DNA of 64,000 nucleotides, from assembly GCA_041641305.1 (NCBI GenBank), contig JBEPYN010000001.1, positions 192,001 to 256,000 on the forward strand. Direction: 5' to 3'. Origin of the DNA: Nitrososphaerota archaeon. GTDB taxonomy: Archaea; Thermoproteota; Nitrososphaeria_A; Caldarchaeales; Caldarchaeaceae. A program made the position numbers and the translations under genes. Within the stretch, counting starts at the first letter, position 1. Every line of letters begins with the position of its first letter. This document shows positions 1 to 64,000 of this stretch, in pieces. The notes under the pieces were generated by a model that had not been told where the DNA came from, did no database searches, and worked only from the letters and a program-made list of their open reading frames with translations.

Positions 1-1367
1 ACCCAGGCAACCGCCATTATTCTTCCAACGGCATGGAAAACAGCCATGAGACCAAGAATTACAAACATACCAGCCACCTCAAAAATGGCCGGAAGCGGGA
101 ACTCACGTCCGCCCACATGTATGCAGAGGGGCATGTGCCAGGGAGTGTAGACGGTTTTCTCAAGTTTTTGTAGCCTGAAGTAGGAGAGGCCGAGGATGAG
201 GTAGCTGATGACGGCTGAGAAGGCGTAGACGCTTGCGAGGAAAGTGATGTCGCCGAGAAAGGCGAGTCCTACCCCTATTGCTCCAAAGATTAGGATGGTT
301 CTGACAGGGGTTCTGAACCTTGGATGAATGGCCTGCAGCCATGAAGGCATCAGCATGAACCTCGCCATGCTGGCTGTTAGTCGGGAGACGCCGACAACGC
401 CTGTGTTGGATGAGGAGTAGCAGAGGATGAAGGCGGCTAATGCGACGAGAGGCATTAGGATTTCTCCGACGTATGGGTATGTGCTTACGAGGGTGTAGAT
501 TGGGTTTTCATAGGCTTCGGCTATTATCCGCCAGTCGGTCGCCCCCGTCGCCAGAACGGGAAACGCTATAGCTGAGACGGCTACGACGAGGACAACCATT
601 TTCGCAGCCTTCGGCAGGGAGATGTGGGGTCTACGGGTTTCCTCAGCCGCCTGTGAGATGGACTCGATGCCAACGAAAGAAGCCATTGCAAGTGTTATGG
701 CGTAGAGAAAGTTGTTCATCTCGACGGGGAGAATCGGTACATACGCCACGTCACGTTGTAGGACTGGGCTGCCGAACTCCGTCACCTGACGTAGAAACAG
801 CGAAAGGTCGAACTTGAGAAGAAAACCCGCTCCGAGAATAAGTGCTTCGATAAACAGCCCCACGAAAACAAGGGCGGATACCATGAAAGCCGAGTACTTG
901 ATGCCGACAACGTTTATCACGATGAGGAGGAAGGCGAGCAACCCCGCCAACACACCTATAGAGGGCAGAGTTAGATCAAGCACGGTCACGTCGGGAAACA
1001 TTAGGACGGGGAGAAGTTGTCTGAGGTAGCCTGCGGCGGCTACCGCGAAGAGCGATATGCAGATGACGTAGGCGAGGAGCATGGCCCAGCCTGCTATGAA
1101 GCTCGCCACGGTGTTGAACGCCTTCAACGCATAGACGTGAACACCTCCCGAGTGTGGATACGTGGGGCCCAGCTCTGCATACATCAACCCCACAGTTGCA
1201 TACAGCAGGGCTGCTATGGCGAAGGCTACCGGAGCCGCTCCGCCCGCGTAGAGAGTTATCACGCCCAGAGCTATGAAAATGTTGGGGCCTACGTCGCCGT
1301 ATCCGAGGGCGAAGGAGCCGAACCAGCCAATCTCCCGCCTGTAACTCACCTGACCTGCCTTAGACAA
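1..1367 (-). CDS. APC-family amino acid permease (3' end runs off the window)
   Basis: Not in ORF track. Manual translation from TTG at 1367: MSKAGQVSYRREIGWFGSFALGYGDVGPNIF...YAELGPTYPHSGG, typical APC TM1-TM2 motifs; the same frame still reads as hydrophobic sequence at positions 3-59. Confidence 0.88.
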   Translation of the reverse strand, partial: MSKAGQVSYRREIGWFGSFALGYGDVGPNIFIALGVITLYAGGAAPVAFAIAALLYATVGLMYAELGPTYPHSGGVHVYALKAFNTVASFIAGWAMLLAYVICISLFAVAAAGYLRQLLPVLMFPDVTVLDLTLPSIGVLAGLLAFLLIVINVVGIKYSAFMVSALVFVGLFIEALILGAGFLLKFDLSLFLRQVTEFGSPVLQRDVAYVPILPVEMNNFLYAITLAMASFVGIESISQAAEETRRPHISLPKAAKMVVLVVAVSAIAFPVLATGATDWRIIAEAYENPIYTLVSTYPYVGEILMPLVALAAFILCYSSSNTGVVGVSRLTASMARFMLMPSWLQAIHPRFRTPVRTILIFGAIGVGLAFLGDITFLASVYAFSAVISYLILGLSYFRLQKLEKTVYTPWHMPLCIHVGGREFPLPAIFEVAGMFVILGLMAVFHAVGRIMAVAW

Positions 1368-1376
1368 TCAGCTCGC

Positions 1377-1931
1377 CTATTGATGGTTCCCGGAAAGCGT
1401 TAATATAAAGCAGAAAACCGTTTCAAAAAAAGACTTTAAACTCTGTTTATAAACCAGCCTAAAACCTTTCAGAGAAGCTTTTGTGAGAAGCTCGTCGACA
1501 GCTGACAGGGATGAGGTGGTCAGGATAAGGATGCCGTGTCTGCGCAGGGTTTTGGAGGCGTGCTCCATGATTTGCTCAGCCAATTCCACTCCACGGGGGC
1601 CACCATGTATGGTAGGGTCGTGGAAAGCTTCTTCATCGGGTAGGTAGGGTGGGTTGGCGACGACCATGTCTAATATGCGTGGCCTAATTGGGAGGAGTGA
1701 GGCGTTGAGGAGATGAAGCCGGGGTTTGAGGTCTGCGAGTTTCTCGGCGGCAAGCTCGAGGGCGTGTGGGTCGATGTCTATCCCGATGACGTCATCCGAC
1801 TTTTCGGCAACAGCCTTCAGCACCTCACCGACCCCGCATCCAACCTCAGCCGCCAAATGAACATGGGATGCCTGGGCTACGCAGTCGATTGTTAGAAAAG
1901 TGTCTTCACGTGGGGTGTAGGGCTCTGTCAT
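1377..1931 (-). CDS. HemK2/PrmC-type N5-glutamine methyltransferase
   Basis: YTPREDT N-terminus, EVGCGVG SAM motif, NPPY motif; start moved to ATG 1931, which overlaps the asnS stop (ATGA). Confidence 0.88.
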   Translation of the reverse strand: MTEPYTPREDTFLTIDCVAQASHVHLAAEVGCGVGEVLKAVAEKSDDVIGIDIDPHALELAAEKLADLKPRLHLLNASLLPIRPRILDMVVANPPYLPDEEAFHDPTIHGGPRGVELAEQIMEHASKTLRRHGILILTTSSLSAVDELLTKASLKGFRLVYKQSLKSFFETVFCFILTLSGNHQ

Positions 1932-3217
1932 GGATAGGTACGGGTCATGGTTCTCGGAAACATGACGGCTGAGCGGATGTTCTTCAGCCCGAGAAGCCAC
2001 TGGACAAGCCTCTCCACACCCAGCCCAAACCCGCTATGGGGAATGCTTCCATACTTCCTCAGGTCAAGATACCACTTGTAATCAGCCGGCTCCAACCCCT
2101 CCTCCACAATCCTCTCAAGCAGCTGCTGATAATCGTGTATTCTTTGGCCGCTGCCGACTATTTCGCCGTAGCCCTCGGGGGCGAGCAGGTCTGCTGAAAG
2201 AGTTAGCTCGGGGTTTGCGGGGTCGGGCATGTGATAGAAGGCCTTTGCTTTTCGGGGGAAGTGGGTGACGAAGAAGGGTTTGTCGAACTCCATGGTGAGG
2301 ATTTTCTCCTCATCGGCCCCTAGGTCAGCCCCCCACTCCAGCTGGACACCTTTTGAGGCAAGGATGTCAAGCGCCTCGGAGTATTTTATACGGTGGTATG
2401 GTGGCTCAACCGATTTCGGCGACCTCTCACGCCCCAGCAGCTTCAACACTTCCCGGGAATTCTCCAAAGCCTCGGCGCTCGCCTCGCCCACCAGCCTCTC
2501 AACAACCTTCATCAAGTCATCCAACCCGGCGAAAGCCATCTCACCCTCTACATGCCAAAACTCCGTCAAATGCCGACGAGTCTTGCTCCTCTCAGCCCGG
2601 AAACTAGGCTGAATACTGTAAACCTTCCCAAGCGAATAGATCGCAGCCTCCTGGTAAAACTGGACACTCTGTGTCAGGTACACTTTTTTCCCGAAGTAAT
2701 TCACCTCGAAGAGGGTGGCGCCACCCTCGACGGCTGCTGTAATGAATGTGGGGCAGTTTACCTCCACGAAGCTCTCTCTTTCAAACCAGTTTCGTATGCT
2801 TTTGAGAAGGTTTGAGCGGAACCTTAGAATGGCCGCTGCCTTAGGGCTGCGTATGGCCAGGTGCCTGTGGTCGCTGAGGAAACGTGGGCCAACACCCTTC
2901 TTGATGGGAAATTCCTCTATAGAAGCCGAAATTACATCAACTTTTTTCGCCCTAACCTCTGCTCCGCTGGGAGCCCTCGGGTCGTGAACAACCACACCCG
3001 AGACAACAATAGCAGACTCTCTTCCAGCGGATGACACGGCTTGGAAATCTGCTTCAGACACCTCAGATACCTTCAGAGTAACTTGGACAACACCCGTCCC
3101 ATCCCTCAAGTCGATGAACATCAACCGACCGTGATGCCTCTTGGAACGTATCCAGCCCCGCAGCTCCACATGGGAGCCGTCGGGAAGACTGTTTACACGC
3201 CCGCAGTCAGCCAACAT
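1928..3217 (-). CDS. asnS: Asparagine--tRNA ligase
   Basis: OB-fold (FIDLRDGTG), EGGATLF, YLTQS, FRAERSKTRRHLTEFWHVE, PHSGFGLGVER class IIb motifs. Confidence 0.9.
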   Translation of the reverse strand: MLADCGRVNSLPDGSHVELRGWIRSKRHHGRLMFIDLRDGTGVVQVTLKVSEVSEADFQAVSSAGRESAIVVSGVVVHDPRAPSGAEVRAKKVDVISASIEEFPIKKGVGPRFLSDHRHLAIRSPKAAAILRFRSNLLKSIRNWFERESFVEVNCPTFITAAVEGGATLFEVNYFGKKVYLTQSVQFYQEAAIYSLGKVYSIQPSFRAERSKTRRHLTEFWHVEGEMAFAGLDDLMKVVERLVGEASAEALENSREVLKLLGRERSPKSVEPPYHRIKYSEALDILASKGVQLEWGADLGADEEKILTMEFDKPFFVTHFPRKAKAFYHMPDPANPELTLSADLLAPEGYGEIVGSGQRIHDYQQLLERIVEEGLEPADYKWYLDLRKYGSIPHSGFGLGVERLVQWLLGLKNIRSAVMFPRTMTRTYP

Positions 3218-3250
3218 CCCTGTCGTAAAAGGAATATGCCGTATATAGAG

Positions 3251-3574
3251 CTACATTATCAAGGTTCCTTCCGCCACCTCGTTCTCAGGAACCACCGGCA
3301 CAATCTTCTTTTCGCTCTCCACAGCCGTCAACAACATAGCTTCCGAGACCTCCCCCCGGATTTTGCGGGTTTCGAGGTTGGTGACGAAGACGAACAAACG
3401 TCCTATGAAGTGGTCGGGGCTATAGTACTCCGCCAACCCCGTCAAGACCTGTTTCTCAGCGTCGCCGAAGCTCACCCTCAGCTTGAGCAACTTATCAGAG
3501 CCCTTCAGCCTCTCAGCGTGCACAACCCTGCCAACCCTCATCTCAACCCGCTTAAACTCATTTATCGAAATCAT
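3251..3574 (-). CDS. Stand-alone tRNA-binding OB domain (Trbp111/CsaA/MetRS C-terminal-like)
   Basis: MISINEFKRVEMRVGRV...SDKLLKL...NLETRKIRGEVSEAMLL; start set at ATG 3574. Confidence 0.88.
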   Translation of the reverse strand: MISINEFKRVEMRVGRVVHAERLKGSDKLLKLRVSFGDAEKQVLTGLAEYYSPDHFIGRLFVFVTNLETRKIRGEVSEAMLLTAVESEKKIVPVVPENEVAEGTLIM

Positions 3575-3635
3575 GGCCGATACACCCGTTAACGCATCAA
3601 AAATAGTTATGCACAAGAGTTTTCTACAAATTTTT

Positions 3636-3651
3636 CAGAAAATTTTTTAAA
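3636..3651 (+). promoter_or_regulatory. Putative BRE/TATA promoter of the small basic gene at 3681
   Basis: CAGAAAA followed by TTTTTTAAA, about 30 nt upstream of ATG 3681. Confidence 0.55.
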
Positions 3652-3680
3652 CATGCAAAACATGAAAAACATGAGCAAAA

Positions 3681-3809
3681 ATGGCGAAAGCAAAAAAGAA
3701 AGCAGCAAGGAAGGGAGGTAAGAAAAAGAAGACAACAAGACGCAAGAGAGCTAAGGCCGCTAAACCAGCGGCCGCAGCCGCAGGTGAAGCCGTAGCAGCA
3801 AGCGGCTAA
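3681..3809 (+). CDS. 42-aa Lys/Ala-rich histone H1-tail-like small basic protein (not in ORF track)
   Basis: Manual translation MAKAKKKAARKGGKKKKTTRRKRAKAAKPAAAAAGEAVAASG*; fills an otherwise empty intergenic gap, has a TATA box upstream and a T-rich tract downstream. Confidence 0.75.
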   Translation: MAKAKKKAARKGGKKKKTTRRKRAKAAKPAAAAAGEAVAASG

Positions 3810-3818
3810 AAATTCAAC

Positions 3819-3836
3819 CTTCTTCTTTTATTTATT
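3819..3836 (+). terminator. Putative archaeal T-rich terminator
   Basis: CTTCTTCTTTTATTTATT just after the 3681-3809 stop codon. Confidence 0.4.
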
Positions 3837-4407
3837 CCTCTTCGCTCCACTCCCAAAACCGCCTCGGTCTGTTAACATGGTAAACCTGTCTCCTAGGCTT
3901 CATCGCTTCTATGAACGCGGCTGAGAAGAAGGAGGAGAACATGGGGAGTAGGAATAGCAGGGCAAAGTCAAGTGGACCATCAAGTATGATCTGTTTAGCG
4001 AGCGCGGTTAGATAAACTTCCCAGCTGATCGCTCCGGGGACGCGGGGGAGCACGTAGATGGACAGCCCTAAGACCAGCAGATATGTAAGGGTTGATGCAA
4101 CCAGCGGAGGAATAACCGCCTCTCTCGACCTTCTGGTAACCAGGGCGACGGCGAACCCTGCGAGAATCCAGGTAACCAGAGGCCATATACCTAGGTAGAT
4201 TGTTGTCCCTGTCGGCGGCATGACTGTTGACCCGCCGAGGGCTGATGAGAGCGGTGTAACAACTGCGGCAAGTGCAGTCAGCATAACTGCTAGGACAGCT
4301 GTCTGGAACCCAAGTGGTGGAATGTTTTCGAGGGCGGGTCTAGCCAAAACCCCTCCTAAAATCAGCAAGACGGCCAGTGCTGACAGAGTTGCTGCTAAGC
4401 CTTTCAC
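3832..4407 (-). CDS. Hypothetical multi-pass membrane protein
   Basis: About 5 hydrophobic segments, charged C-terminal tail. Confidence 0.75.
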   Translation of the reverse strand: MKGLAATLSALAVLLILGGVLARPALENIPPLGFQTAVLAVMLTALAAVVTPLSSALGGSTVMPPTGTTIYLGIWPLVTWILAGFAVALVTRRSREAVIPPLVASTLTYLLVLGLSIYVLPRVPGAISWEVYLTALAKQIILDGPLDFALLFLLPMFSSFFSAAFIEAMKPRRQVYHVNRPRRFWEWSEEE

Positions 4408-4472
4408 GGAGACGGGGCTGGAGGTGGGTGATATAAGGGTTTGTAGCCTCTTTTGATCCTGTGTAACCTTGG

Positions 4473-6062
4473 TTAATACAGATGTGTTCCGCTGGGATTA
4501 CGTTGGTTGTTGTATATTTTCTCGAGGTCGGATAACGTATTGGCCTCCTCGGGTTTCTTGTCCGTTCTTACCGCTTTTATCCGTGCAAATCGAAGGGCGT
4601 ATCCGCTGGTGTAGCTGGGGCTCCGCTGAACCTCGTTAAACTCTATCTCTACAACTATCCTCGGCTCGACAACCACCCCCCATTCTTCATGAGACTTCGC
4701 TATACCGAGAAGTAGGTGGGTCATTTTGCGGAATTCGTCGTCGGTCAACCCTTTGAAAGTTTTCCCGACTGGTGCGAATCCTCCACCTCTGTCATCTAAC
4801 ACCGCCAGATGGTAGTTGCTTAGCCAGCCTCTTCTCCTGCCATGTCCCCATTCAGCTGCCACAACGACAACATCGAGGGTGAATGCTTTCTTCATCTTCA
4901 GCCAGTATCCGCCTCTTCTACCCGGTGTATAGGGGCTGTCAGGGGACTTGGCCATAACCCCCTCATAGCCAACGGATGTCCACTGCTCCAACGCTTTGCG
5001 CACATCCTCTTCATCACCGGACACAATCAGAGGGTTAACCAGCCTCTGGTCAACCGTTTCCTCGAGCCGTTTTCTCCTGCTATGGAGAGGGGTGTTCCAA
5101 AGGTCTTCTCCGTTGAGATGGATTATGTCGAAGAACTTGATGCTTAGAACCAGCTGCTTAAGAGCCTCTTCAACGTTTTTCTCCCTTCCTATCCGCCGCA
5201 TAGTCTCCTGAAAAGGCGTCGCCCTACCGTTTTCGTCGACGCAGTATCCTTCGCCGTCGAGAATACAGCTTTCCGCATTTACGGCCTGACGCACGTTTTC
5301 CACGATATCAGGAACCGATTCTGTGACGTCCTTCAAGCCCCTCGTATAGACTTTGACGGCACCATCTCTGACGTGGACCTGAAGCCTGACGCCGTCGATT
5401 TTCGGCTCCAGATATACCTTCGGCCCCAGTTTCTCGAAGATTTCTCCAAGGCTGTATGCGTATTCTGCCAGCATGGGTTTGACGGGGGAAAAGAGCTGGA
5501 GCCTTGTCTCCTTTAGCCTGTTTTTGATGGCGTTTTTTACAAGGATATCGAGCCTACCCAACGCCATCTCAGCGGTTTTGACATCGTCAAGCGGCTTGTT
5601 CAGATACTTTGAAAGCGATTCAACGAGTATCCCTACGCTTGCCCCGTGCCTCATCTCGCCCATGAGGATGCGGGTGAGCCATTTCCGCTCTTTCTCATCG
5701 GCTCTGTTAAGGAGGCTTGATAGAAGGGCTTTCCTCGCCTCGGTGACGCCTTTGCCCGAGAGAGACGCGGCTTTCTCGATGCTTTCCCAGACCTCGGATA
5801 CGGTGAGAGGCGTGGGCGATGTGAGAACCGACTGCTGCTCCCTCAAGGCTTTCATAAGTGTGGCTGGCCCGATGTTGATACCTAGCTTCCTGACTCCTGA
5901 TGATAGGCCGACGAGGAGGTTGGCCGCCGCGGCCGCTTCATCCGCCTCCTCTGGACTGAATTTCCCGAGAAAGTCCGCGATGAGCGATATCTTCTCTTTT
6001 CTGGATGAGGTGGACTCGAGTTTTTCGCAGAGGTCGGCGAGCTCGCTGAACAGTCTCGGCAT
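4473..6062 (-). CDS. lig: ATP-dependent DNA ligase
   Basis: KPMLA, EPKIDG adenylation motif, EGVMAK, WLKMK, ALRFARI. Confidence 0.95.
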   Translation of the reverse strand: MPRLFSELADLCEKLESTSSRKEKISLIADFLGKFSPEEADEAAAAANLLVGLSSGVRKLGINIGPATLMKALREQQSVLTSPTPLTVSEVWESIEKAASLSGKGVTEARKALLSSLLNRADEKERKWLTRILMGEMRHGASVGILVESLSKYLNKPLDDVKTAEMALGRLDILVKNAIKNRLKETRLQLFSPVKPMLAEYAYSLGEIFEKLGPKVYLEPKIDGVRLQVHVRDGAVKVYTRGLKDVTESVPDIVENVRQAVNAESCILDGEGYCVDENGRATPFQETMRRIGREKNVEEALKQLVLSIKFFDIIHLNGEDLWNTPLHSRRKRLEETVDQRLVNPLIVSGDEEDVRKALEQWTSVGYEGVMAKSPDSPYTPGRRGGYWLKMKKAFTLDVVVVAAEWGHGRRRGWLSNYHLAVLDDRGGGFAPVGKTFKGLTDDEFRKMTHLLLGIAKSHEEWGVVVEPRIVVEIEFNEVQRSPSYTSGYALRFARIKAVRTDKKPEEANTLSDLEKIYNNQRNPSGTHLY

Positions 6063-6065
6063 GCT

Positions 6066-6491
6066 CTACTCGACTGACACCTTTACACCACGTGGTTTAG
6101 CTACCTCGGCCTTTATGAACAAAAGCCCCGAGTCATACTTTGCCTCCACTTTCGAGGGGTCTATGGCTCTGGGGAGTCGCAACACTCTGCGGACACCTTT
6201 GCCACGTGCGAATGGAGGCAGTCGGCCGAACTCTGGATACGGCGGTGAAACATAATCGGCTGAAACCGTTATTTGGTTTTCTTCAGCGGTCAACTCGATT
6301 TTATCCCGTGGACATCCAGGAACCTCTACCACGGCGTATAAACGATCTCCGACATAGGTGTATGAGACGCCTTCGCCCCGTATGAGAGGTTCGAAGCCGG
6401 CCGCCAGCTGGTCAACGGCCTCCCTTAAACGGCTCTCGACATCAGCCCTAATCCTGTTGAAAAACTCATCCCAATCAACACCGGTGCTCAT
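6066..6491 (-). CDS. Hsp20/alpha-crystallin small heat-shock protein
   Basis: VEVPGC..DKIEL, LRLPRAIDPSKVEAKYDSGLLFI. Confidence 0.9.
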   Translation of the reverse strand: MSTGVDWDEFFNRIRADVESRLREAVDQLAAGFEPLIRGEGVSYTYVGDRLYAVVEVPGCPRDKIELTAEENQITVSADYVSPPYPEFGRLPPFARGKGVRRVLRLPRAIDPSKVEAKYDSGLLFIKAEVAKPRGVKVSVE

Positions 6492-6563
6492 ACTTGGATA
6501 ATGTGTTGCTTTGAATATAAGTTTGGGAAACTATAAAAACAGGATGCCTAAAAAGCCGTCGAA

Positions 6564-7319
6564 TTGGGCAAGTGCGCGGTCTGCGGGACTGAGGAGCTTT
6601 TACCATTCACATGCAAATATTGCGGGCAAAACTTCTGCCCCGAGCATCGACTGCCGGAAAACCATGCATGTGGGGGTATTACGCTGGCCCGGAGACCGGA
6701 AGAAATCAGGATACGGCCTTTTTGGAGAACCGAATATGTGAGACGTTTTCGGGCCCCTCTCTTCACAAGGGAGGAGCTTATTCATCTTCTCGTGGCGACG
6801 GTTGTTGTTGTCCTCGCTGGTGTGAGCCTGCTCGGGTTCTTTTTTGCGCCCACGGTTTCTTACGCCGCTCTCTTGATCGGGTTCGCGGCCTCTTTCCTCG
6901 GACATGAGCTTGCACACAAGCTCGTCGCGATGCGCAAGGGTTTCGGCGCAGAGTTCAAGGTTTATCTCGCGGGTCTCCTCGTTACGGTTTTGACCGCGGT
7001 TCTGCCTATTCCGTTCAAGGTGATTATGCCGGGGGCTGTGGTTATACGTGGTCTCCAGAGTTTGCGGGATGTGGGGCATGTGGCGGTCGCAGGGCCCCTG
7101 TTCAACATGGTTGTCGCCGCTGTTACACTCGCAGTTGGAAGGCTTCTGGGTAGCGGTGTTCTAAGCGCCATCGCTTCACTCAACGCATTCCTAATGTTTT
7201 TCAACATGCTTCCCATAATGCCGCTTGACGGAGAAAAAGTGTTCATCTGGAGCAGGAAAGTGTGGTTGATTGTTTTTGTTTTATCTCTTGTTCTGTTAAC
7301 TCTGGTGCGTCTTCTATAG
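6564..7319 (+). CDS. AN1-type zinc finger fused to M50 (site-2) intramembrane metalloprotease
   Basis: CAVC...FTCKYCGQNFCPEHRLPENHAC; HELAH, VAGPLFN, NMLPIMPLDG. Confidence 0.9.
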   Translation: MGKCAVCGTEELLPFTCKYCGQNFCPEHRLPENHACGGITLARRPEEIRIRPFWRTEYVRRFRAPLFTREELIHLLVATVVVVLAGVSLLGFFFAPTVSYAALLIGFAASFLGHELAHKLVAMRKGFGAEFKVYLAGLLVTVLTAVLPIPFKVIMPGAVVIRGLQSLRDVGHVAVAGPLFNMVVAAVTLAVGRLLGSGVLSAIASLNAFLMFFNMLPIMPLDGEKVFIWSRKVWLIVFVLSLVLLTLVRLL

Positions 7320-8069
7320 CAGCGGGGAAAGCAGCATCCACAGCCCAATCGCCGAGAAGCCTAAAACAATCGCTGCTCTCAGCTGTCTATCGGATAACCC
7401 TAACTGTATCCTGCTGCCGACAAATCCTCCCAACAAGCCTCCCGCAAAAGCGGCGCCATATATTCCTGGGTAAAAACTGCCCTGAAGAAGGTATGTCGCA
7501 AGGCCTGTGGCTGAGGTGAAGCCTGTGAGAAACTGGCTGACGGCCACAGCCTCCCTTGGGCTCATGTTGGACCAGAGGATGAAGCTCGGAACCATTAACA
7601 TGCCTCCACCGACACCCAGCAGAGATGAGACGAAGCCGGCGACTACCACGACCAACACCCTCCCACCAATTCCCACAACATGGTCTCGGCCTTGGTTTCC
7701 CCTAATTTTCAGCATCAGAAGAGTTGAGCCTATTAGGAATATTCCGAAAACGATTTTGAAGACAGGTTCCTGGAGACGAAGGGAGGTGAGTGCTCCGAGG
7801 ATCGATAACGCTATTGCTGGGAGAACAAGCCAGTGGTTTGGCCTTATTTTGAAGGCGTTTTTCCTAACCCTCGTCAGGGTTGCTGAAAAGGCGTTGGACA
7901 GGACGAGTGATAGGCTCGCCGGGACAGCTACAAACGGCCGAAGCCCCATGGCCCCTACAGAAACAGGCACAAAGATGAAGCCGCCGCCGACACCAAGCAT
8001 AGAACCTACCAAGGCTGAGAAAAAAGCCAAAACAACCACAGTAGCTTCGGCGGCAAAAATCATAAGCAA
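7314..8069 (-). CDS. TauE/SafE (TSUP) family permease
   Basis: Duplicated GxxGVGGG.(F/M)..VP motif, about 8 TM segments. Confidence 0.88.
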   Translation of the reverse strand: MLMIFAAEATVVVLAFFSALVGSMLGVGGGFIFVPVSVGAMGLRPFVAVPASLSLVLSNAFSATLTRVRKNAFKIRPNHWLVLPAIALSILGALTSLRLQEPVFKIVFGIFLIGSTLLMLKIRGNQGRDHVVGIGGRVLVVVVAGFVSSLLGVGGGMLMVPSFILWSNMSPREAVAVSQFLTGFTSATGLATYLLQGSFYPGIYGAAFAGGLLGGFVGSRIQLGLSDRQLRAAIVLGFSAIGLWMLLSPLL

Positions 8070-8106
8070 ACATCTTATTTTATCGTGTTTTTAATAAATC
8101 TGAGCC

Positions 8107-8439
8107 ATGAAGCGGCGAAAACAACCTGTTAAAGAGGTAACCCGGACAAGAGTTGAGAGAACAAGGTTATACAGGTACAGGGTCACTTTGCTTGAGGAGC
8201 CTCCCGAAACTCTGGACGGCTTCAAGCTATTCGGTATCGAGGTTAAGCTTGGAAAAGGGAGACATGTTGATTTCCCACCGGACAAGAGGGTTCTCGACGT
8301 GGAGACCACTCAGGAGCCTCTGCCCATGGATGTTGAGGTCAACGCTAAGTATCAGAGGGTCGATAACAGGGCCACGATAGTTAGACGCCGGTCTCTGCTT
8401 TTCAACATGGAGAAGCTGGGTACGGTTACTTCGCCTTAA
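8107..8439 (+). CDS. Hypothetical protein
   Basis: 110-aa ORF filling the gap between the TSUP gene and eIF2a; no family recognised. Confidence 0.6.
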   Translation: MKRRKQPVKEVTRTRVERTRLYRYRVTLLEEPPETLDGFKLFGIEVKLGKGRHVDFPPDKRVLDVETTQEPLPMDVEVNAKYQRVDNRATIVRRRSLLFNMEKLGTVTSP

Positions 8440-9190
8440 CTTCGGCGACGCCGCCGTACCTCTTCAACACTTCCCCGCATTTTTCTACAACCTTCTCCAA
8501 AAGCTCCTCAGTTCTCTCACGATTCGACGCTTTGATATGTACGCTGTACACCGGCGCCCCCTTGGTTTTTATCTCAATCAACTCCCCCGGTCTGGCTAGC
8601 TGCTCAGCCGCGGCCGCAGCCTCGCGGATAGCCATAACACCGTTCCGCGCCTCAGAACGCATGACTATGTCTGCCTTGATTTCATGCTCCCGCACACGGA
8701 TTTCATGCTCCACAGCCCGCCTAAGCTCCTCCGCCTCCTTATCATCAAGTTCGGGGAAAAACTGGTTGACGGGCTGGTCAGCGGAAATCTGCTCAAAAAT
8801 CTCATACAGCACGTTTGCATCACGTGTTTTTGTGTAAATTTTCTCTACTGCCTGAGGACCTGCTGTTTCTTCCAGAATTTTTAGAACACGCTTGACCTTT
8901 GAAGCTTTCTTCACCTCAAGCAGTTTCTCCATTCTTTCGCGTTGAGATACTCTTCTGATGGATAGGTCTGCCTGCAAAGTCGCCGGGTTAACACGTATGA
9001 TCTTGAAAACGGTGCGCTGCCCCTCCTTGAGGTGTTCACGGATGTTGCGAACCCACTTCAGCGAAACCTCCGAGACGTGGACAAACCCCTCATAGCCCGG
9101 GTATTCATCAATCTCTATGTAGGCTCCGTAGTCCTTGACTTCTTTGACGAGGCCTATGACCAGCTCCCCTACTTGGGGGACATTACTCAA
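8426..9190 (-). CDS. eif2a: Translation initiation factor 2 alpha subunit
   Basis: S1 domain PQVGELVIG..GFVHVSEVS..WVRNIR, GAPVY; probable TTG start at 9190 overlapping the rps27e stop. Confidence 0.93.
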   Translation of the reverse strand: MSNVPQVGELVIGLVKEVKDYGAYIEIDEYPGYEGFVHVSEVSLKWVRNIREHLKEGQRTVFKIIRVNPATLQADLSIRRVSQRERMEKLLEVKKASKVKRVLKILEETAGPQAVEKIYTKTRDANVLYEIFEQISADQPVNQFFPELDDKEAEELRRAVEHEIRVREHEIKADIVMRSEARNGVMAIREAAAAAEQLARPGELIEIKTKGAPVYSVHIKASNRERTEELLEKVVEKCGEVLKRYGGVAEVKAK

Positions 9191-9383
9191 GCGTCCTCTC
9201 CTTCTTCCCCAGAATGATTGCTTTTCCGCCACTGGGTTTAGCCAAGACCGCGCCGCAGACGTTGCATTTCACGACGATTTTCGCCGAGTCGAACACTATC
9301 TGAGTGTTTCCGCACTCGTTGCATGTCACCATGAGAAATTTTGACTGTGGAGTGGGTATCAGGTCTCCCCACATCTCCGACAT
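9183..9383 (-). CDS. rps27e: 30S ribosomal protein S27e
   Basis: PQSKFLMVTCNECGNTQIVF...CNVCGAVLAKPSGGKA; ATG 9383. Confidence 0.95.
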   Translation of the reverse strand: MSEMWGDLIPTPQSKFLMVTCNECGNTQIVFDSAKIVVKCNVCGAVLAKPSGGKAIILGKKERTLE

Positions 9384-9661
9384 CAGCGGGTCACCTCCAT
9401 TTTTCTCAGCCTGATTCCCTCCCTCATCACGCTTCGGCCACATGTGACGCATTTGAGGACGAGGGTTTTCTTGTCGGTGGTCTTCGATTTTTTCCTCTGT
9501 ATAGGGTATTTCTGGCCTCCGTAGCCCTTCAGCTCCCGTGCATGTCGTCTCGCACCCAGAGCAAGTTTTCTCTCCTTACCTTTCTTATAGAGAGAGACGG
9601 TGTGCTCCGTGTGGCTGTTGCATTTGGGACAGTAGGTTACCATCTTGGAGGGGATCTTCAT
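9383..9661 (-). CDS. rpl44e: 50S ribosomal protein L44e
   Basis: TYCPKCNSHTEH, GYGGQ, KTTDK..L.LKC..C. Confidence 0.96.
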   Translation of the reverse strand: MKIPSKMVTYCPKCNSHTEHTVSLYKKGKERKLALGARRHARELKGYGGQKYPIQRKKSKTTDKKTLVLKCVTCGRSVMREGIRLRKMEVTR

Positions 9662-9737
9662 TTCTGTTCATCATCTTTTGGAGCATGATTTAAACCGTTT
9701 GAAACACTTTTTAACAAAGTTTCCCACAATTTGACGG

Positions 9738-10154
9738 GTGCTTGATGTGCTCGTCAAAGATGTGATGACAGCTGATGTTGTTACGGTTTCCCCTGGGACA
9801 TCTGTCTACTCTGCGGCCAGGATTATGGCTGAGGAGGAGGTTGGCTCGTTGGTTGTAACGGTGGGTGAGAAGCCTGTAGGTATATTGACTGAGAGGGATG
9901 TTGTGAGGCGAGTTGTAGCAGCTGGTCTGTCACCGAAGCGAACACATGTCGAGGATGTTATGACGGCCCCTGTCGTGGTCGTCGGCGAAAACACTTCTCT
10001 CGATGAGGCCGTGGCCATTATGGCGGCCAACCGTGTAAGAAGGCTCTTAGTCGTCAGAGGTGAAAAGCTGGTCGGCATAGTCACGGTCACAGACATAGTC
10101 AGGGCCCTGGGTGAAGAATCGGCGAAAGCCGCTCCGGCAATACTGCGAAGCTAG
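9738..10154 (+). CDS. CBS-pair protein
   Basis: Two CBS repeats (VGILTERD, VGIVTVTD). Confidence 0.9.
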   Translation: MLDVLVKDVMTADVVTVSPGTSVYSAARIMAEEEVGSLVVTVGEKPVGILTERDVVRRVVAAGLSPKRTHVEDVMTAPVVVVGENTSLDEAVAIMAANRVRRLLVVRGEKLVGIVTVTDIVRALGEESAKAAPAILRS

Positions 10155-11536
10155 TCGGCCACCAGAACCTTCAAGTCGTCGATAGCCTCGGCGAAAACGT
10201 CCCTGAACCTTTCGACAAGGTTTTGGCCCGACAGCCTCATCCTACCCACGACGACGAGGTCCACGTCGCCGTAAACCTCGTCCACAGTCTCCACATCATC
10301 CCATGAAACCAGCGTCTCGTGAATTTTCTCAGGGTCAAACCTCGGGTTAAGTTTAGCCAAAATGTAGACCTTTTCGCCGCCGAAAAACCTGCGAAGCTTC
10401 CCGTTGTCCACCTCGAGACCAAGCACATCCCTCAACACCTCTTTGATGTCGCCTATGCTGAGGCGGCCGTTTTTCTCACGCGCCTTCCTCGCGAGGGCTT
10501 CCGTCGCTGAGCGGGCCCGAGGATCTGTGGGAGGCAGGCCAGTTAAATGTGCTACCAGCTTGTGGCTCGAGTAGACACCAATTTCGAAGACAGGGTTTTC
10601 GACATCATGCTGCAGTTTCTTTTCAGGCATGTATCCCTCGGGTTTCTCGACGGCCATCGACTGATGAACCCCTGCTCTTATCGTCCGCGCTTCCTCGGAT
10701 AATGGATGACGCCATGGAAGCCGCAGACCCGCCACCTTTGAGAAGAAGCCGTATAGACTGTTTAGCTTGGATCGGTCCACACCGAGGTCGATGCCATGAA
10801 TATCCTCGAGAACCGCGACAACCTCGTAGAGGTCAGCTATCCCGTTTCTGTCACCGACACCCATCACCGTCACATGAGCTTCATCAGCTCCTGCGAGAAC
10901 AGCCTCAACCGTGTTTGCAGAAGCCATGCCATAGTCGTTGTGAAAATGAGCCGCCAACGGCGCATCAGTTTTCTCTCTGAGAAATGTTATGAATTCACGG
11001 GCCTTCTGGGGGGAGAGGAGGCCCGCGGTGTCTGGGACGCTGACAAGAGTTGCTCCAGCTCTTCTCACCGAGTTGACAGCGTCTATGAGTGGGGTGAGCT
11101 GTCCGTCGACGAAGAACCGCGAAGCATCCTCTACCGTGGCCCTCACATACCTGAACCCCATCTCCCGAGCCGTCTTCACAGCATCCACCAACCTCTCCAA
11201 ACCCTCCTGAAAACTAATGCCACGCAGCTTATGTCTCCGATGAATCTCCGTCAACGCGATGTAGAGGCCGACACCCGTGGCATCATACTTCGCAGCGGCC
11301 TCAAGGTCATCCCTCACAGCTCTGCCATGCAGGACAACCTCAAACCCAAGAGTGTTACATTTCCTCACAAGGGGCTCGACATCCTCCCGCGTGGTCCGAG
11401 GAGGATAATCCACCGTAATCTCCACCCTCTTTACCCCCGCTTCCGCAAGCTTCTCCACCAACTCCAGCTTAGCGGAGAGCTTGAGAACCCTGAAAAGCTC
11501 ACCCTCCCTCAACGTCGAGTCAAGAAGCGTAGTCAA
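10151..11536 (-). CDS. DRE-TIM metallolyase (homocitrate/isopropylmalate synthase family) with C-terminal Lrp/AsnC (RAM)-like domain
   Basis: DSTLREGE, PDTAG, HFHNDYG, AGVH; C-terminal VDEVYGDVDLVV typical of RAM domains. Confidence 0.8.
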   Translation of the reverse strand: MTTLLDSTLREGELFRVLKLSAKLELVEKLAEAGVKRVEITVDYPPRTTREDVEPLVRKCNTLGFEVVLHGRAVRDDLEAAAKYDATGVGLYIALTEIHRRHKLRGISFQEGLERLVDAVKTAREMGFRYVRATVEDASRFFVDGQLTPLIDAVNSVRRAGATLVSVPDTAGLLSPQKAREFITFLREKTDAPLAAHFHNDYGMASANTVEAVLAGADEAHVTVMGVGDRNGIADLYEVVAVLEDIHGIDLGVDRSKLNSLYGFFSKVAGLRLPWRHPLSEEARTIRAGVHQSMAVEKPEGYMPEKKLQHDVENPVFEIGVYSSHKLVAHLTGLPPTDPRARSATEALARKAREKNGRLSIGDIKEVLRDVLGLEVDNGKLRRFFGGEKVYILAKLNPRFDPEKIHETLVSWDDVETVDEVYGDVDLVVVGRMRLSGQNLVERFRDVFAEAIDDLKVLVAD

Positions 11537-11602
11537 CCCAGGTCGAAAATCTTTTAAAACAATCGTATTTAATGATTGTGTATTTCTACGAAAATTGTAT
11601 CA

Positions 11603-12118
11603 TCATTCCTTTCCCCGTAAATATCCACCGCTAACCAAGCTTTCAAAAACACCTTTTCTAACCCTGCGAAGAACCTCCTCATCAGACTCCAGAGTGTTCA
11701 GCAAAGCCTCCAAAACAGCCGTAGAGGTTTCGCTGAGGCTGTGCTCCATCCTCTCCGCCTCCACCTCTGCCGAGAGCTCATCAAGCCCAATCGCCTGAAA
11801 AAGCCTCGAAACGGTGTCATGTCTGTGCTTAAGCTGCCGCACCTTCGCAAACCCTTCCTCCGTAAGTTCAAGAACCTTGTAGGGCTGATAGCGGAGATAC
11901 CCCTTTTCGCAGAGCCGTGTAATAACTTTCTTGACCGTGCTGGGGGCCACGTTTAAGGCTTTGGCGACATCAACCGGCCGAACCCTGCCTTCCCGTCTCT
12001 GAAGAATTTCATAAACCGCTTCCAAATACTCCTCAGCGAGCTTCACGCTCCCCCTCTCACGCTTATGCGCTCGCATAAGGGCCTCTATACGGCTACTCGG
12101 CTCCAACACAAATGACAA
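11603..12118 (-). CDS. DtxR/MntR-family metal-dependent regulator
   Basis: EEYLEAVY, DVAKALNVAPSTV, LTEEG, EAERMEH. Confidence 0.9.
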   Translation of the reverse strand: MSFVLEPSSRIEALMRAHKRERGSVKLAEEYLEAVYEILQRREGRVRPVDVAKALNVAPSTVKKVITRLCEKGYLRYQPYKVLELTEEGFAKVRQLKHRHDTVSRLFQAIGLDELSAEVEAERMEHSLSETSTAVLEALLNTLESDEEVLRRVRKGVFESLVSGGYLRGKE

Positions 12119-12145
12119 CGAGAACCCATCTAATAAACAAAAAAA

Positions 12146-12622
12146 TTAGAGGTTCAGGAGGCTGTCCACAGAGTAGGCTCCTGCACCTGTGAAAACCAGC
12201 AGCAGAGCAGCCGCCAGAATCAGTAGGTCGAACTCCCATCCACCGACTCCGGACATGAAACCCCGCATAAACTGTCGAGAACCCGCGACCATCTGCTGCA
12301 GCATCTCAGGAGGCGGCACAAACTTGCCCAGCTTCGACAAATAAAGAACTATCGTGCCAATCATCTCGATGAAGAAGAGCAGCCCGGCCACCTGTGTCCA
12401 GAAGCCGATTATCAGCGCTATGCCGCCCACGAACTCGAGAAGCCCCGCAAGGTCGAAAAGGCCTCCCGGGATACCCAGCTGAGACATGCCGCCGCGCATC
12501 TGCTTCCTCATCTGGCCGAAGAGCTTCGGCGCTCCGTGGACCACCATTATGAACCCCAGCACAACCCGTAGCACCAGAAGACCTATGTCCACAAACCCCG
12601 ATAAATCACCCAACACGGCCAT
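12146..12622 (-). CDS. DoxX-family membrane protein
   Basis: LLVLRVVLG..MVVHGAPKLFG, LEFVGG, GWEF, GAGAYSVD; ATG 12622. Confidence 0.88.
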   Translation of the reverse strand: MAVLGDLSGFVDIGLLVLRVVLGFIMVVHGAPKLFGQMRKQMRGGMSQLGIPGGLFDLAGLLEFVGGIALIIGFWTQVAGLLFFIEMIGTIVLYLSKLGKFVPPPEMLQQMVAGSRQFMRGFMSGVGGWEFDLLILAAALLLVFTGAGAYSVDSLLNL

Positions 12623-12642
12623 ATTGCTCACCTTTCGCAACC

Positions 12643-12685
12643 TACTGGCAAAAGGCAAGTATTTAAAATGCTAAGAGGCAAGTAT
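12643..12685. promoter_or_regulatory. Candidate operator between divergent doxX and hxlR-like genes
   Basis: Inverted repeat TACTGGC-N5-GCAAGTA (12643-12661) and direct repeat AGGCAAGTAT (12653, 12676) flanking TTTAAA. Confidence 0.5.
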
Positions 12686-12693
12686 GCCGCTAG

Positions 12694-13044
12694 ATGACGC
12701 GGGCGAAAGCTGTTCAGGCAGGTAACGTCTGTCCCATGGTTTCGGCGACGAAACTGCTTGGAAGCGTTTGGTCGATGGTCATAATCTCATACCTTGTCCA
12801 AGGGCCTAAGGGGTTCAACGAGCTGCTCAAAGCCGTGCCAGGGCTCAACTCCAAAACCCTTTCAAGAACACTCAAAAGCCTACAGAGGAAAGGCCTCGTT
12901 GAAAGAAGAGTTCTGAACTTACAGCCCTTCTCAGTATCCTACTCATTGACCCCCATGGCTATGGAGCTAGCACCAATACTCGAACAACTGAGAAAATGGG
13001 GCATAAAATGGGCTATGCAAAACTCTCGAAAACCACCAGCATAA
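12694..13044 (+). CDS. HxlR-family (DUF24) winged-helix regulator
   Basis: CP..ATKLLG..W, GFNEL, LSRTLKSL, VSYSLT; N-terminal Cys conserved. Confidence 0.9.
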   Translation: MTRAKAVQAGNVCPMVSATKLLGSVWSMVIISYLVQGPKGFNELLKAVPGLNSKTLSRTLKSLQRKGLVERRVLNLQPFSVSYSLTPMAMELAPILEQLRKWGIKWAMQNSRKPPA

Positions 13045-13106
13045 AAACGGGCACCTTTATTGTTCAGCTGCCGAACAATAGAGACGCCGCAAAGACGCCT
13101 CTTATG

Positions 13107-13213
13107 CGCCGGGGGTGGGATTTGAACCCACGCGGCCCGCGAAGGCCACCGGCTTTCTTGACCAGCTTGTATGATCTCGAGGCCGGCCCACTGCCTGGCT
13201 GTGGGACCCCGGC
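13107..13213 (-). tRNA. tRNA-Ser(CGA) with 21-nt intron at 37/38 (13155-13175)
   Basis: Acceptor GCCGGGG/CCCCGGC, anticodon stem CCGGC/GCCGG around CT-CGA-G^A, long variable arm GGCC-TTCGCG-GGCC, GTTCAAATC T-loop. Confidence 0.92.
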
Positions 13214-13240
13214 TTCTCCCTGTGTTGCTGTTTGCCGTTT

Positions 13241-14185
13241 TTATACATAGTCTTCTCTGTTTATGAGGTTGTCGGGGGTTTGTCCCGAGAAGTATTTTAT
13301 TATGTTTTGGACGGCTGACCTGAGCATTTTTGTGTAGACCTCGTGGGAGCCGAATGCTCCCGCTATCCAGGGTGTTCCCATGAAGTTTGGGAGCTTTATG
13401 AGCTCTGTTTCCCACGGCTCGCCTCGTTTAATCTCCCACCATACGTCTGTTGCGAAGACGATGTCCGGCCTCTCTTTTAGGAAGTCTAAGAGGTCTCCGT
13501 GGTCAACAACCTCCGCGCGGCCCACGTTTACTACTATGCATCCTTTCTTGAGAAGTGGAAGGTTGTTTCGGTTGAACATGCCTCTCGTATGTTTCGTCAG
13601 GGGAGCGGAGATAACCATGATGTCCGCTTCCGGCAGGGCCTCTTCCAGCTTTGTCCATGGGAGGATTTTATCTGCGTAGCCTCTCGTCTTGCCTGACTTT
13701 GTGACGCCTATCACACGCATTCCGAAGCATTTGGCCACTTCAGCGACCTTTACACCTATTGACCCCATCCCAACGATGAGGATGGTCCTACCGTTTAGCT
13801 GTAAAACTTCGACGTCTCTCTCGAAAACGGCGTTCCGTATTTTATCGTAGTAGTGTGGGATTTTCTTGGCTATGCTGAGTATCATGGCCCATGTGTGTTC
13901 GTTTACTGACTCGGCGTTGGAGCCCATGTTACCAGCCACCATGATATGTTCGGGGAGGTGCTGCCACGCCACGCCGTCGACGCCCGCCGACAAAACCTGC
14001 ACGAATTTGAGATTTGTTAGCTTGGCTATCTCCTCCGGCTTCAGAGTGATGCATAGAACTGCTTCAGCAGCTCTCTTGTATTCTTCGAAGTTTGGTGAAT
14101 TCTTTGTCACAACCTCGGCGTATCTCTCGATCTGGTTGACTAATTCTTGATCAAGGTCGACGTATGAAAGAAATGTTCTCTTCAT
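13241..14185 (-). CDS. D-isomer-specific 2-hydroxyacid dehydrogenase family
   Basis: SAGVD, GMGSIG Rossmann motif, VNVGRA, DVWW, TPWIAG. Confidence 0.9.
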   Translation of the reverse strand: MKRTFLSYVDLDQELVNQIERYAEVVTKNSPNFEEYKRAAEAVLCITLKPEEIAKLTNLKFVQVLSAGVDGVAWQHLPEHIMVAGNMGSNAESVNEHTWAMILSIAKKIPHYYDKIRNAVFERDVEVLQLNGRTILIVGMGSIGVKVAEVAKCFGMRVIGVTKSGKTRGYADKILPWTKLEEALPEADIMVISAPLTKHTRGMFNRNNLPLLKKGCIVVNVGRAEVVDHGDLLDFLKERPDIVFATDVWWEIKRGEPWETELIKLPNFMGTPWIAGAFGSHEVYTKMLRSAVQNIIKYFSGQTPDNLINREDYV

Positions 14186-14760
14186 CCGCTGAAAGTGTCT
14201 TCAGGTGCTGGATAATAAACTTCCGTGACGAGTTTCCGTGAGCAGTAGATGCAGTATACTACAGTTTTTGCGCATTCCTGCATGTAGACGGCTCCGCAGC
14301 TGCATTCGATGATGACATCCGCCTCCGCTTCGGGTTTTGATGGCAGGAATGGTTTGATGGGTTTGCCGCAGTATGCGCACATTCTTGAGAGGGCCATCAC
14401 ATCCCTTATGGTGAATAGGCCGATTACCTGGTTGTTGCTGGTCACGATTAGTCTCCTAACTTTTTTACGGTTCATGAGGTCGACGGCTTCGAGAAGCGAT
14501 GCTTCTATGTCGACGGTTATCAAGGGTTTTGACATCACTTCTCTGACTTGGGTCTTTGTCGGGTCCCTGCCAGTCGCCACAACCTTAGACACTATGTCTC
14601 TTTCAGTCACCAGCCCCACAGGCTCTCCTTTACTTGTTACCACTATGCCGCTGATTTTTTTCTCAGCCATTATTTTGGCCGCATCTGTTGCGGATGAAGT
14701 TTCCTCGACGCTTATTATCGGGCTTTTGACCACGTCCTTAACTTTCGCTGTTTGCCACAA
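14182..14760 (-). CDS. CBS-pair protein with C-terminal Cys-rich RING-like domain
   Basis: Two CBS repeats followed by CAYC-x21-CSC-x4-M-x2-C-x6-CIYC. Confidence 0.85.
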   Translation of the reverse strand: MWQTAKVKDVVKSPIISVEETSSATDAAKIMAEKKISGIVVTSKGEPVGLVTERDIVSKVVATGRDPTKTQVREVMSKPLITVDIEASLLEAVDLMNRKKVRRLIVTSNNQVIGLFTIRDVMALSRMCAYCGKPIKPFLPSKPEAEADVIIECSCGAVYMQECAKTVVYCIYCSRKLVTEVYYPAPEDTFSG

Positions 14761-14842
14761 CGGTCATAGAACATCTCGGCGTGATAAAAGCGTTGTCTAG
14801 GCTGGAAAAGGCTCAAATAACCCGTCCAGTCGATAATTTGCG

Positions 14843-15493
14843 ATGAGGGTTTTACAGGCTTCTGACATTCATGGAAGCGTGTCAGCGGCATCTTCTCTCG
14901 CGGAGAAGGCTGTGGAGTATGATGTCGTTGTTCTTGTGGGCGACATAACGCATTTTGGAGCTGTGCCTCAGGCTGAGACGATACTGGGAACGGTCGCTAA
15001 AAGCGGTCGGCTTGTTTTGTTTGTACCAGGGAACTGCGACCATCCATCTCTTCTTAGCTGGCGACCATCCATCAGCAACGTCGTCAACCTTCATGCAGCA
15101 AGCCTGCGACACGCCGATTACGCGTTTTATGGATTGGGTGGCGGTAATCTATCACCCTTCAACACTTTGATAGAGTTCAGCGAGGAGGAGTTTGAGACGA
15201 TGTTGTCTAAGCTCAATCCCTCGTCAGAAAACTTTATCCTCCTCTCACATACACCGCCTCATGGTGTTGACGCCGACGTGGGCCGTGGACGCCATCTCGG
15301 CAGCACCGCAATACGAAAATTTGTCGAATCAAGAAAGCCTCTTGCTGTCTGCTGCGGCCACATACATGAAGCACGCTCGATCTCGAGGATAGGCGATACC
15401 GTAGTGGTGAACGCCGGACCAGCTAAAGAGGGCTTCTACGCATCACTCGAAATTCGGGGAAAAGAGGTTAAAGCAGAGCTCCTCAGCTTTTAG
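14843..15493 (+). CDS. Calcineurin-like metallophosphoesterase
   Basis: SDIHG, GDIT, PGNCD, SHTPP, GHIHE. Confidence 0.92.
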   Translation: MRVLQASDIHGSVSAASSLAEKAVEYDVVVLVGDITHFGAVPQAETILGTVAKSGRLVLFVPGNCDHPSLLSWRPSISNVVNLHAASLRHADYAFYGLGGGNLSPFNTLIEFSEEEFETMLSKLNPSSENFILLSHTPPHGVDADVGRGRHLGSTAIRKFVESRKPLAVCCGHIHEARSISRIGDTVVVNAGPAKEGFYASLEIRGKEVKAELLSF

Positions 15494-15498
15494 CTAAG

Positions 15499-16293
15499 AT
15501 GCCGCGGAGAAAGCTGGTGGCTGAAGTCATCAACGTCGGCAACGAGCTTCTCGACGGCCGAACAATCAACACAAACCTGAACTGGCTATGTGGAAAACTT
15601 TCCGAACTCGGCTACGTTGTCAGGAGAGCCACAATAGTAAGAGATGATTTGAATGACATAGCGAAGACTGTACGGGAAGCCTTGAGACGAAAACCTATGT
15701 GGCTCTTCATCAGCGGCGGCCTCGGACCAACCCATGACGACAAAACGCTTCAAGCAGTTGCGAAAGCTCTTGGGAGGAGGTTGAAGCTTCACAGGGATGC
15801 TGCAGAAAGCATCCGTCGGCGATACACGGAGCTAGCTGAGGCCGGAGTCATCAAGGATCCAACGCTGACAAAGGAGAGGCTTAAGATGGCTAAGCTTCCG
15901 GAGGGCGCGCAGCCGCTTAGAAACCGAGTCGGCACAGCTCCCGGCGTGTTGCTGGAGAAATCAGGTGTGAAGCTTGTTTGTCTCCCGGGTGTCCCGAAGG
16001 AGTTGATGGATATTTTTGAGAATGAGCTGCGGCCGCTTCTACGTGAAACAGCGGGCGATAGAGGTTTTCTCATTCAGCAACTATTTGTGGAAGGGGTTGT
16101 TGAGTCACGTCTCGCCCCTCTTCTGGTAGAGACCATGAAGAGGTTTAGAGGTGTTTATCTCAAGAGCAACCCGAAAGGCGCTGAAAAGGTTTCGCAGGTT
16201 ATAGTGGATTTTATCGCTGAGAAAAAAGATAAGAAGAAGCTTCTCGAAGCCATGGAGTATTTCAGCAAACGTCTAGAAGAGATAAAGGCTTAA
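15499..16293 (+). CDS. CinA N-terminal/MoCF-domain protein (COG1058)
   Basis: GNELLDGRTINTN, SGGLGPTHDDKT, GTAPG, LPGVPKE. Confidence 0.9.
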   Translation: MPRRKLVAEVINVGNELLDGRTINTNLNWLCGKLSELGYVVRRATIVRDDLNDIAKTVREALRRKPMWLFISGGLGPTHDDKTLQAVAKALGRRLKLHRDAAESIRRRYTELAEAGVIKDPTLTKERLKMAKLPEGAQPLRNRVGTAPGVLLEKSGVKLVCLPGVPKELMDIFENELRPLLRETAGDRGFLIQQLFVEGVVESRLAPLLVETMKRFRGVYLKSNPKGAEKVSQVIVDFIAEKKDKKKLLEAMEYFSKRLEEIKA

Positions 16294-16317
16294 TACCGTT
16301 TCCCATCGAAATGAGCC

Positions 16318-17334
16318 ATGTCTTTGGAGGAGAGTTTTGAGAAGGCTTGGCGAATTGTTCTCAACTCGCCGGCTATGTATAGGGAAGGGTTCAGAAAAGG
16401 GGAGATGCTCTCAAACTCGGTGAACCCTGTGTATGTGAGGAGAATTTTTGTCGCAGGTGTCGGTGGCTCAGGGATAGTCGGAGACATAATCTCGGCGATC
16501 AGAGACCCTAATTCTTCGCTCCAAGTGGAAACTCTGAAGACATTCCACTTGCCGGGTTACGTGGGCCCCGACACCTTGTTAATCCCGGTGAGTTACTCGG
16601 GCGACACAGTTGAAACATGCTGGTCTTTTATCGACGGTTTTTCGAAGAGTGTTGCCATTGTTGGTGTCTCTTCGGGCGGGCGGCTTGCATCCCTGATGGA
16701 GATGAGAGGGCTCCGGGTTGTGAAGGTGTCGGAGGGGCTTCAGCCTCGCTACGCTGTCCCAGAGATGGTTGGCGCGGTCTACGGCCTTTTGACAGGTTTC
16801 GAAGCCTTTCCACGTGAAAAATTCCTTCAAGCTGTCGATGAATTCGAGACATTTGCGAAACAGTTTTCAGAGAATGGTTATCAATCGGTGGTTGATCAGG
16901 CGAGGCCTTTGCTTGGAAGACATGCGGTAATTGTTTCGGCCGACCACCTCTACTCCGCGGCCTATCGCCTGAAGTGCCAATTAAACGAGAACGCCAAGCA
17001 TCCATGCCATGTTGCCACAGCGCCTGAAGCATTTCATAACGAGGTGGAGGGGTGGTCCAGCCACGGCAACTACTGTTACGTTTTTCTCAGGAGCGAATAT
17101 GAGCAGCTCATGGTGTCCGATGGACTTGACTGGATGGAGGATTATCTCCGGTCAAAGGGGGCCGCGGTCGTGGAATTAAGGGCAAAGTCTTCGTCCACTA
17201 TATCGGAGCTGTTGAAACTTCTGCTACTGGCAGATTTTATGAGTCTCGGTGTCGCTTTCCTCAAGAAAGTGGATCCGATAGGGCTGCAGGCAATACCCAA
17301 GATAAGGCCTTTGCTTAGACGCCATCTACCCTAA
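16318..17334 (+). CDS. Bifunctional phosphoglucose/phosphomannose isomerase
   Basis: GVGGSG, SYSGDTVET, QPRYA, RLKCQLNENAK, PEAFHNEVEG. Confidence 0.9.
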   Translation: MSLEESFEKAWRIVLNSPAMYREGFRKGEMLSNSVNPVYVRRIFVAGVGGSGIVGDIISAIRDPNSSLQVETLKTFHLPGYVGPDTLLIPVSYSGDTVETCWSFIDGFSKSVAIVGVSSGGRLASLMEMRGLRVVKVSEGLQPRYAVPEMVGAVYGLLTGFEAFPREKFLQAVDEFETFAKQFSENGYQSVVDQARPLLGRHAVIVSADHLYSAAYRLKCQLNENAKHPCHVATAPEAFHNEVEGWSSHGNYCYVFLRSEYEQLMVSDGLDWMEDYLRSKGAAVVELRAKSSSTISELLKLLLLADFMSLGVAFLKKVDPIGLQAIPKIRPLLRRHLP

Positions 17335-18043
17335 GCTTCTGAAGCAGGGGGATGGCTTCGATTTTTTCACGTGGCAACAGGTGCCAGATTATTCCGGATG
17401 GCTTCGGGTTTTTCGGACAGTTTATCACCCTCGTGTTGGTGAATATCCTGTCAACGGGTAGGTCGAAAGCCTCATGCGGTATGTTGTCAACAATTTGTAG
17501 GTCGTGGACCGTTGTGTAGATGGGTGTATCTTCATCGACTATGGAAAAGGTTCTGAGTAGAGCGTATTCAATCTCCGAATATCCCTCGCCTTTGCCCACT
17601 CTCCAGCCTTTGGGTGAAACAGCCACACTACCCGCAACCACCAAGTCGATGCTGGGCAGTTCTCTTAGCTCAACCTTTACACCGTATCTGAATGCGCCCG
17701 TTATGGTAGCCGCCTCTTTCAACGCGTGTTGAGGTAGTTTTCGCGGGTTTAGCATCAGAAAGCCTTGCCTGATTCGCGGCGTAGGCATGATGAGTTTTTT
17801 GCCGTCGCGGAGAACCATCCGGCGCACAGGTGCTTGGGGAGCGTCGGGGTTGACCTTGACAACCTCTGCAGAGCTGTAGTGTTTGCTTTTGCGGAGAAGG
17901 TTCGCCGCCTCAGCTGCACCCTTGAAGTTAGGTATCCTTCCAGCCACAGGGGTCGGAAAAGCCGCTACCCCACGTTCCTCGAGAAGACGCCAAACCCTCT
18001 CCCTAATCTCCTGCTTGGATGTTGCCGCGTCTCTAACCTCCAC
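17315..18043 (-). CDS. 5-formyltetrahydrofolate cyclo-ligase paralog (COG0212/MTHFSD-like)
   Basis: GRIPNFKGA, KVNPDAPQ, PTPR, RVGKGEGYSEIEY, TTVHDLQ. Confidence 0.88.
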   Translation of the reverse strand: MEVRDAATSKQEIRERVWRLLEERGVAAFPTPVAGRIPNFKGAAEAANLLRKSKHYSSAEVVKVNPDAPQAPVRRMVLRDGKKLIMPTPRIRQGFLMLNPRKLPQHALKEAATITGAFRYGVKVELRELPSIDLVVAGSVAVSPKGWRVGKGEGYSEIEYALLRTFSIVDEDTPIYTTVHDLQIVDNIPHEAFDLPVDRIFTNTRVINCPKNPKPSGIIWHLLPREKIEAIPLLQKLRVDGV

Positions 18044-20030
18044 GGCGAACCTCTTTCATAAGCTGTTCATAGCTCTCTTTAACCTCATCGACTGCGGCCT
18101 CATCCTCGAGTGTCGTCAAGTCTCCTAGGCTTCCGCCAGTTGCGACGGCTTTGAGAACACGACGCATGATTTTCCCGCTCCTTGTCTTAGGCAGCTTGGA
18201 GACAAACAAAACACTCGACGGCGAAGCTATCGCGCCATAGCTCTCTCTCACATGCTTTACCAACTGCTCAGCCATTTCCCCACTTCCTTGATAACCTGCT
18301 TTCAAAACCACGAATGCTACAGGCGTCTCTCCCTTGATTTCATCGGGGACGCCGACTACAGCGGCTTCCGCGACAGCTGCATGAGAAACGAGAGCAGACT
18401 CGAGCTCGTAGGTTCCTATCCTGTGTCCAGCAACTTTCAAGACCTCGTCAGCCCTGCCCGCAACCCAGATATATCCGTCAACGTCTTTGACAGCGTAGTC
18501 GCCGGTGAAAAACACACCATTCACCTTCTCCCAATAAACCTGCCTATATCTCTCCGGCTCATTCCACATACCAGTCGGAGGCCCGGGCATACCTGGCCAC
18601 GGCTTTCTGATCACAAGGTATCCCCTCTGACCGGGAGAGGCTGCCGCGCCTTTCTCGTCAACAACTTCTGCATCTATTCCTGGGATGGGTAAGCCATTTG
18701 TACCGGGTTTAAGCGGAGTGAGCATCAGCCCAGGCAAATGGCTTATCAATATTCCACCCGTCTCGGTCATCCACCATGTCGAGCCAACGGGGCATCTCTT
18801 CTCCCCCACCACTTCGTAAAGCCATCGCCATGCAGAGGGGTTTATCGGCTCGCCGACGCTATGAATTATCCTTAGGCTGGAGCGGTCGTGTTTCTGTACA
18901 GGCTCGTTTCCGAAGCGCATGAGCATCCTCACCGCCGTCGGCGTCGTGTAGAAAACCGTCACACCGTTTCTCTCTATGATTTGCCACCATCTCTCGACCG
19001 TGGGATAATCCGGTGTCCCCTCATACATCACGACGGTGGCGCCTGCCAGCAAGGGGCCGAAAACTATGTAGCTGTGCCCAGTCACCCAGCCTATGTCAGC
19101 CGTGCAGAAGTAGACGTCCTCGTCCCTGATGTCAAAAACCCATTTCATCGTCGCGCTGAGTAGAACCGCGTAGCCTCCTGTATCATGGATCAATCCTTTT
19201 GGCTTACCCGTCGTTCCCGAGGTGTATAACACGTAGAGCGGATGAGTCGCGTCGAGAGGCTCAGGCTCGACGCATGCGTTTTCGGGAACCGTTTTCAACA
19301 GGTCATGAAGCCAAGAATCACGCCCCTCCTTCATCGAGACCTCGTTTCCAGCCCGCCTCACAACCACAACCCTCTCCACACCGCTTAACTCGACAGCCTT
19401 ATCCGCCACATCCTTCAAGTTAATTAGACGACCTCTTCTGTAGAACCCGTCGGCAGTAACCAAAACCTTTGCACCGAGATCCTGAGCACGTAAAGCAAGG
19501 TTCTCTGCAGAGAAACCGCTGAACACCACAGTAAATATCACGCCTATACGTGCGAGGGCAAGCATGGTCATCGGAAGCTCCGGGATCATCGGAAGATAGA
19601 TGGCTACTCTGTCACCCTTTCTGAGCCCGAGGCTGAGAAACACCTGCGCAAGCCTGTTAACCTCTCGATAGAGCTCGTAGTAGGTGTACTTGCGTATACT
19701 CAGCGGCCTCCCGTCGGCGTCAACAGGCTCACCTTCCCAGATATATGCCACCTTGTTCCTCCTCCAGCTTTTCGCATGTCTGTCGAGACAGAGGTAGGAG
19801 ATGTTAAGCAAGCCCCCCACAAACCATTTGAAGACAAACGGATGTTCACCGGGCTCGAGAACACGCTCCCACGGCCTAAACCACTCAAGACCCTTTGCCT
19901 CCTTCTCCCAAAAACCAACCTGGTCCTCCACAGTTGCGCGCCAAAACCGCTTATACGTCTCGATGTCAACGCTCCTCTGCCGCCAATTCGGCAAAACTAT
20001 GTATTCTTCAAATGGCAAAGCCTCCGACAA
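18033..20030 (-). CDS. acs: AMP-forming acetyl-CoA synthetase
   Basis: YTSGTTGKPKG, ADIGWVTGHSY, TWWMTETG, LPKTRSGKIMRR. Confidence 0.95.
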   Translation of the reverse strand: MSEALPFEEYIVLPNWRQRSVDIETYKRFWRATVEDQVGFWEKEAKGLEWFRPWERVLEPGEHPFVFKWFVGGLLNISYLCLDRHAKSWRRNKVAYIWEGEPVDADGRPLSIRKYTYYELYREVNRLAQVFLSLGLRKGDRVAIYLPMIPELPMTMLALARIGVIFTVVFSGFSAENLALRAQDLGAKVLVTADGFYRRGRLINLKDVADKAVELSGVERVVVVRRAGNEVSMKEGRDSWLHDLLKTVPENACVEPEPLDATHPLYVLYTSGTTGKPKGLIHDTGGYAVLLSATMKWVFDIRDEDVYFCTADIGWVTGHSYIVFGPLLAGATVVMYEGTPDYPTVERWWQIIERNGVTVFYTTPTAVRMLMRFGNEPVQKHDRSSLRIIHSVGEPINPSAWRWLYEVVGEKRCPVGSTWWMTETGGILISHLPGLMLTPLKPGTNGLPIPGIDAEVVDEKGAAASPGQRGYLVIRKPWPGMPGPPTGMWNEPERYRQVYWEKVNGVFFTGDYAVKDVDGYIWVAGRADEVLKVAGHRIGTYELESALVSHAAVAEAAVVGVPDEIKGETPVAFVVLKAGYQGSGEMAEQLVKHVRESYGAIASPSSVLFVSKLPKTRSGKIMRRVLKAVATGGSLGDLTTLEDEAAVDEVKESYEQLMKEVRRGG

Positions 20031-20127
20031 ACACTCTCGAGAAAAACGAAGCCGAAAAGTGATTTAAGCTTTTTTAAACAGGCGAAAAAATATAGGGTGG
20101 ACAAAAGTTTAGAAATGATGTAGTGTC

Positions 20128-20868
20128 ATGAATAGGATGTTTGAGTTTGTGGATAGTGTTGTCTCGGTTGGAAAGCCTTTGCTGGTGGGTTTTCCTGACA
20201 CGGGTTTGGCTGGGTCAATAGCCGTTTCTTACCTGGTGGAGCAGCTGAGGCCCGATGAGAAAGGATACGTTGACTCCGCGGAGCTTCCGCCAATCGTGCC
20301 CGTCAGAAGAGGGGTCCCCAAGGAGCTTATCCGAATATATGAATCTAGCAATTTTCTCACGATTCTCTCGGAGCTCCCTATTCCGCCGATGTTGATTAGG
20401 AATTTTTCTGAGGCTTTGATTGACTGGGCTGTGGAGAAGAAAGTTAGCTGGGTGGGCTGTTTGACTGGTGTGGCTGAGCCGAGACGTCTTGAGATTGATA
20501 CTCCTAAGGTGTTTGTTTTATCTGCTGAGCTGAGGAGAGCTGAGGAGCTGTCAAAGTTTCTCGACGCAGAGGTTTTTCAGGAAGGTTTTATCACGGGTGT
20601 ACATGCCGAGATACTTAGGCAGGGCATGAGAAGAAATTTAGAGGTAAACGTTTTGCTTGCCCAGGCCCATCTCAACTATCCTGACCCGGGTGCAGCGGCG
20701 CAGCTTCTCACACGGCTGCCCAAGCTCGTAAACGAGCATGTTGATGTTAAACCGCTTCTCGAGAGCGAGGAAAACATTAGAATACAGCTGCGTGACTTGA
20801 TGAGAAGGACCTCGGAGGCCATGGTCCAGAAATCCCGTGAAATGGAGCTGCCACCCGTTTACAGGTGA
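20128..20868 (+). CDS. PAC2-family proteasome assembly chaperone
   Basis: VGFPDTGLAG, YPDPGAAA, C-terminal VYR resembling an HbYX motif. Confidence 0.88.
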   Translation: MNRMFEFVDSVVSVGKPLLVGFPDTGLAGSIAVSYLVEQLRPDEKGYVDSAELPPIVPVRRGVPKELIRIYESSNFLTILSELPIPPMLIRNFSEALIDWAVEKKVSWVGCLTGVAEPRRLEIDTPKVFVLSAELRRAEELSKFLDAEVFQEGFITGVHAEILRQGMRRNLEVNVLLAQAHLNYPDPGAAAQLLTRLPKLVNEHVDVKPLLESEENIRIQLRDLMRRTSEAMVQKSREMELPPVYR

Positions 20869-20875
20869 GAAAAAG

Positions 20876-21277
20876 ATGTCCGAGTCTCCTTGGGACTGGT
20901 TTAGAAGAATTCAGCGCAGAATGGAGGATGAGATGGAGCGAACCATGAGGATGATAAAGGAGGCTGAGATGAGAACAGGATGCCTAATGCCTCTTCACCA
21001 AATAGTTGACACAGAAAATGAATACGTCATAACAATCGACATGCCCGGAGCGGACAAGGAGAAAATAGACCTCTACGCCGACGAGAACCGCCTAACAATA
21101 GAAGCACCATGCAGACAAGACATCCCATCAGCACGATACGGAAACCGATACAGACTCATGATAGAGCTCCCAACAACCGTCGACATCTCAAACATCAAGG
21201 CCAGATACCTCCAAGGAGTACTCGAAGTCAGAATCCCGAAGAAAAAAACACGAGGCACAAAAATAAAGGTCGAGTAG
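20876..21277 (+). CDS. Hsp20 small heat-shock protein
   Basis: IDMPGADKEKI, IELP, KARYLQGVLEVRIPK; ATG 20876 preceded by GGTGA. Confidence 0.9.
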   Translation: MSESPWDWFRRIQRRMEDEMERTMRMIKEAEMRTGCLMPLHQIVDTENEYVITIDMPGADKEKIDLYADENRLTIEAPCRQDIPSARYGNRYRLMIELPTTVDISNIKARYLQGVLEVRIPKKKTRGTKIKVE

Positions 21278-21353
21278 AGCCGACCATCTGAAAAGTCGTC
21301 GCTATGTGACTGACAGGGATAGAAATAAGAATCGCCTTTTTGTTCTATGGTTT

Positions 21354-21649
21354 GGGTGAGCGGCCGGGCGGGTCACCGGGAGCTCCGGAGGAAGTTCCTC
21401 CCCCGCGGGAGGCGCCGCGGCGCCGCGAGGCGCAGGGGGAGACCCCTGGCAACGCCGCAGAAACGAGACCTCCACCACGCAGTGGCCATGACTCGGCGCA
21501 TAAGCCGATGAGGAGCGTGGTGGATTGGTTGAAACGGGCGACCCACGGCGGGAAAGGCCGCTGGGCTGTGAGCAGCCTCCCCGAAGCCCGGCGGAAGCCG
21601 ATGAGACAAATCCCGCTTAAACAGAAGGAGGACTACGAGCCGCACACCC
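21354..21649 (+). ncRNA. rnpB: RNase P RNA
   Basis: P1 GGGTGAGCGGC/GCCGCACACCC, GAGGAAGTTCCTCC and ACAGAAGGAGGACTAC P4 halves, GCAGAAAC and TTGAAAC conserved regions, GC-rich stems. Confidence 0.92.
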
Positions 21650-21951
21650 CACATCTTGGCGGGAAGCCTACGTGTAAAATCTGTATGGGCATGTATTGTG
21701 GTTTGTCTCCGTTGTTATCGCTCACATAGATAGTTCTGCAGAGAGGGGTGCAGATAACAAGTAGGTATTTGGATGGTGGGAGAAATATGTTGGCATTAGC
21801 TGTTTCGTCTTATGCTTCTGTAGGATTTCTTGCTATAATTGAGAGCAATTTAGCTTGTCCATTGGGAGTGACGCTGAGATGATTAAACCGTTTCCATAAA
21901 ATTATGAAGCCGTATTACTTAACGCTCTCCTCTTCAGAGTCAACTCTTTTT

Positions 21952-22785
21952 CTAACCCTGTTTTATCAGTAGTGTTGAGCCGCATAGTCCGCAGAGGTAG
22001 CGGTCTTTTCTCAGCTTTTTGGCGTATGAGAATGGGGCGTCGCATACGGGGCATCGTAGGCCGGTTTCTCCGGCGAGGACGGCTCCACATTCGCTGCATA
22101 TCTTCGCCGTCAGCGGGTTGGCTGTTCTGCATTTGGGGCAGGTTTTTTGGCTGCCTTCTCTGAGAGGCTCGAGCTTGATGAGGGGCTGCGCAGGCCTCTG
22201 GATGGACGAGGTTTTGACCGGTGGCGGGAGCTGTGGAAACGTTTCAAGAGTCCTGTAGTGGGTTGCGCTGATTTTGCCTGAGGCTATCGCGGCTGCCAAA
22301 GCAGAAACAATTAGCACGCCCGCGCCCAGATAGAGAAATCCGCCTATTTCCTCGGGAAAACTCTGAAGAGACCCCGGCAAAACCGTGAACGCCACGTAGT
22401 CTATCGAGGCGACGCCCAAGATGTTGACCGATGCGGCGTGGAATGTTTTTACGCCGAGGTTTCTGGCGGCCGAGTTGTAGAGATAGAGCTCCGCGACCGA
22501 GTAGAGAGTCCATGTAAGTGCCGCGATTTGTAGGGCTTCACGGGGCATTGTCTCGATAAAAGTCAGCAGGACAACCAGAAACGTGGCAAACCCCAGCAAA
22601 AAGATAACAACAAAGGAGGCTGAGCCTATCCCCGTTCTTCGTCTAACTTCCCGCCAGCCCAACCCACGCAAAACAATCGAAAACGGGTATGTCAACATCG
22701 TTGGAAATAGAAGGTAGATGGCGAGCGGTGTCAGCGAAAGGCAGTTGAAAGCCGACAATACGTAGCCGATTGCCAGCTTCTTCAA
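21952..22785 (-). CDS. Membrane protein with C-terminal zinc ribbons
   Basis: About 5 TM segments, Pro-rich linker, CPKC/CSEC/CPVC/CGLC. Confidence 0.8.
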   Translation of the reverse strand: MKKLAIGYVLSAFNCLSLTPLAIYLLFPTMLTYPFSIVLRGLGWREVRRRTGIGSASFVVIFLLGFATFLVVLLTFIETMPREALQIAALTWTLYSVAELYLYNSAARNLGVKTFHAASVNILGVASIDYVAFTVLPGSLQSFPEEIGGFLYLGAGVLIVSALAAAIASGKISATHYRTLETFPQLPPPVKTSSIQRPAQPLIKLEPLREGSQKTCPKCRTANPLTAKICSECGAVLAGETGLRCPVCDAPFSYAKKLRKDRYLCGLCGSTLLIKQG

Positions 22786-22819
22786 CGGTTTTACTCATTT
22801 TTGGTGGTTGAAATCTTTT

Positions 22820-23791
22820 TCAGATCCCGAGTAGCCTAGGTATTGTCTGAATAATCTCCATGGCTCCTGGCTGTATTTGGGCGCTTAGAACGGAGAGTCT
22901 ATCCACCTCCTCCCTCGTGAGCTGTATATTGCCCGCGGCCGCGTTGCTGAGGGCCTGCTCCCTGTTCTTGGCACCGGCTATGGCTACACAGCCCTCGTGT
23001 GCAAAGACCCACGCCAAAGCCACCTGCCCAACCGATACACCATACTTCTCCGCCAAAACCCGTAGCTCCGTCAACAAAGGCCCTATCCTCCCCAAATATC
23101 GCCGTGTAAAGAGTGGGTTAACTCTCCTTATGAAGTCTTTTGGAGGGTTGGTTGATGTGTATTTTCCTGTTAGAAGTCCCTGCGCAAGCGGGCTGTAGGC
23201 GAGAATGTTAATTTTTTCGCGGCTGCAGTATGGGATAAGGTCTTTCTCTATTTTTCGCTGGATTAGATTGTAGCGGACTTGGTTGGAGACGATGTCCTCG
23301 CTTTTGAGTGCTTGGCGTGCTTTGATGAGTTGACCGAGCGAGAAGTTGCTTACGCCGATGTAGCGGATTTTGCCGGTTTTGACGAGATGCTCCATAGCCC
23401 GCATCGTCTGAGTGATTGGGATGAGCGGGTTTGGAAGGTGGATTTGGTAGAGGTCGATGGTTTTGACGCCAAGCCTGTTGAGGCTTCTCTCACACGCTTC
23501 GATGACGCCGTTGTAGGTGAGATGATGAGGCGCAACCTTCGTAGCAATCAAAACCCTGTCCCCCAGCTCCTTAACCGCTTTTCCCACAATAATTTCCGAA
23601 ACCCCACCACCATACACCTCGGCCGTGTCTATCACGTTGACACCGGCCTCCACAGATGCGTAAACAGCCTCCAAACACTCCCTCTCACCATAGCTCTTGC
23701 CGTAGCCCCACGACCCTGAGCCGAACTGCCAAGCACCCAGCCAAACCACCGAAACCTTCTCACCCGTTCGGCCGAGCTCCGTGTAGAGCAT
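22820..23791 (-). CDS. Aldo/keto reductase
   Basis: DTAEVYG, IATKV, IDLYQIH, IGVSNF, AYSPLAQGLLTGK; ATG 23791. Confidence 0.93.
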   Translation of the reverse strand: MLYTELGRTGEKVSVVWLGAWQFGSGSWGYGKSYGERECLEAVYASVEAGVNVIDTAEVYGGGVSEIIVGKAVKELGDRVLIATKVAPHHLTYNGVIEACERSLNRLGVKTIDLYQIHLPNPLIPITQTMRAMEHLVKTGKIRYIGVSNFSLGQLIKARQALKSEDIVSNQVRYNLIQRKIEKDLIPYCSREKINILAYSPLAQGLLTGKYTSTNPPKDFIRRVNPLFTRRYLGRIGPLLTELRVLAEKYGVSVGQVALAWVFAHEGCVAIAGAKNREQALSNAAAGNIQLTREEVDRLSVLSAQIQPGAMEIIQTIPRLLGI

Positions 23792-23848
23792 AACAAACCA
23801 ACCCCTATCAGCAATATTAATTTCGGCTTGGCACCAGAACATGCTGGG

Positions 23849-25621
23849 ATGAGGATCGCTGAGATTGACCTTTCGGGGAAGAGTGTTGTGGTCCATGAGT
23901 TTCCTGATTTGTTTGAGGAGGGTGTGTGGGGTGGGAGATGTCTCGGCGTGGGGTTGATCGCACGGAACGCTTCTGTTAACGACGCACTCGACCCCGATAG
24001 CCCGCTTGTTGTGGCTGTCGGAAGCCTCGGCGGGACAGGCTTCCCACTCGGAAACCGTTTAACCCTCGTTTTCAGGTCTCCTCTGACAGGGACGATAGCG
24101 TGGGCCCACACAGGTGGATACGCGGCCTACACACTCGCAGCACTCGGCTTCTCAGCACTCTACATCACAGGCAGTCTCGACAAGCTTTCAGCCATGGTTT
24201 TGACCGATGATGGGATATCTTTTGTGGATGTTGAGGGGCTGCGCGGCCGCGGTGCTGTTGAGACTTGCGCGGCTATGCGGCTTCTGGCTGGTGATGCCCG
24301 TGTCCTCGCAATAGGTCCCGCAGGCGAGAAACAGCTACCCATAGCAACCGTTGTAAACGACATGGGCCGGAGCAGCGGCGTCAGACACGGTGCAGGATCT
24401 GTGTTCGGCTCGAAAAACCTCAAAGCCATAGTCATGCGGACCAAAAAACCCGCCCCCCTTCCGCGTAACCCGACACGTCACGCTCAGCTGATTAGGATGC
24501 TCAAGGCCAAACTCGACGCATCTCCTCTGCTCAACCTCGAGAAAGGATTGCTCGCCGTCCACGGGACCGCGGTGGCAGCTGAGGCCCTCGGCTCAAACGA
24601 AGTCATCCCACTCAAAAACTATACCCAGACAACCAGCGAAAAGTATCTATTGGTCGGCGGAAGGAGGCTGAGCGAAACCGTTCTAGTGAGAAGGATGACA
24701 TGCAGCTTTTGCCCTGTCTCTTGCAGGCGCGAAACCGTCGCATATGGTGTGAGGGGCGAGGGCCCCGACTATGCCCAGATATCATCGCTGGGGACAAACT
24801 GCATGGTATTCGACCTCGCTCAAATCTCCTACATGACGCAGCTCTGTTACGAGATGGGCGTCGACCCGATTGAGATGGGCAACAGCCTCGCGGTATATGC
24901 TGACCTCTCAGAGAAAAAGCTGGTCGGAAAAAGGCTGGAGTGGGGGGACTTCGAGACCATGTCCAGGTTCATCTACGAAGCGGGTTACGGAGGAGTGGTA
25001 GGAGAAATTCTTGGGAAAGGCGCCGCCTATACCGCACGATATCATGGAGCGGAGGAGCTGGCCCCCTCTGTGAAGAACATCAGCATCCAGAACGCTGACC
25101 CCAGAGCCGAGAAGGCATGGGGGGTGATAAACGCGGTCGAAAACTTCGGCGCAGGCTGCCACATCTGGGTATATCCCAACCTCGTCCAAAGCTTCAGACA
25201 ATACAATATACCAACCATCTTCGACAACGATGCATCAGAGGAGATCATAGCAAACCGCATCTACCGGAAACAGGCCGAGGTCGCGGCTCTCGACTCACTG
25301 GGTGTCTGCGCTTTTTCACGCCTCGTCTTCGACATCAGAGATTATCTTGACGGCCTCGAAACCGTATATGGACAGGATGTTGCAGACGTTTTTCTCGATG
25401 TGGGTGAATATGTTCTGCGGGTTGAGCGTTATCTAAACAATTTGTATGGGTTTGGTGATGCGGATGATAGGTTGCCGAGAAAGTTTACTGAGGAGCCTCT
25501 TCCATCGGGCAGGCACCGCGGCGAGGTATGCGATGTAGAAGAAATCCTTAGACACTACCGTCGAGTAAGGGCGTCGACCGATGTCTCCGGGTTTATCAAC
25601 AAGTTTCCTAAGCTAGGTTGA
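23849..25621 (+). CDS. Aldehyde:ferredoxin oxidoreductase (tungsten, AOR/WOR family)
   Basis: SPLTG, IGPAGE, GSKNLKAI, CSFCPVSC, DSLGVC, DDRLPRKF; ATG 23849. Confidence 0.9.
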   Translation: MRIAEIDLSGKSVVVHEFPDLFEEGVWGGRCLGVGLIARNASVNDALDPDSPLVVAVGSLGGTGFPLGNRLTLVFRSPLTGTIAWAHTGGYAAYTLAALGFSALYITGSLDKLSAMVLTDDGISFVDVEGLRGRGAVETCAAMRLLAGDARVLAIGPAGEKQLPIATVVNDMGRSSGVRHGAGSVFGSKNLKAIVMRTKKPAPLPRNPTRHAQLIRMLKAKLDASPLLNLEKGLLAVHGTAVAAEALGSNEVIPLKNYTQTTSEKYLLVGGRRLSETVLVRRMTCSFCPVSCRRETVAYGVRGEGPDYAQISSLGTNCMVFDLAQISYMTQLCYEMGVDPIEMGNSLAVYADLSEKKLVGKRLEWGDFETMSRFIYEAGYGGVVGEILGKGAAYTARYHGAEELAPSVKNISIQNADPRAEKAWGVINAVENFGAGCHIWVYPNLVQSFRQYNIPTIFDNDASEEIIANRIYRKQAEVAALDSLGVCAFSRLVFDIRDYLDGLETVYGQDVADVFLDVGEYVLRVERYLNNLYGFGDADDRLPRKFTEEPLPSGRHRGEVCDVEEILRHYRRVRASTDVSGFINKFPKLG

Positions 25622-26065
25622 GCGGATGAAGAGGCTGAGGAGTTTGACGCCGAAGTCGAGTATGTCTCTCGAGGAGAGGACGCCGAGAGGCCTTCCCTCA
25701 TTATCAATCACGGGAATGTGGCGGATGTTGAAGTCCTTCATCTTTTCGAGAACAGATGCCACGTCTTCGTCGGCCGAGGCTGTTACGAGGTTTTTTGACA
25801 TGAGAGACTTTGCTTTGAGGTTTTTGCCAAGTAACAGGTGGGATGCTGCGTAAAGAATGTCCCGTTCCGTGATTATGCCCACAAGTTTACCATCATTGTC
25901 CAAAACAAGTATGCTTCCAACACCGTTGTCCCACATGGTTTTCGCAGCCTCCTCAACAGTGGCATCCTCCGAAACAACCACTGGGGGATAAGACATCAGG
26001 TCAGAGGCCTTAACAGGCGAATACCTAATAGACCGCTTAAACACAGGCACAACAAAAACATGCAC
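25613..26065 (-). CDS. CBS-pair protein
   Basis: VGIITERD, IRHIPVID..GVLSSRD; exact start uncertain. Confidence 0.88.
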   Translation of the reverse strand: MHVFVVPVFKRSIRYSPVKASDLMSYPPVVVSEDATVEEAAKTMWDNGVGSILVLDNDGKLVGIITERDILYAASHLLLGKNLKAKSLMSKNLVTASADEDVASVLEKMKDFNIRHIPVIDNEGRPLGVLSSRDILDFGVKLLSLFIRST

Positions 26066-26136
26066 AACCCGTGATTAAATCTTTTGCGAAAAGTAAAGGT
26101 TAATCAAACACCTCGACAGCAATTGGTATGCCGGAG

Positions 26137-26211
26137 GCTCCGGTAGTATAGTCCGGTCAAGTATACCGGCCTTTCGAGCCGGTGACCCGGGTTCAAATCC
26201 CGGCCGGAGCA
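26137..26211 (+). tRNA. tRNA-Glu(TTC)
   Basis: GCTCCGG/CCGGAGC acceptor, CCGGC-CTTTCGA-GCCGG anticodon arm, GTTCAAATC. Confidence 0.96.
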
Positions 26212-26223
26212 TCACAAACACGG

Positions 26224-26904
26224 TCAGGCACTGGCCAAGTATTGTTTGACGAATGTGCCACCGCAGAATTTGGTGACTTGTTTGACAAGGTTCTCACCAG
26301 TGGATTGAAGATAGTCCACATCTATTCCCGGCACTCCACAAACCATCAAGAAAACGTGGCGTGTTTCGAGAGTCACCTTCGTTGCGTCGGCATCCCTGTA
26401 GGGATAAATTGCGATAAGCTTTTCATCATCCCTCACCACAACCTCTTTCCCTGTCAATTCAGCAGGTTTATCCATCCCTATACCGAGGAAAAACTCCCCA
26501 TTTCTGGATAAATCCATAACAAGTTCTCCCCTTAGTTTATCGGCGTCGAACGCGGCTATGGGGAGAAGAGACTGCATCGAGACGACGTTGTAGACATCAA
26601 CTAAGGTGTTGACCCTTGGAAAATCTCGGCCAGCCAAAACTCTTCTGAGCAGGGCCTCAGCCGAAGGTCTTGTCTTGGTAGGGTCTATGCCTATTCGCCA
26701 GAAAAAATCTCTGTAGGCCCTGATGAGCGGGTTCTGGACAAGCCTCTCCAAAACATGTTCCTTCTTTACAGCTTCCACAGCAGCGGAAATGTAGCTGATT
26801 AACTCAGGTTTTTCCCCACCGGTCTCCACCCCGACAAGCTCAGCACAATATACGCCGAGACCCGCGAATCTCTCACTAACGGCCTTAGAGAAAATGAGCT
26901 TCAT
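26224..26904 (-). CDS. Stand-alone B3/B4 (PheRS-beta-like) domain protein
   Basis: AYRDFFWRIGIDPTKTRPSAEALLRR, NTLVDVYN, YRDADATKVT. Confidence 0.9.
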   Translation of the reverse strand: MKLIFSKAVSERFAGLGVYCAELVGVETGGEKPELISYISAAVEAVKKEHVLERLVQNPLIRAYRDFFWRIGIDPTKTRPSAEALLRRVLAGRDFPRVNTLVDVYNVVSMQSLLPIAAFDADKLRGELVMDLSRNGEFFLGIGMDKPAELTGKEVVVRDDEKLIAIYPYRDADATKVTLETRHVFLMVCGVPGIDVDYLQSTGENLVKQVTKFCGGTFVKQYLASA

Positions 26905-26937
26905 CAGAGAAAAAAGTGTGTTGTTATTGAAAAATTT

Positions 26938-27363
26938 TTACGGCGGGTTGATTTTGATGGCTTTCGTCGGGCAGGAGGCTTCGCAAGCCATGCAGAATAT
27001 GCAGTCGGCCTCTCTTATTGGCTCGGATTTATCCGTCCGATATTTTTCATACAGCTCGCCCTCCAGCGGATAGAGGTCGTTGCCTGTCCCCGATCTTCCC
27101 GGGTTCAAGGCCCACTCGAATACGTTGACTGGGCAAACGTCCATACATATTCCGTCCGCTATGCAAGCCTCCCAATCAACGGCGACAATCTTCCCATGTA
27201 TTCCAAGCTTCGTCGGATATGGGTTGCCGTTGGCATCTAGGCGCTGAATACCCTCGGCCCTTACCTCGTGTCCGTTATGCGTACCAGTCACAGGATACTC
27301 GTCGGGCTTCTTTAGAAAGTCGGGGTCAATTGGCTTGGGCGCATAATCGACTTGTCTGACCAA
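26938..27363 (-). CDS. Zinc-containing dicluster ferredoxin (Zfx type)
   Basis: PIDPDF...THNGH...LGIHG Zn-binding extension, CIADGICMDVCP and CIFCMACEASCP; TTG 27363 (the ORF-track extension overlaps tRNA-Ile). Confidence 0.9.
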   Translation of the reverse strand: MVRQVDYAPKPIDPDFLKKPDEYPVTGTHNGHEVRAEGIQRLDANGNPYPTKLGIHGKIVAVDWEACIADGICMDVCPVNVFEWALNPGRSGTGNDLYPLEGELYEKYRTDKSEPIREADCIFCMACEASCPTKAIKINPP

Positions 27364-27476
27364 TTTCTCTCGGATTAAGAGCAAGTGTCCACAATATAAC
27401 GGTAACCACTTAACACCCGTTGTAAACCACTCACACACAACAAATATAAATAAACAAAGCCATCCGAGTAATCGCT

Positions 27477-27551
27477 GGGCCGGTAGCTCAGCATGGTCAG
27501 AGCGTTCGGCTGATAACCGAAAGGTCGGGAGTTCGAATCTCCCCCGGCCCA
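27477..27551 (+). tRNA. tRNA-Ile(GAT)
   Basis: GGGCCGG/CCGGCCC acceptor, TTCGG-CTGATAA-CCGAA, GTTCGAATC; TATA-like AAATATAAA upstream. Confidence 0.96.
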
Positions 27552-27629
27552 CTCAGGTATAACGACGGTAGTGTGTTTGCCGCGAACGCTTATATTAGCC
27601 GGCCCAGTCAGATGACTAGGTGGGTAATC

Positions 27630-28115
27630 ATGTCGAGCTATGCGGAGAGGCTTAAGAAAGCGCAGTCGTTCGAAGATGTCTACAGGCTGGTTAAGCAGCT
27701 TGTGGTGGAGCGGTATGGGTTGAGAAGAGGAGGAATGGGGCTGATTCTAGCAGACCTCCCGCCTCACATAGCGGCTTATCATGAGATAGGCTCAAACGCC
27801 ATCGTCGTCAACCAAACCATGCTAAACGCCGTCTACACCGCGACCAAATCACGGACCATAGTCAACAGCTACTTGTTCGTCGTTCTCCTACACGAATATC
27901 TTCATGCTCTGGGCTTTGACGAGAAACAGACAAGGGAGCTTGTGAGAGATGCTGTGTCTTCCGTCCTGCCCTTCGACCACATAGCAACGAAAATAGCCTT
28001 AACATCGATATACGACGCTCTCCCCGAACTAAGAAATATAGTTGTTCAGCCAAACTCATCCAAACCGGTTTTGGTGAAGGATTTTGACACCGACAACCTA
28101 ACGTATATAGGGTGA
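27630..28115 (+). CDS. Small HExxH zincin-like protein
   Basis: VLLHEYLHALG; ATG 27630 preceded by GGTGG. Confidence 0.75.
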   Translation: MSSYAERLKKAQSFEDVYRLVKQLVVERYGLRRGGMGLILADLPPHIAAYHEIGSNAIVVNQTMLNAVYTATKSRTIVNSYLFVVLLHEYLHALGFDEKQTRELVRDAVSSVLPFDHIATKIALTSIYDALPELRNIVVQPNSSKPVLVKDFDTDNLTYIG

Positions 28116-28153
28116 TAAAAATATAAACATCTTTCCTATAACCGATCGGGCGC

Positions 28154-29353
28154 ATGCGGAGTAATTGGGAGATTTTGCAGAAGCTTTCGAAGATAGAGAG
28201 ACAATATATACATAGTCTTATGAAATCTTCGGACCCGGCATCTATCCAATACTATACCGGATGGCATCATGCGTTGGAGTGGGTGAGTAAAAGAGGCGAT
28301 CAGGTAATCGTGGACGGCGTCGTCGGCACAGGTCGATGCAGCGGCTGTGCTGCATGTGTAGCGGTCTGTCCCACCAACGTTTTCGACTATGTTGAAGATC
28401 ATCCCGTCAACACGCGTCTCAACCACTGCATAGAATGCGACCTTTGCGTAGAAGCATGTCCGGAACTCCACCTATCTGATGAGGAAGTTAGTCTCAAGAG
28501 CCTTGACAGCTACGCGGAACATGACAATGGATTTGGACGGTATGGTGAAGCATATCTGAGCAGAAGCACTGACAACGAGATACTGAAGAGGTCCCAGGAT
28601 GGTGGGACAGTTTCAGCACTTCTCATATATGCATTGAAGGAAAACATAATCGATGCGGCCGCCCTATCCACTACCGCACCTGAGCAACCGTTGAAACCCA
28701 TACCCAAACTCGTCTTCGAGCCAGAGGATGTTTTAACCTGCGCTGGCTCAAGATACACCTATGCACCGAATCTGCTGGCGTTGAAGGAGGCTTTTGAAAA
28801 AGGTGTGGAAAGGCTTGGTGTTGTGGGTGTGCCTTGTCAAATAAACGGCCTCAGATATCTGCAGCATTCAGTTCCCGACATCAAATATGCGGAATGGTTC
28901 AAACAACACATCGTCTTCAACATTGGATTGTTCTGCTCCGAGGTCTTCACATATAGCGGGTTGATGAAATACTTCACCGAAATCGGAGTAAACCCCAGCG
29001 AGGTAGCCAAAATAAACATCAAAGGGAAAGTAATCATTTCTCTCAAAAACGGAGAAGAGATTGTCAAACCCCTTAAACCTCTTCACAAGTATGAGAGGCC
29101 CGCGTGCAGGTTCTGCAAAGATTACGCAGCTGAAAATGCTGACATATCCGTTGGTGGACTGGCTACACAAGGCTGGACAATAACCGTGCTCAGAACACGT
29201 GTTGGAAAAAACCTTTTCGAGGACGCCGTTAACAGAGGTTATCTAGAGATAAACGAGCTTTCTCTCGAGAATAACTCAGTTAAGCTTCTGAAAAAACTAT
29301 GTCAACAGAAAAGGGAAAGAATTTCTCCGTTATTTTTCGCTGAAAACGTTTAA
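28154..29353 (+). CDS. FrhB/FdhB-family protein with N-terminal 2[4Fe-4S] domain (FpoF/FqoF-like architecture)
   Basis: CSGCAACVAVCP, CIECDLCVEACP, SQDGGTVS, AGSRY, VGVPCQ, IGLFC, CRFCKD, ADISVG. Confidence 0.9.
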   Translation: MRSNWEILQKLSKIERQYIHSLMKSSDPASIQYYTGWHHALEWVSKRGDQVIVDGVVGTGRCSGCAACVAVCPTNVFDYVEDHPVNTRLNHCIECDLCVEACPELHLSDEEVSLKSLDSYAEHDNGFGRYGEAYLSRSTDNEILKRSQDGGTVSALLIYALKENIIDAAALSTTAPEQPLKPIPKLVFEPEDVLTCAGSRYTYAPNLLALKEAFEKGVERLGVVGVPCQINGLRYLQHSVPDIKYAEWFKQHIVFNIGLFCSEVFTYSGLMKYFTEIGVNPSEVAKINIKGKVIISLKNGEEIVKPLKPLHKYERPACRFCKDYAAENADISVGGLATQGWTITVLRTRVGKNLFEDAVNRGYLEINELSLENNSVKLLKKLCQQKRERISPLFFAENV

Positions 29354-29377
29354 ATAACCATTTAAACACGAGTATTC

Positions 29378-29584
29378 ATGCCTAGAAAAAGTCTATCCCA
29401 GAGAATCGTAGAAGCACTTGAACTTGCTGAACAATTGAGAAAAGTTTCAGAGAAATTACCTCCCGATATCAGACAAACAATCATACAATATTCGCAGATT
29501 TCCCAGACCAGGAGGAGACGCCGCTCCAGAAAAAGGGGAAAAATCAGTGGAAGAAAACGAAAAACAGAACCCGCTTCGGCTTAG
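29378..29584 (+). CDS. Small protein with N-terminal helical region and Arg/Lys-rich tail
   Basis: 68 aa, TRRRRRSRKRGKISGRKRK tail; TTTAAA boxes upstream. Confidence 0.65.
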   Translation: MPRKSLSQRIVEALELAEQLRKVSEKLPPDIRQTIIQYSQISQTRRRRRSRKRGKISGRKRKTEPASA

Positions 29585-29839
29585 CTAACCTTTTTTCAGC
29601 TCCTCGTCCAACTCCTTCTCTATTTCTTCAAGCGGCTTAGGCGGCGGCGTGGTCGCCAGAGTGTATCCTATCCATGCTATTATTCCGAGCACTCCTCCAA
29701 CCGCCACGATACCCGTTAGTTTTAAAACAATTGTGTCAAGTCCGGGGATGGGTGGTAGAAAGAGAGCCCATGCATAGAGTATTATTCCTGCGATGCTTAC
29801 AACCATGAGAAGTGCTCCGATGGTCTGGTCTCTAGCCAT
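29585..29839 (-). CDS. Small two-TM membrane protein
   Basis: Two TM helices followed by WIGYTLATTPPPKPLEEIE, a pattern I recall from conserved archaeal hypotheticals. Confidence 0.8.
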   Translation of the reverse strand: MARDQTIGALLMVVSIAGIILYAWALFLPPIPGLDTIVLKLTGIVAVGGVLGIIAWIGYTLATTPPPKPLEEIEKELDEELKKG

Positions 29840-29901
29840 AGCGTTATGATAACTATGTAGGGATATAAATTTAACTTTACCTTTGCGAAGGTGAAAACGA
29901 A

Positions 29902-30372
29902 TTGAGCAAGGAGAAAGTCGTCAAGGTAAAAATCCGGCACGGGGAGAACGAGGTTGAGTTTACTGGAGATAAGGAAGAGGTGTGGACGCTGGTTAACCGA
30001 TATTTTTCCGAGCGTCTAGGCCCGGTTGAGGCTGTTGCAAAGCTCAGTGGACAAGTTGATTTGAACAATTTGCTCGACAAGCTTGCCGGAAAAGTAGTTG
30101 TAAACAACAGCGGCATAGACGTCGTCGCCAACGTCGACACAAAGAAAAAGATTGTTTACTGTCTTGCGGGAGCATATGTGGGCCATCGGCTGGGGATTCT
30201 GGACTCGGATGGTCTCAACCCTAAACGGGTGGCGCAGATACTGCACATCGATGAGAAAGTGGCCCGCGCTCGTCTCAGCGACCTCTGGAAAGAAGGTGTT
30301 GTTGACCGCGACGAAGAAGGGCGTTACTTTTTTAAGCCTTCAATAGGGTTGAGAATCTTTGAAGGTGAGTGA
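29902..30372 (+). CDS. Winged-helix protein, paralog A
   Basis: N-terminal KVKIRHGENEVEFTGDKEEV; C-terminal wHTH (VAQILHIDEKVARARLSDLWKEGVV..GRY). Confidence 0.8.
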   Translation: MSKEKVVKVKIRHGENEVEFTGDKEEVWTLVNRYFSERLGPVEAVAKLSGQVDLNNLLDKLAGKVVVNNSGIDVVANVDTKKKIVYCLAGAYVGHRLGILDSDGLNPKRVAQILHIDEKVARARLSDLWKEGVVDRDEEGRYFFKPSIGLRIFEGE

Positions 30373-30375
30373 CGG

Positions 30376-30852
30376 TTGTTGAAGGTTTCTATCAATTACG
30401 GTGATTTGCGTGCCGAATTCGAAGGTGATCCGGCGGAAGTTTACCAAAGCGTTGTAAGGTTTTTGGAGAAAAACATTCCAGCCTATTCGCTGGCCTCGAG
30501 GCTCCGCAGCTCCACCGGCCTTGAGGAGATTCTTGATAAAATTAAGGACTGGGTGAGCTATGACTCCTCGCACGGAATTTATCTAAGGACTGATTTGTCC
30601 AAGCTTCCTACCGCTGAAGCGCTTCTACTCTTTGCTTCAACACGTTACCTCAACAAATTGCTTGGTCACTCTGAAAGCTGGGAATTTCTCGCTTCAGAGG
30701 CTGCTTCAGCTCTCGGCAAACCTGAGAAAACGGTTTCGGGCCGCCTTTCAGAGCTCGTGCAGAAAAGTTTGTTGAAACGGGTTGGACGCGGCGGCTACAC
30801 CATCACACCCTACGGACTCGACTATATTGTGGAGTTCTCATCAAAACGCTGA
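30376..30852 (+). CDS. Winged-helix protein, paralog B
   Basis: KVSINYGDLRAEFEGDPAEV; wHTH (AASALGKPEKTVSGRLSELVQKSLL..GGYTITPYG). Confidence 0.8.
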   Translation: MLKVSINYGDLRAEFEGDPAEVYQSVVRFLEKNIPAYSLASRLRSSTGLEEILDKIKDWVSYDSSHGIYLRTDLSKLPTAEALLLFASTRYLNKLLGHSESWEFLASEAASALGKPEKTVSGRLSELVQKSLLKRVGRGGYTITPYGLDYIVEFSSKR

Positions 30853-31232
30853 GCTACAGATGTTTTTTTCGACAAGTAAATATAGCGTCGAGGTTCACCA
30901 ACTCTCTCCAGCTTTCCTTCTCTTACGAGGTCGAGCAACACATGTGCCACAGCTGTTGTGTCGTATAGGAAGCCGCGTCTCTCGAGCTCGGAGACAACTT
31001 CCGCGAGTGTCCTGCCTGTTTGAAGCCATCCATCGGCTAACAATTCTTCCACAGCTCTCTTGCATGTGATGGGCTTACGTGTTTGTGTCTGTGGTTGCGG
31101 GGTAGTGGCCGGCTCGGTTGAGCGGATGGCGGCGATTGTGTTTTTGACTGCTTCTTCTATTTTGTCGACTGGAGCCTCTATCTCGACTGTTATGTTGCCG
31201 ATGTTGATTTTGATTTTGGCTGTTGTTGTCAC
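30822..31232 (-). CDS. Winged-helix protein, paralog C
   Basis: KIKINIGNITVEIEAPVDKI, Pro/Thr/Gln linker, wHTH (TLAEVVSEL..VAHVLLDLVREGKLERVG..Y). Confidence 0.8.
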   Translation of the reverse strand: MTTTAKIKINIGNITVEIEAPVDKIEEAVKNTIAAIRSTEPATTPQPQTQTRKPITCKRAVEELLADGWLQTGRTLAEVVSELERRGFLYDTTAVAHVLLDLVREGKLERVGEPRRYIYLSKKTSVAQRFDENSTI

Positions 31233-31247
31233 CTGTTTTCCTGTTGT

Positions 31248-31328
31248 TGTTCATGTTGCGCAATATTTAAATACTTCAACAACTCCAATTTTGCATGGAA
31301 TTGTTGAACATCATGAGCAACCTGAACA
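31248..31328. promoter_or_regulatory. Divergent promoter with palindromic TATA and nested inverted repeats
   Basis: TATTTAAATA (31264-31273); IR TTCAACAACTCCA/TGGAATTGTTGAA (31275-31287, 31296-31308); IR TGTTCATGTTGC/GCAACCTGAACA (31248-31259, 31317-31328). Confidence 0.6.
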
Positions 31329-32320
31329 TTCAACAACATAACCTCCACACCCTCCTCAAAACATTCACCCAAACAACCCAAACGAGCCTAAACACGTTGA
31401 AAAACAGTGCCGTCGCCATAGACACGGAGTCATCGGACAACCAAGACGACGCTCCTCTGCTAGACCTAGACGGATGTGACGCGCTGCCTCTTGAGCCGTC
31501 GGGGTCAAGGGTCCCTGTTGTCGCCTGCGACATGTCCACCGTGAAGATCGCTGACTCGGTTGAGGGGGGACTCTGGGCTGTCCGCGGAAGTATTGTGAGG
31601 AAAAATGTTTCTGGGTTGGAGGTGGTGATGGTCGGCCCTTTTGTCTACACCGTGTCTCCACGTAACGTGGAGATGATACTCTCATCGCTTTTAGATGTCT
31701 TGGGCGTGGACGGTAAACCTCCATCATACAATCAGACCACCGCCCCCAAACTTGTAGGAAACCTTTTCGAAAAAGTTCTCCAGCTACATGCTTCACAGAT
31801 TATGGAAGGTGGAATTCTTCTGCTCGACGGTGCGCTTACAGCAGGTCCCGCCGACAGCCCGGTTGAGGTTGTCGCCCGCATAGTTGAGTCCTCGCATCGC
31901 CACGGCCTCGGTGTAGCTGCTTTCTCAAAGTCAACCACTTTGACTCTTCAGGGTCGCAACATTCTCTCGGTCGAAGGCTCCATGACACCGCCCTATGTAG
32001 TCAGGCTACCGCCACGCAGGACAGGACGTTGGCCAGTTTACTGCGGCTCGATATACGTAGCTCATCTCTCCCCCCGATATTTCCCGTTCAGAGTCGATGT
32101 ATCGGCCGCTGACGACGTACAGCTCTTCAACCACCTTCTCTCGAGTGAAGCAATCATTTACGGCTACCCAGAGTCGCTTATACTGGCGCATCAGCTTGCG
32201 AAGCTCAGCAGGCTTGATATACTCACAATATGTGCTAGGCTCGAAGCCGTTCACAAAATCAGGTTCACGCAATCACCGTCGCTCAGGAGCTCGCTCTTCG
32301 GGCCACTGACCCACTCGTGA
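31295..32320 (+). CDS. NurA-domain nuclease
   Basis: ACDMS, LLLDGAL, SKST, FRVD, GYPESLILAH NurA motifs; start uncertain (31295 or 31313). Confidence 0.82.
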   Translation: MELLNIMSNLNIQQHNLHTLLKTFTQTTQTSLNTLKNSAVAIDTESSDNQDDAPLLDLDGCDALPLEPSGSRVPVVACDMSTVKIADSVEGGLWAVRGSIVRKNVSGLEVVMVGPFVYTVSPRNVEMILSSLLDVLGVDGKPPSYNQTTAPKLVGNLFEKVLQLHASQIMEGGILLLDGALTAGPADSPVEVVARIVESSHRHGLGVAAFSKSTTLTLQGRNILSVEGSMTPPYVVRLPPRRTGRWPVYCGSIYVAHLSPRYFPFRVDVSAADDVQLFNHLLSSEAIIYGYPESLILAHQLAKLSRLDILTICARLEAVHKIRFTQSPSLRSSLFGPLTHS

Positions 32321-32327
32321 CCCGGAG

Positions 32328-33794
32328 ATGAAGATTTTACAGAAACGTGGGGAAACTCTTGAGCTTCTCTGCACCCCATCTGAGCTCGAGTTCGAGATAG
32401 GAGATTACATCAGATTAGGTGAAGGCGACAGCTTTCTGCTGGCTCAGGTTGTCGACGTAGGTTATGTTGATTTGCCTGGGGGAGTGGAGGAGCTTTTGAG
32501 AGAGCTGATCGTCTCTGAGATAGATGGTGTTTCGTCGCTCGACCCATACAACACTTCCTCGCTTTCCATGATGGTTCGTGAAGTAAGATGCGTAACCGCG
32601 AAGGTTCGAGCCGTGTTCCACACCGGATTACTGGCTCAGACTTCTCCATGGCTGCCAAGCCGCTACACGGCCACCCAAGAAAAGGCCGGGCCCCAGCTCC
32701 TCCACCAGCTCATACTCGGAGAAGAAAAGCAATTCCTCTTCTGCCCAGGCACAGTCGGAGGAGAGCCGATCAACCTCCCGTTAACCAGGCTCGACGGCAG
32801 CCTGACAATCATAACAGGGAAGAAAGAGAGCGGAAAATCGCATCTCGCGAAAATAATTGTTGAGGGAATCGTGTCAAATGGAGGAACAGTTCTCGTGCTC
32901 GATGTCAACGGCGAATATCTGTATCTCGATAAAAGGGTTGACGGCGGCAGAAGCAACCTCGCAGACGCTCTAACGGTTCTGCATCCGGGCAGAAACTTCA
33001 CCACCTCGCTGGGTATGATGGGTTTGAAGACCTTCCACGACATCATGGAGCATGTCTACGGGACACCTGCCACAAGCCTTAGAGAACTTGGAAGAATTTG
33101 GAAAAAGCTCGAAAAAACGTGTGGAGATTTCGGTCTCGAGGACCTTATGGATGCCGTGGAAAACGAGCCGATGAACGAGGCGGTGCGTGAAGCTCTCCTC
33201 TCGAGGCTGGAGAGCATAAACTCCTCCGGCTTCATCTCCGACGGCGACCCCACCGACCTCGCAGAACTCCTCAACCCAAGGCCCTCGGGAAATGTCACAG
33301 TTGTTAACCTCTCCAAGCTGCTACCAAGCACCAGAAGACTGGTCGTCGAATATCTACTCAGCCATCTCTCAACACTTCTCTCGTCAAACAAGATTGAGCC
33401 TCTATTCCTTTTGGCTGAAGAAGCACATCTCTATCTTCGGGAAACCTACTGGGAAGACCTGGTAACAAGAATGAGACACATCGGGATGTTCCCCATCTTC
33501 GTGACAAACCAGCCAGACACAATACCCGAGCTGGTCTACAGACAGGCCGACAACATTTTTCTCTTCAACTTCACAAACGACACAGACCTCGAGAAAATAT
33601 CCAAAATATCGAAAATCGACTCCGAGACCGTGAAGCTGCTGGTGAAGAAGATGCCGCCACGACGCTGCCTCGTCCTCGGCAAAATAGTCTCCGACATTCC
33701 TCTAATGCTGAAGGTGCGAACAAGCAATCTCATGACGATGGGTCAAACCAAGCTTTTCTTTAAAAGGCGCTCAGAAGCCACAGTGCGTGGATGA
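32328..33794 (+). CDS. HerA-like (DUF87/COG0433) ATPase
   Basis: HAS-barrel-like N-terminus, Walker A GKKESGKS, LDVNGEY, Walker B LLAEEAH, RMRHIG, TNQP. Confidence 0.88.
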   Translation: MKILQKRGETLELLCTPSELEFEIGDYIRLGEGDSFLLAQVVDVGYVDLPGGVEELLRELIVSEIDGVSSLDPYNTSSLSMMVREVRCVTAKVRAVFHTGLLAQTSPWLPSRYTATQEKAGPQLLHQLILGEEKQFLFCPGTVGGEPINLPLTRLDGSLTIITGKKESGKSHLAKIIVEGIVSNGGTVLVLDVNGEYLYLDKRVDGGRSNLADALTVLHPGRNFTTSLGMMGLKTFHDIMEHVYGTPATSLRELGRIWKKLEKTCGDFGLEDLMDAVENEPMNEAVREALLSRLESINSSGFISDGDPTDLAELLNPRPSGNVTVVNLSKLLPSTRRLVVEYLLSHLSTLLSSNKIEPLFLLAEEAHLYLRETYWEDLVTRMRHIGMFPIFVTNQPDTIPELVYRQADNIFLFNFTNDTDLEKISKISKIDSETVKLLVKKMPPRRCLVLGKIVSDIPLMLKVRTSNLMTMGQTKLFFKRRSEATVRG

Positions 33795-34414
33795 GAACAT
33801 CGACAATATTGTCAAAGCTTCCGGTATATCAAGACGAAATCAATGCTGTAATCCGGCAATTTAGGCGAAATTTTTTCGATGAAGAGAAGATTTTGGCGGA
33901 GCTTGTATATTGCTTATGCACTCCTCAGACCAAGGCGGTAAACGCTTTGAAAGCTGTTGAAAAACTTTTCGAGAGCGGAGACCTGTGGAGTGGTGAAGTG
34001 TCGGAGATAGAATCTGTTCTGAGGAGCTCGGGTGTAAGGTTTCACAGGACAAAGGCTCGGCATATTGTTTCTGCCTTGAATGTGTTTGATGATGTTCTGG
34101 CCGTTGTTAGGAGTGGTAGGTCGCATGTGGAGATTAGGGGTTTTCTGGTTGATGGTGTAGAGGGGTTGGGTATGAAGGAGGCGAGCCATTTTCTCCGCAA
34201 CATAGGGTTCGACGGCCTAGCTATCCTCGACCGACACATACTCAGATACATGGCTGCCAACGGATTAATCGACATGGTGAAGTTGTCTCCTTCAGGGGGC
34301 AGATATCTTGCTTATGAGAAAAAATTTGTAAACCACGCAGAGAGATTCGGCTTGTCGCCTGCCGAGCTTGACCTGTTGATCTGGGCCTCTGCAACAGGAC
34401 GTGTCGTGAAATGA
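33791..34414 (+). CDS. ogg: 8-oxoguanine DNA glycosylase/AP lyase (Ogg2)
   Basis: ELVYCLCTPQ, RFHRTKA, GLGMKEASHFLRNIG, AILDRH, ELDLLIW. Confidence 0.92.
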   Translation: MRTSTILSKLPVYQDEINAVIRQFRRNFFDEEKILAELVYCLCTPQTKAVNALKAVEKLFESGDLWSGEVSEIESVLRSSGVRFHRTKARHIVSALNVFDDVLAVVRSGRSHVEIRGFLVDGVEGLGMKEASHFLRNIGFDGLAILDRHILRYMAANGLIDMVKLSPSGGRYLAYEKKFVNHAERFGLSPAELDLLIWASATGRVVK

Positions 34415-35343
34415 GTGTCCAACTATCACAAGACCTGCGGAGTTTTCTTGAAGCAATCATTTCCGATAGGCTGGACATGCTCCTCGAAGCATACGCCAAG
34501 CCTCTGCCAGATTCCTTCCGTGTTAACACCCTCAAGATAGAGTTGGAAGAGTGTCTGAAACTTCTCCAAGACGAGGGGTTGACTGTCAAAAGAATCCCTT
34601 TCACTTTTGACGGTTTTTATGCGGAGCCTGAGGGGGTGTTGACTGTTTCTCTCTGGCACATGCTGGGCTATGTATATGCACAGGGCCCCGTCTCAATCCT
34701 CGTCACCGAGCTTCTGGATGTTGAGCCCGGTCACATGGTTCTCGACCTCTGCGCAGCCCCCGGCAGCAAAACAACACACATAGCCGCGAAGCTTGGTGGC
34801 AGGGGTGTGGTTGTGGCAAACGATGTGTCGAGGACACGTATCAAGGCTCTCTCATCAAATATGCAGAGGTGCGGTGTTGTGAACGGTGTGTTGACCCTCG
34901 CCGACGGGAGGAGGTTCGGCTACAAGTATAGGGAGATGTTTGACAGAGTTTTGGTTGATGCGCCGTGCACCTCTCTCGGGATAGGCTCCAAGGATTGGAG
35001 TGTTCTAAGAAACTGGACCAGCGGTTCCTCGATGAGGCTGGCCAGGCTTCAGACAAGCCTCTTGTTCTCGGGCTACATGGCGCTTAAGCCCGGTGGAGTT
35101 CTCATATACTCTACCTGCACTCTCCACCCCCTCGAAAACGAGGCCGTCGTGAACAGTTTGCTGGAGAAATTTGAGGAGGCCGAGGTGCTTCCGATTACGC
35201 TACACGGTCTTGGGTATGACCAAGGGTTTAGTGAATGGGGTGGCCGAAGTTTTTCGCCGGAGATGTGTAAAACGGTTAGGATATGGCCATTCCAGAGCGG
35301 CGCCGAAGGCTTCTACATAGCCAAAATAAGAAAGCCGGGGTGA
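34411..35343 (+). CDS. RsmB/NOP2-family RNA m5C methyltransferase
   Basis: DLCAAPGSKT, LVDAPC, YSTCTL.P.ENE, GFYIAKIRK. Confidence 0.93.
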   Translation: MSVQLSQDLRSFLEAIISDRLDMLLEAYAKPLPDSFRVNTLKIELEECLKLLQDEGLTVKRIPFTFDGFYAEPEGVLTVSLWHMLGYVYAQGPVSILVTELLDVEPGHMVLDLCAAPGSKTTHIAAKLGGRGVVVANDVSRTRIKALSSNMQRCGVVNGVLTLADGRRFGYKYREMFDRVLVDAPCTSLGIGSKDWSVLRNWTSGSSMRLARLQTSLLFSGYMALKPGGVLIYSTCTLHPLENEAVVNSLLEKFEEAEVLPITLHGLGYDQGFSEWGGRSFSPEMCKTVRIWPFQSGAEGFYIAKIRKPG

Positions 35344-35352
35344 GCCGCGTAA

Positions 35353-35808
35353 TTGAAAAAAATGGAGAAACACGAGCTTCAGAATTTTGCTGATGAGGTG
35401 TTGAAGAGCTTCGGGGCAAAGCTACTGACAGAGAAGCATGTTTTCGTGAAGACAGGTGAGGGAAAGATAAGGGCGATGACTGAGGAAACATTTCGGGCCG
35501 CCTCATTTTTCAGAGGAGTGATGAACGCAGGTGTCTACGTGGCTAAGCAGAGGAAGAACTTTGTAACCCTCACTATTGAGGGCTGTAAGTTTGTATCGCT
35601 TCTCCCCGGGGCCCATGTGGTCGAGCTCACGAAGGAGGATGCCGTTAAGTGGATGAGAGGTGACCCGGTAAATGTCGGGATACAAAGCCATAAAACAGTG
35701 ATAGGCCGCTATAGAGAACATCTTCTCGGAACAGCCGTGGTTGATATCAACGGCGTTGCATATCCACAGGTGCCAAAGTGGCGGCGGCTACCTCCCGACA
35801 CTAGCTGA
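35353..35808 (+). CDS. NIP7/PUA-like partner of NOL1/NOP2 methylase
   Basis: LTIEG, VELTKEDAVKWMRG, VPKWRR; directly downstream of the m5C MTase. Confidence 0.7.
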   Translation: MKKMEKHELQNFADEVLKSFGAKLLTEKHVFVKTGEGKIRAMTEETFRAASFFRGVMNAGVYVAKQRKNFVTLTIEGCKFVSLLPGAHVVELTKEDAVKWMRGDPVNVGIQSHKTVIGRYREHLLGTAVVDINGVAYPQVPKWRRLPPDTS

Positions 35809-38014
35809 CAGTAAGCTTCATAGGCAAGTAGCGGCTGACATGGTAAACCGCGTAGCCATAGACACCTTTTACCGAGGAAAACTCGTTTGCCTCGAGCTGA
35901 ATCTGTAGAGCCGGCGTCATCCATCCCTGCGCAATATCCATCACATGGAGAGAGTACAGTACCTTCGCGCCGCCTGATGCCCTCTCAACAAACATGGTAA
36001 CCAATCTCTTGTACTCGGGTATCGTGTAGTTTCCCTGCAGAGGCTTCTCCAAGGTTTTGACGAACGGGTTCGTGAGCAAGACGATGTAATCAGCATGCTT
36101 AATAACAGTTTCAACAGCAGAGGAGAATCCGTTTCTCGCAACCAGGGGGTCTACCTCAACAAACAATAGAAGGCCTCTGGTTTTTGCCTTTGTAGCCAAG
36201 ATTGATACAAACTGTGCGAAGCCGTCGACGTCGGCATCAGGCTTCATCCAGTCAAACCCCATAACATAGACACCCACATAACCCATGCGAGAAACCGTGT
36301 CAACAACTTTTTCTGCAAAAATCTCAGCGAGAACCTCGCCCGAATCAGTCACACATGAAAAAACAATATCTCCGCTGGGAGACACACATCTCCCAAACTC
36401 TGACAAAAGTCGGGAAGAATTATAGCCGTGATATCCAAAATGTACAGAGACATAGCTTGTCTTGAGGTATAGGCCAAGGAGCGGCGTAACTCCCATGATT
36501 TTCAGCTCGGATGCGAGGCCTGCCAAATCTTTTTCCAGCCACAAGTCGTTGGTGAGTTTAAACCTCGAGGATTCTCCAAAGTTCCCTCCGTAGATGTAGG
36601 GCTCGGGACCGAACGGTATCACAAGATGGGTCATGAAAAGTCTATCGGCAACCCCTTCTACACCAAAGCCCTCTGTTTTTGTAAAGAGGGCCTCAACACC
36701 CTCTGTGACTCCTACAACAACCGATGCCCGTGGCACGACCACTCCTCTACCGACGGGGAAAACTGCCACAACCAGCACCAATACCAGCAGTAGCGAAACA
36801 ATAGTAATTCTCTGAACATTCCAAATATTTTTACGAGCACCGACCAGCGATGTGAGCAGAACAATGAACCTCGAGCCGCCGAACACAGCGGACAAAACCA
36901 ACGCAACTCCGGCTATGGTTACCGACTCGACTTCCCGAGAAACAACTATCCTCCCGATGTTGCTCAGGTCAAATATGGCGAGCGCAACCTGTGAAGCCGC
37001 TATAAACAGGAGGCCTGCGGCCACGAGCAGCACCGTGTTCAAACGTAGCTCTCTGCTCGTGCTACGCAGAGACGAGAGTGTGAGAAACGGCAGAACCCAT
37101 AAAACATATTGGACGTTTACTTTTGCGGATGTGGCTAAGAAAGCCACCAAGGTTAGTTGCGAGAGGTCGAAAAGGCTTGGGCCATAGTTTCTGAAGCTTC
37201 TTCTGTAGACGATATAGAGTATTGCGACGAAGAAGCCATAGGATAGAGCCGGTATGGCTGACGGGGGCGAGATGAGGCTAAGGGCTGTCCAGTAGGTGAA
37301 GCTGCCGATGTTTCCAAAGTGGTAGAAAAGCTTCTCGATGAGGGGGCCGGGGTTGGCGAGGTATGGTGCAGAAGGTATGATCAACCCGGCGGCACATGCC
37401 ACGATAACTGAGATGGATTTCTTGATGGATACTCGCTCAACCATCTTCATGTAAATGAGGAGCGGAAGCATCAGGAAGAGAGGATAGAGCTTGACCGCTC
37501 CACCAACACCGAGCGCAAACGCTGCAGCCGCGTATTTCCTGCGGTGGGCGAGCAAGATACCTAGGAGGGATAGAGCTACGGCTATTGAGTCGAACATGCC
37601 CCATACAGCTGAGATGGCTATGACCAACGGGTTGAAGAGCCAGAGAAGCGAGGCCAACCCCGCGTATCTCAATCCACCCGTTTCAGCAGCAAGTTTAGCA
37701 ACCAGAACAGCAACAAACAAATCAGCCAAGATAATCGGAAGCTTGATGACGAACACGTGAAAACCCAGACTCGGATAAAAGCCAGACACGACATGCGCAA
37801 ACCCCAGCCAGTAGAGCCAGACAGGTGGATAAGCGTAGAAACCCCATGGAAAATCTGTCAAGTTCTTGACAGAATAGACATCGACGCCGCTGGAGAACAT
37901 CTCCCCGCTCTTAATCCAAACATACATGTCCCACGAATGACCGAAAAAGGGCGCCAAAACAGCTCGAATCAGAAAAGCTGCGCCGAAGACGGCGAGCGTT
38001 CTCCAGCTCCACAT
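35801..38014 (-). CDS. GT-C-fold membrane glycosyltransferase with C-terminal soluble alpha/beta domain
   Basis: GHSWD, YAYPP, LFNPL..SAVWGMFD, KLYP, QYVLW; many TM segments then about 300 soluble residues. Confidence 0.75.
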   Translation of the reverse strand: MWSWRTLAVFGAAFLIRAVLAPFFGHSWDMYVWIKSGEMFSSGVDVYSVKNLTDFPWGFYAYPPVWLYWLGFAHVVSGFYPSLGFHVFVIKLPIILADLFVAVLVAKLAAETGGLRYAGLASLLWLFNPLVIAISAVWGMFDSIAVALSLLGILLAHRRKYAAAAFALGVGGAVKLYPLFLMLPLLIYMKMVERVSIKKSISVIVACAAGLIIPSAPYLANPGPLIEKLFYHFGNIGSFTYWTALSLISPPSAIPALSYGFFVAILYIVYRRSFRNYGPSLFDLSQLTLVAFLATSAKVNVQYVLWVLPFLTLSSLRSTSRELRLNTVLLVAAGLLFIAASQVALAIFDLSNIGRIVVSREVESVTIAGVALVLSAVFGGSRFIVLLTSLVGARKNIWNVQRITIVSLLLVLVLVVAVFPVGRGVVVPRASVVVGVTEGVEALFTKTEGFGVEGVADRLFMTHLVIPFGPEPYIYGGNFGESSRFKLTNDLWLEKDLAGLASELKIMGVTPLLGLYLKTSYVSVHFGYHGYNSSRLLSEFGRCVSPSGDIVFSCVTDSGEVLAEIFAEKVVDTVSRMGYVGVYVMGFDWMKPDADVDGFAQFVSILATKAKTRGLLLFVEVDPLVARNGFSSAVETVIKHADYIVLLTNPFVKTLEKPLQGNYTIPEYKRLVTMFVERASGGAKVLYSLHVMDIAQGWMTPALQIQLEANEFSSVKGVYGYAVYHVSRYLPMKLTVS

Positions 38015-38067
38015 CCGGCCAACGGAGAGGCAAAACTCTATTTAAACGATTTCAGCACACTTCGAAC

Positions 38068-38949
38068 ATGAAATCGAGCGAATTATCATTCTACCTGCAG
38101 AAAGGGATGGCTTTCTCTGGCGCGGAAACCGGGTTGGAGGAAGCGCGGTACTGCGTTTTCGGCGTTCCCTATGACTTGACCAGCAGTTTTAGGCCAGGTT
38201 CTAGATACGGACCCGAGGCTGTCCGCAGGTTCAGCGCCAACATCGAGGCCAACAGCTATCGCAAAACCTTTGACATAACCGCAGCTAAAATAGCTGACCT
38301 CGGCGACATCATATTCGAGTACAGGCTGCCGAAAATGGTGAGTAAAGTCGCTAAAGTTGTTGAAACGCTATCAGGTTTGGGAAAAATTCCGGTGATGATT
38401 GGAGGGGAGCATAGCTTCACCTATCCATGTTTTAAACATCTCGCGGAAAAATCATCATGTCTCATAGTACTTGATGCTCATTTTGATCTTCGTGACGAGT
38501 ATCTTGGTCTCCGGTTCAACCATGCATCTTATCTACGCCGCCTCGTGGAGAAATTCCCCGACAAACCCGTGGCCGTTCTCGGCGTTAGGGGTTTTGACCC
38601 AGCTGAGGAAAAATTCGCAAAGAGCCATGGAGTAACATACATCAAGGCATGTGAAATGGGGGATTGGCGTAGAGTAACAAAGGTGGTTGAAGAAGTTGTC
38701 GGAGACGGCCGGCCATACATTTCGGTTGACATCGACGTGGTGGACCCAGGATTTTGCCCCGGTGTGGGAAACCCCGAGCCTGAAGGCCTTACACCGACGC
38801 AGATTATCAACCTTGTCTCAACAATTGGGGCCTTTAGACCATCAGGTTTGGATGTGGTCGAGGTCAACCCGCTCTTCGACAACGGTGCAACAGCCGCGCT
38901 GGCCGCGCGTATAATTTTTGAAACAATTGCCTCGGCCGAGGAAACCTAA
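38068..38949 (+). CDS. speB: Agmatinase (ureohydrolase)
   Basis: RPGSRYGP, GGEHS, DAHFD, DIDVVDP, DVVEVNP. Confidence 0.92.
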   Translation: MKSSELSFYLQKGMAFSGAETGLEEARYCVFGVPYDLTSSFRPGSRYGPEAVRRFSANIEANSYRKTFDITAAKIADLGDIIFEYRLPKMVSKVAKVVETLSGLGKIPVMIGGEHSFTYPCFKHLAEKSSCLIVLDAHFDLRDEYLGLRFNHASYLRRLVEKFPDKPVAVLGVRGFDPAEEKFAKSHGVTYIKACEMGDWRRVTKVVEEVVGDGRPYISVDIDVVDPGFCPGVGNPEPEGLTPTQIINLVSTIGAFRPSGLDVVEVNPLFDNGATAALAARIIFETIASAEET

Positions 38950-38973
38950 ATATCCATCGGAGCAGATGTAATC

Positions 38974-41457
38974 TTGGTTTTCATGGTGGAGCGATATTTT
39001 CTCCTCGGCGTTGGATATGATGGTCAGGAGAGGAAGGCGTTTCTTAAGCTTCTCAACCTCTCCACTAGCACGGTGGAGATTTATCTGGACCCAACCGGTC
39101 ACAGGCCATATTGTTTGACAGACCAGCCTGTTCAAGAACTTGAGAAAAACCAGTCACTGCGGGAAGCTGGTGCAACAGCCTTCATCAAGGTCACGAAGTA
39201 TGACAGCATAGCAGATAAACATCGTGAGATGACGCTGGTTCAAGCAACCGATCCACTCGCTGTAGGTGGGAGCAAAAAATCTATCAGGGAACTCATCCCA
39301 TCCTGGGAAGCCGACATACCCTATCACCTGAACTATGTCTACGACATGCGGCTCACACCAAGCATGATTTACGAGAAAAAGGACGGAGAGCTCACCCCGG
39401 TATACGGGGAGAAATCCAGAGTGGAGAACATTCTTCAACAGTTCTTCTCAGACCTCTCGGCTGAGGAGCGGGAGGAGATGGAGAAATGGCTTCTAATGCT
39501 TGAGTCTGAACATCCCGCCGTAGACTTCACAGGCCTTGACATCGAGATTCTGAGCGACTCGCCCACCAAGGTGCCGAGCCCGAGCAACCCCGTGGACAGG
39601 GTTGTGGCCGTCTCTTTCTCGGGAACAAGAGGCATGGGGAAAGTGCTTGTCCTCAGACGAGATGGTGTCGACATGACTTTCAACGGCGGCGAATACAGCG
39701 TCGAGGTCTTCGACGAGGAAACAGCGCTCTTAAACAGATGCTTCGAGATAATGGATTCCTACCCCATAGTTGTAACCTTCAACGGCGACGAATTCGATCT
39801 CCCATATCTCCGCAACAGGGCTGAGAAACTCGGCATACCAAAGAGCAGAATCCCCGTAACCCTCGGCAGAGAGGGAGCCTCGCTACGGCGGGGGATACAT
39901 CTCGACCTCTATAGGTTCTTCAACAACAAATCGGTACAGGTCTACGCTTTTGAGAACCGTTACCGCGAGCACACGCTTGATGGTGTGGCGAAGGCATTGA
40001 TAGGTGTTGGAAAAGTCGAGCTGTCAAAAACGCTTAGTGAGTTGTCTTTGCAGGAGCTCGCGGACTACAGCTACCGCGACTCAAGGCTTCTAAGGGACAT
40101 GGTTGACGCCAATGACCGGCTTATACTACGCCTGATGGCGGTAATTTCCCGGATAAGCAAAATGCCAATCGAAGATGTGTGCAGACATGGTGTAAGCGGG
40201 TGGATCAAGAACCTTCTCTACTGGGAGTTACGGGGACGTAACTGGCTTATTCCGCGGAAAGAAGAGCTGATAAACGCTAAAGGAGGCACGACAACAAAGG
40301 CGATTATCGAGGGCAAGAAATACCGCGGCGCCCTGGTCGTCGAACCAGTGCCCGGCATCCACTTTAACGTCACAGTACTCGACTTCGCCTCCCTGTACCC
40401 AAGCATACTCAAGGAGTATAACCTCAGCTTCGAGACAATCAACTGTGGACACGAAGAATGCAAAACAAACACTATACCTGAGACAACCCACTGGGTCTGC
40501 ACTCGGAAAAGAGGTCTTCAGAGCGGCATCATCGGTGTGATAAGAGACATCAGGGTCAGATGGTATAAGCCGATGGCGTCTAACAAGTCTCTTGATTCCG
40601 TTACGAGAAGCTGGTACGAGGTTGTCCAGCGGGCGTTGAAGGTTTTCCTAAACGCGAGCTACGGAGTGCTCGGGTTCGAAGAGTTCCCACTATACTGTCC
40701 GCCATTAGCTGAGAGCACCACAGCTATCGGAAGATACGTTTTCTCCTCCGCAGTCGAGAAGGCGAAATCCCTCGGAGTAACAGTTGTTTATGGCGACACC
40801 GACTCGATATTCCTCAAGGCTGAAAAACAGGAGCTTGTCCACGAGCTGATTAGATGGGCCCGTGAAAAATTCAGGCTCGACCTCGAGTTCGACAAAGTCT
40901 ACCGCTACGTTGTCTTCAGCAAAAGGAAGAAAAACTACCTAGGGGTTACGGATAGGGGGGTTGTAGACGTGAAAGGCCTCACAGGCAAGAAAAGAAACAT
41001 CCCTGTCTTCATCAAAGAGGCTTTTGACGACATGCTGAAGCAGTTGGCCGAGGTAAAGTCGGCTGAGGAGCTTGAGACCGTGAAGAAAAACATCAGACAG
41101 GTCATCGCAACATGGTACTCGAGGCTAAAGAACAGAACCTTCGAGATTGACCAGCTCGCCTTCCGCGTGATGATGTCGAAAACTATTGAGCGGTATGAGA
41201 AGACGACGCCCCAGCATGTGAAGGCTGCGAAAAAGCTTCAGAGCCTCGGGATCAAGGTTGGACCCGGCGACATAATAAGCTACGTCAAAACAAAGGACAA
41301 GGATGGTGTGACGCCGCTTCAGCTCGCTAAGAAAGAAAACATCGATGTCGACAAATACATCGAATACATGAAGTCAACATTTGAGCAGGTACTCGACCCG
41401 CTGGAGATTGACTTCGACAGCATCATTGGGTTGACGAGCCTTGAGAGCTTTATGTAG
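38974..41457 (+). CDS. polB1: Family B DNA polymerase (PolB1 type)
   Basis: DIE and FNGDEFD exonuclease motifs, DFASLYPS, KVFLNASYG, YGDTDS, KKNY, KGLTGKK. Confidence 0.93.
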   Translation: MVFMVERYFLLGVGYDGQERKAFLKLLNLSTSTVEIYLDPTGHRPYCLTDQPVQELEKNQSLREAGATAFIKVTKYDSIADKHREMTLVQATDPLAVGGSKKSIRELIPSWEADIPYHLNYVYDMRLTPSMIYEKKDGELTPVYGEKSRVENILQQFFSDLSAEEREEMEKWLLMLESEHPAVDFTGLDIEILSDSPTKVPSPSNPVDRVVAVSFSGTRGMGKVLVLRRDGVDMTFNGGEYSVEVFDEETALLNRCFEIMDSYPIVVTFNGDEFDLPYLRNRAEKLGIPKSRIPVTLGREGASLRRGIHLDLYRFFNNKSVQVYAFENRYREHTLDGVAKALIGVGKVELSKTLSELSLQELADYSYRDSRLLRDMVDANDRLILRLMAVISRISKMPIEDVCRHGVSGWIKNLLYWELRGRNWLIPRKEELINAKGGTTTKAIIEGKKYRGALVVEPVPGIHFNVTVLDFASLYPSILKEYNLSFETINCGHEECKTNTIPETTHWVCTRKRGLQSGIIGVIRDIRVRWYKPMASNKSLDSVTRSWYEVVQRALKVFLNASYGVLGFEEFPLYCPPLAESTTAIGRYVFSSAVEKAKSLGVTVVYGDTDSIFLKAEKQELVHELIRWAREKFRLDLEFDKVYRYVVFSKRKKNYLGVTDRGVVDVKGLTGKKRNIPVFIKEAFDDMLKQLAEVKSAEELETVKKNIRQVIATWYSRLKNRTFEIDQLAFRVMMSKTIERYEKTTPQHVKAAKKLQSLGIKVGPGDIISYVKTKDKDGVTPLQLAKKENIDVDKYIEYMKSTFEQVLDPLEIDFDSIIGLTSLESFM

Positions 41458-41459
41458 CG

Positions 41460-42683
41460 TCAGCGGTCCGCCTCAACGGGCCAATAGTTGAGAGACCAGT
41501 ATATCGGCGGGATGTTTGCTATCTCCTCTCCTCTGAGCAGGTATTTTATGGCGGGTATTAGGCGGAATGATGGTGTACTTATTTTTACGCGGTAGGGCTT
41601 GTCCCCGCCCTCGCTCCTGATATAGTACATCATCTCGCCGCGCGCAGCCTCCGTCCTTGCCACGGCTTCGCCCGCGGGAACCCTGATGTTGATGGGATGC
41701 TGCTTAACCTTCACAGGACCATCAGGCATCATCTCGGCCGCTTGTGAGATGATTTTGCAGCTTTCCCTCAATTCCTTGAACCCGACTATTGCCCGGTCGT
41801 AGCAGTCTCCACGCTCCCCGACGGGTACCTCGAACTTCAACTGGTTGTAGGCATCGTATGGGTTGTTGACTCTGTTGTCGAACCTTATCCCAGATGCGCG
41901 GAGAGTTGTCCCAACCACTCCCAGCCTTACAGCATCCTCAGACTTGAGAACACCAACGTTACGGGTCCGTGAGATGAAGAGCTCGTTGTTGAAGAAGAGG
42001 TCCCAGTAGTCGTCAAGCCGCTTGTCGAAGAATTCGCAGACATATGTGATGTATTTGCGTAGCTGCTCGGCGTCGCTGGGCAAGTCCTTCCCCGTCACCA
42101 TCCTATAGTAGCGGTTAAACTCTTTCAACAGAGGTTGCGGGACTTTTGCCGGCATGTCGTTGCGTACACCGCCGGGCTCGAAGTAGCTATGGGTTATGCG
42201 TTGGCCACCTATTAGTGAGGTGAGGTCGACAAGGTATTCTCTGTCGCCGAAACACCAGAGGAACATCGTGGCGTTTCCCAGGAAGACGCCGTATAGTGCG
42301 AACCAGTAGAGGTGGCTGGCTATACGCTGCAGTTCGGCCATAATGACACGTAGATATTTCGCCCTCTCTGGTGGCTCTATTCCCATCAGCTTCTCCACAG
42401 CCAACACATATGGGTACTGTATACCCGCTGAGTCGAGGATGACGGGCCTCTCGAGGTGCGGTATGTTCGTTATCCATGTTTTGTACTCTGCGAGTTTCTC
42501 TTCCCCCCTGTGGACGAAACCCGGGTCCGGCTCCGCCTCGAGGACTGTGTCGCCGAGGACCGTGATGATGAGCCTAAAGTGTCCCGTGCCGGGATGCTGT
42601 GGGCCGTAGCTCATTTTGAGGGCGCCTTCACCGACGTCATAGACCTCGATTTTTCTTATCTCCTTATGCTCTGTTACGGTCAA
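41460..42683 (-). CDS. nuoD: Complex I subunit D
   Basis: GPQHP, GFVHRGEEK, GGVRND, EAARGE, C-terminal EADR; no NiFe-binding CxxC. Confidence 0.93.
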   Translation of the reverse strand: MTVTEHKEIRKIEVYDVGEGALKMSYGPQHPGTGHFRLIITVLGDTVLEAEPDPGFVHRGEEKLAEYKTWITNIPHLERPVILDSAGIQYPYVLAVEKLMGIEPPERAKYLRVIMAELQRIASHLYWFALYGVFLGNATMFLWCFGDREYLVDLTSLIGGQRITHSYFEPGGVRNDMPAKVPQPLLKEFNRYYRMVTGKDLPSDAEQLRKYITYVCEFFDKRLDDYWDLFFNNELFISRTRNVGVLKSEDAVRLGVVGTTLRASGIRFDNRVNNPYDAYNQLKFEVPVGERGDCYDRAIVGFKELRESCKIISQAAEMMPDGPVKVKQHPINIRVPAGEAVARTEAARGEMMYYIRSEGGDKPYRVKISTPSFRLIPAIKYLLRGEEIANIPPIYWSLNYWPVEADR

Positions 42684-42689
42684 TCTTTT

Positions 42690-43178
42690 TCACCTCCCGG
42701 GTGGCTCATAGTCTTTCAGCATAGGTGGGACGTCGCTCCAATACTCTGGAAGAAGAAGCCTTCTCAGGTCGGGGTGTCCCTCGAAGACTACTCCAAACAT
42801 CTCGTAAACCTCTCGCTCATGAAACTCTACACTTGGCCAAACCTCTATTAGGCTCGGCATACGCGGTGATTTTCTATCCAGCTTGGTTGATAGCGCTATG
42901 TCGGCTGTCTCCAGCTCGGGTCTCGTGTATGAGCCGAGATGGTAGATGACCTCTATCTTGTCCTCTTTCTTCAAAAGCCTGCTCAAATCCACACCGGTGA
43001 CCGCCTTAACATGGTCGAGACCATAGTTGTCCCGGAGAAAACGCGCAACAGCGACCACAGACTCGGTCTCCACAACTATTTTCACCAGCTTTCGTGTATC
43101 GACGGCTTTCTCGAGAAGTGCTTTGCCAAACTTGTTCTCAAGCTCCTGCACAACGGTTAACGCTGTTTCAGACATCAC
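42690..43178 (-). CDS. nuoC: Complex I subunit C
   Basis: EREVYEMFGVVFEGHPDLRRLLL..P.LKDY. Confidence 0.93.
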   Translation of the reverse strand: MMSETALTVVQELENKFGKALLEKAVDTRKLVKIVVETESVVAVARFLRDNYGLDHVKAVTGVDLSRLLKKEDKIEVIYHLGSYTRPELETADIALSTKLDRKSPRMPSLIEVWPSVEFHEREVYEMFGVVFEGHPDLRRLLLPEYWSDVPPMLKDYEPPGR

Positions 43179-43741
43179 GCAACCCTACCATAAAGGATTT
43201 TCTCCCTAAGCAGCAGAATGGCCTGGAAAAATGTTGAGGGGTTTGGTGGACATCCAGGAACATAGACATCAACCGGGAGTATGTCGTCGACGCCCTGTAT
43301 GACGTTGTAGCTGTCTTTGGCGTATAGCCCGCCGCTTATGGCGCACGCTCCCATAGCCACCACCCACTTCGGCTCAGGCATCTGGTCATAGATTAGACGA
43401 AGCCTCTGAGCCATCTTCGAAGTAACCGTACCCTCAACAACCAATACATCACTCTGGCGAAGGCTTCCCGTGGCGGGGAGCCAGCCAAACCTCTCTGGGT
43501 CATATCTGGGCGAGTGTGTAGCGGCGAACTCGACCGAGCAACATGCTGTGGTAATATGTGCGGGGAAGAGAGAAGCCATCCTGCCCCAGTTAAGCAGATA
43601 CCTTATCAGCCTAAAGTTGCGAAACCTGTAGAGAAAATACTCCACACCCCTCGGGGTCTCAACCCTGTGAACCTTCTCCACACCATAGCGCGCAATTGTC
43701 TCGTCAACCTTCCGATGCGAAACCTCTGTCTCCTCAACCAT
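43175..43741 (-). CDS. nuoB: Complex I subunit B
   Basis: TACCSVE, GACAISGG, VPGCPP; probable ATG 43741. Confidence 0.93.
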   Translation of the reverse strand: MVEETEVSHRKVDETIARYGVEKVHRVETPRGVEYFLYRFRNFRLIRYLLNWGRMASLFPAHITTACCSVEFAATHSPRYDPERFGWLPATGSLRQSDVLVVEGTVTSKMAQRLRLIYDQMPEPKWVVAMGACAISGGLYAKDSYNVIQGVDDILPVDVYVPGCPPNPSTFFQAILLLREKILYGRVA

Positions 43742-43871
43742 CGACACTATGTTTCTCGAGTCGGCGAACCTGTAGCCGAAAATCCCTGTTTTTACGTATC
43801 CGGGGAAGAAGGTTCTCGTCTGGGGGAACATGTCTTTGAGCAGAGAATTGGCGGCTTATTATTATAGGTTG

Positions 43872-44555
43872 CTAACCATAAAGCGTCCAACGCGGTGAAC
43901 GGTTTCTCAAGGGTAGCGAGATGAGAAGGCCTGTGATGAATCCTCCGACGTGTGCTGTGTATGCGATGGTGCTGAACGGCATGGCTAGCATGAAGAAGGT
44001 CTGGATTAGGATTATGAAGGCGATGACGACGTATGCGGGGGCGATGATTGGTATGAGGTAGAGAAAGGCGGCGAGAGGCCTCCGCGGAAAGAACACGAGA
44101 TAGCTTCCCATGATGCCGAAGATGGCTCCGGAGGCACCTATCGCCGGGACAACGCAGGCAGCTGGAAGAGGCCGCACAAGTGGACTGCATTCAAGAGACA
44201 TGAAAACAGCGTAGTAAAACATGTGAAAAAGCGCGGCCACAACACCGCTCAGAAAATATACGGCGAGAAACTTAGCCGACCCGAGCCGCTCCTCAACATC
44301 TCTTCCGAAAAGAAACAGTGCATACATGTTGAGGAATATGTGGAAAAAGTCGACGTGGATAAACATGTAGCTGATGAGGCTGAAAAGGTTTTGACCATTT
44401 AGGATGAAGATCGGCACAGCACCGAAGCTGAGTAGAAACCTGTTGAGTGCCAGCTGGTTTGCGAAAAACATGTTAATGAAAAGCCAGACCAAGATGTTGG
44501 CAACTATTATGACGTAGACGAGGCGGGGCCCATGGGTGGAGACATCATGATACAT
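43872..44555 (-). CDS. Rhomboid intramembrane serine protease
   Basis: HxxxxHIFLNM, GASGAIFG, AHVGG. Confidence 0.93.
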   Translation of the reverse strand: MYHDVSTHGPRLVYVIIVANILVWLFINMFFANQLALNRFLLSFGAVPIFILNGQNLFSLISYMFIHVDFFHIFLNMYALFLFGRDVEERLGSAKFLAVYFLSGVVAALFHMFYYAVFMSLECSPLVRPLPAACVVPAIGASGAIFGIMGSYLVFFPRRPLAAFLYLIPIIAPAYVVIAFIILIQTFFMLAMPFSTIAYTAHVGGFITGLLISLPLRNRSPRWTLYG

Positions 44556-44566
44556 CTTGGTTCGCC

Positions 44567-44929
44567 TCAGAGAAGTGGTAAACCGCCCGTGACCTTGTCT
44601 ACTTCCTCCTCGGGAGCCGGTCCTATGCCCAAGGCCGTTGCCGTCCCCGGTGGAAGCTCGGTTAGCCCCGCGTCTTCAACAATTTCCCACGGCAGCCCAC
44701 GGCGGCTGCATTCCGTCGCTAATCGGCGAAGCTCCTCCTCGGAAGAGACGCGGAGAACAACTTTCTTCTGCCCCGTATCAAACCAGTTCTTAACCCATTC
44801 AGGCCTCATTTTACGCGTCCTCTCAAGAGCGAGCACAGCCGCATGCCCTGCCTGAGCAGCTGTCTTACCCACACTCATCCTCAAATCCGAACGAACGACA
44901 ATCACCTGCTTAAATCCATCCATTACCAT
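44567..44929 (-). CDS. pth2: Peptidyl-tRNA hydrolase Pth2
   Basis: KQVIVVRSDL.MS.GK.AAQ.GHA, DAGLTE, GIGP. Confidence 0.95.
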   Translation of the reverse strand: MVMDGFKQVIVVRSDLRMSVGKTAAQAGHAAVLALERTRKMRPEWVKNWFDTGQKKVVLRVSSEEELRRLATECSRRGLPWEIVEDAGLTELPPGTATALGIGPAPEEEVDKVTGGLPLL

Positions 44930-44944
44930 GGATGTTTTTAAGCG

Positions 44945-45748
44945 GTGGATAAAAGGATGAACAAGCCAATCATCGCTCTGTTGACAGATTTCGGCGACGT
45001 CGACACATATGTTGCTGAGGTCAAGGCCACCATACTAAAGGAAGCTCCTGACGCGGTGCTTGTAGACATAACGCATCAAGTCCCTCCTCAAAACATATTG
45101 CAGGGTGCCTTCCTCCTCATGCTCGCCGCAAAAACATTCCCCAGCAACACAATATTCGTCGCTGTCATCGACCCCGGCGTCGGAGGCGAAAGAGCAGCTC
45201 TAATCGTAAAAACCATGTCGGGCAAAATCTTCATAGGACCCGACAACGGCCTCCTCTATCCAGCCGCATCACGTGAAAAAATCACACAAGTTATGAGAAT
45301 AAAGTCAGAGCTTATCCCAAACGTTTCACACACCTTTCATGGAAGAGATGTTTTCGCCCATGTCGCGGGCCTCATCGCCGCTGGAAAAGACATAGCCTAT
45401 CTAACTGAGCCGCGTGGTTCAATGGTTGAGCTGCGGATTCCGAAGCCTGTTATGGGAGATGATAGGGTGAATGCGGTTGTTCTTCATGCTGACAGGTTTG
45501 GTAACGTGATAACTTGTGTGGAAGGGGGTTTGCCGAGTGATTGGAGAAAAGCTGAGGTTTATGTCAACGATGAATGGAAGACAGTGGCCATGGTTGGAAG
45601 GTTTTACTCCGAGACAGAGAAGGGAGAACCCATTTTGCTGGTGGGAGGAACAGGCTACTTGGAGCTTTCCGTCAATAGGGGAAATGCCGCAGCCACGTAT
45701 GGCATCAAGCCGGGCGACAAAATATTCCTCGTCAAAAGTCGGGCTTGA
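44945..45748 (+). CDS. SAM hydroxide adenosyltransferase / chlorinase-fluorinase family (DUF62)
   Basis: LLTDFG, DITH, DPGVG, GPDNG, TFHGRDVF, DRFGN. Confidence 0.92.
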   Translation: MDKRMNKPIIALLTDFGDVDTYVAEVKATILKEAPDAVLVDITHQVPPQNILQGAFLLMLAAKTFPSNTIFVAVIDPGVGGERAALIVKTMSGKIFIGPDNGLLYPAASREKITQVMRIKSELIPNVSHTFHGRDVFAHVAGLIAAGKDIAYLTEPRGSMVELRIPKPVMGDDRVNAVVLHADRFGNVITCVEGGLPSDWRKAEVYVNDEWKTVAMVGRFYSETEKGEPILLVGGTGYLELSVNRGNAAATYGIKPGDKIFLVKSRA

Positions 45749-46247
45749 GAATGGTTGCCAATCTCTTCTCCGCCCCTATTTCCTCAAGATATTTTGCAGC
45801 CTCTGGGTGTAGCCTGCTTCTCCAGTCTCCCCTCGATGAGATGAGGCGCCTGATTTCACGGCCCATCATCACCTCCCGGTCAAAGAAGGGCACGGGCTCC
45901 ACTTTGTATCCAGCCTCTTCAAACAACACCTTGACCAGGCCGTTGTTGCTGTAGACCGTTTGGAAGCTGGGGCAGTAGGAGATGACCTGGCTGACCCAGA
46001 GCCTGTGTTCGCCGACATCAGGTATGGGTATTATGTAGACACGGCTTATGTCAACTGTTTGTCTGAGGCTTTTCGTAATTATCTCGATGCGTTCTCCTGT
46101 TGTGAAAGGGTTTTCAGCTGTATGGCTGTATTGGGCGGAGCCGATGCCGATGATGATTTCATCCTCCTTCTTGAGAATGTGTTCAACGGCGCGGAGATGA
46201 CCAAGGTGAAAGGGCTGGAAACGGCCTATGAAGAGACCACGCCTCAT
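45732..46247 (-). CDS. nadM: Nicotinamide-nucleotide adenylyltransferase
   Basis: GRFQPFHLGH, GSAQ.SH..ENPFT.GER. Confidence 0.93.
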   Translation of the reverse strand: MRRGLFIGRFQPFHLGHLRAVEHILKKEDEIIIGIGSAQYSHTAENPFTTGERIEIITKSLRQTVDISRVYIIPIPDVGEHRLWVSQVISYCPSFQTVYSNNGLVKVLFEEAGYKVEPVPFFDREVMMGREIRRLISSRGDWRSRLHPEAAKYLEEIGAEKRLATILKPDF

Positions 46248-46265
46248 CCAGCATCCATCCTCCCG

Positions 46266-47351
46266 CTATGATTTATTTTTGTTCAGTATCCCCGCTCCAT
46301 GTATGATAATTGTTGCGGGACCTCCGGGCTCACCCTCCGCATAGGCCCTGATTTCGAGAAGGGCTTTGCAGACATCTATGCTGGTTAAAGTATGCATGGT
46401 GAGTGTTGAGACACGGTATGTTGAAACACCTTCGGCCAAAGCCGCGTAGATAACCAACATGTCCCCCAGATGAGTATCGACAGGCGCCCCGCTCCGATAC
46501 TCTTTGAGAAAGCTCTCGGCCGCATCCTGACCAACCTTCTCGGCAGGAACACCCTTCTCACCAAGCTTGTCAACACCCATGCGAACCGTGTCAAACTCTC
46601 CCATAACAAATATTCCAGCACCCGGATCCATTGCGCAGCCCGGCATCGATTCCGTCAACACCTCTTCACGCATCTCTGTCACGGCTATGCCATTGGCCTC
46701 TAGACGCTGTCTACATGACTCGGCCATTCTTTTCGCTACATGCGGGGGAAGTTTAGAGGTGTATGCGTTTATGGAAACTTTTGTGAGATTAGGCCTTTCG
46801 GTCAAGCTGAACGACGGGATCTTCTGCACCGGGACGATGTATCCCTCAACCTCTCCGCCCCCTCTTGGGTAAAACCCGCGTCTCAAAAGCCTCAGCCCAC
46901 AATCGACACCGAGTCTCCGTAGAAAATAGAAGAAGATCTGCTGGAAGTATTCGAAGGTGGGTGCGTTTGGGTTGTTTGTTCCACCACGTATCCGGAACCT
47001 GGTCTTGGTTTTCCCAAAGCAGAGGACGGGGACAAGGGATTGGAGGACGAGTGATGTGCTTCCCGCCGTGCCCGTGTCGAGAAAAAGGTTACTTGTAGCA
47101 TCTCTCCCTGGGGTGAAAAATATCTCCGTCGAGCCGACGAAGGCGTTCCTCACTTCTCCGCCGCAGGCCAGCTGAACAGCCCGCACAGCCGTCAAATGCT
47201 GGTTACGTAGACCGGGGTTGCTTCTCTTTTTCCTGATGTTGTAGATGTGTAGAGGTTTCCCTATCACGGCTGAAATAGCCAAGGCTACTCTGAGAACCTG
47301 ACCACCGCCTTCGCCGACCGAGCCATCGAGCTCAAGAAAACGCTCCATCAC
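46266..47351 (-). CDS. rtcA: RNA 3'-terminal phosphate cyclase
   Basis: DGSVGEGGGQVLR, PGLRNQH, GGTN, RGFYPRGGG, HLGDML, catalytic His (MHTLT). Confidence 0.93.
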   Translation of the reverse strand: MMERFLELDGSVGEGGGQVLRVALAISAVIGKPLHIYNIRKKRSNPGLRNQHLTAVRAVQLACGGEVRNAFVGSTEIFFTPGRDATSNLFLDTGTAGSTSLVLQSLVPVLCFGKTKTRFRIRGGTNNPNAPTFEYFQQIFFYFLRRLGVDCGLRLLRRGFYPRGGGEVEGYIVPVQKIPSFSLTERPNLTKVSINAYTSKLPPHVAKRMAESCRQRLEANGIAVTEMREEVLTESMPGCAMDPGAGIFVMGEFDTVRMGVDKLGEKGVPAEKVGQDAAESFLKEYRSGAPVDTHLGDMLVIYAALAEGVSTYRVSTLTMHTLTSIDVCKALLEIRAYAEGEPGGPATIIIHGAGILNKNKS

Positions 47352-47434
47352 TGCTTTTCTGTCCTTGTCGTGATTTATGGTTGACGTGAACCTATATTAG
47401 TCACTGAAGATGATAATGCCGAAGGGATACTGAC

Positions 47435-48040
47435 ATGGCTGCCCCACTCTACTACCCCGGCGCCACCACTCTCGGAATAAGAGGAAAGGACAGCGTGGTG
47501 ATAGCTGCTGAGAAAAGGTTTGCCTACGGCTACTTCGTGATGTCAAAACAGGCGAGAAAAGTCTTCAAAATCAGCGACAGCGTGGGAGCGGCGTGCGCCG
47601 GCGTCGTCGCCGATATGCAGAACATGATTAGAGAGGTTACAGCTGTGGTCAACCTCTACCGGCTTGAGCAAGGCATCGAGCCCAGTGTAAAGACAGTGGC
47701 TAAGATACTTTCATGGAACCTGTTTGGCAACCGATACTTTCCCTACTTCATGGAGACGATTGTGGGCGGGATTGATTCTCAGGGGCCACATGTTATCGTC
47801 CTCGACCCCCTTGGCTCCATGATCGAGGATGACTATGCGGTGGTTGGGACGGGGGCGGAGGTTGCGGTCGGTGTGATCGAGAATCTTTACAGAAGAGACA
47901 TGACTGCAGACGAGATACGTGACCTCGCAGCCAAAGCAATCAAAGCATCTATAGCAAGGGACGCGGGCAGCGGAAACGGCATAGACCTCCTACTCTACAC
48001 ACCTCGCGGATTGGAAGCCGAGGAAACGATAACCGTTTGA
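47435..48040 (+). CDS. psmB: 20S proteasome beta-type subunit (probably non-catalytic paralog)
   Basis: PGATTLGI, RKVF, GVVADMQ, GTG, RDAGSG. Confidence 0.9.
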   Translation: MAAPLYYPGATTLGIRGKDSVVIAAEKRFAYGYFVMSKQARKVFKISDSVGAACAGVVADMQNMIREVTAVVNLYRLEQGIEPSVKTVAKILSWNLFGNRYFPYFMETIVGGIDSQGPHVIVLDPLGSMIEDDYAVVGTGAEVAVGVIENLYRRDMTADEIRDLAAKAIKASIARDAGSGNGIDLLLYTPRGLEAEETITV

Positions 48041-48120
48041 TTTCTCAGCGTTACGTCATTTCTTCACCCCAATAAAGCAGCTCTTACCTTTAAATCAAGC
48101 TGACCAAAAGATGGTGTGAA

Positions 48121-48846
48121 TTGGCGAACCTATCCCTCCGCGAAAGAGTGTTGATTTACCTCGCAGAGGCGGGCGCCATAACCTCGAGCCTTAAAATCAC
48201 GACACCTATACTTTCCAAACAGTTTTCAACCAGTCAGCAGTCGGCCTCGAGACTGTTGATTCTTTTGGAGAAGGAGGGGTTGATTGAGCGGCGGGTTGTG
48301 GGGCGAACAAGCTACGTTAGGCTCACGCAGAAAGGTGTTGCAAGGCTTCTGGACCTCTACCTTACACTGAAAATGATTTTCGAGAGGCCTGTCAAGGTTG
48401 TTCTCGAGGGCAGAGTTTTCACGGGCTATGGAGAAGGCGTCTACTACATGTCCCTCCCCAACTATGTTAAACAGATGCAGGAGAAGCTCGGCTTCATCCC
48501 ATACCCCGGCACCTTGAACATCACACTTCTCTCCAAAGACTCGATAGAAAACAAAATGCTTCTCCAGAAATACGCTGACATCGAGATACAAGGTTTCAGA
48601 GACGAGAAAAGAACCTACGGCAACGTCAAAGCAGTCAGAGTCACCGTCAACGACACAGAGCAGGCGGTCATGATCTTCCCCGAACGCACACTATACGATA
48701 ACTCCGTTGCAGAACTCATATCCCAACACAGCCTCCGGGAAAAACTGGGCCTAGTCGATGGCTCACTTGTCAAAATCACGGCAACCCTTCAGCCAAAAAT
48801 TTTCTATGAAGATGTGAAAACTTCACACACGTTTTCCAAGTCTTAA
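48121..48846 (+). CDS. ribK: CTP-dependent riboflavin kinase with N-terminal HTH (RbkR type)
   Basis: SQQSASR HTH; G.GEG.YY, PYPGTLN, LREKLGL.DG. Confidence 0.9.
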   Translation: MANLSLRERVLIYLAEAGAITSSLKITTPILSKQFSTSQQSASRLLILLEKEGLIERRVVGRTSYVRLTQKGVARLLDLYLTLKMIFERPVKVVLEGRVFTGYGEGVYYMSLPNYVKQMQEKLGFIPYPGTLNITLLSKDSIENKMLLQKYADIEIQGFRDEKRTYGNVKAVRVTVNDTEQAVMIFPERTLYDNSVAELISQHSLREKLGLVDGSLVKITATLQPKIFYEDVKTSHTFSKS

Positions 48847-49272
48847 AACACGTTTCATAACGTCGCTGCTGCTCAAGGGGTTGACTTTGTGCTTCCTAAG
48901 TGTAACAACTTTGACCTTGACGTTTCTTTCTTTGCAGAACCTTAGAAACTGGTCGCGAATTTTCCGCTGATCATATCCAAACGCCACAATATCGGGCTTA
49001 ACTTTTTTCAATATTTTTTCGAATGAGACCGGGTCGTAGCCGACTAACACTTGGTCAACCGGTTTGAGGAATTGGAGCATTCTTTTTCTTTCACGTGCAC
49101 CAAATATCGGTGAACGCCCTTTGTTTCGTCTGACTGTTTTGTCAGAGGCGACGACAACAACTAGTTTCCCACGTGGTCCTGCAAGTTTCTTGGCGTCTCT
49201 TAACATAAGCATGTGCCCGAGATGAAGTATGTCGAAGGCCCCCGTCGTGAGAACAGTTCTACCCTTCACCAA
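48823..49272 (-). CDS. ribL: Archaeal FAD synthase (cytidylyltransferase fold)
   Basis: GAFDILHLGH, VVVASD, KPDIVAFGYDQ, SSS; adjacent to ribK. Confidence 0.8.
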   Translation of the reverse strand: MVKGRTVLTTGAFDILHLGHMLMLRDAKKLAGPRGKLVVVVASDKTVRRNKGRSPIFGARERKRMLQFLKPVDQVLVGYDPVSFEKILKKVKPDIVAFGYDQRKIRDQFLRFCKERNVKVKVVTLRKHKVNPLSSSDVMKRVLRLGKRV

Positions 49273-50273
49273 GTGAACGTCACCTCGCCTCTCAGCCTTA
49301 ACGCATCAAGCAAGCCTTCCGCATAGCCTATCGCCAGAAGAGCATCAGCGATTTTGCCATCCTGGATGAAGCGCTCGGCATCTTCCACATATTTTGACAC
49401 GTATCCGAGATAGTCTATGAGTCCAGGGGTTTGACTCAGCTGTGCAAGGATTTTCTCGCATTTTGTGATGTAGTTCATCACCCTTGTACTCAGCGGGTTT
49501 TCAGCCGTGTTCAAAGGGCCTTTGCAAAAAGTTTGTAGAATTTCTTCTTCTGTGAAGTGTAGTTTTGACGGTATAATTAGTGAGTGAGGTGGTGGAGGGA
49601 AGTTGTGTGACATAAGTTTCTCGGCTGGTGCTACCACGGTTACACAATCCATGAACCCGAGCCTCGCCAAAGCTACCATAAGCGTTTCATGGTTTATGAA
49701 GTGTTTGTTGTGCAGTTTCGCGTATTGTAGGAGCTGTTTGACTGCTTCTGGCACTGTTAGGCCGTGGTCTGATGTGTCGAGGAGAAGTAGGGTGTGGAGG
49801 TTGTTTGAGAGGTTTGTCTCGATTGTTTTGAAGATTTCGTGGAGCATGTCTGTGTCGGTTGTTTTTGGGATGGTGGCTGTTTTGCCGAATTTATAGATGT
49901 GGAGGCCTGTGGAGCTCACCGCGGCCGAGACAGCTGAAACACCGTGCACAATTTTTACAGCGACGTTTTTCCTGTGGGCCAGTGTTCTGATCGCGAGATG
50001 TGTTGTTGCTATGAATGGGTCTCCCGGCGTAAGCAAAGCTATCTCTCTTTCAACTGCTTCGGCAACAAGCTTGTGGACGTTGTCTTCGAGCATTTTCCTA
50101 TCGGCTAGAATAACTTGGACCGCGGCTTCTCTAACCTTGTCGAAGAAGTCATCAGCCCAGAAGCTCGTGTAAGTATCCACGTAAACTTTCTCCGCCCTCT
50201 TTATGGTTTCGAGCGCTTCGAGAGTCAGATGCTCAAACCTGCCCAACCCGCCGCCCACAAAAGTGAGAGTCAT
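49266..50273 (-). CDS. dph5: Diphthine synthase with C-terminal DUF357-like domain
   Basis: YTS, GDPFIATTH, YKFGKT, HTLLLLD, LHFTE; C-terminal YVEDA..F...A..YAEGLLDALR. Confidence 0.92.
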   Translation of the reverse strand: MTLTFVGGGLGRFEHLTLEALETIKRAEKVYVDTYTSFWADDFFDKVREAAVQVILADRKMLEDNVHKLVAEAVEREIALLTPGDPFIATTHLAIRTLAHRKNVAVKIVHGVSAVSAAVSSTGLHIYKFGKTATIPKTTDTDMLHEIFKTIETNLSNNLHTLLLLDTSDHGLTVPEAVKQLLQYAKLHNKHFINHETLMVALARLGFMDCVTVVAPAEKLMSHNFPPPPHSLIIPSKLHFTEEEILQTFCKGPLNTAENPLSTRVMNYITKCEKILAQLSQTPGLIDYLGYVSKYVEDAERFIQDGKIADALLAIGYAEGLLDALRLRGEVTFTW

Positions 50274-50317
50274 TCCTCAGAATTATCTTGATAAGGCGTT
50301 TTTAAATTAATAACTCG

Positions 50318-51364
50318 TTGAAAGCGGTGGTTTTCGCGGCTGGTTACGGCAAGAGGCTGAGGCCTCTGACAGTTAACAGGCCTAAGCATGTTTTACCCGT
50401 GGCGGGCAAACCGTTGATCAGATGGGTTGTCGAGGCCCTTGCCGCAGCCGGAATAGATGATGTCGGCGTCCTTGTAGGATACCATGGACAGGACACCGTT
50501 CAGATCCTCAAGAGCCTTCAGAAACCTCGCCTAACTTTCACCATGCAGAAGAACCTCCTCGGCACAGGCCAAGCCTTGAAAGAGTGTAGAGAGTTTCTCG
50601 CAGGAGAGGATGCTTTCCTAGTGGTGTATGGCGACGTAACTGTTAATGATGATGTTATTCGGAGGTTGCTGGGTTTTTGGCGGGAAGGCGGGTTTGACAG
50701 CGTTTTGGCGGCTGTCGAGACTGATGAGAGCAAAAGGTTTGGCTCTATTAGGCTCGAGGGTGAGCGGCTTGCCAAGATAGAGGAGAAAACCGGCGCGGGC
50801 AACATCGTCAACGCAGGTGTCTACATCTTCAGCAAAAACATCTTCAAAGCCCTCGAGCAGGTGGGTTTCTCTGAACGGGGAGAGATAGAGCTGACCGATG
50901 CGGTAAACCAGATGGTCAAGCAGGGACACCTTGTAGGTGTGAAGGTATTTGAAAGAAGCTGGTGGTTTGACGTCGGTATGCCCGCGGACTACCTTAGGGT
51001 TAACCATGTTTATCTGAGAAATCTCCTCGGCGAATCCATTCAGTTGCAGGGCGGAGCCGTGTTAGAGGATGCCGTCGAGCTCAGGGGCCCTGTCATGGTT
51101 GAGGAGGAATGCGTCATAGAGAGTGGCTCGGTCTTGGAGGGGCCCTGCTACATTTGTAGAGGGTCTGTCATAGGCCGCGGAAGCAGGGTGATGAGCTCTG
51201 TTGTGTTGGAGAAGTGTTTTCTCGGGCCCGGGTCAAGTTTGGTCAACACCGTGTTGGGTGAGGAGTCAGTTTTCAGCGAAGGTGTCGAGGTTTTGTCAAG
51301 TGGTTTCCCCGCCTACGTCAGCGAACCCGGCTTCAGGGCCGAGAAACGGCTCAAGATAGTTTAA
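50318..51364 (+). CDS. Sugar-1-phosphate nucleotidyltransferase with hexapeptide tail
   Basis: AAGYGKRLRPLT..RPK, LGTG, VYGD, ERGEIELTD, WFDVG. Confidence 0.9.
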   Translation: MKAVVFAAGYGKRLRPLTVNRPKHVLPVAGKPLIRWVVEALAAAGIDDVGVLVGYHGQDTVQILKSLQKPRLTFTMQKNLLGTGQALKECREFLAGEDAFLVVYGDVTVNDDVIRRLLGFWREGGFDSVLAAVETDESKRFGSIRLEGERLAKIEEKTGAGNIVNAGVYIFSKNIFKALEQVGFSERGEIELTDAVNQMVKQGHLVGVKVFERSWWFDVGMPADYLRVNHVYLRNLLGESIQLQGGAVLEDAVELRGPVMVEEECVIESGSVLEGPCYICRGSVIGRGSRVMSSVVLEKCFLGPGSSLVNTVLGEESVFSEGVEVLSSGFPAYVSEPGFRAEKRLKIV

Positions 51365-51928
51365 CGCGCTTCTTGCGAGAAGCTTAGCCAGCCTAACCGG
51401 CTCGGGGAACCGGCCGTCAACAGTAAACTTGTCGAGGACAGTTTTGGCTTCTGTGGACAATAGACCAAAACATCTCACATAGACCTTGTAACCTGTCTTC
51501 AGCACCACATCGACCCTCTCACCATTGCTTCGGTGAACCAGGAGACGCTGTTCCCAGTCCGTCGGAAACCTCTTCATAAAAACCTCCTCAAGCCCACGGG
51601 ACTCGCGGTAGCTGAGACATATCAACGGAATGTTGATAGCTTGATGAAGCCTGTTGAGGTCGACTACGTTGAACCAGCTTATGACGCTTCCGCTCAACAG
51701 AACCACGTTGATGTCCATTCGGCCGAGGCGATGCCACATCTCTAGAACGGCATCTGTAGAGTCCATGCCTCCAACGGTGCATGAGCCGAAAACAAAACCG
51801 TCCACTAGTAGATCAGACCTCATCACCACGCCGGCGAGAACAGCCCTTGAACCCATCCTCTTCCTAAAGCTCTCAGCGACGCCGAGGGCCCTAATCCCCT
51901 TCTTCCCAACCCTAACCCTGGCCTGCAA
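51296..51928 (-). CDS. DUF99 family (endonuclease V-like fold)
   Basis: LGVAESF, VGGMDST, WFNVVD, PEPVRLA. Confidence 0.82.
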   Translation of the reverse strand: MQARVRVGKKGIRALGVAESFRKRMGSRAVLAGVVMRSDLLVDGFVFGSCTVGGMDSTDAVLEMWHRLGRMDINVVLLSGSVISWFNVVDLNRLHQAINIPLICLSYRESRGLEEVFMKRFPTDWEQRLLVHRSNGERVDVVLKTGYKVYVRCFGLLSTEAKTVLDKFTVDGRFPEPVRLAKLLARSALNYLEPFLGPEAGFADVGGETT

Positions 51929-52865
51929 ACGCCTTCACAACAGCCGTCCACGCATTAGCCACGTTTACAGGATCGTAGCCGCCGCCACCCATCGCAAGAA
52001 TCTTGCCCCCACACTTCTTCTCAGCAATTTTGAGAAGCCTCGAGGCTGCGTAGCCATGCGCCCTCTCGGAGTATTGAAGGTTTGTGAGAGGGTCTCCCAT
52101 CAAGCCATCAGCGCCGCACTGTAGTAGCAGAAAATCGAAATCATGCTTCTCGAGAAACTGTTCAACCTCCTGAAATGCCTGGAAGAATTCTTCGTCACCC
52201 GAGTAAGGAAGCAGCGGTATGTTAAGCTTGGTACCGCGTGCTTCGCCATCACCTATCTCATTTCTAAAGCCTGTCCCCGGATAGAGTGTGCGCCCGTCTT
52301 GATGGATGTCAGCGAAAATCACACGCTTTTCGGTGTAGAAGTCGTAGCAGACACCGTCTCCATGATGCGCATCTATGTCAACGTAGGCAACGTTTCCAAC
52401 ATCTTCGCGGCGGAGAAGATACTCGATGGCTACCCCTGCGTCGTTGAATATGCAGAAGCCTCCCGCTCGGTCGCGTCTTGCATGGTGTAAACCGCCCATA
52501 GGGTTGAACCCCGCCGAAAGCTCGCCAGAAAGAATCATACGAAGCAGTTTAAGCGTAGTTCCGACCACGTATGAGGCTGCTTCAAAACATCCCGGGAAAG
52601 CGGGTGTGTCACCGTAGTCTAGGTAACCTCTTCCCGTTCTGCATCTTTCTTCAACAAATTCCACGTAGCTCCTGGTGTGGAAAAGCATCACATCCTCTTT
52701 TCCCGCCTTCTCCGGCTCGACAATAACCAAACCCTCTAAATCTCTTGTTTCGGTGTCGATCTTTTGATAGAAAGCCTCAAGCCTTATCTTGTTAAGTGGA
52801 TGCGGCTCGGGGAAACTATAGAGAAAAAGCTCGGGGCCTCTGGCAAGCCCTATCCTACGCATCAC
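51912..52865 (-). CDS. Histone deacetylase/AcuC-family Zn deacetylase
   Basis: GGLHHA, GFCIFND, DIDAHHGDG, GADG..GDPL, GGGGY. Confidence 0.93.
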   Translation of the reverse strand: MMRRIGLARGPELFLYSFPEPHPLNKIRLEAFYQKIDTETRDLEGLVIVEPEKAGKEDVMLFHTRSYVEFVEERCRTGRGYLDYGDTPAFPGCFEAASYVVGTTLKLLRMILSGELSAGFNPMGGLHHARRDRAGGFCIFNDAGVAIEYLLRREDVGNVAYVDIDAHHGDGVCYDFYTEKRVIFADIHQDGRTLYPGTGFRNEIGDGEARGTKLNIPLLPYSGDEEFFQAFQEVEQFLEKHDFDFLLLQCGADGLMGDPLTNLQYSERAHGYAASRLLKIAEKKCGGKILAMGGGGYDPVNVANAWTAVVKAFAGQG

Positions 52866-52905
52866 CTCTACATGTGAGAGGAGGCTTTTATACCGTTTCG
52901 AAGAA

Positions 52906-54009
52906 GTGTTTCCAGGATTGCCGCGTATTGTTCTGTTTCTGGACCTTGACTATTTTTTTGCACAGGTGGAGGAGGTTGAGAACCCTGAGCTGAAGGGTAA
53001 GCCGCTATGCGTATGCGTCTTCTCGGGAAGAACACCTGACAGTGGAGTAGTCAGCTCAGCAAACTATGTAGCGAGAAGATTCGGCATAAAAGCCGGAATG
53101 CCCATCAAGGGTGCCAAAAAACTTCTACCCGACGACTCCGTAATCCTTCCCATCCGCCTTAAACACTACGCATCTGTCTCGCGACAAATCATGGACACCC
53201 TCAGAAAATTCAACACCCCTCTACGTGTTGAGAGCGTGGATGAGGCCGTGATGGATATAACAGATGCCGTCGGTGGCGACTACGCCGAGGCCGAGAAGTT
53301 CGCGAGAAAAGTCAAGGAAACAATCCGCACACGCTTCGGCTTAACATGCAGCGTAGGAGTAGGGCCCAACCGCGTCGTGGCAAAAATGGCAGCCGACTAC
53401 TCGAAGCCCGACGGACTCACAATAGTGAAACCCGAGAACATCGAAGAATTTCTCCGAGACATGCCTGTCAAAAACCTGCCCGGAATAGGTGCCAAAACAG
53501 AATCAATTCTCGCCGACCACCATGTCAAAACAGTCGGAGACCTCTCTCGCCTAAGCCTTGAAAAGCTTGAAGAACTATTTGGAACAAAGAAAGCCCAGTA
53601 CCTTTACATGGCGTCGAGGGGCATGTATGATGAAGCTGTTGAGGAGAGGCCTCCGCCTAAGCAGGTGAGCAAAATAGTCACACTTAAACGGAACACCCGT
53701 GATGTCGAGGAAATTATGGAGACGCTTGCATCCGCGGCTTCAGATGCTTACACTAGACTTGCCTCAGCCAAGTTTTTCGCCTCAAAGATAGGGTTGATAG
53801 CCATAACCTCGCGCCTCGAAACAATTACTCGGCAGGCTGAAATACGGCTGGGAGCGAACCTTGACGAGGTGTTGAAGAGTCTACGCATCCTCTTAACCAA
53901 GCTTCTCGAAACAGACGAGAAGATGATGCTGAGACGCGTTGGAGTACGGTTTACGGGCCTCACACCCGTCCCGGGCCAAACAAGCCTAAACATCTTCTCA
54001 GAAGGGTGA
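52906..54009 (+). CDS. dinB: Y-family DNA polymerase IV (Dpo4/DinB)
   Basis: DLDYFFAQVEE, ANYVAR, SVDEA, AKMA...KPDG, LPGIG. Confidence 0.94.
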   Translation: MFPGLPRIVLFLDLDYFFAQVEEVENPELKGKPLCVCVFSGRTPDSGVVSSANYVARRFGIKAGMPIKGAKKLLPDDSVILPIRLKHYASVSRQIMDTLRKFNTPLRVESVDEAVMDITDAVGGDYAEAEKFARKVKETIRTRFGLTCSVGVGPNRVVAKMAADYSKPDGLTIVKPENIEEFLRDMPVKNLPGIGAKTESILADHHVKTVGDLSRLSLEKLEELFGTKKAQYLYMASRGMYDEAVEERPPPKQVSKIVTLKRNTRDVEEIMETLASAASDAYTRLASAKFFASKIGLIAITSRLETITRQAEIRLGANLDEVLKSLRILLTKLLETDEKMMLRRVGVRFTGLTPVPGQTSLNIFSEG

Positions 54010-54013
54010 AAGC

Positions 54014-54421
54014 ATGAAAAGTTTTCTCAGTAGATTAGATATCCCGAGACTCATCAAATTCAGCGTAGTCGGTGGAGTCGGACTCATAGTCAACACGGTG
54101 GCGCTTTTCCTGCTCACAAACTATGTCTTCGGGGAGAGGCTGTATCTCGTCGCAGCCGCGATAAGCCTCGAAATCTCTATACTCAACAACTTTTTCCTCA
54201 ACGAGTACTGGACTTTCCGTGATAGAGCTGGGCCAGGCGGCATACAAGGACGACTCGCCAAGTTCCACGGCTCAAGGATAGCCGGAACAATAACCACGCT
54301 GGCTGTCCTCTATCTCTTAACCGACTTCCTTGGCATTTTTTACCTGGTTTCAAACATCGTTGGTGTGTTGGCTGGGATGGCTGTCAACTATTTGACAAGT
54401 AGTTGCTGGGTCTGGAGATAA
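54014..54421 (+). CDS. GtrA-family membrane protein
   Basis: KFSVVG..G..VN, NNFFLNEYWTF. Confidence 0.88.
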   Translation: MKSFLSRLDIPRLIKFSVVGGVGLIVNTVALFLLTNYVFGERLYLVAAAISLEISILNNFFLNEYWTFRDRAGPGGIQGRLAKFHGSRIAGTITTLAVLYLLTDFLGIFYLVSNIVGVLAGMAVNYLTSSCWVWR

Positions 54422-54466
54422 GCTGCTTATTCATACGCTTATATTAAGGCAGGGGAAAAATTCTGC

Positions 54467-55048
54467 ATGAGTCTCTCGAAGAAGGTGGCTCTCGCATCAG
54501 CCTTGAGCGCTCTCGGGATAGTTATATCGCCCATGATGTTTGAGTGGCTTGGGTCAAGAGCTTTCCCGGGGCAGCACTTCATCAACGTATTATCCGGTGT
54601 CCTGCTTGGCCCACTCTGGGGAGCTTTAGTGGCAATCATTATCGGGACTGTCCGTATTGCGCTCGGAATGGGGACAGTTTTCGCATACCCGGGGGGCATT
54701 CCCGGCGCGGTCTTGGTTGGCCTATTCTACATCCTGCTGAAACGGTTTAAGAACCCTCGGCTAAGGTATCTGGCTGCCTTCGCGGAACCGTTAGGCACTG
54801 TCCTGATAGGTGGAACGATAGCACTTGCCGTGGTTGCGCCTAGCATCGGGCCTGCTGTTGGACCTGCGGCCGTCATGCTTCGGAACCTTGAGACGCTCGG
54901 GTTCTGGCCTGCGTTGCTTCTTCTCTGGGGAGGCTGGGCCATCAGCTCCATAACAGGCGCGATAGCCGGATTCTTCTTCTTGGTGGCCGCCGAAAAATAT
55001 GGAGTTATATCCCGAGCCATCACAGCCTCCATACGTAGAGAGCGTTGA
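54467..55048 (+). CDS. thiW: ECF S-component ThiW (thiazole transporter)
   Basis: AFPGQHFINVLSGVLLGP, GT.FAYPG, EPLGT; in the same run as thiDN. Confidence 0.85.
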   Translation: MSLSKKVALASALSALGIVISPMMFEWLGSRAFPGQHFINVLSGVLLGPLWGALVAIIIGTVRIALGMGTVFAYPGGIPGAVLVGLFYILLKRFKNPRLRYLAAFAEPLGTVLIGGTIALAVVAPSIGPAVGPAAVMLRNLETLGFWPALLLLWGGWAISSITGAIAGFFFLVAAEKYGVISRAITASIRRER

Positions 55049-55599
55049 ACGCAGAGGAACTGCTAGGCAAAAGAACCCTGATTATTGGTGAGGCGGGCTC
55101 GGGCAAAACAAGCCTCCTCGCCCAAACAATCCAAAGCCTTCTCGGCAAACTTGGTCCATGCAGCATCACGGTAATAGACCTAGCACCCAGCCGCATAATG
55201 GGTGTCGGCGGCCCATTAACAGACCACATGAAAATAGAGGGCATCCACTACATGCGACCCCCAAACGTCTATGCACCTCGGCTTATGGCATGCAACGCCG
55301 AAGACCTCAGAAGATATGTCTCCGACAACGTGGAGACCGCGAGAAAGTTGTTCAACCAATTTCTCGCGAAGCCTACAACGGTTCTCGCCGTAAATGACCT
55401 CACAATATACCTTCACGGAGCAGATGTTGCCGAGCTGCTGACATACATAGAAAAAGCCTCCACCTTCATCGCAACAGCCTACCACGGAACAAAACTCGCC
55501 GAAGACTTCGGCACGGGCCTCTCCGAATCAGAGCGGAGAAAAGTAGAGGAACTGACTAAACATGTCGACATAGTTATCAACCTTAATTTCAGCCAATGA
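55045..55599 (+). CDS. Small P-loop NTPase
   Basis: Walker A GEAGSGKT, VIDLAP, LAVND. Confidence 0.75.
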   Translation: MNAEELLGKRTLIIGEAGSGKTSLLAQTIQSLLGKLGPCSITVIDLAPSRIMGVGGPLTDHMKIEGIHYMRPPNVYAPRLMACNAEDLRRYVSDNVETARKLFNQFLAKPTTVLAVNDLTIYLHGADVAELLTYIEKASTFIATAYHGTKLAEDFGTGLSESERRKVEELTKHVDIVINLNFSQ

Positions 55600-56876
55600 T
55601 AGGGGGCTTCATGAATATTTGCGTCTATGAGGACCGCGGCTTCCCACGGCTATGGCCCCTAACAGCCACAAGACCCGTCTACGACTTATTCATCGGAGCC
55701 AGCACCCTCGTTGAGAAAATAAAGCAACACTTTCCAGACGTGGAAAAAATCCATCTCTACACAAGAAATTACCTCACGCAAGTTTTGGAGGAGAAGTATC
55801 CAGAGGCCGTGGTCAACAAGCCGCCAACGCGGGGAGAGACATTACTCATCAACGGCAGACTCATCCTAAACAAAGCTGTTGCAGAAGCGCTTAGAAAAAG
55901 TGAGACAGACTATGTCTTCTACGTTGGGGATGAGGTTGCGGCCATCAAGCTGGCCGAACCCGACCTCCCCGAAAATTTCTGGAACAGCTTTACAAAACCT
56001 GAGGAAAGCTTCGAGACAGTCATAAGCCATTTGAACAAGAGGAGACTCGATACCAACCTATTAACCAACCTGTGGGACATTGTTGAGCTTGCTCCAAAAC
56101 TGGTTGCAGAGGAGGCGGAGGGGGATAAATCAATTCACGGGTATAGGGGCCGCGTGTTTACTCGTGGAGAGGTTGAGGTGGAGAACCATGTTGTCCTGGA
56201 CGACAAGAAAGGCCCAATCGTGCTTGATGACAACGTTGTCGTAGAAGCGTTCACGAAGATTGTTGGGCCGTGCTTTGTTGGAAAGTCTTCCCGCATTTTC
56301 CCGAACTCGTATGTCTCGGGTTGCTGTTTTGGGCCTGTGTGTAGGGTTGGGGGCGAGGTCGAGGAATGTGTGTTCATGGGCTACTCTAACAAGAGACATT
56401 ACGGGTTTTTGGGACACAGTGTCGTGGGCGAGTGGGTCAACATAGCCGCTGGAACAACCGTCTCCAACATGAAAAACACCTACGGCACCTTTAGGATAAC
56501 AGTTGAAGGCAGACGCGTCGAAACCGGGAGACAGTTCCTCGGCACATTCTTCGCGGACCACGTCAAAACAGGGATAGGCACCATGGTTTCAGGCGGCATA
56601 AAAATCGGAGTAGCAAGCCATGTTTACAGAGAAGCCCATGCAGACATCCCATCCTTCACAATACACACGCCCATGGAAAAAATTGAAATCGACATCGAAC
56701 AGGCCCTTGAAACAGCCAAAAGAATGATGGCCAGAAGAGGGGTAAAACCCTCTAAAAGCTATCTCGAGATGCTCAGGAATGTTTTTGACATGACGGCTGA
56801 TGAGAGAAGATCGGCTGGGGTCTTGAAGAAGAGGTTCAGCTTTTATAACACCTCAGGTGGTTTAAGCCATGGTTAA
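55596..56876 (+). CDS. GlmU-like putative sugar nucleotidyltransferase/acyltransferase
   Basis: [12 protein letters not shown], hexapeptide repeats, [18 protein letters not shown]. Confidence 0.82.
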
Positions 56877-58224
56877 ACGTGTCCTGACCGTCGCAGGCTC
56901 CGACTCGGGCGGCGGCGCAGGAATACAGGCTGACCTCAAAACATTTGCCGCGCTCGGTGTTCACGGGATGTCCGCCATCACTTGCATCACGGCCCAGAAC
57001 ACGGAAGCTGTAACAGCCATTCACCAAGTTCCCGCCGAGATAGTCCGGGAGCAGATACGAGTCGTCGCTTACGATATCGGTGTCGACGCCGTCAAAACGG
57101 GTATGTTGTTCAGCGAGGAGATTATCGAGTCTGTTGCAGATGAATTATCGGGGATGAAGGTTCCGTTGGTTGTTGACCCTGTGGCGGTTGCTAAGAGTGG
57201 TGCGCCTTTGCTGAAGCCCAACGCCGTGGAGGCGCTTGTGAAAAGGCTCCTACCTCTCGCTACAGTGGTAACACCCAACATCAACGAGGCCAAGCTCCTA
57301 ACAAATATGGATATAGACTCCATCGAGGAAATGGAGGAGGCAGCACATAGGATAGCCGATATGGGGCCCGAGGCGGTGGTGGTCAAAGGCGGCCACTTGC
57401 CAAGTGAAACGACCACAGACATACTTCTTTACGCAGGCAACGTTTACAGGTTCGTTGCCGATAAAATCCATACACGGAATACGCATGGAACAGGATGTGT
57501 CTTCGCATCAGCCATCGCCGCCTACCTTGCCAAGGGCTGGAAAATCCCCCAAGCAGTTCAGAACGCACAGAAATTCGTCAACGAAGCCATAAAAAGAGGA
57601 CTCAGCATCGGACACGGCTACGGCCCCGTCAACCCAACAGGGGCGGTCTACGAAAACTCTGAGAAGATGGTTGCACTTCGCCAACTTAGAGAGGCTGTGG
57701 AAATGATCGAGTCTGAAGAGTCTTTCAAGCGTCTTATCCCCGAGAGCGGTTCAAACATCGCGGTGGCAACGGAATATGCTTCTTCGGTTGAAGACGTTGT
57801 CGCCATACCTGGTCGCATAGTGAGGACACCTGACGGTTTCACAGTTGTCTCGGAGCCTTGGTTCGGTGCATCCAAACATGTCGCCAACGCTGTGTTAACA
57901 GCCATGAAATATGACCCATCTATCAGAAGCGCGGCCAACATCCGGTTTGATGACGAAATCCTCGCCACATTAGAGACCCTAGGCTTCAGCGTCTCTTTCT
58001 ATGATAGAGCTTCGGAGCCTGAGGATGTTAAGAAAGAGGAGGGACGGACTATTCCATGGGGTGTTGAAGAGGCTGTGAAAAAAGCAGGCGGTGTTGTCGA
58101 CGTGGTTTACCATCGGGGAGATGTAGGCAAGGAGCCTATGGCCGTTGTTTTCGGGGTCGATGCCTTCGATGTAGCGAGGAAGCTGATAAGGATCAGCAGG
58201 AGGCTTTCGGGTGTGGAGACATGA
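56869..58224 (+). CDS. thiDN: Bifunctional HMP(P) kinase / thiamine-phosphate synthase ThiDN
   Basis: [22 protein letters not shown]; ThiN domain [23 protein letters not shown]. Confidence 0.94.
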
Positions 58225-59108
58225 GAGCTGAGTTCGGCGTCTGCGTCCCCAACTTTGGCAAAAACCTTTCACCCAAGGCAGTAAGCATCGTCGCATCCGA
58301 GGCCGAGGAACTTGGATACGAGTCTGTATGGGTGACCGATCATTTACTACTTCCCCCAACCCAGAGGTATCCGTATGGCAGCATCCTAGAGGCGCTCACA
58401 ACCATGGCCCATGTAGCCTCGGTAACAGAGGAGGTGAGGGTGGGCTCCTCTGTGTTGGTTCTTCCTATGAGAGAGCCTGTAAGTGTTGCAAAAGCTTTGG
58501 CCGCCATCGATGTATTGAGCGGAGGCCGTGTCATAGCGGGGTTTGGTGCAGGATGGTGTGAAGAAGAGTTCCAAAACATCGGCATGAATTTCAGAGACAG
58601 GGGACGAAGGTTTGACGAAGCTCTGCAGCTCATTAAACAGCTGTGGCAAGGAGGAGAGGTATCCTTCAGCGGCCGCTACTACAGGGTTGCTGCCGGCATC
58701 TTCGAGCCCACTCCAGCTCAGAAAGGCGGGCCACCTATCTGGATTGGGGGAAACAGTGAACACGCCTTCAAAAGGGCTCTGAAGCATGGGCAGGCATGGC
58801 ACTTCACAGGCATAACACTTGACAAGCTCAGCGAGCGGGTTTCCAACCTCAAGCAGCTCGACGGCTTCACAATATCGGGACGCTTCACAGTTGACCTAAC
58901 GGGAAAGACACCGCAAGTCGTAAAAGTAAGAGCGGGCGAAAATAGGGTAATTCTCTCAGGCTCACTGAACCAAATAACCGATACGATAGACCAATACCTC
59001 CGGAAAAAGGTTACACATTTTGTTCTCTACTTCGGCGACAAACCCGTCGAAGAATATGTCAAAGACATAGAGACGTTTTCCAAAGAAGTGATGCCGGGGT
59101 ACCTATAA
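58221..59108 (+). CDS. LLM-class flavin/F420-dependent oxidoreductase
   Basis: SVWVTDH, LPMREP..VAK..A.IDVLSGGR, GAGW..EEF, PPIWIGG. Confidence 0.88.
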   Translation: MRAEFGVCVPNFGKNLSPKAVSIVASEAEELGYESVWVTDHLLLPPTQRYPYGSILEALTTMAHVASVTEEVRVGSSVLVLPMREPVSVAKALAAIDVLSGGRVIAGFGAGWCEEEFQNIGMNFRDRGRRFDEALQLIKQLWQGGEVSFSGRYYRVAAGIFEPTPAQKGGPPIWIGGNSEHAFKRALKHGQAWHFTGITLDKLSERVSNLKQLDGFTISGRFTVDLTGKTPQVVKVRAGENRVILSGSLNQITDTIDQYLRKKVTHFVLYFGDKPVEEYVKDIETFSKEVMPGYL

Positions 59109-59135
59109 ATAAACGCATAAAAATTATTTTACCAA

Positions 59136-59603
59136 ATGAGTCTAAGGCGGGTTTTCTATTCCGCCCTTGGCACATCACTACTAGCCATTCTAACGATGTC
59201 GTTAGGCAGCTATGTCAGCAAGGTGGGGGCAGGTATGGCATGTCCTGACTGGCCCCTCTGCCCACTCGAAAACGATCCATTCATTCTACTCGAATTTGGA
59301 CACAGGATCGTCGCATTCACCACTTTCCTCTCCGGAGTATACACTTTATACCTAGGCTGGAGAACCAAGCTCCGTCCGTTGGCCGTCTATGCTTTCGCCG
59401 CGCTTTTGCTACAGGTTTTCGTAGTCGGTGCAGTAGTAATCTATACGGCTATACCGCCTATAGTCATAGCTGTGCATCAAGCTGTTGCGGCATCTGTTCT
59501 CGCACTACACGCCTCCTTAGCCACGGCGGCCCTGTTATACAGCACTCCGGAAAAACACAAAAATACAGCCGAAAAAGGGGTTGCATATGTCTCAGGTAAC
59601 TAA
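59136..59603 (+). CDS. ctaA: Short (single-domain) heme A synthase
   Basis: GAGMACPDWPLC, EFGHR, second His (AVHQ); 4 TM; upstream of cox genes. Confidence 0.88.
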   Translation: MSLRRVFYSALGTSLLAILTMSLGSYVSKVGAGMACPDWPLCPLENDPFILLEFGHRIVAFTTFLSGVYTLYLGWRTKLRPLAVYAFAALLLQVFVVGAVVIYTAIPPIVIAVHQAVAASVLALHASLATAALLYSTPEKHKNTAEKGVAYVSGN

Positions 59604-59820
59604 AAACGACTACCTCATTCTCACCCTGATCATCTTCGCCATGTTCACTGCACTTCTTGTTTTAGGAAACTTTGGACAACTCTTAAGGCCGGTATCCCCC
59701 CAAACCATAGAGATCAACCGGCTTTACCAGTTCGTTTACATATCGGCCTCCGCCGTGGGCTCCATATTCATCGGCGCACTCTTCTTCATGATGTATAAAT
59801 TCAGAGAAAAAGGTGAGTAA
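59587..59820 (+). CDS. Small membrane protein resembling the N-terminal TM part of oxidase subunit II
   Basis: PVSPQTIEINRLY...hydrophobic helix...YKFREK resembles CoxB TM1; overlaps the coxB start. Confidence 0.7.
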   Translation: MSQVTKNDYLILTLIIFAMFTALLVLGNFGQLLRPVSPQTIEINRLYQFVYISASAVGSIFIGALFFMMYKFREKGE

Positions 59821-60241
59821 TGGCATGGAAAGGGTTAAGATAGTGGAGAACGCCACAATCGTCGGCGCAATAATACTGTTCGCCATAATCGGGTTCTGGT
59901 CTTGGACAGTTTTAAACGACCTTGAAGCGAATAAACCCGCGGACTTGACGGTCAAGGTTGTGGCACGCCAGTTTGCATGGCAGTTTGAATATCCCGACGG
60001 CACCGTCAGCGCCGAGCTAAGGGTGAAGGCCGGACAAACCGTGAAGCTTGAGCTTCACTCCGAAGACGTCATCCACAGCTTCTACCTCAGAGACTTCGGT
60101 GTCAAGAAAGACGTCGTCCCCGGCCGAACAAACGTCCTCTATGTAACTCCGTTGGAGCCAGGAACATATTTAATACAATGTGCAGAGTTCTGTGGACAGG
60201 GCCATTACAGTATGAGAGCTAACATGGTGGTTGAGCCATGA
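59813..60241 (+). CDS. coxB: Heme-copper oxidase subunit II (one TM + CuA domain)
   Basis: QFAWQFEY, DVIHSF, CAEFCGQGHYSM. Confidence 0.92.
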   Translation: MSNGMERVKIVENATIVGAIILFAIIGFWSWTVLNDLEANKPADLTVKVVARQFAWQFEYPDGTVSAELRVKAGQTVKLELHSEDVIHSFYLRDFGVKKDVVPGRTNVLYVTPLEPGTYLIQCAEFCGQGHYSMRANMVVEP

Positions 60242-61812
60242 CCGTGGTTACCGTGGAGAAAGCCCAGCCCAAGCCATGGTATAAGAGCCTTTACCAGATA
60301 CTTTCGACGACCAACCACGCCCACATAGGGATGCTCTACATCGCCGCATCCTATATCTTCCTCGTGATAGGCGGGCTGCTGGCCCTGCTGATACGATTTG
60401 AGCTCGCCACTCCTCAGGGCAACCTGGTGGACTCCAACACCTACTCATCACTCTTCACAATACATGGAACCCTGATGATCTTTTTCTGGGCCATGCCAGT
60501 ATTCGCCGGCCTTGGCAACTACCTCATCCCCAAGATGATAGGGGCCCCTGACATGTATTATCCCAAGCTCAACGCCCTCAGCTTCTGGCTGTTTCTGGCA
60601 GCCGGTGTCCTGCTTATCTCGAGCTGGACAAACATAGGCTGGACAGGCTACGCAACACTCTCTGTGATTGAGCCGAGTCTTGGGGTTGACCTTTGGATAT
60701 TGAGCCTTCATGTGGCGGGGACGTCGTCGATGGTGGGAGCGCTAAACTTCATCGTAACCACTTGGCGGCTTAGACGTGTCGACATGGGATGGTGGAAACT
60801 CCCGCTCTTCGTCTGGTCATGGGTTGTCACAGCATTCATCATAATTTTCGCCGTTCCCCCGCTCGCATTCGGCTTAACCATGCTATTGCTCGACAGAAAC
60901 CTCGGCACAGGTTTCTATCTCCCCGCGCAAGGCGGCGACCCAATACTCTGGCAGCATCTCTTCTGGTTCTTCGGACACCCCGAGGTCTACATACTGGTCA
61001 TCCCCGCCATGGGCATAATATCTGAAATACTGCCTCGACTCGTCAAGAAACCCATAGTAGGATACAGAATGATAGCGTTGTCATCGGTTCTAATCGCTGT
61101 ACTCAGCTTCGGCGTATGGGCTCATCACATGTTAACCACTGGGTTATCTCCTTTGACGCTTGCGCCATTCATGATAATGACGATGCTTGTCGCGATTCCA
61201 TCGGGCGTTAAAGTGGTTAACTGGGAGGCAACCATATGGGGTGGAAAAATACGATATAACACACCCACGATATTCACTCTCTCGTTCATCGCCACCTTCA
61301 TCGTGGGCGGGATCACAGGGGTATTCCAGCCAGCAGTTCCAGTGGACTGGCATCTTCACGACACCTACTGGGTCGTTGGACACATGCACTTCATCCTATT
61401 CGGAGCCATCTCACAAGCAGCTTTCGCCGCGACCTACTACTACTTCCCATACCTAACCAAGAGAATGTACAGCGAATCTCTGGGAAAAATACACGCAATA
61501 ACGGCTAACATCGGACAATACCTTGTCTTCATGTCTATGATGATCCTCGGACTTATGGGCATGCCCCGCCGCTATTACAGCTATGTGCCCGAGTACCAGC
61601 CCTGGCATGTAGTAGCCTCAATTGGAGCTTTTCTCATAGGCGTAGGCACAGCCATCTTCTTGGTCAACATGCTGATGAGCTGGAAGTTCGGGCCCAAAGC
61701 CGACCCTGACCCGTGGCAGGCAACCAAGAACAACATGCCAGACTTCCCCGGAGAATATCTTAACGAATTGGATAAGACTCGGCAACAGGTGGTTAAAGCT
61801 GAAGCACATTGA
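60238..61812 (+). CDS. coxA: Heme-copper oxidase subunit I, type A1
   Basis: TIHGTLMIF, WFFGHPEVY, WAHHM, HDTYWVVGHMH, GMPRRY. Confidence 0.96.
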   Translation: MTVVTVEKAQPKPWYKSLYQILSTTNHAHIGMLYIAASYIFLVIGGLLALLIRFELATPQGNLVDSNTYSSLFTIHGTLMIFFWAMPVFAGLGNYLIPKMIGAPDMYYPKLNALSFWLFLAAGVLLISSWTNIGWTGYATLSVIEPSLGVDLWILSLHVAGTSSMVGALNFIVTTWRLRRVDMGWWKLPLFVWSWVVTAFIIIFAVPPLAFGLTMLLLDRNLGTGFYLPAQGGDPILWQHLFWFFGHPEVYILVIPAMGIISEILPRLVKKPIVGYRMIALSSVLIAVLSFGVWAHHMLTTGLSPLTLAPFMIMTMLVAIPSGVKVVNWEATIWGGKIRYNTPTIFTLSFIATFIVGGITGVFQPAVPVDWHLHDTYWVVGHMHFILFGAISQAAFAATYYYFPYLTKRMYSESLGKIHAITANIGQYLVFMSMMILGLMGMPRRYYSYVPEYQPWHVVASIGAFLIGVGTAIFLVNMLMSWKFGPKADPDPWQATKNNMPDFPGEYLNELDKTRQQVVKAEAH

Positions 61813-61834
61813 CGCCGCCGGCATCGACGAAGCC

Positions 61835-62059
61835 GTGAAGAGATACCAGACAACAGCGGTCGTCGCAGCTATCCTCGTCCACTTCTTCATCTTCATAACA
61901 GCCATAGTAGTCATAGTCATCCTCAAACAGCCCCTGCCCGTGTTTATCGCCACGCATGTAACGCTACAAATATTAACGATCCTAAACGCCCTTTTCGGAC
62001 ACAGGCTATACCGCAAATATCTCCTAGCCAAAAAAACAAACCGTGTGATGGTAAACTAA
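61835..62059 (+). CDS. Small two-TM protein in the cox run
   Basis: 74 aa, two hydrophobic helices, directly after coxA. Confidence 0.6.
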   Translation: MKRYQTTAVVAAILVHFFIFITAIVVIVILKQPLPVFIATHVTLQILTILNALFGHRLYRKYLLAKKTNRVMVN

Positions 62060-62101
62060 TTACCTATTTATCTTAGTACGCTTCTTCATGGGTGAGCCTC
62101 C

Positions 62102-63010
62102 TTGGTTTTCGAGACAATAGCGCGAATAGTCAAGCCGATGGCAGTAGCCCTGAAACATGTTTTCATGCCCACTGTCACAATAAAGTATCCCTATGAAAAA
62201 ATCGTTAACACAACAGGTGAGAACTATCGCTACGACCCTAAGGCAAGCATAGCCTACCCAGGCTTCAAAGGCAGACACATTTTATATCTCGACAAATGCA
62301 CTGGCTGCAGCCTATGCGACATAGCCTGCCAAAACATCGCAGAAGCCATCATGATGGTTTACGGCTTCAACGTATCCCTCAAGCTTGACAAAAAGCTTGT
62401 AGATGACTATAGAAAAGGTGAGAAAGCGGCTGTAGACTTTGTCGAAAACCTTGTCACACGGCTGGGTGTAAACGGGCAAGGTGTTAGTAGAAACTCGCAT
62501 CCGGTTGTTGACGTGGTGTGGAATGATTTGAAGGCGTTGCAGCAGGCGGGAGATGGTTATGAGTGGAGGCTCAACGCTGAACCCATCTACACATACAGGT
62601 CCGAGGCGGTTCTTGAAGCATACTTCGACAGTTTCCTGAAATGGGCACGTGAAAGCGGATGGAGCGACCAAGTCATCGAGGTACAGGGCGCAGACAAAGA
62701 AGACGAATACCACAAACTATCAAACGGCTCCTATGAAGCGGTTTTAGCCGTAACAAAAATCGATGAAAAACTCGCTCACAACAAGAAATCATACTTCCCC
62801 GCTGTCGACTACGGCCGCTGCGTCTTCTGCGGCTTCTGCGTAGACGCATGCCCCTTCTACGCCCTCGAGATGACGACTGAGATCGAGCTCTCAGACACGG
62901 ATAGACGCTCGCTTTTCTACACACCCAAGAAACTCGCCAAACCCGGCGTCAGAGGGCCGCCGGCTGAGCTCGGCTGGATTGACAAACTTGTTACAGCTTT
63001 GAGAGGATAG
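62102..63010 (+). CDS. nuoI: Complex I subunit I with large internal insertion
   Basis: VTIKYPYEK, FKGRH, CTGCSLCDIAC and DYGRCVFCGFCVDACP. Confidence 0.85.
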   Translation: MVFETIARIVKPMAVALKHVFMPTVTIKYPYEKIVNTTGENYRYDPKASIAYPGFKGRHILYLDKCTGCSLCDIACQNIAEAIMMVYGFNVSLKLDKKLVDDYRKGEKAAVDFVENLVTRLGVNGQGVSRNSHPVVDVVWNDLKALQQAGDGYEWRLNAEPIYTYRSEAVLEAYFDSFLKWARESGWSDQVIEVQGADKEDEYHKLSNGSYEAVLAVTKIDEKLAHNKKSYFPAVDYGRCVFCGFCVDACPFYALEMTTEIELSDTDRRSLFYTPKKLAKPGVRGPPAELGWIDKLVTALRG

Positions 63011-63012
63011 CC

Positions 63013-63369
63013 ATGGCCACGGAATTAACCCCCAAGGAGAGACCCGAAGCCCATGAGCTATTGAAGAAACTACGCCTCCTCGCAAAAACGCTTAGAACAT
63101 TCCTTGACACAGAGGACTTCACATATTTCGTCGAATCTGTCAAACTACATCAGGAAATCAAGGGCAACCCCCATTACCAACACTTGTCTGGACATTTGGA
63201 CCTCGACAACAACATGGAGCAACTCCAGAAAATATACGAAGCCGGAGGAGCCAACATGGATGACATGACCTTTGGACGCATGCTCGACCAAGTCGTCTAC
63301 ACAATCGTGAGAGCAAACATCGTCTCCACGGGGCTCGAGTTTAAGCTGAAAAGGATGAGAAAAGGCTAA
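63013..63369 (+). CDS. Hypothetical helical protein
   Basis: 118-aa ORF 2 nt after nuoI, preceded by GAGG. Confidence 0.7.
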   Translation: MATELTPKERPEAHELLKKLRLLAKTLRTFLDTEDFTYFVESVKLHQEIKGNPHYQHLSGHLDLDNNMEQLQKIYEAGGANMDDMTFGRMLDQVVYTIVRANIVSTGLEFKLKRMRKG

Positions 63370-64000
63370 GCTAGTATAGTTGGTAGGTAGATTGTTAGAC
63401 TCACGAGAAACAGGTTGATGAAGCCGAGAGGTATAAGGTATCGCCAGCCGAGGTCGAGGATTTTCCTGATTGTTATGCGGGTGTAGACGCCTCGGAACAT
63501 GAATACAATTGTCAGAAGTATAAGGAACTTTACGAAGACCCAGAAGGGCTGGAGAATTGTTTCGGGTACGCCGGGTATGGCTGGACCATGCCAGCCTCCG
63601 AGGTATAGGTCAACTGTGAGGAACAAGAGCGCGTCAAGCTTGGTGTACATGGCCAGCTGAATGCCGAGAAATCCTACTCCTCCGTACTCTACCATCCATC
63701 CCTCGACAAGCTCCTGCTCAGCCGTGGGAAGGTCGAAAGGTATCCTCTCCGCTTCGCTGACAGCTGCTATGAAGAAAACTAGAAAGCCTATGAACTGAGT
63801 AACAATAAACGGTAACGCATACTGTGCGTTGACAATATCGACTATGTCGAATGATCTTGCCGCGAGAATTACACCGGCCAACGCTATGAAGAGTGGTACC
63901 TCGTAGGCGAATATCTGGAAAGCGAACCTCAGCATGCCCACGAAGCTGTATTTGCTGCCCGCGGCCCACCCAGCGATAATCAATGGAATAGGTGTGAGAG
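63366..64000 (-). CDS. nuoH: Complex I subunit H (5' end beyond the window)
   Basis: GWAAGSKYS..G.LR...Q..AYEVP, ERIPFDLPTAEQELVEG..VEY; frame open to the window end. Confidence 0.94.
   Translation of the reverse strand, partial: LTPIPLIIAGWAAGSKYSFVGMLRFAFQIFAYEVPLFIALAGVILAARSFDIVDIVNAQYALPFIVTQFIGFLVFFIAAVSEAERIPFDLPTAEQELVEGWMVEYGGVGFLGIQLAMYTKLDALLFLTVDLYLGGWHGPAIPGVPETILQPFWVFVKFLILLTIVFMFRGVYTRITIRKILDLGWRYLIPLGFINLFLVSLTIYLPTILA

Follow-up and report, generated by a model that had tools for sequence, protein, structure and literature searches.

A divergent NurA-HerA pair linked to winged-helix paralogs in Nitrososphaeria and Bathyarchaeia, with a putative autoregulatory switch

A divergent NurA-like nuclease and a HerA-like ATPase were found next to three small winged-helix paralogs (A, B and C) in a 64,000-nt stretch of DNA from a hot-spring Nitrososphaerota archaeon, Candidatus Caldarchaeum (the window). 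The identities of the genes, the paralogy of A, B and C, the distinctness of the two enzymes from the canonical pair, a synteny spanning the phylum and a conserved operator element unique in the genome could all be observed. Judging from sequence, we consider it probable, though by no means assured, that C serves as an autoregulatory switch dedicated to this NurA-HerA, itself independent of Mre11/Rad50, with A and B as partner paralogs. We read the locus as the form taken in Caldarchaeum by an ancient chromosomal module found in Bathyarchaeia and Nitrososphaeria (including Aigarchaeota and Thaumarchaeota). A search of the literature on Thaumarchaeota, Bathyarchaeota, winged-helix proteins and Caldiarchaeum yielded no published description of this NurA-HerA/winged-helix module; HerA and NurA appear merely as homologous-recombination genes (PMC5797428, PMC7554672), and a NurA-HerA-Mre11 locus has been described in Nitrososphaera (PMC13707971).

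Organization of the locus and the three winged-helix paralogs

A check of the open reading frames in the window confirmed the positions of the six genes proposed by the first-pass annotation. A (29902..30372, plus strand, 156 aa) opens with a strand-strand-helix module at its N-terminus, continues through a small helix-turn-helix-like element in the middle and closes with a winged helix. The same architecture was found in B (30376..30852, plus strand, 158 aa), which starts 3 nt past the stop of A. C (30822..31232, minus strand, 136 aa) comprises the N-terminal strand-strand-helix module, a variable linker, a conserved Thr-Cys and a winged helix; its 3′-end overlaps that of the convergent gene B by 31 nt. 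On the strand opposite to C, and divergent from it, lie nurA (31295..32320, plus strand, 341 aa, Pfam NurA; an ATG at 31313 is an alternative start to 31295), herA (32328..33794, plus strand, 488 aa, DUF87), ogg (33791..34414, plus strand), rsmB (34411..35343, plus strand) and, as the final gene of the co-directional block, p151 (35353..35808, plus strand). The product of ogg is an 8-oxoguanine DNA glycosylase/lyase of the archaeal Ogg type (174 bits against a cut-off of 27 for Pfam Ogg-HhH; 183.8 against 183 for NCBIfam PRK01229), and that of rsmB an RsmB/NOP2/Sun-type RNA m5C methyltransferase (Pfam Methyltr_RsmB-F, 167.8 bits). p151 encodes a conserved 151-aa protein of a family without a name, matching nothing in Pfam or among PDB sequences, and is syntenic 3′ of rsmB across Caldarchaeales.

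Reading of the gene junctions bore out both the divergent orientation of C relative to nurA-herA-ogg and the ATGA overlap of herA and ogg, by which ogg is, from its sequence, translationally coupled to herA. A second ATGA overlap was seen at the ogg/rsmB junction, and this coupling suggests that rsmB is co-transcribed with ogg. The G+C content of the module was in keeping with that of its surroundings.

A and B had been claimed to align over their full length, and they did so with 26% identity over 145 aa (BLASTP, E 6e-13) and with a profile-profile probability of 99.7% (E 1e-25). No significant BLASTP match was obtained between C and A or between C and B; the profile-profile comparison of B with C gave 92% probability (E 5e-7). 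When the N-terminal 33 residues alone were compared by profile, A plus B matched C in exact register (96.5%, E 1e-9), as did A with C (94.8%) and B with C (95.1%). The N-terminal module proposed as common to all three proteins is thus significant, for C at the profile level, to which BLASTP was blind.

In the model of A (pLDDT 87), a hairpin and a helix are followed by the small helix-turn-helix-like element and, at the C-terminus, by a winged helix-turn-helix (wHTH); in that of C, a linker joins the hairpin and helix to the wHTH. The predicted structures of both thus belong to the winged helix-turn-helix fold. In C, residues 57-121 formed three helices and a hairpin (pLDDT 84-88), and the N-terminal module of the monomer was modeled at low confidence (pLDDT about 57). 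Residues 75-156 of A resembled MarR/IdeR/ArsR-type domains (VIA Z 8-9.4, rmsd 2.2-2.9 over 67-73 residues), a comparison that matched only these residues and barely covered the N-terminal 74. When the A model was compared with PDB structures by Foldseek, nothing matched at E <= 0.001, and only generic wHTH regulators came up. None of the three proteins reached the cut-off of any Pfam or NCBIfam family; HTH_24, AbiEi, Penicillinase_R and PaaX matched with only 13-18 bits, below cut-offs of 22-35. The database relatives of C were all named hypothetical protein and carried no Pfam domain. A prediction of the A+B+C complex gave C as partner a score of 0.01 (mark 0.32), a value that bears neither way on binding.

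An exhaustive profile search found 1571 members of this hairpin-wHTH family. Among the best 150 of these, the long proteins either repeated the wHTH or carried as fusion partner a Ser/Thr kinase, DUF488 or an N-terminal part of unknown kind, and none of the 150 was fused to NurA or HerA. A word-indexed search for longer proteins, which is weak evidence, likewise gave no wHTH-NurA or wHTH-HerA fusion.

Synteny and the element between C and nurA

An ortholog of the window HerA was present in 40 of 40 relatives and was single-copy in all 58 sampled Caldarchaeales. HerA of this type was found in 132 of 400 sampled genomes of the phylum, nearly always in one copy; across Nitrososphaeria and Bathyarchaeia, the species genomes that have it number at least 522. 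Loci of relatives were collected with the HerA alignment, giving 80 named species loci, 72 of them informative in having room upstream. A hairpin-wHTH gene adjoined nurA in 72/72 informative loci, and a divergent C lay upstream of nurA in 62; the other 10, which belong to some Bathyarchaeia and are probably one clade, had two B-like genes directly upstream of nurA-herA and co-directional with them. As the compared loci are those of relatives, such counts overstate independence. The suggested synteny of the wHTH genes with nurA-herA holds far beyond the genus. C was divergent from nurA in 20/20 loci at the order level and in 12 of 16 distant loci with a strong C match, and the remaining four kept the arrangement with a nuclease-like/HerA-like pair still more divergent.

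Orthologs of A occurred in Caldarchaeales, and B-like genes adjoined C in nearly all Caldarchaeales loci; in several lineages A and B lay up to 3 kb away with their own promoter. In Caldarchaeales the module occupied a constant chromosomal place, adjoining polB, rsmB and ogg. As to the stand-alone NurA-HerA-Ogg operon proposed at first, the overlap of herA with ogg is real, and the linkage to ogg is confined to Caldarchaeales-type loci (11/80). Sequence comparison indicates that the module is a core, vertically inherited, single-copy gene set.

The intergenic region between C and nurA (31233..31330, no strand assigned) has, from its sequence and its conservation across classes, the features of a bidirectional promoter with a putative operator common to both genes. 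It contains a TATA-like sequence TATTTAAATA (31264-31273), two TGNNCA hexamers on the C side (31249-31254 and 31258-31263) and three more over the 5′-end of nurA (31304-31309, 31313-31318 and 31322-31327), each set with a period of 9 bp. If nurA starts at 31295, part of the downstream hexamer array is coding, and coding constraint could add to its conservation. A block of two to three TGNNCA hexamers followed by GCGCAACATTTATA was kept from Caldarchaeales to Bathyarchaeia. Hexamer density was 3.9 per 130 nt, as compared with 0.44 in the background, and 33 of 65 pairs were spaced by exactly 9 bp. In an independent set, a hexamer pair at 9 bp was seen in 53/62 loci with C; the frequency in background windows was 1.7%, and the loci lacking C had none (0/10). 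A genome-wide scan detected the phased-hexamer element at no other promoter of the genome. A palindromic TATA was considered as a conserved feature and dropped; the perfect palindrome occurred only in this genome and in Ca. C. subterraneum, the TATA boxes of relatives being CATTTATA-type.

In the switch that we favor, C most likely binds the phased TGNNCA hexamers flanking the single TATA box, and its binding would keep the gene for C and the nurA-herA(-ogg-rsmB-p151) operon repressed, making C a dedicated single-target switch. A and B, as tandem-winged-helix paralogs of C, would probably cooperate either with C or with the machine itself. No TGNNCA operator was found when the region upstream of the A-B operon, which has its own promoter, was scanned; A and B therefore need not be co-regulated with C, and this lack counts against the switch, as do the three conserved paralogs, which exceed the needs of a simple local repressor. 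In some Bathyarchaeia, moreover, the paralogs are co-operonic with nurA-herA, which fits machine subunits equally well; these operons of two B-like genes, nurA and herA lacked the TGNNCA operator and carried another conserved repeat.

Rather than mainly transcription factors, A, B and C could instead be DNA-recognition or loading subunits, forming through the N-terminal module a multi-winged-helix complex that targets NurA-HerA to certain DNA ends or sites. We regard this as rather unlikely, although two to four paralogs are kept beside nurA-herA across classes, the co-directional Bathyarchaeia operons exist and, of the parts that the paralogs share, the N-terminal module is conserved best. 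Its low pLDDT in the monomer model of C would be expected of an oligomerization element, and the models give A and B two helix-turn-helix-type elements each. However, a divergent C on a conserved, genome-unique operator-like element is placed as local regulators classically are, and in several lineages A and B stand apart on their own promoter. The lack of NurA or HerA fusions among the best 150 of the 1571 family members speaks against subunits and switch alike. A complex of A, B and C that through the N-terminal module both gates transcription of NurA-HerA and physically loads the machine on DNA is about as unlikely; if true, it would define a pathway of DNA repair or chromosome processing, as yet undescribed, that reaches back to the ancestor of Bathyarchaeia, Aigarchaeota and Thaumarchaeota.

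Relation of the enzymes to the canonical pair

Archaea resect DNA ends with NurA-HerA, a machine usually discussed with Mre11-Rad50. The window NurA belongs to the NurA domain family by a match in its C-terminal part only (Pfam PF09376, 21.8 bits against a cut-off of 21). Since phmmer of this protein against PDB sequences found no NurA structure, its homology was shown by profile comparison with canonical-type NurA (hhalign; 97% probability, E 4e-11, 238 columns). D79, E159, D178 and H299 were invariant or nearly so among orthologs, in agreement with the claim that the D/E/D/H motif is kept, and GYPE at 290-293 was conserved. HerA is a HerA-type member of the FtsK-HerA superfamily (DUF87, PF01935, 57.5 bits against a cut-off of 23.2), in which G164, K170, S171, the Walker B residues E364 and E365 and the arginines R381 and R383 were invariant among 15-21 orthologs. 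Its Walker A had been called atypical; GKKESGKS in fact agrees with the consensus GxxxxGK[ST] and is unusual at variable positions only.

From sequence, this NurA-HerA is very divergent and distinct from the canonical resection pair. Ca. C. subterraneum, whose window-type HerA is 93% identical to that of the window, has a separate nurA-herA-mre11-rad50 operon in addition to the module (HerA_Thermprot 284 bits, NurA_Sulf 71, Mre11_Sulfo 158, Rad50 222). The window HerA scored only 24.8 bits with HerA_Thermprot (NF040937, cut-off 800) and 14.5 bits with helicase_HerA (NF040819, cut-off 970), and in the tree HerA of this type split from all other paralogs (support 98/91), which places it outside canonical resection HerA. 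Neither mre11 nor rad50 was present in the window or found anywhere in the 99%-complete genome, as had been stated for the window, and the locus is thus no mre11-rad50-linked resection operon. The strongest SbcD/Mre11 model match genome-wide was only 16 bits, no Rad50 zinc hook was seen in the genome, and tblastn with Mre11 and Rad50 of Ca. C. subterraneum gave nothing or only SMC-like P-loops. The search for a separate canonical locus accordingly succeeded in the sister species and not in this genome, and the proposal of a second, Mre11/Rad50-independent NurA-HerA is upheld by that operon and by the separate HerA clade. This genome has three NurA-HerA pairs, none linked to mre11-rad50. In a Nitrososphaera-like genome, nothing Mre11-like followed the C-linked pair, and a second NurA lay elsewhere.

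That the window genes are the canonical NurA/HerA parted from mre11-rad50, with wHTH neighbors by chance, is very improbable. In its favor, the two proteins are canonical in size and domain order, the closest PDB sequence match of the window HerA is S. solfataricus HerA (4d2i, E 8e-8) and no pair linked to mre11-rad50 was found in this genome; yet the reading is contradicted by the sister species, which keeps both operon and module, by the very low equivalog scores and separate clade of HerA, and by the wHTH adjacency in every informative locus together with the operator-like element. The divergent nuclease and its presumably hexameric HerA-like motor would instead work without Mre11/Rad50, as a housekeeping DNA-end-processing or translocating enzyme with, we infer, a cellular substrate.

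Significance and comparison with known systems

Antiviral defence is an established role of HerA ATPases that are paired with other effectors. A defence role had been raised for this locus too and is unlikely, and an antiviral HerA-plus-nuclease system in which the wHTH proteins would sense or regulate has hardly any chance of being right. In its favor are weak, generic matches to the PADLOC HerA models, to mad8 (58 bits) and to NCBIfam HerA_antiphage. Against it, NurA, A, B and C had no specific defence-family match and nothing in PADLOC beyond weak wHTH similarity, PHROGs gave nothing specific, and the module is single-copy in every sampled Caldarchaeales genome, vertically inherited at a constant place by polB, rsmB and ogg, apparently co-transcribed with housekeeping genes and in line with its surroundings in G+C.

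A second, deeply divergent NurA-HerA is thus kept by a whole archaeal branch, including soil ammonia oxidizers and abundant Bathyarchaeia, and is accompanied by an unnamed family of predicted DNA-binding proteins; its promoter element is conserved from one class to another. These findings point to a DNA-processing function, apparently a housekeeping one, that has gone unstudied. Its parts, namely one putative operator, three small proteins and two enzymes, are directly testable, and relatives of the module in cultivable Nitrososphaera-type organisms make experiments feasible. As neither an mre11-rad50-linked pair nor a canonical operon was found, the question also arises how double-strand breaks are resected here.

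Canonical HerA-NurA of Sulfolobus and Pyrococcus, encoded as herA-mre11-rad50-nurA, has the same two folds as the module, with nurA and herA adjacent and coupled and with the Walker A/B motifs and arginines of HerA and the D/E/D/H residues of NurA conserved. The window-type HerA is, however, not orthologous to it, and none of the loci read joins the module to mre11-rad50; it was always linked to hairpin-wHTH paralogs and has its own putative operator. Anti-phage HerA, which acts with Sir2 or DUF4297, likewise combines a HerA-family ATPase with an effector nuclease and has no link to mre11-rad50; unlike it, the module has a NurA homolog as effector and is a core gene set, and the window HerA reached only 27.9 bits with HerA_antiphage (NF042943/NF042944, cut-off 800). 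The two helix-turn-helix-type elements that A carries in tandem may recall the tandem winged-helix proteins of the ESCRT-II EAP30/Vps25 type. The Pfam match of A to EAP30/Vps36 (PF04157) was weak (17.7 bits against a cut-off of 26.8), the ESCRT-II structure 3cuq_B ranked 25 in Foldseek with the A model (TM 0.27), and the genomic context of the module is DNA processing, not cell division. Finally, divergent autoregulators of the MarR/ArsR type share with C a C-terminal wHTH domain (the VIA values being those measured on the A model), a position back to back with the presumed target and repeated sites over the promoter. C differs from them in falling below every Pfam/NCBIfam cut-off, in its N-terminal strand-strand-helix module and three-paralog set, both absent from those families, and in its putative sites, which are short hexamers phased at 9 bp and not one long palindrome.

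Transcription unit and encoded proteins

The six open reading frames of the first-pass annotation were all confirmed in the ORF list, namely A (29902-30372, plus strand), B (30376-30852, plus), C (30822-31232, minus), nurA (31295-32320, plus), herA (32328-33794, plus) and ogg (33791-34414, plus). Downstream of ogg and co-directional with it were an RsmB/NOP2-type methyltransferase gene (rsmB, 34411-35343) and p151 (35353-35808), which encodes a 151-aa protein of unknown family. The ATGA overlap reported at the herA/ogg junction was verified and a second one was found at ogg/rsmB, while nurA and herA are separated by 7 nt with a GGAG; judged from these junctions, nurA through rsmB appear to form a single transcription unit, to which p151 probably belongs. 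The p151 gene is conserved after the methyltransferase gene throughout Caldarchaeales, and its product matched neither a Pfam family nor a PDB sequence. B and C converge, and their 3' ends share 31 nt (30822-30852); the same overlap recurs in relatives, for example at loci L045 and L046.

Family scans identified Ogg (Ogg-HhH, 174 bits; PRK01229, 183.8 bits) and HerA (DUF87, 57.5 bits), and placed NurA just above the Pfam NurA cut-off of 21 (21.8 bits). When the window NurA was compared with canonical-type sequences, hhalign returned a probability of 97% and brought the DxS, DGS and GYPxxLxxAH motifs into register, and the expected D/E/D/H residues were indeed kept (D79, E159, D178 and H299); by its sequence it is a true NurA. 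HerA retains Walker A, Walker B (EE) and the arginines; its Walker A, GKKESGKS, had been called atypical but actually fits the consensus.

Among the small proteins encoded by A, B and C, the first two proved to be full-length paralogs, as proposed (BLASTP E 6e-13; profile comparison 99.7% probability, E 1e-25). The N-terminal module claimed for all three could be recovered at the profile level but not for C by BLASTP, which gave no similarity between C and A or B. With ortholog-built profiles B and C were related (92%, E 5e-7), and the N-terminal 33 residues alone matched in exact register (A+B versus C 96.5%, E 1e-9; A versus C 94.8%; B versus C 95.1%), a signal stronger than that of the winged helices (54%). 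In the predicted structure of A (mean pLDDT 87), a hairpin (7-22) and a helix (24-38) lead into a small element of two helices and a hairpin (42-74), and a wHTH (80-154) makes up the C-terminal part. In the model of C, a hairpin (4-21) and a helix (25-38) are connected through a disordered linker to a wHTH (57-121, pLDDT 84-88). Fold searches matched the wHTH part only, to MarR/IdeR/ArsR-type domains (Z 8-9.4). All three proteins fell below every family cut-off in the family scans, where weak wHTH similarities were seen, and the database relatives of C were all named 'hypothetical protein' with no Pfam domain, as were the entries returned by a protein-atlas look-up of B and C. An exhaustive profile search gathered 390 clusters of the A/B family at E <= 1e-10. 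Its top-scoring member (P0056, 535 aa, 211 bits; L198:322-1929) joins a Ser/Thr protein kinase domain at the N-terminus to an A/B-type region; its metagenome contig, at just 2 kb, offers no gene neighbourhood. Of 1571 members of the family, the best 150 included no fusion to NurA or HerA.

Distribution and gene neighbourhood

A single ortholog of the window-type HerA was present in 40 of 40 relatives (42-93% identity). Among sampled phylum genomes it occurred, nearly always in single copy, in all 58 Caldarchaeales and in 132 of 400 overall; it was found in none of 56 small complete genomes resembling Nitrosopumilaceae and was likewise not found in several Thermoprotei-like families. A pattern scan of species genomes raised the carriers to at least 522, under the names Caldarchaeum, Pelearchaeum, Terraquivivens, Geocrenenecus, Nitrososphaeria, Conexivisphaerales, Bathyarchaeia and Methylarchaceae. 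The window-type HerA is thus a core, vertically inherited gene and no island gene.

Within the order, C was divergent from nurA-herA in 20 of 20 loci from four families, B adjoined C in almost all of them, and A was adjacent in two families; one genus carried an extra operon of C-like, A and B genes 3 kb away, besides the C adjoining nurA. Of 16 distant loci in which C matched strongly, 12 showed the same C / nurA-herA arrangement, and in the remaining four C was divergent from a still more divergent gene pair in the NurA/HerA positions. Of 80 named species loci, 72 had room upstream of nurA: C was divergent in 62, and in the other 10 two B-like genes stood immediately upstream of nurA-herA in the same direction, so that in 72 of 72 nurA directly adjoins a gene of the hairpin-wHTH family, bearing out the proposed linkage. 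Ogg did not hold up as a general part of the machine; Ogg and RsmB followed herA in only 11 of the 80 loci, and the link is therefore specific to Caldarchaeales.

A conserved operator and the candidate repressor

The starts of C and nurA are 62 bp apart, and a single TATA-like element, TATTTAAATA (31264-31273), lies between the two genes. On its C side the element is flanked immediately by the hexamers TGTTCA and TGCGCA at a spacing of 9 bp, and a second array, TGAACA, TGAGCA and TGAACA, again at 9 bp, covers the nurA 5' end; nurA may start at 31295 or at 31313, and with the former start part of this downstream array would be coding sequence. Alignment of orthologous regions revealed that two or three TGNNCA hexamers with GCGCAACATTTATA after them form a block that is kept from Caldarchaeales to Bathyarchaeia, with diverged flanks. 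In 22 loci, TGNNCA occurred 3.9 times per 130 nt versus 0.44 (sd 0.69) in 3020 background windows, and exactly 9 bp separated 33 of the 65 hexamer pairs lying within 27 bp. The 80 species loci served as an independent set. Where C was present (62 loci), the mean was 3.8 hexamers per 180 nt, against 0.62 in the background; 53 of the 62 had a 9-bp pair (1.7% of background windows) and 58 the anchor motif, whereas the 10 loci without C had 0.4 hexamers, no pair at 9 bp and no anchor motif. As the compared loci are relatives, the counts from both sets overstate independence. Elsewhere in this genome, three in-phase hexamers occurred only once, within an SMC gene, and two hexamers beside an A/T-rich box at only one other site. 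The element was absent from the A-B promoter. It was also absent from operons of the order B-like, B-like, nurA, herA, which have another conserved repeat instead. Seven Bathyarchaeia loci without C (L170-L175 and L178) carry GTGAAA-type repeats and a AGTAACACCT box about 130 nt ahead of the leading B-like gene, and no TGNNCA array was present in these upstream regions.

Because C is always there, has a wHTH and is accompanied by the element, which is absent without it, C is the candidate operator binder, and we predict, with somewhat better than even confidence, that it is an autorepressor dedicated to this module. A TATA box centred near 31268 would place the nurA transcript start near 31295 and the downstream hexamers at about +8 to +32 of the transcript, and the C-side hexamers would overlap both the nurA promoter on its BRE side and the stretch separating the TATA box from the C transcript start; a protein occupying both arrays would then block both promoters.

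The first-pass annotation had the three proteins hetero-oligomerise to regulate or target a second NurA-HerA machine; its observations were confirmed, and this interpretation was supported in part. For A and B, one possibility is that they associate with C by way of the N-terminal module common to all three. That they act on the NurA-HerA machine itself seems rather improbable, though the Bathyarchaeia operons with B-like genes ahead of nurA-herA and the persistence of several paralogs speak for it. An antiviral defence system, also raised earlier, is unlikely, because the genes are core and single-copy in a constant chromosomal context, are co-transcribed with ogg and rsmB, have a G+C content no different from the surroundings and gave no specific PADLOC match. 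Most likely, the predicted NurA-HerA machine is a housekeeping DNA-end-processing or translocating enzyme independent of Mre11/Rad50.

Relation to the canonical resection pair

The source genome (1.66 Mb, 4 contigs, 99.3% complete) is assigned to Ca. Caldarchaeum on the 93% identity of its C protein to that of C. subterraneum. It holds three NurA/HerA pairs, and neither Mre11 nor Rad50 was detected anywhere in it. The second pair (G000:C2:376693-379112; L006, L007), outside the window, includes the best Pfam NurA match of the genome (80 bits); in this NurA, both here and in C. subterraneum, the conserved His has been replaced, the motif normally ending in Ala-His reading Ala-Asp. An adjoining 121-aa gene has an N-terminal sequence of wHTH-like appearance. 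The third pair (G000:C1:741342-744099; L001, L008), also outside the window, runs herA to nurA; its NurA has 435 aa, and the top-scoring model for its HerA is that of the DNA-import ATPase CedD (42 bits). The genome's only AAA_23/Rad50-like hit is a short SMC-like ATPase outside the window (G000:C1:328135-331208; 584 aa, AAA_23 71 bits) with no adjoining Mre11-like gene; two small same-strand genes downstream of it (272 and 203 aa) could be partner genes.

The complete genome of C. subterraneum (G009), which carries a HerA 93% identical to the window HerA, was found to have a separate mre11-rad50-linked locus. Four NurA genes are present there, one of them in a textbook nurA-herA-mre11-rad50 operon (L117:1488-7250) with NCBIfam matches to HerA_Thermprot (284 bits), NurA_Sulf (71 bits), Mre11_Sulfo (158 bits) and Rad50 (222 bits); the window HerA scored 24.8 bits on HerA_Thermprot. 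By tblastn, none of these four operon genes was found in the present genome, which reflects either real loss or an assembly gap.

HerA/NurA in these lineages have been cited only as recombination genes (PMC5797428, PMC7554672), or a NurA-HerA-Mre11 locus was described in Nitrososphaera (PMC13707971); in the papers found by full-text search, neither the operator nor the wHTH partners are described. A maximum-likelihood tree of 25 HerA paralogs, in which some long branches are unreliable, split the window type from the canonical form, from types 2 and 3 and from the others with branch support of 98/91. This separate clade, with the canonical operon located elsewhere in G009, upholds the proposal of a second NurA-HerA apart from the mre11-rad50-linked pair: the window pair is an ancient NurA-HerA paralog in its own right, to which an undescribed winged-helix family is dedicated and which has a conserved operator.
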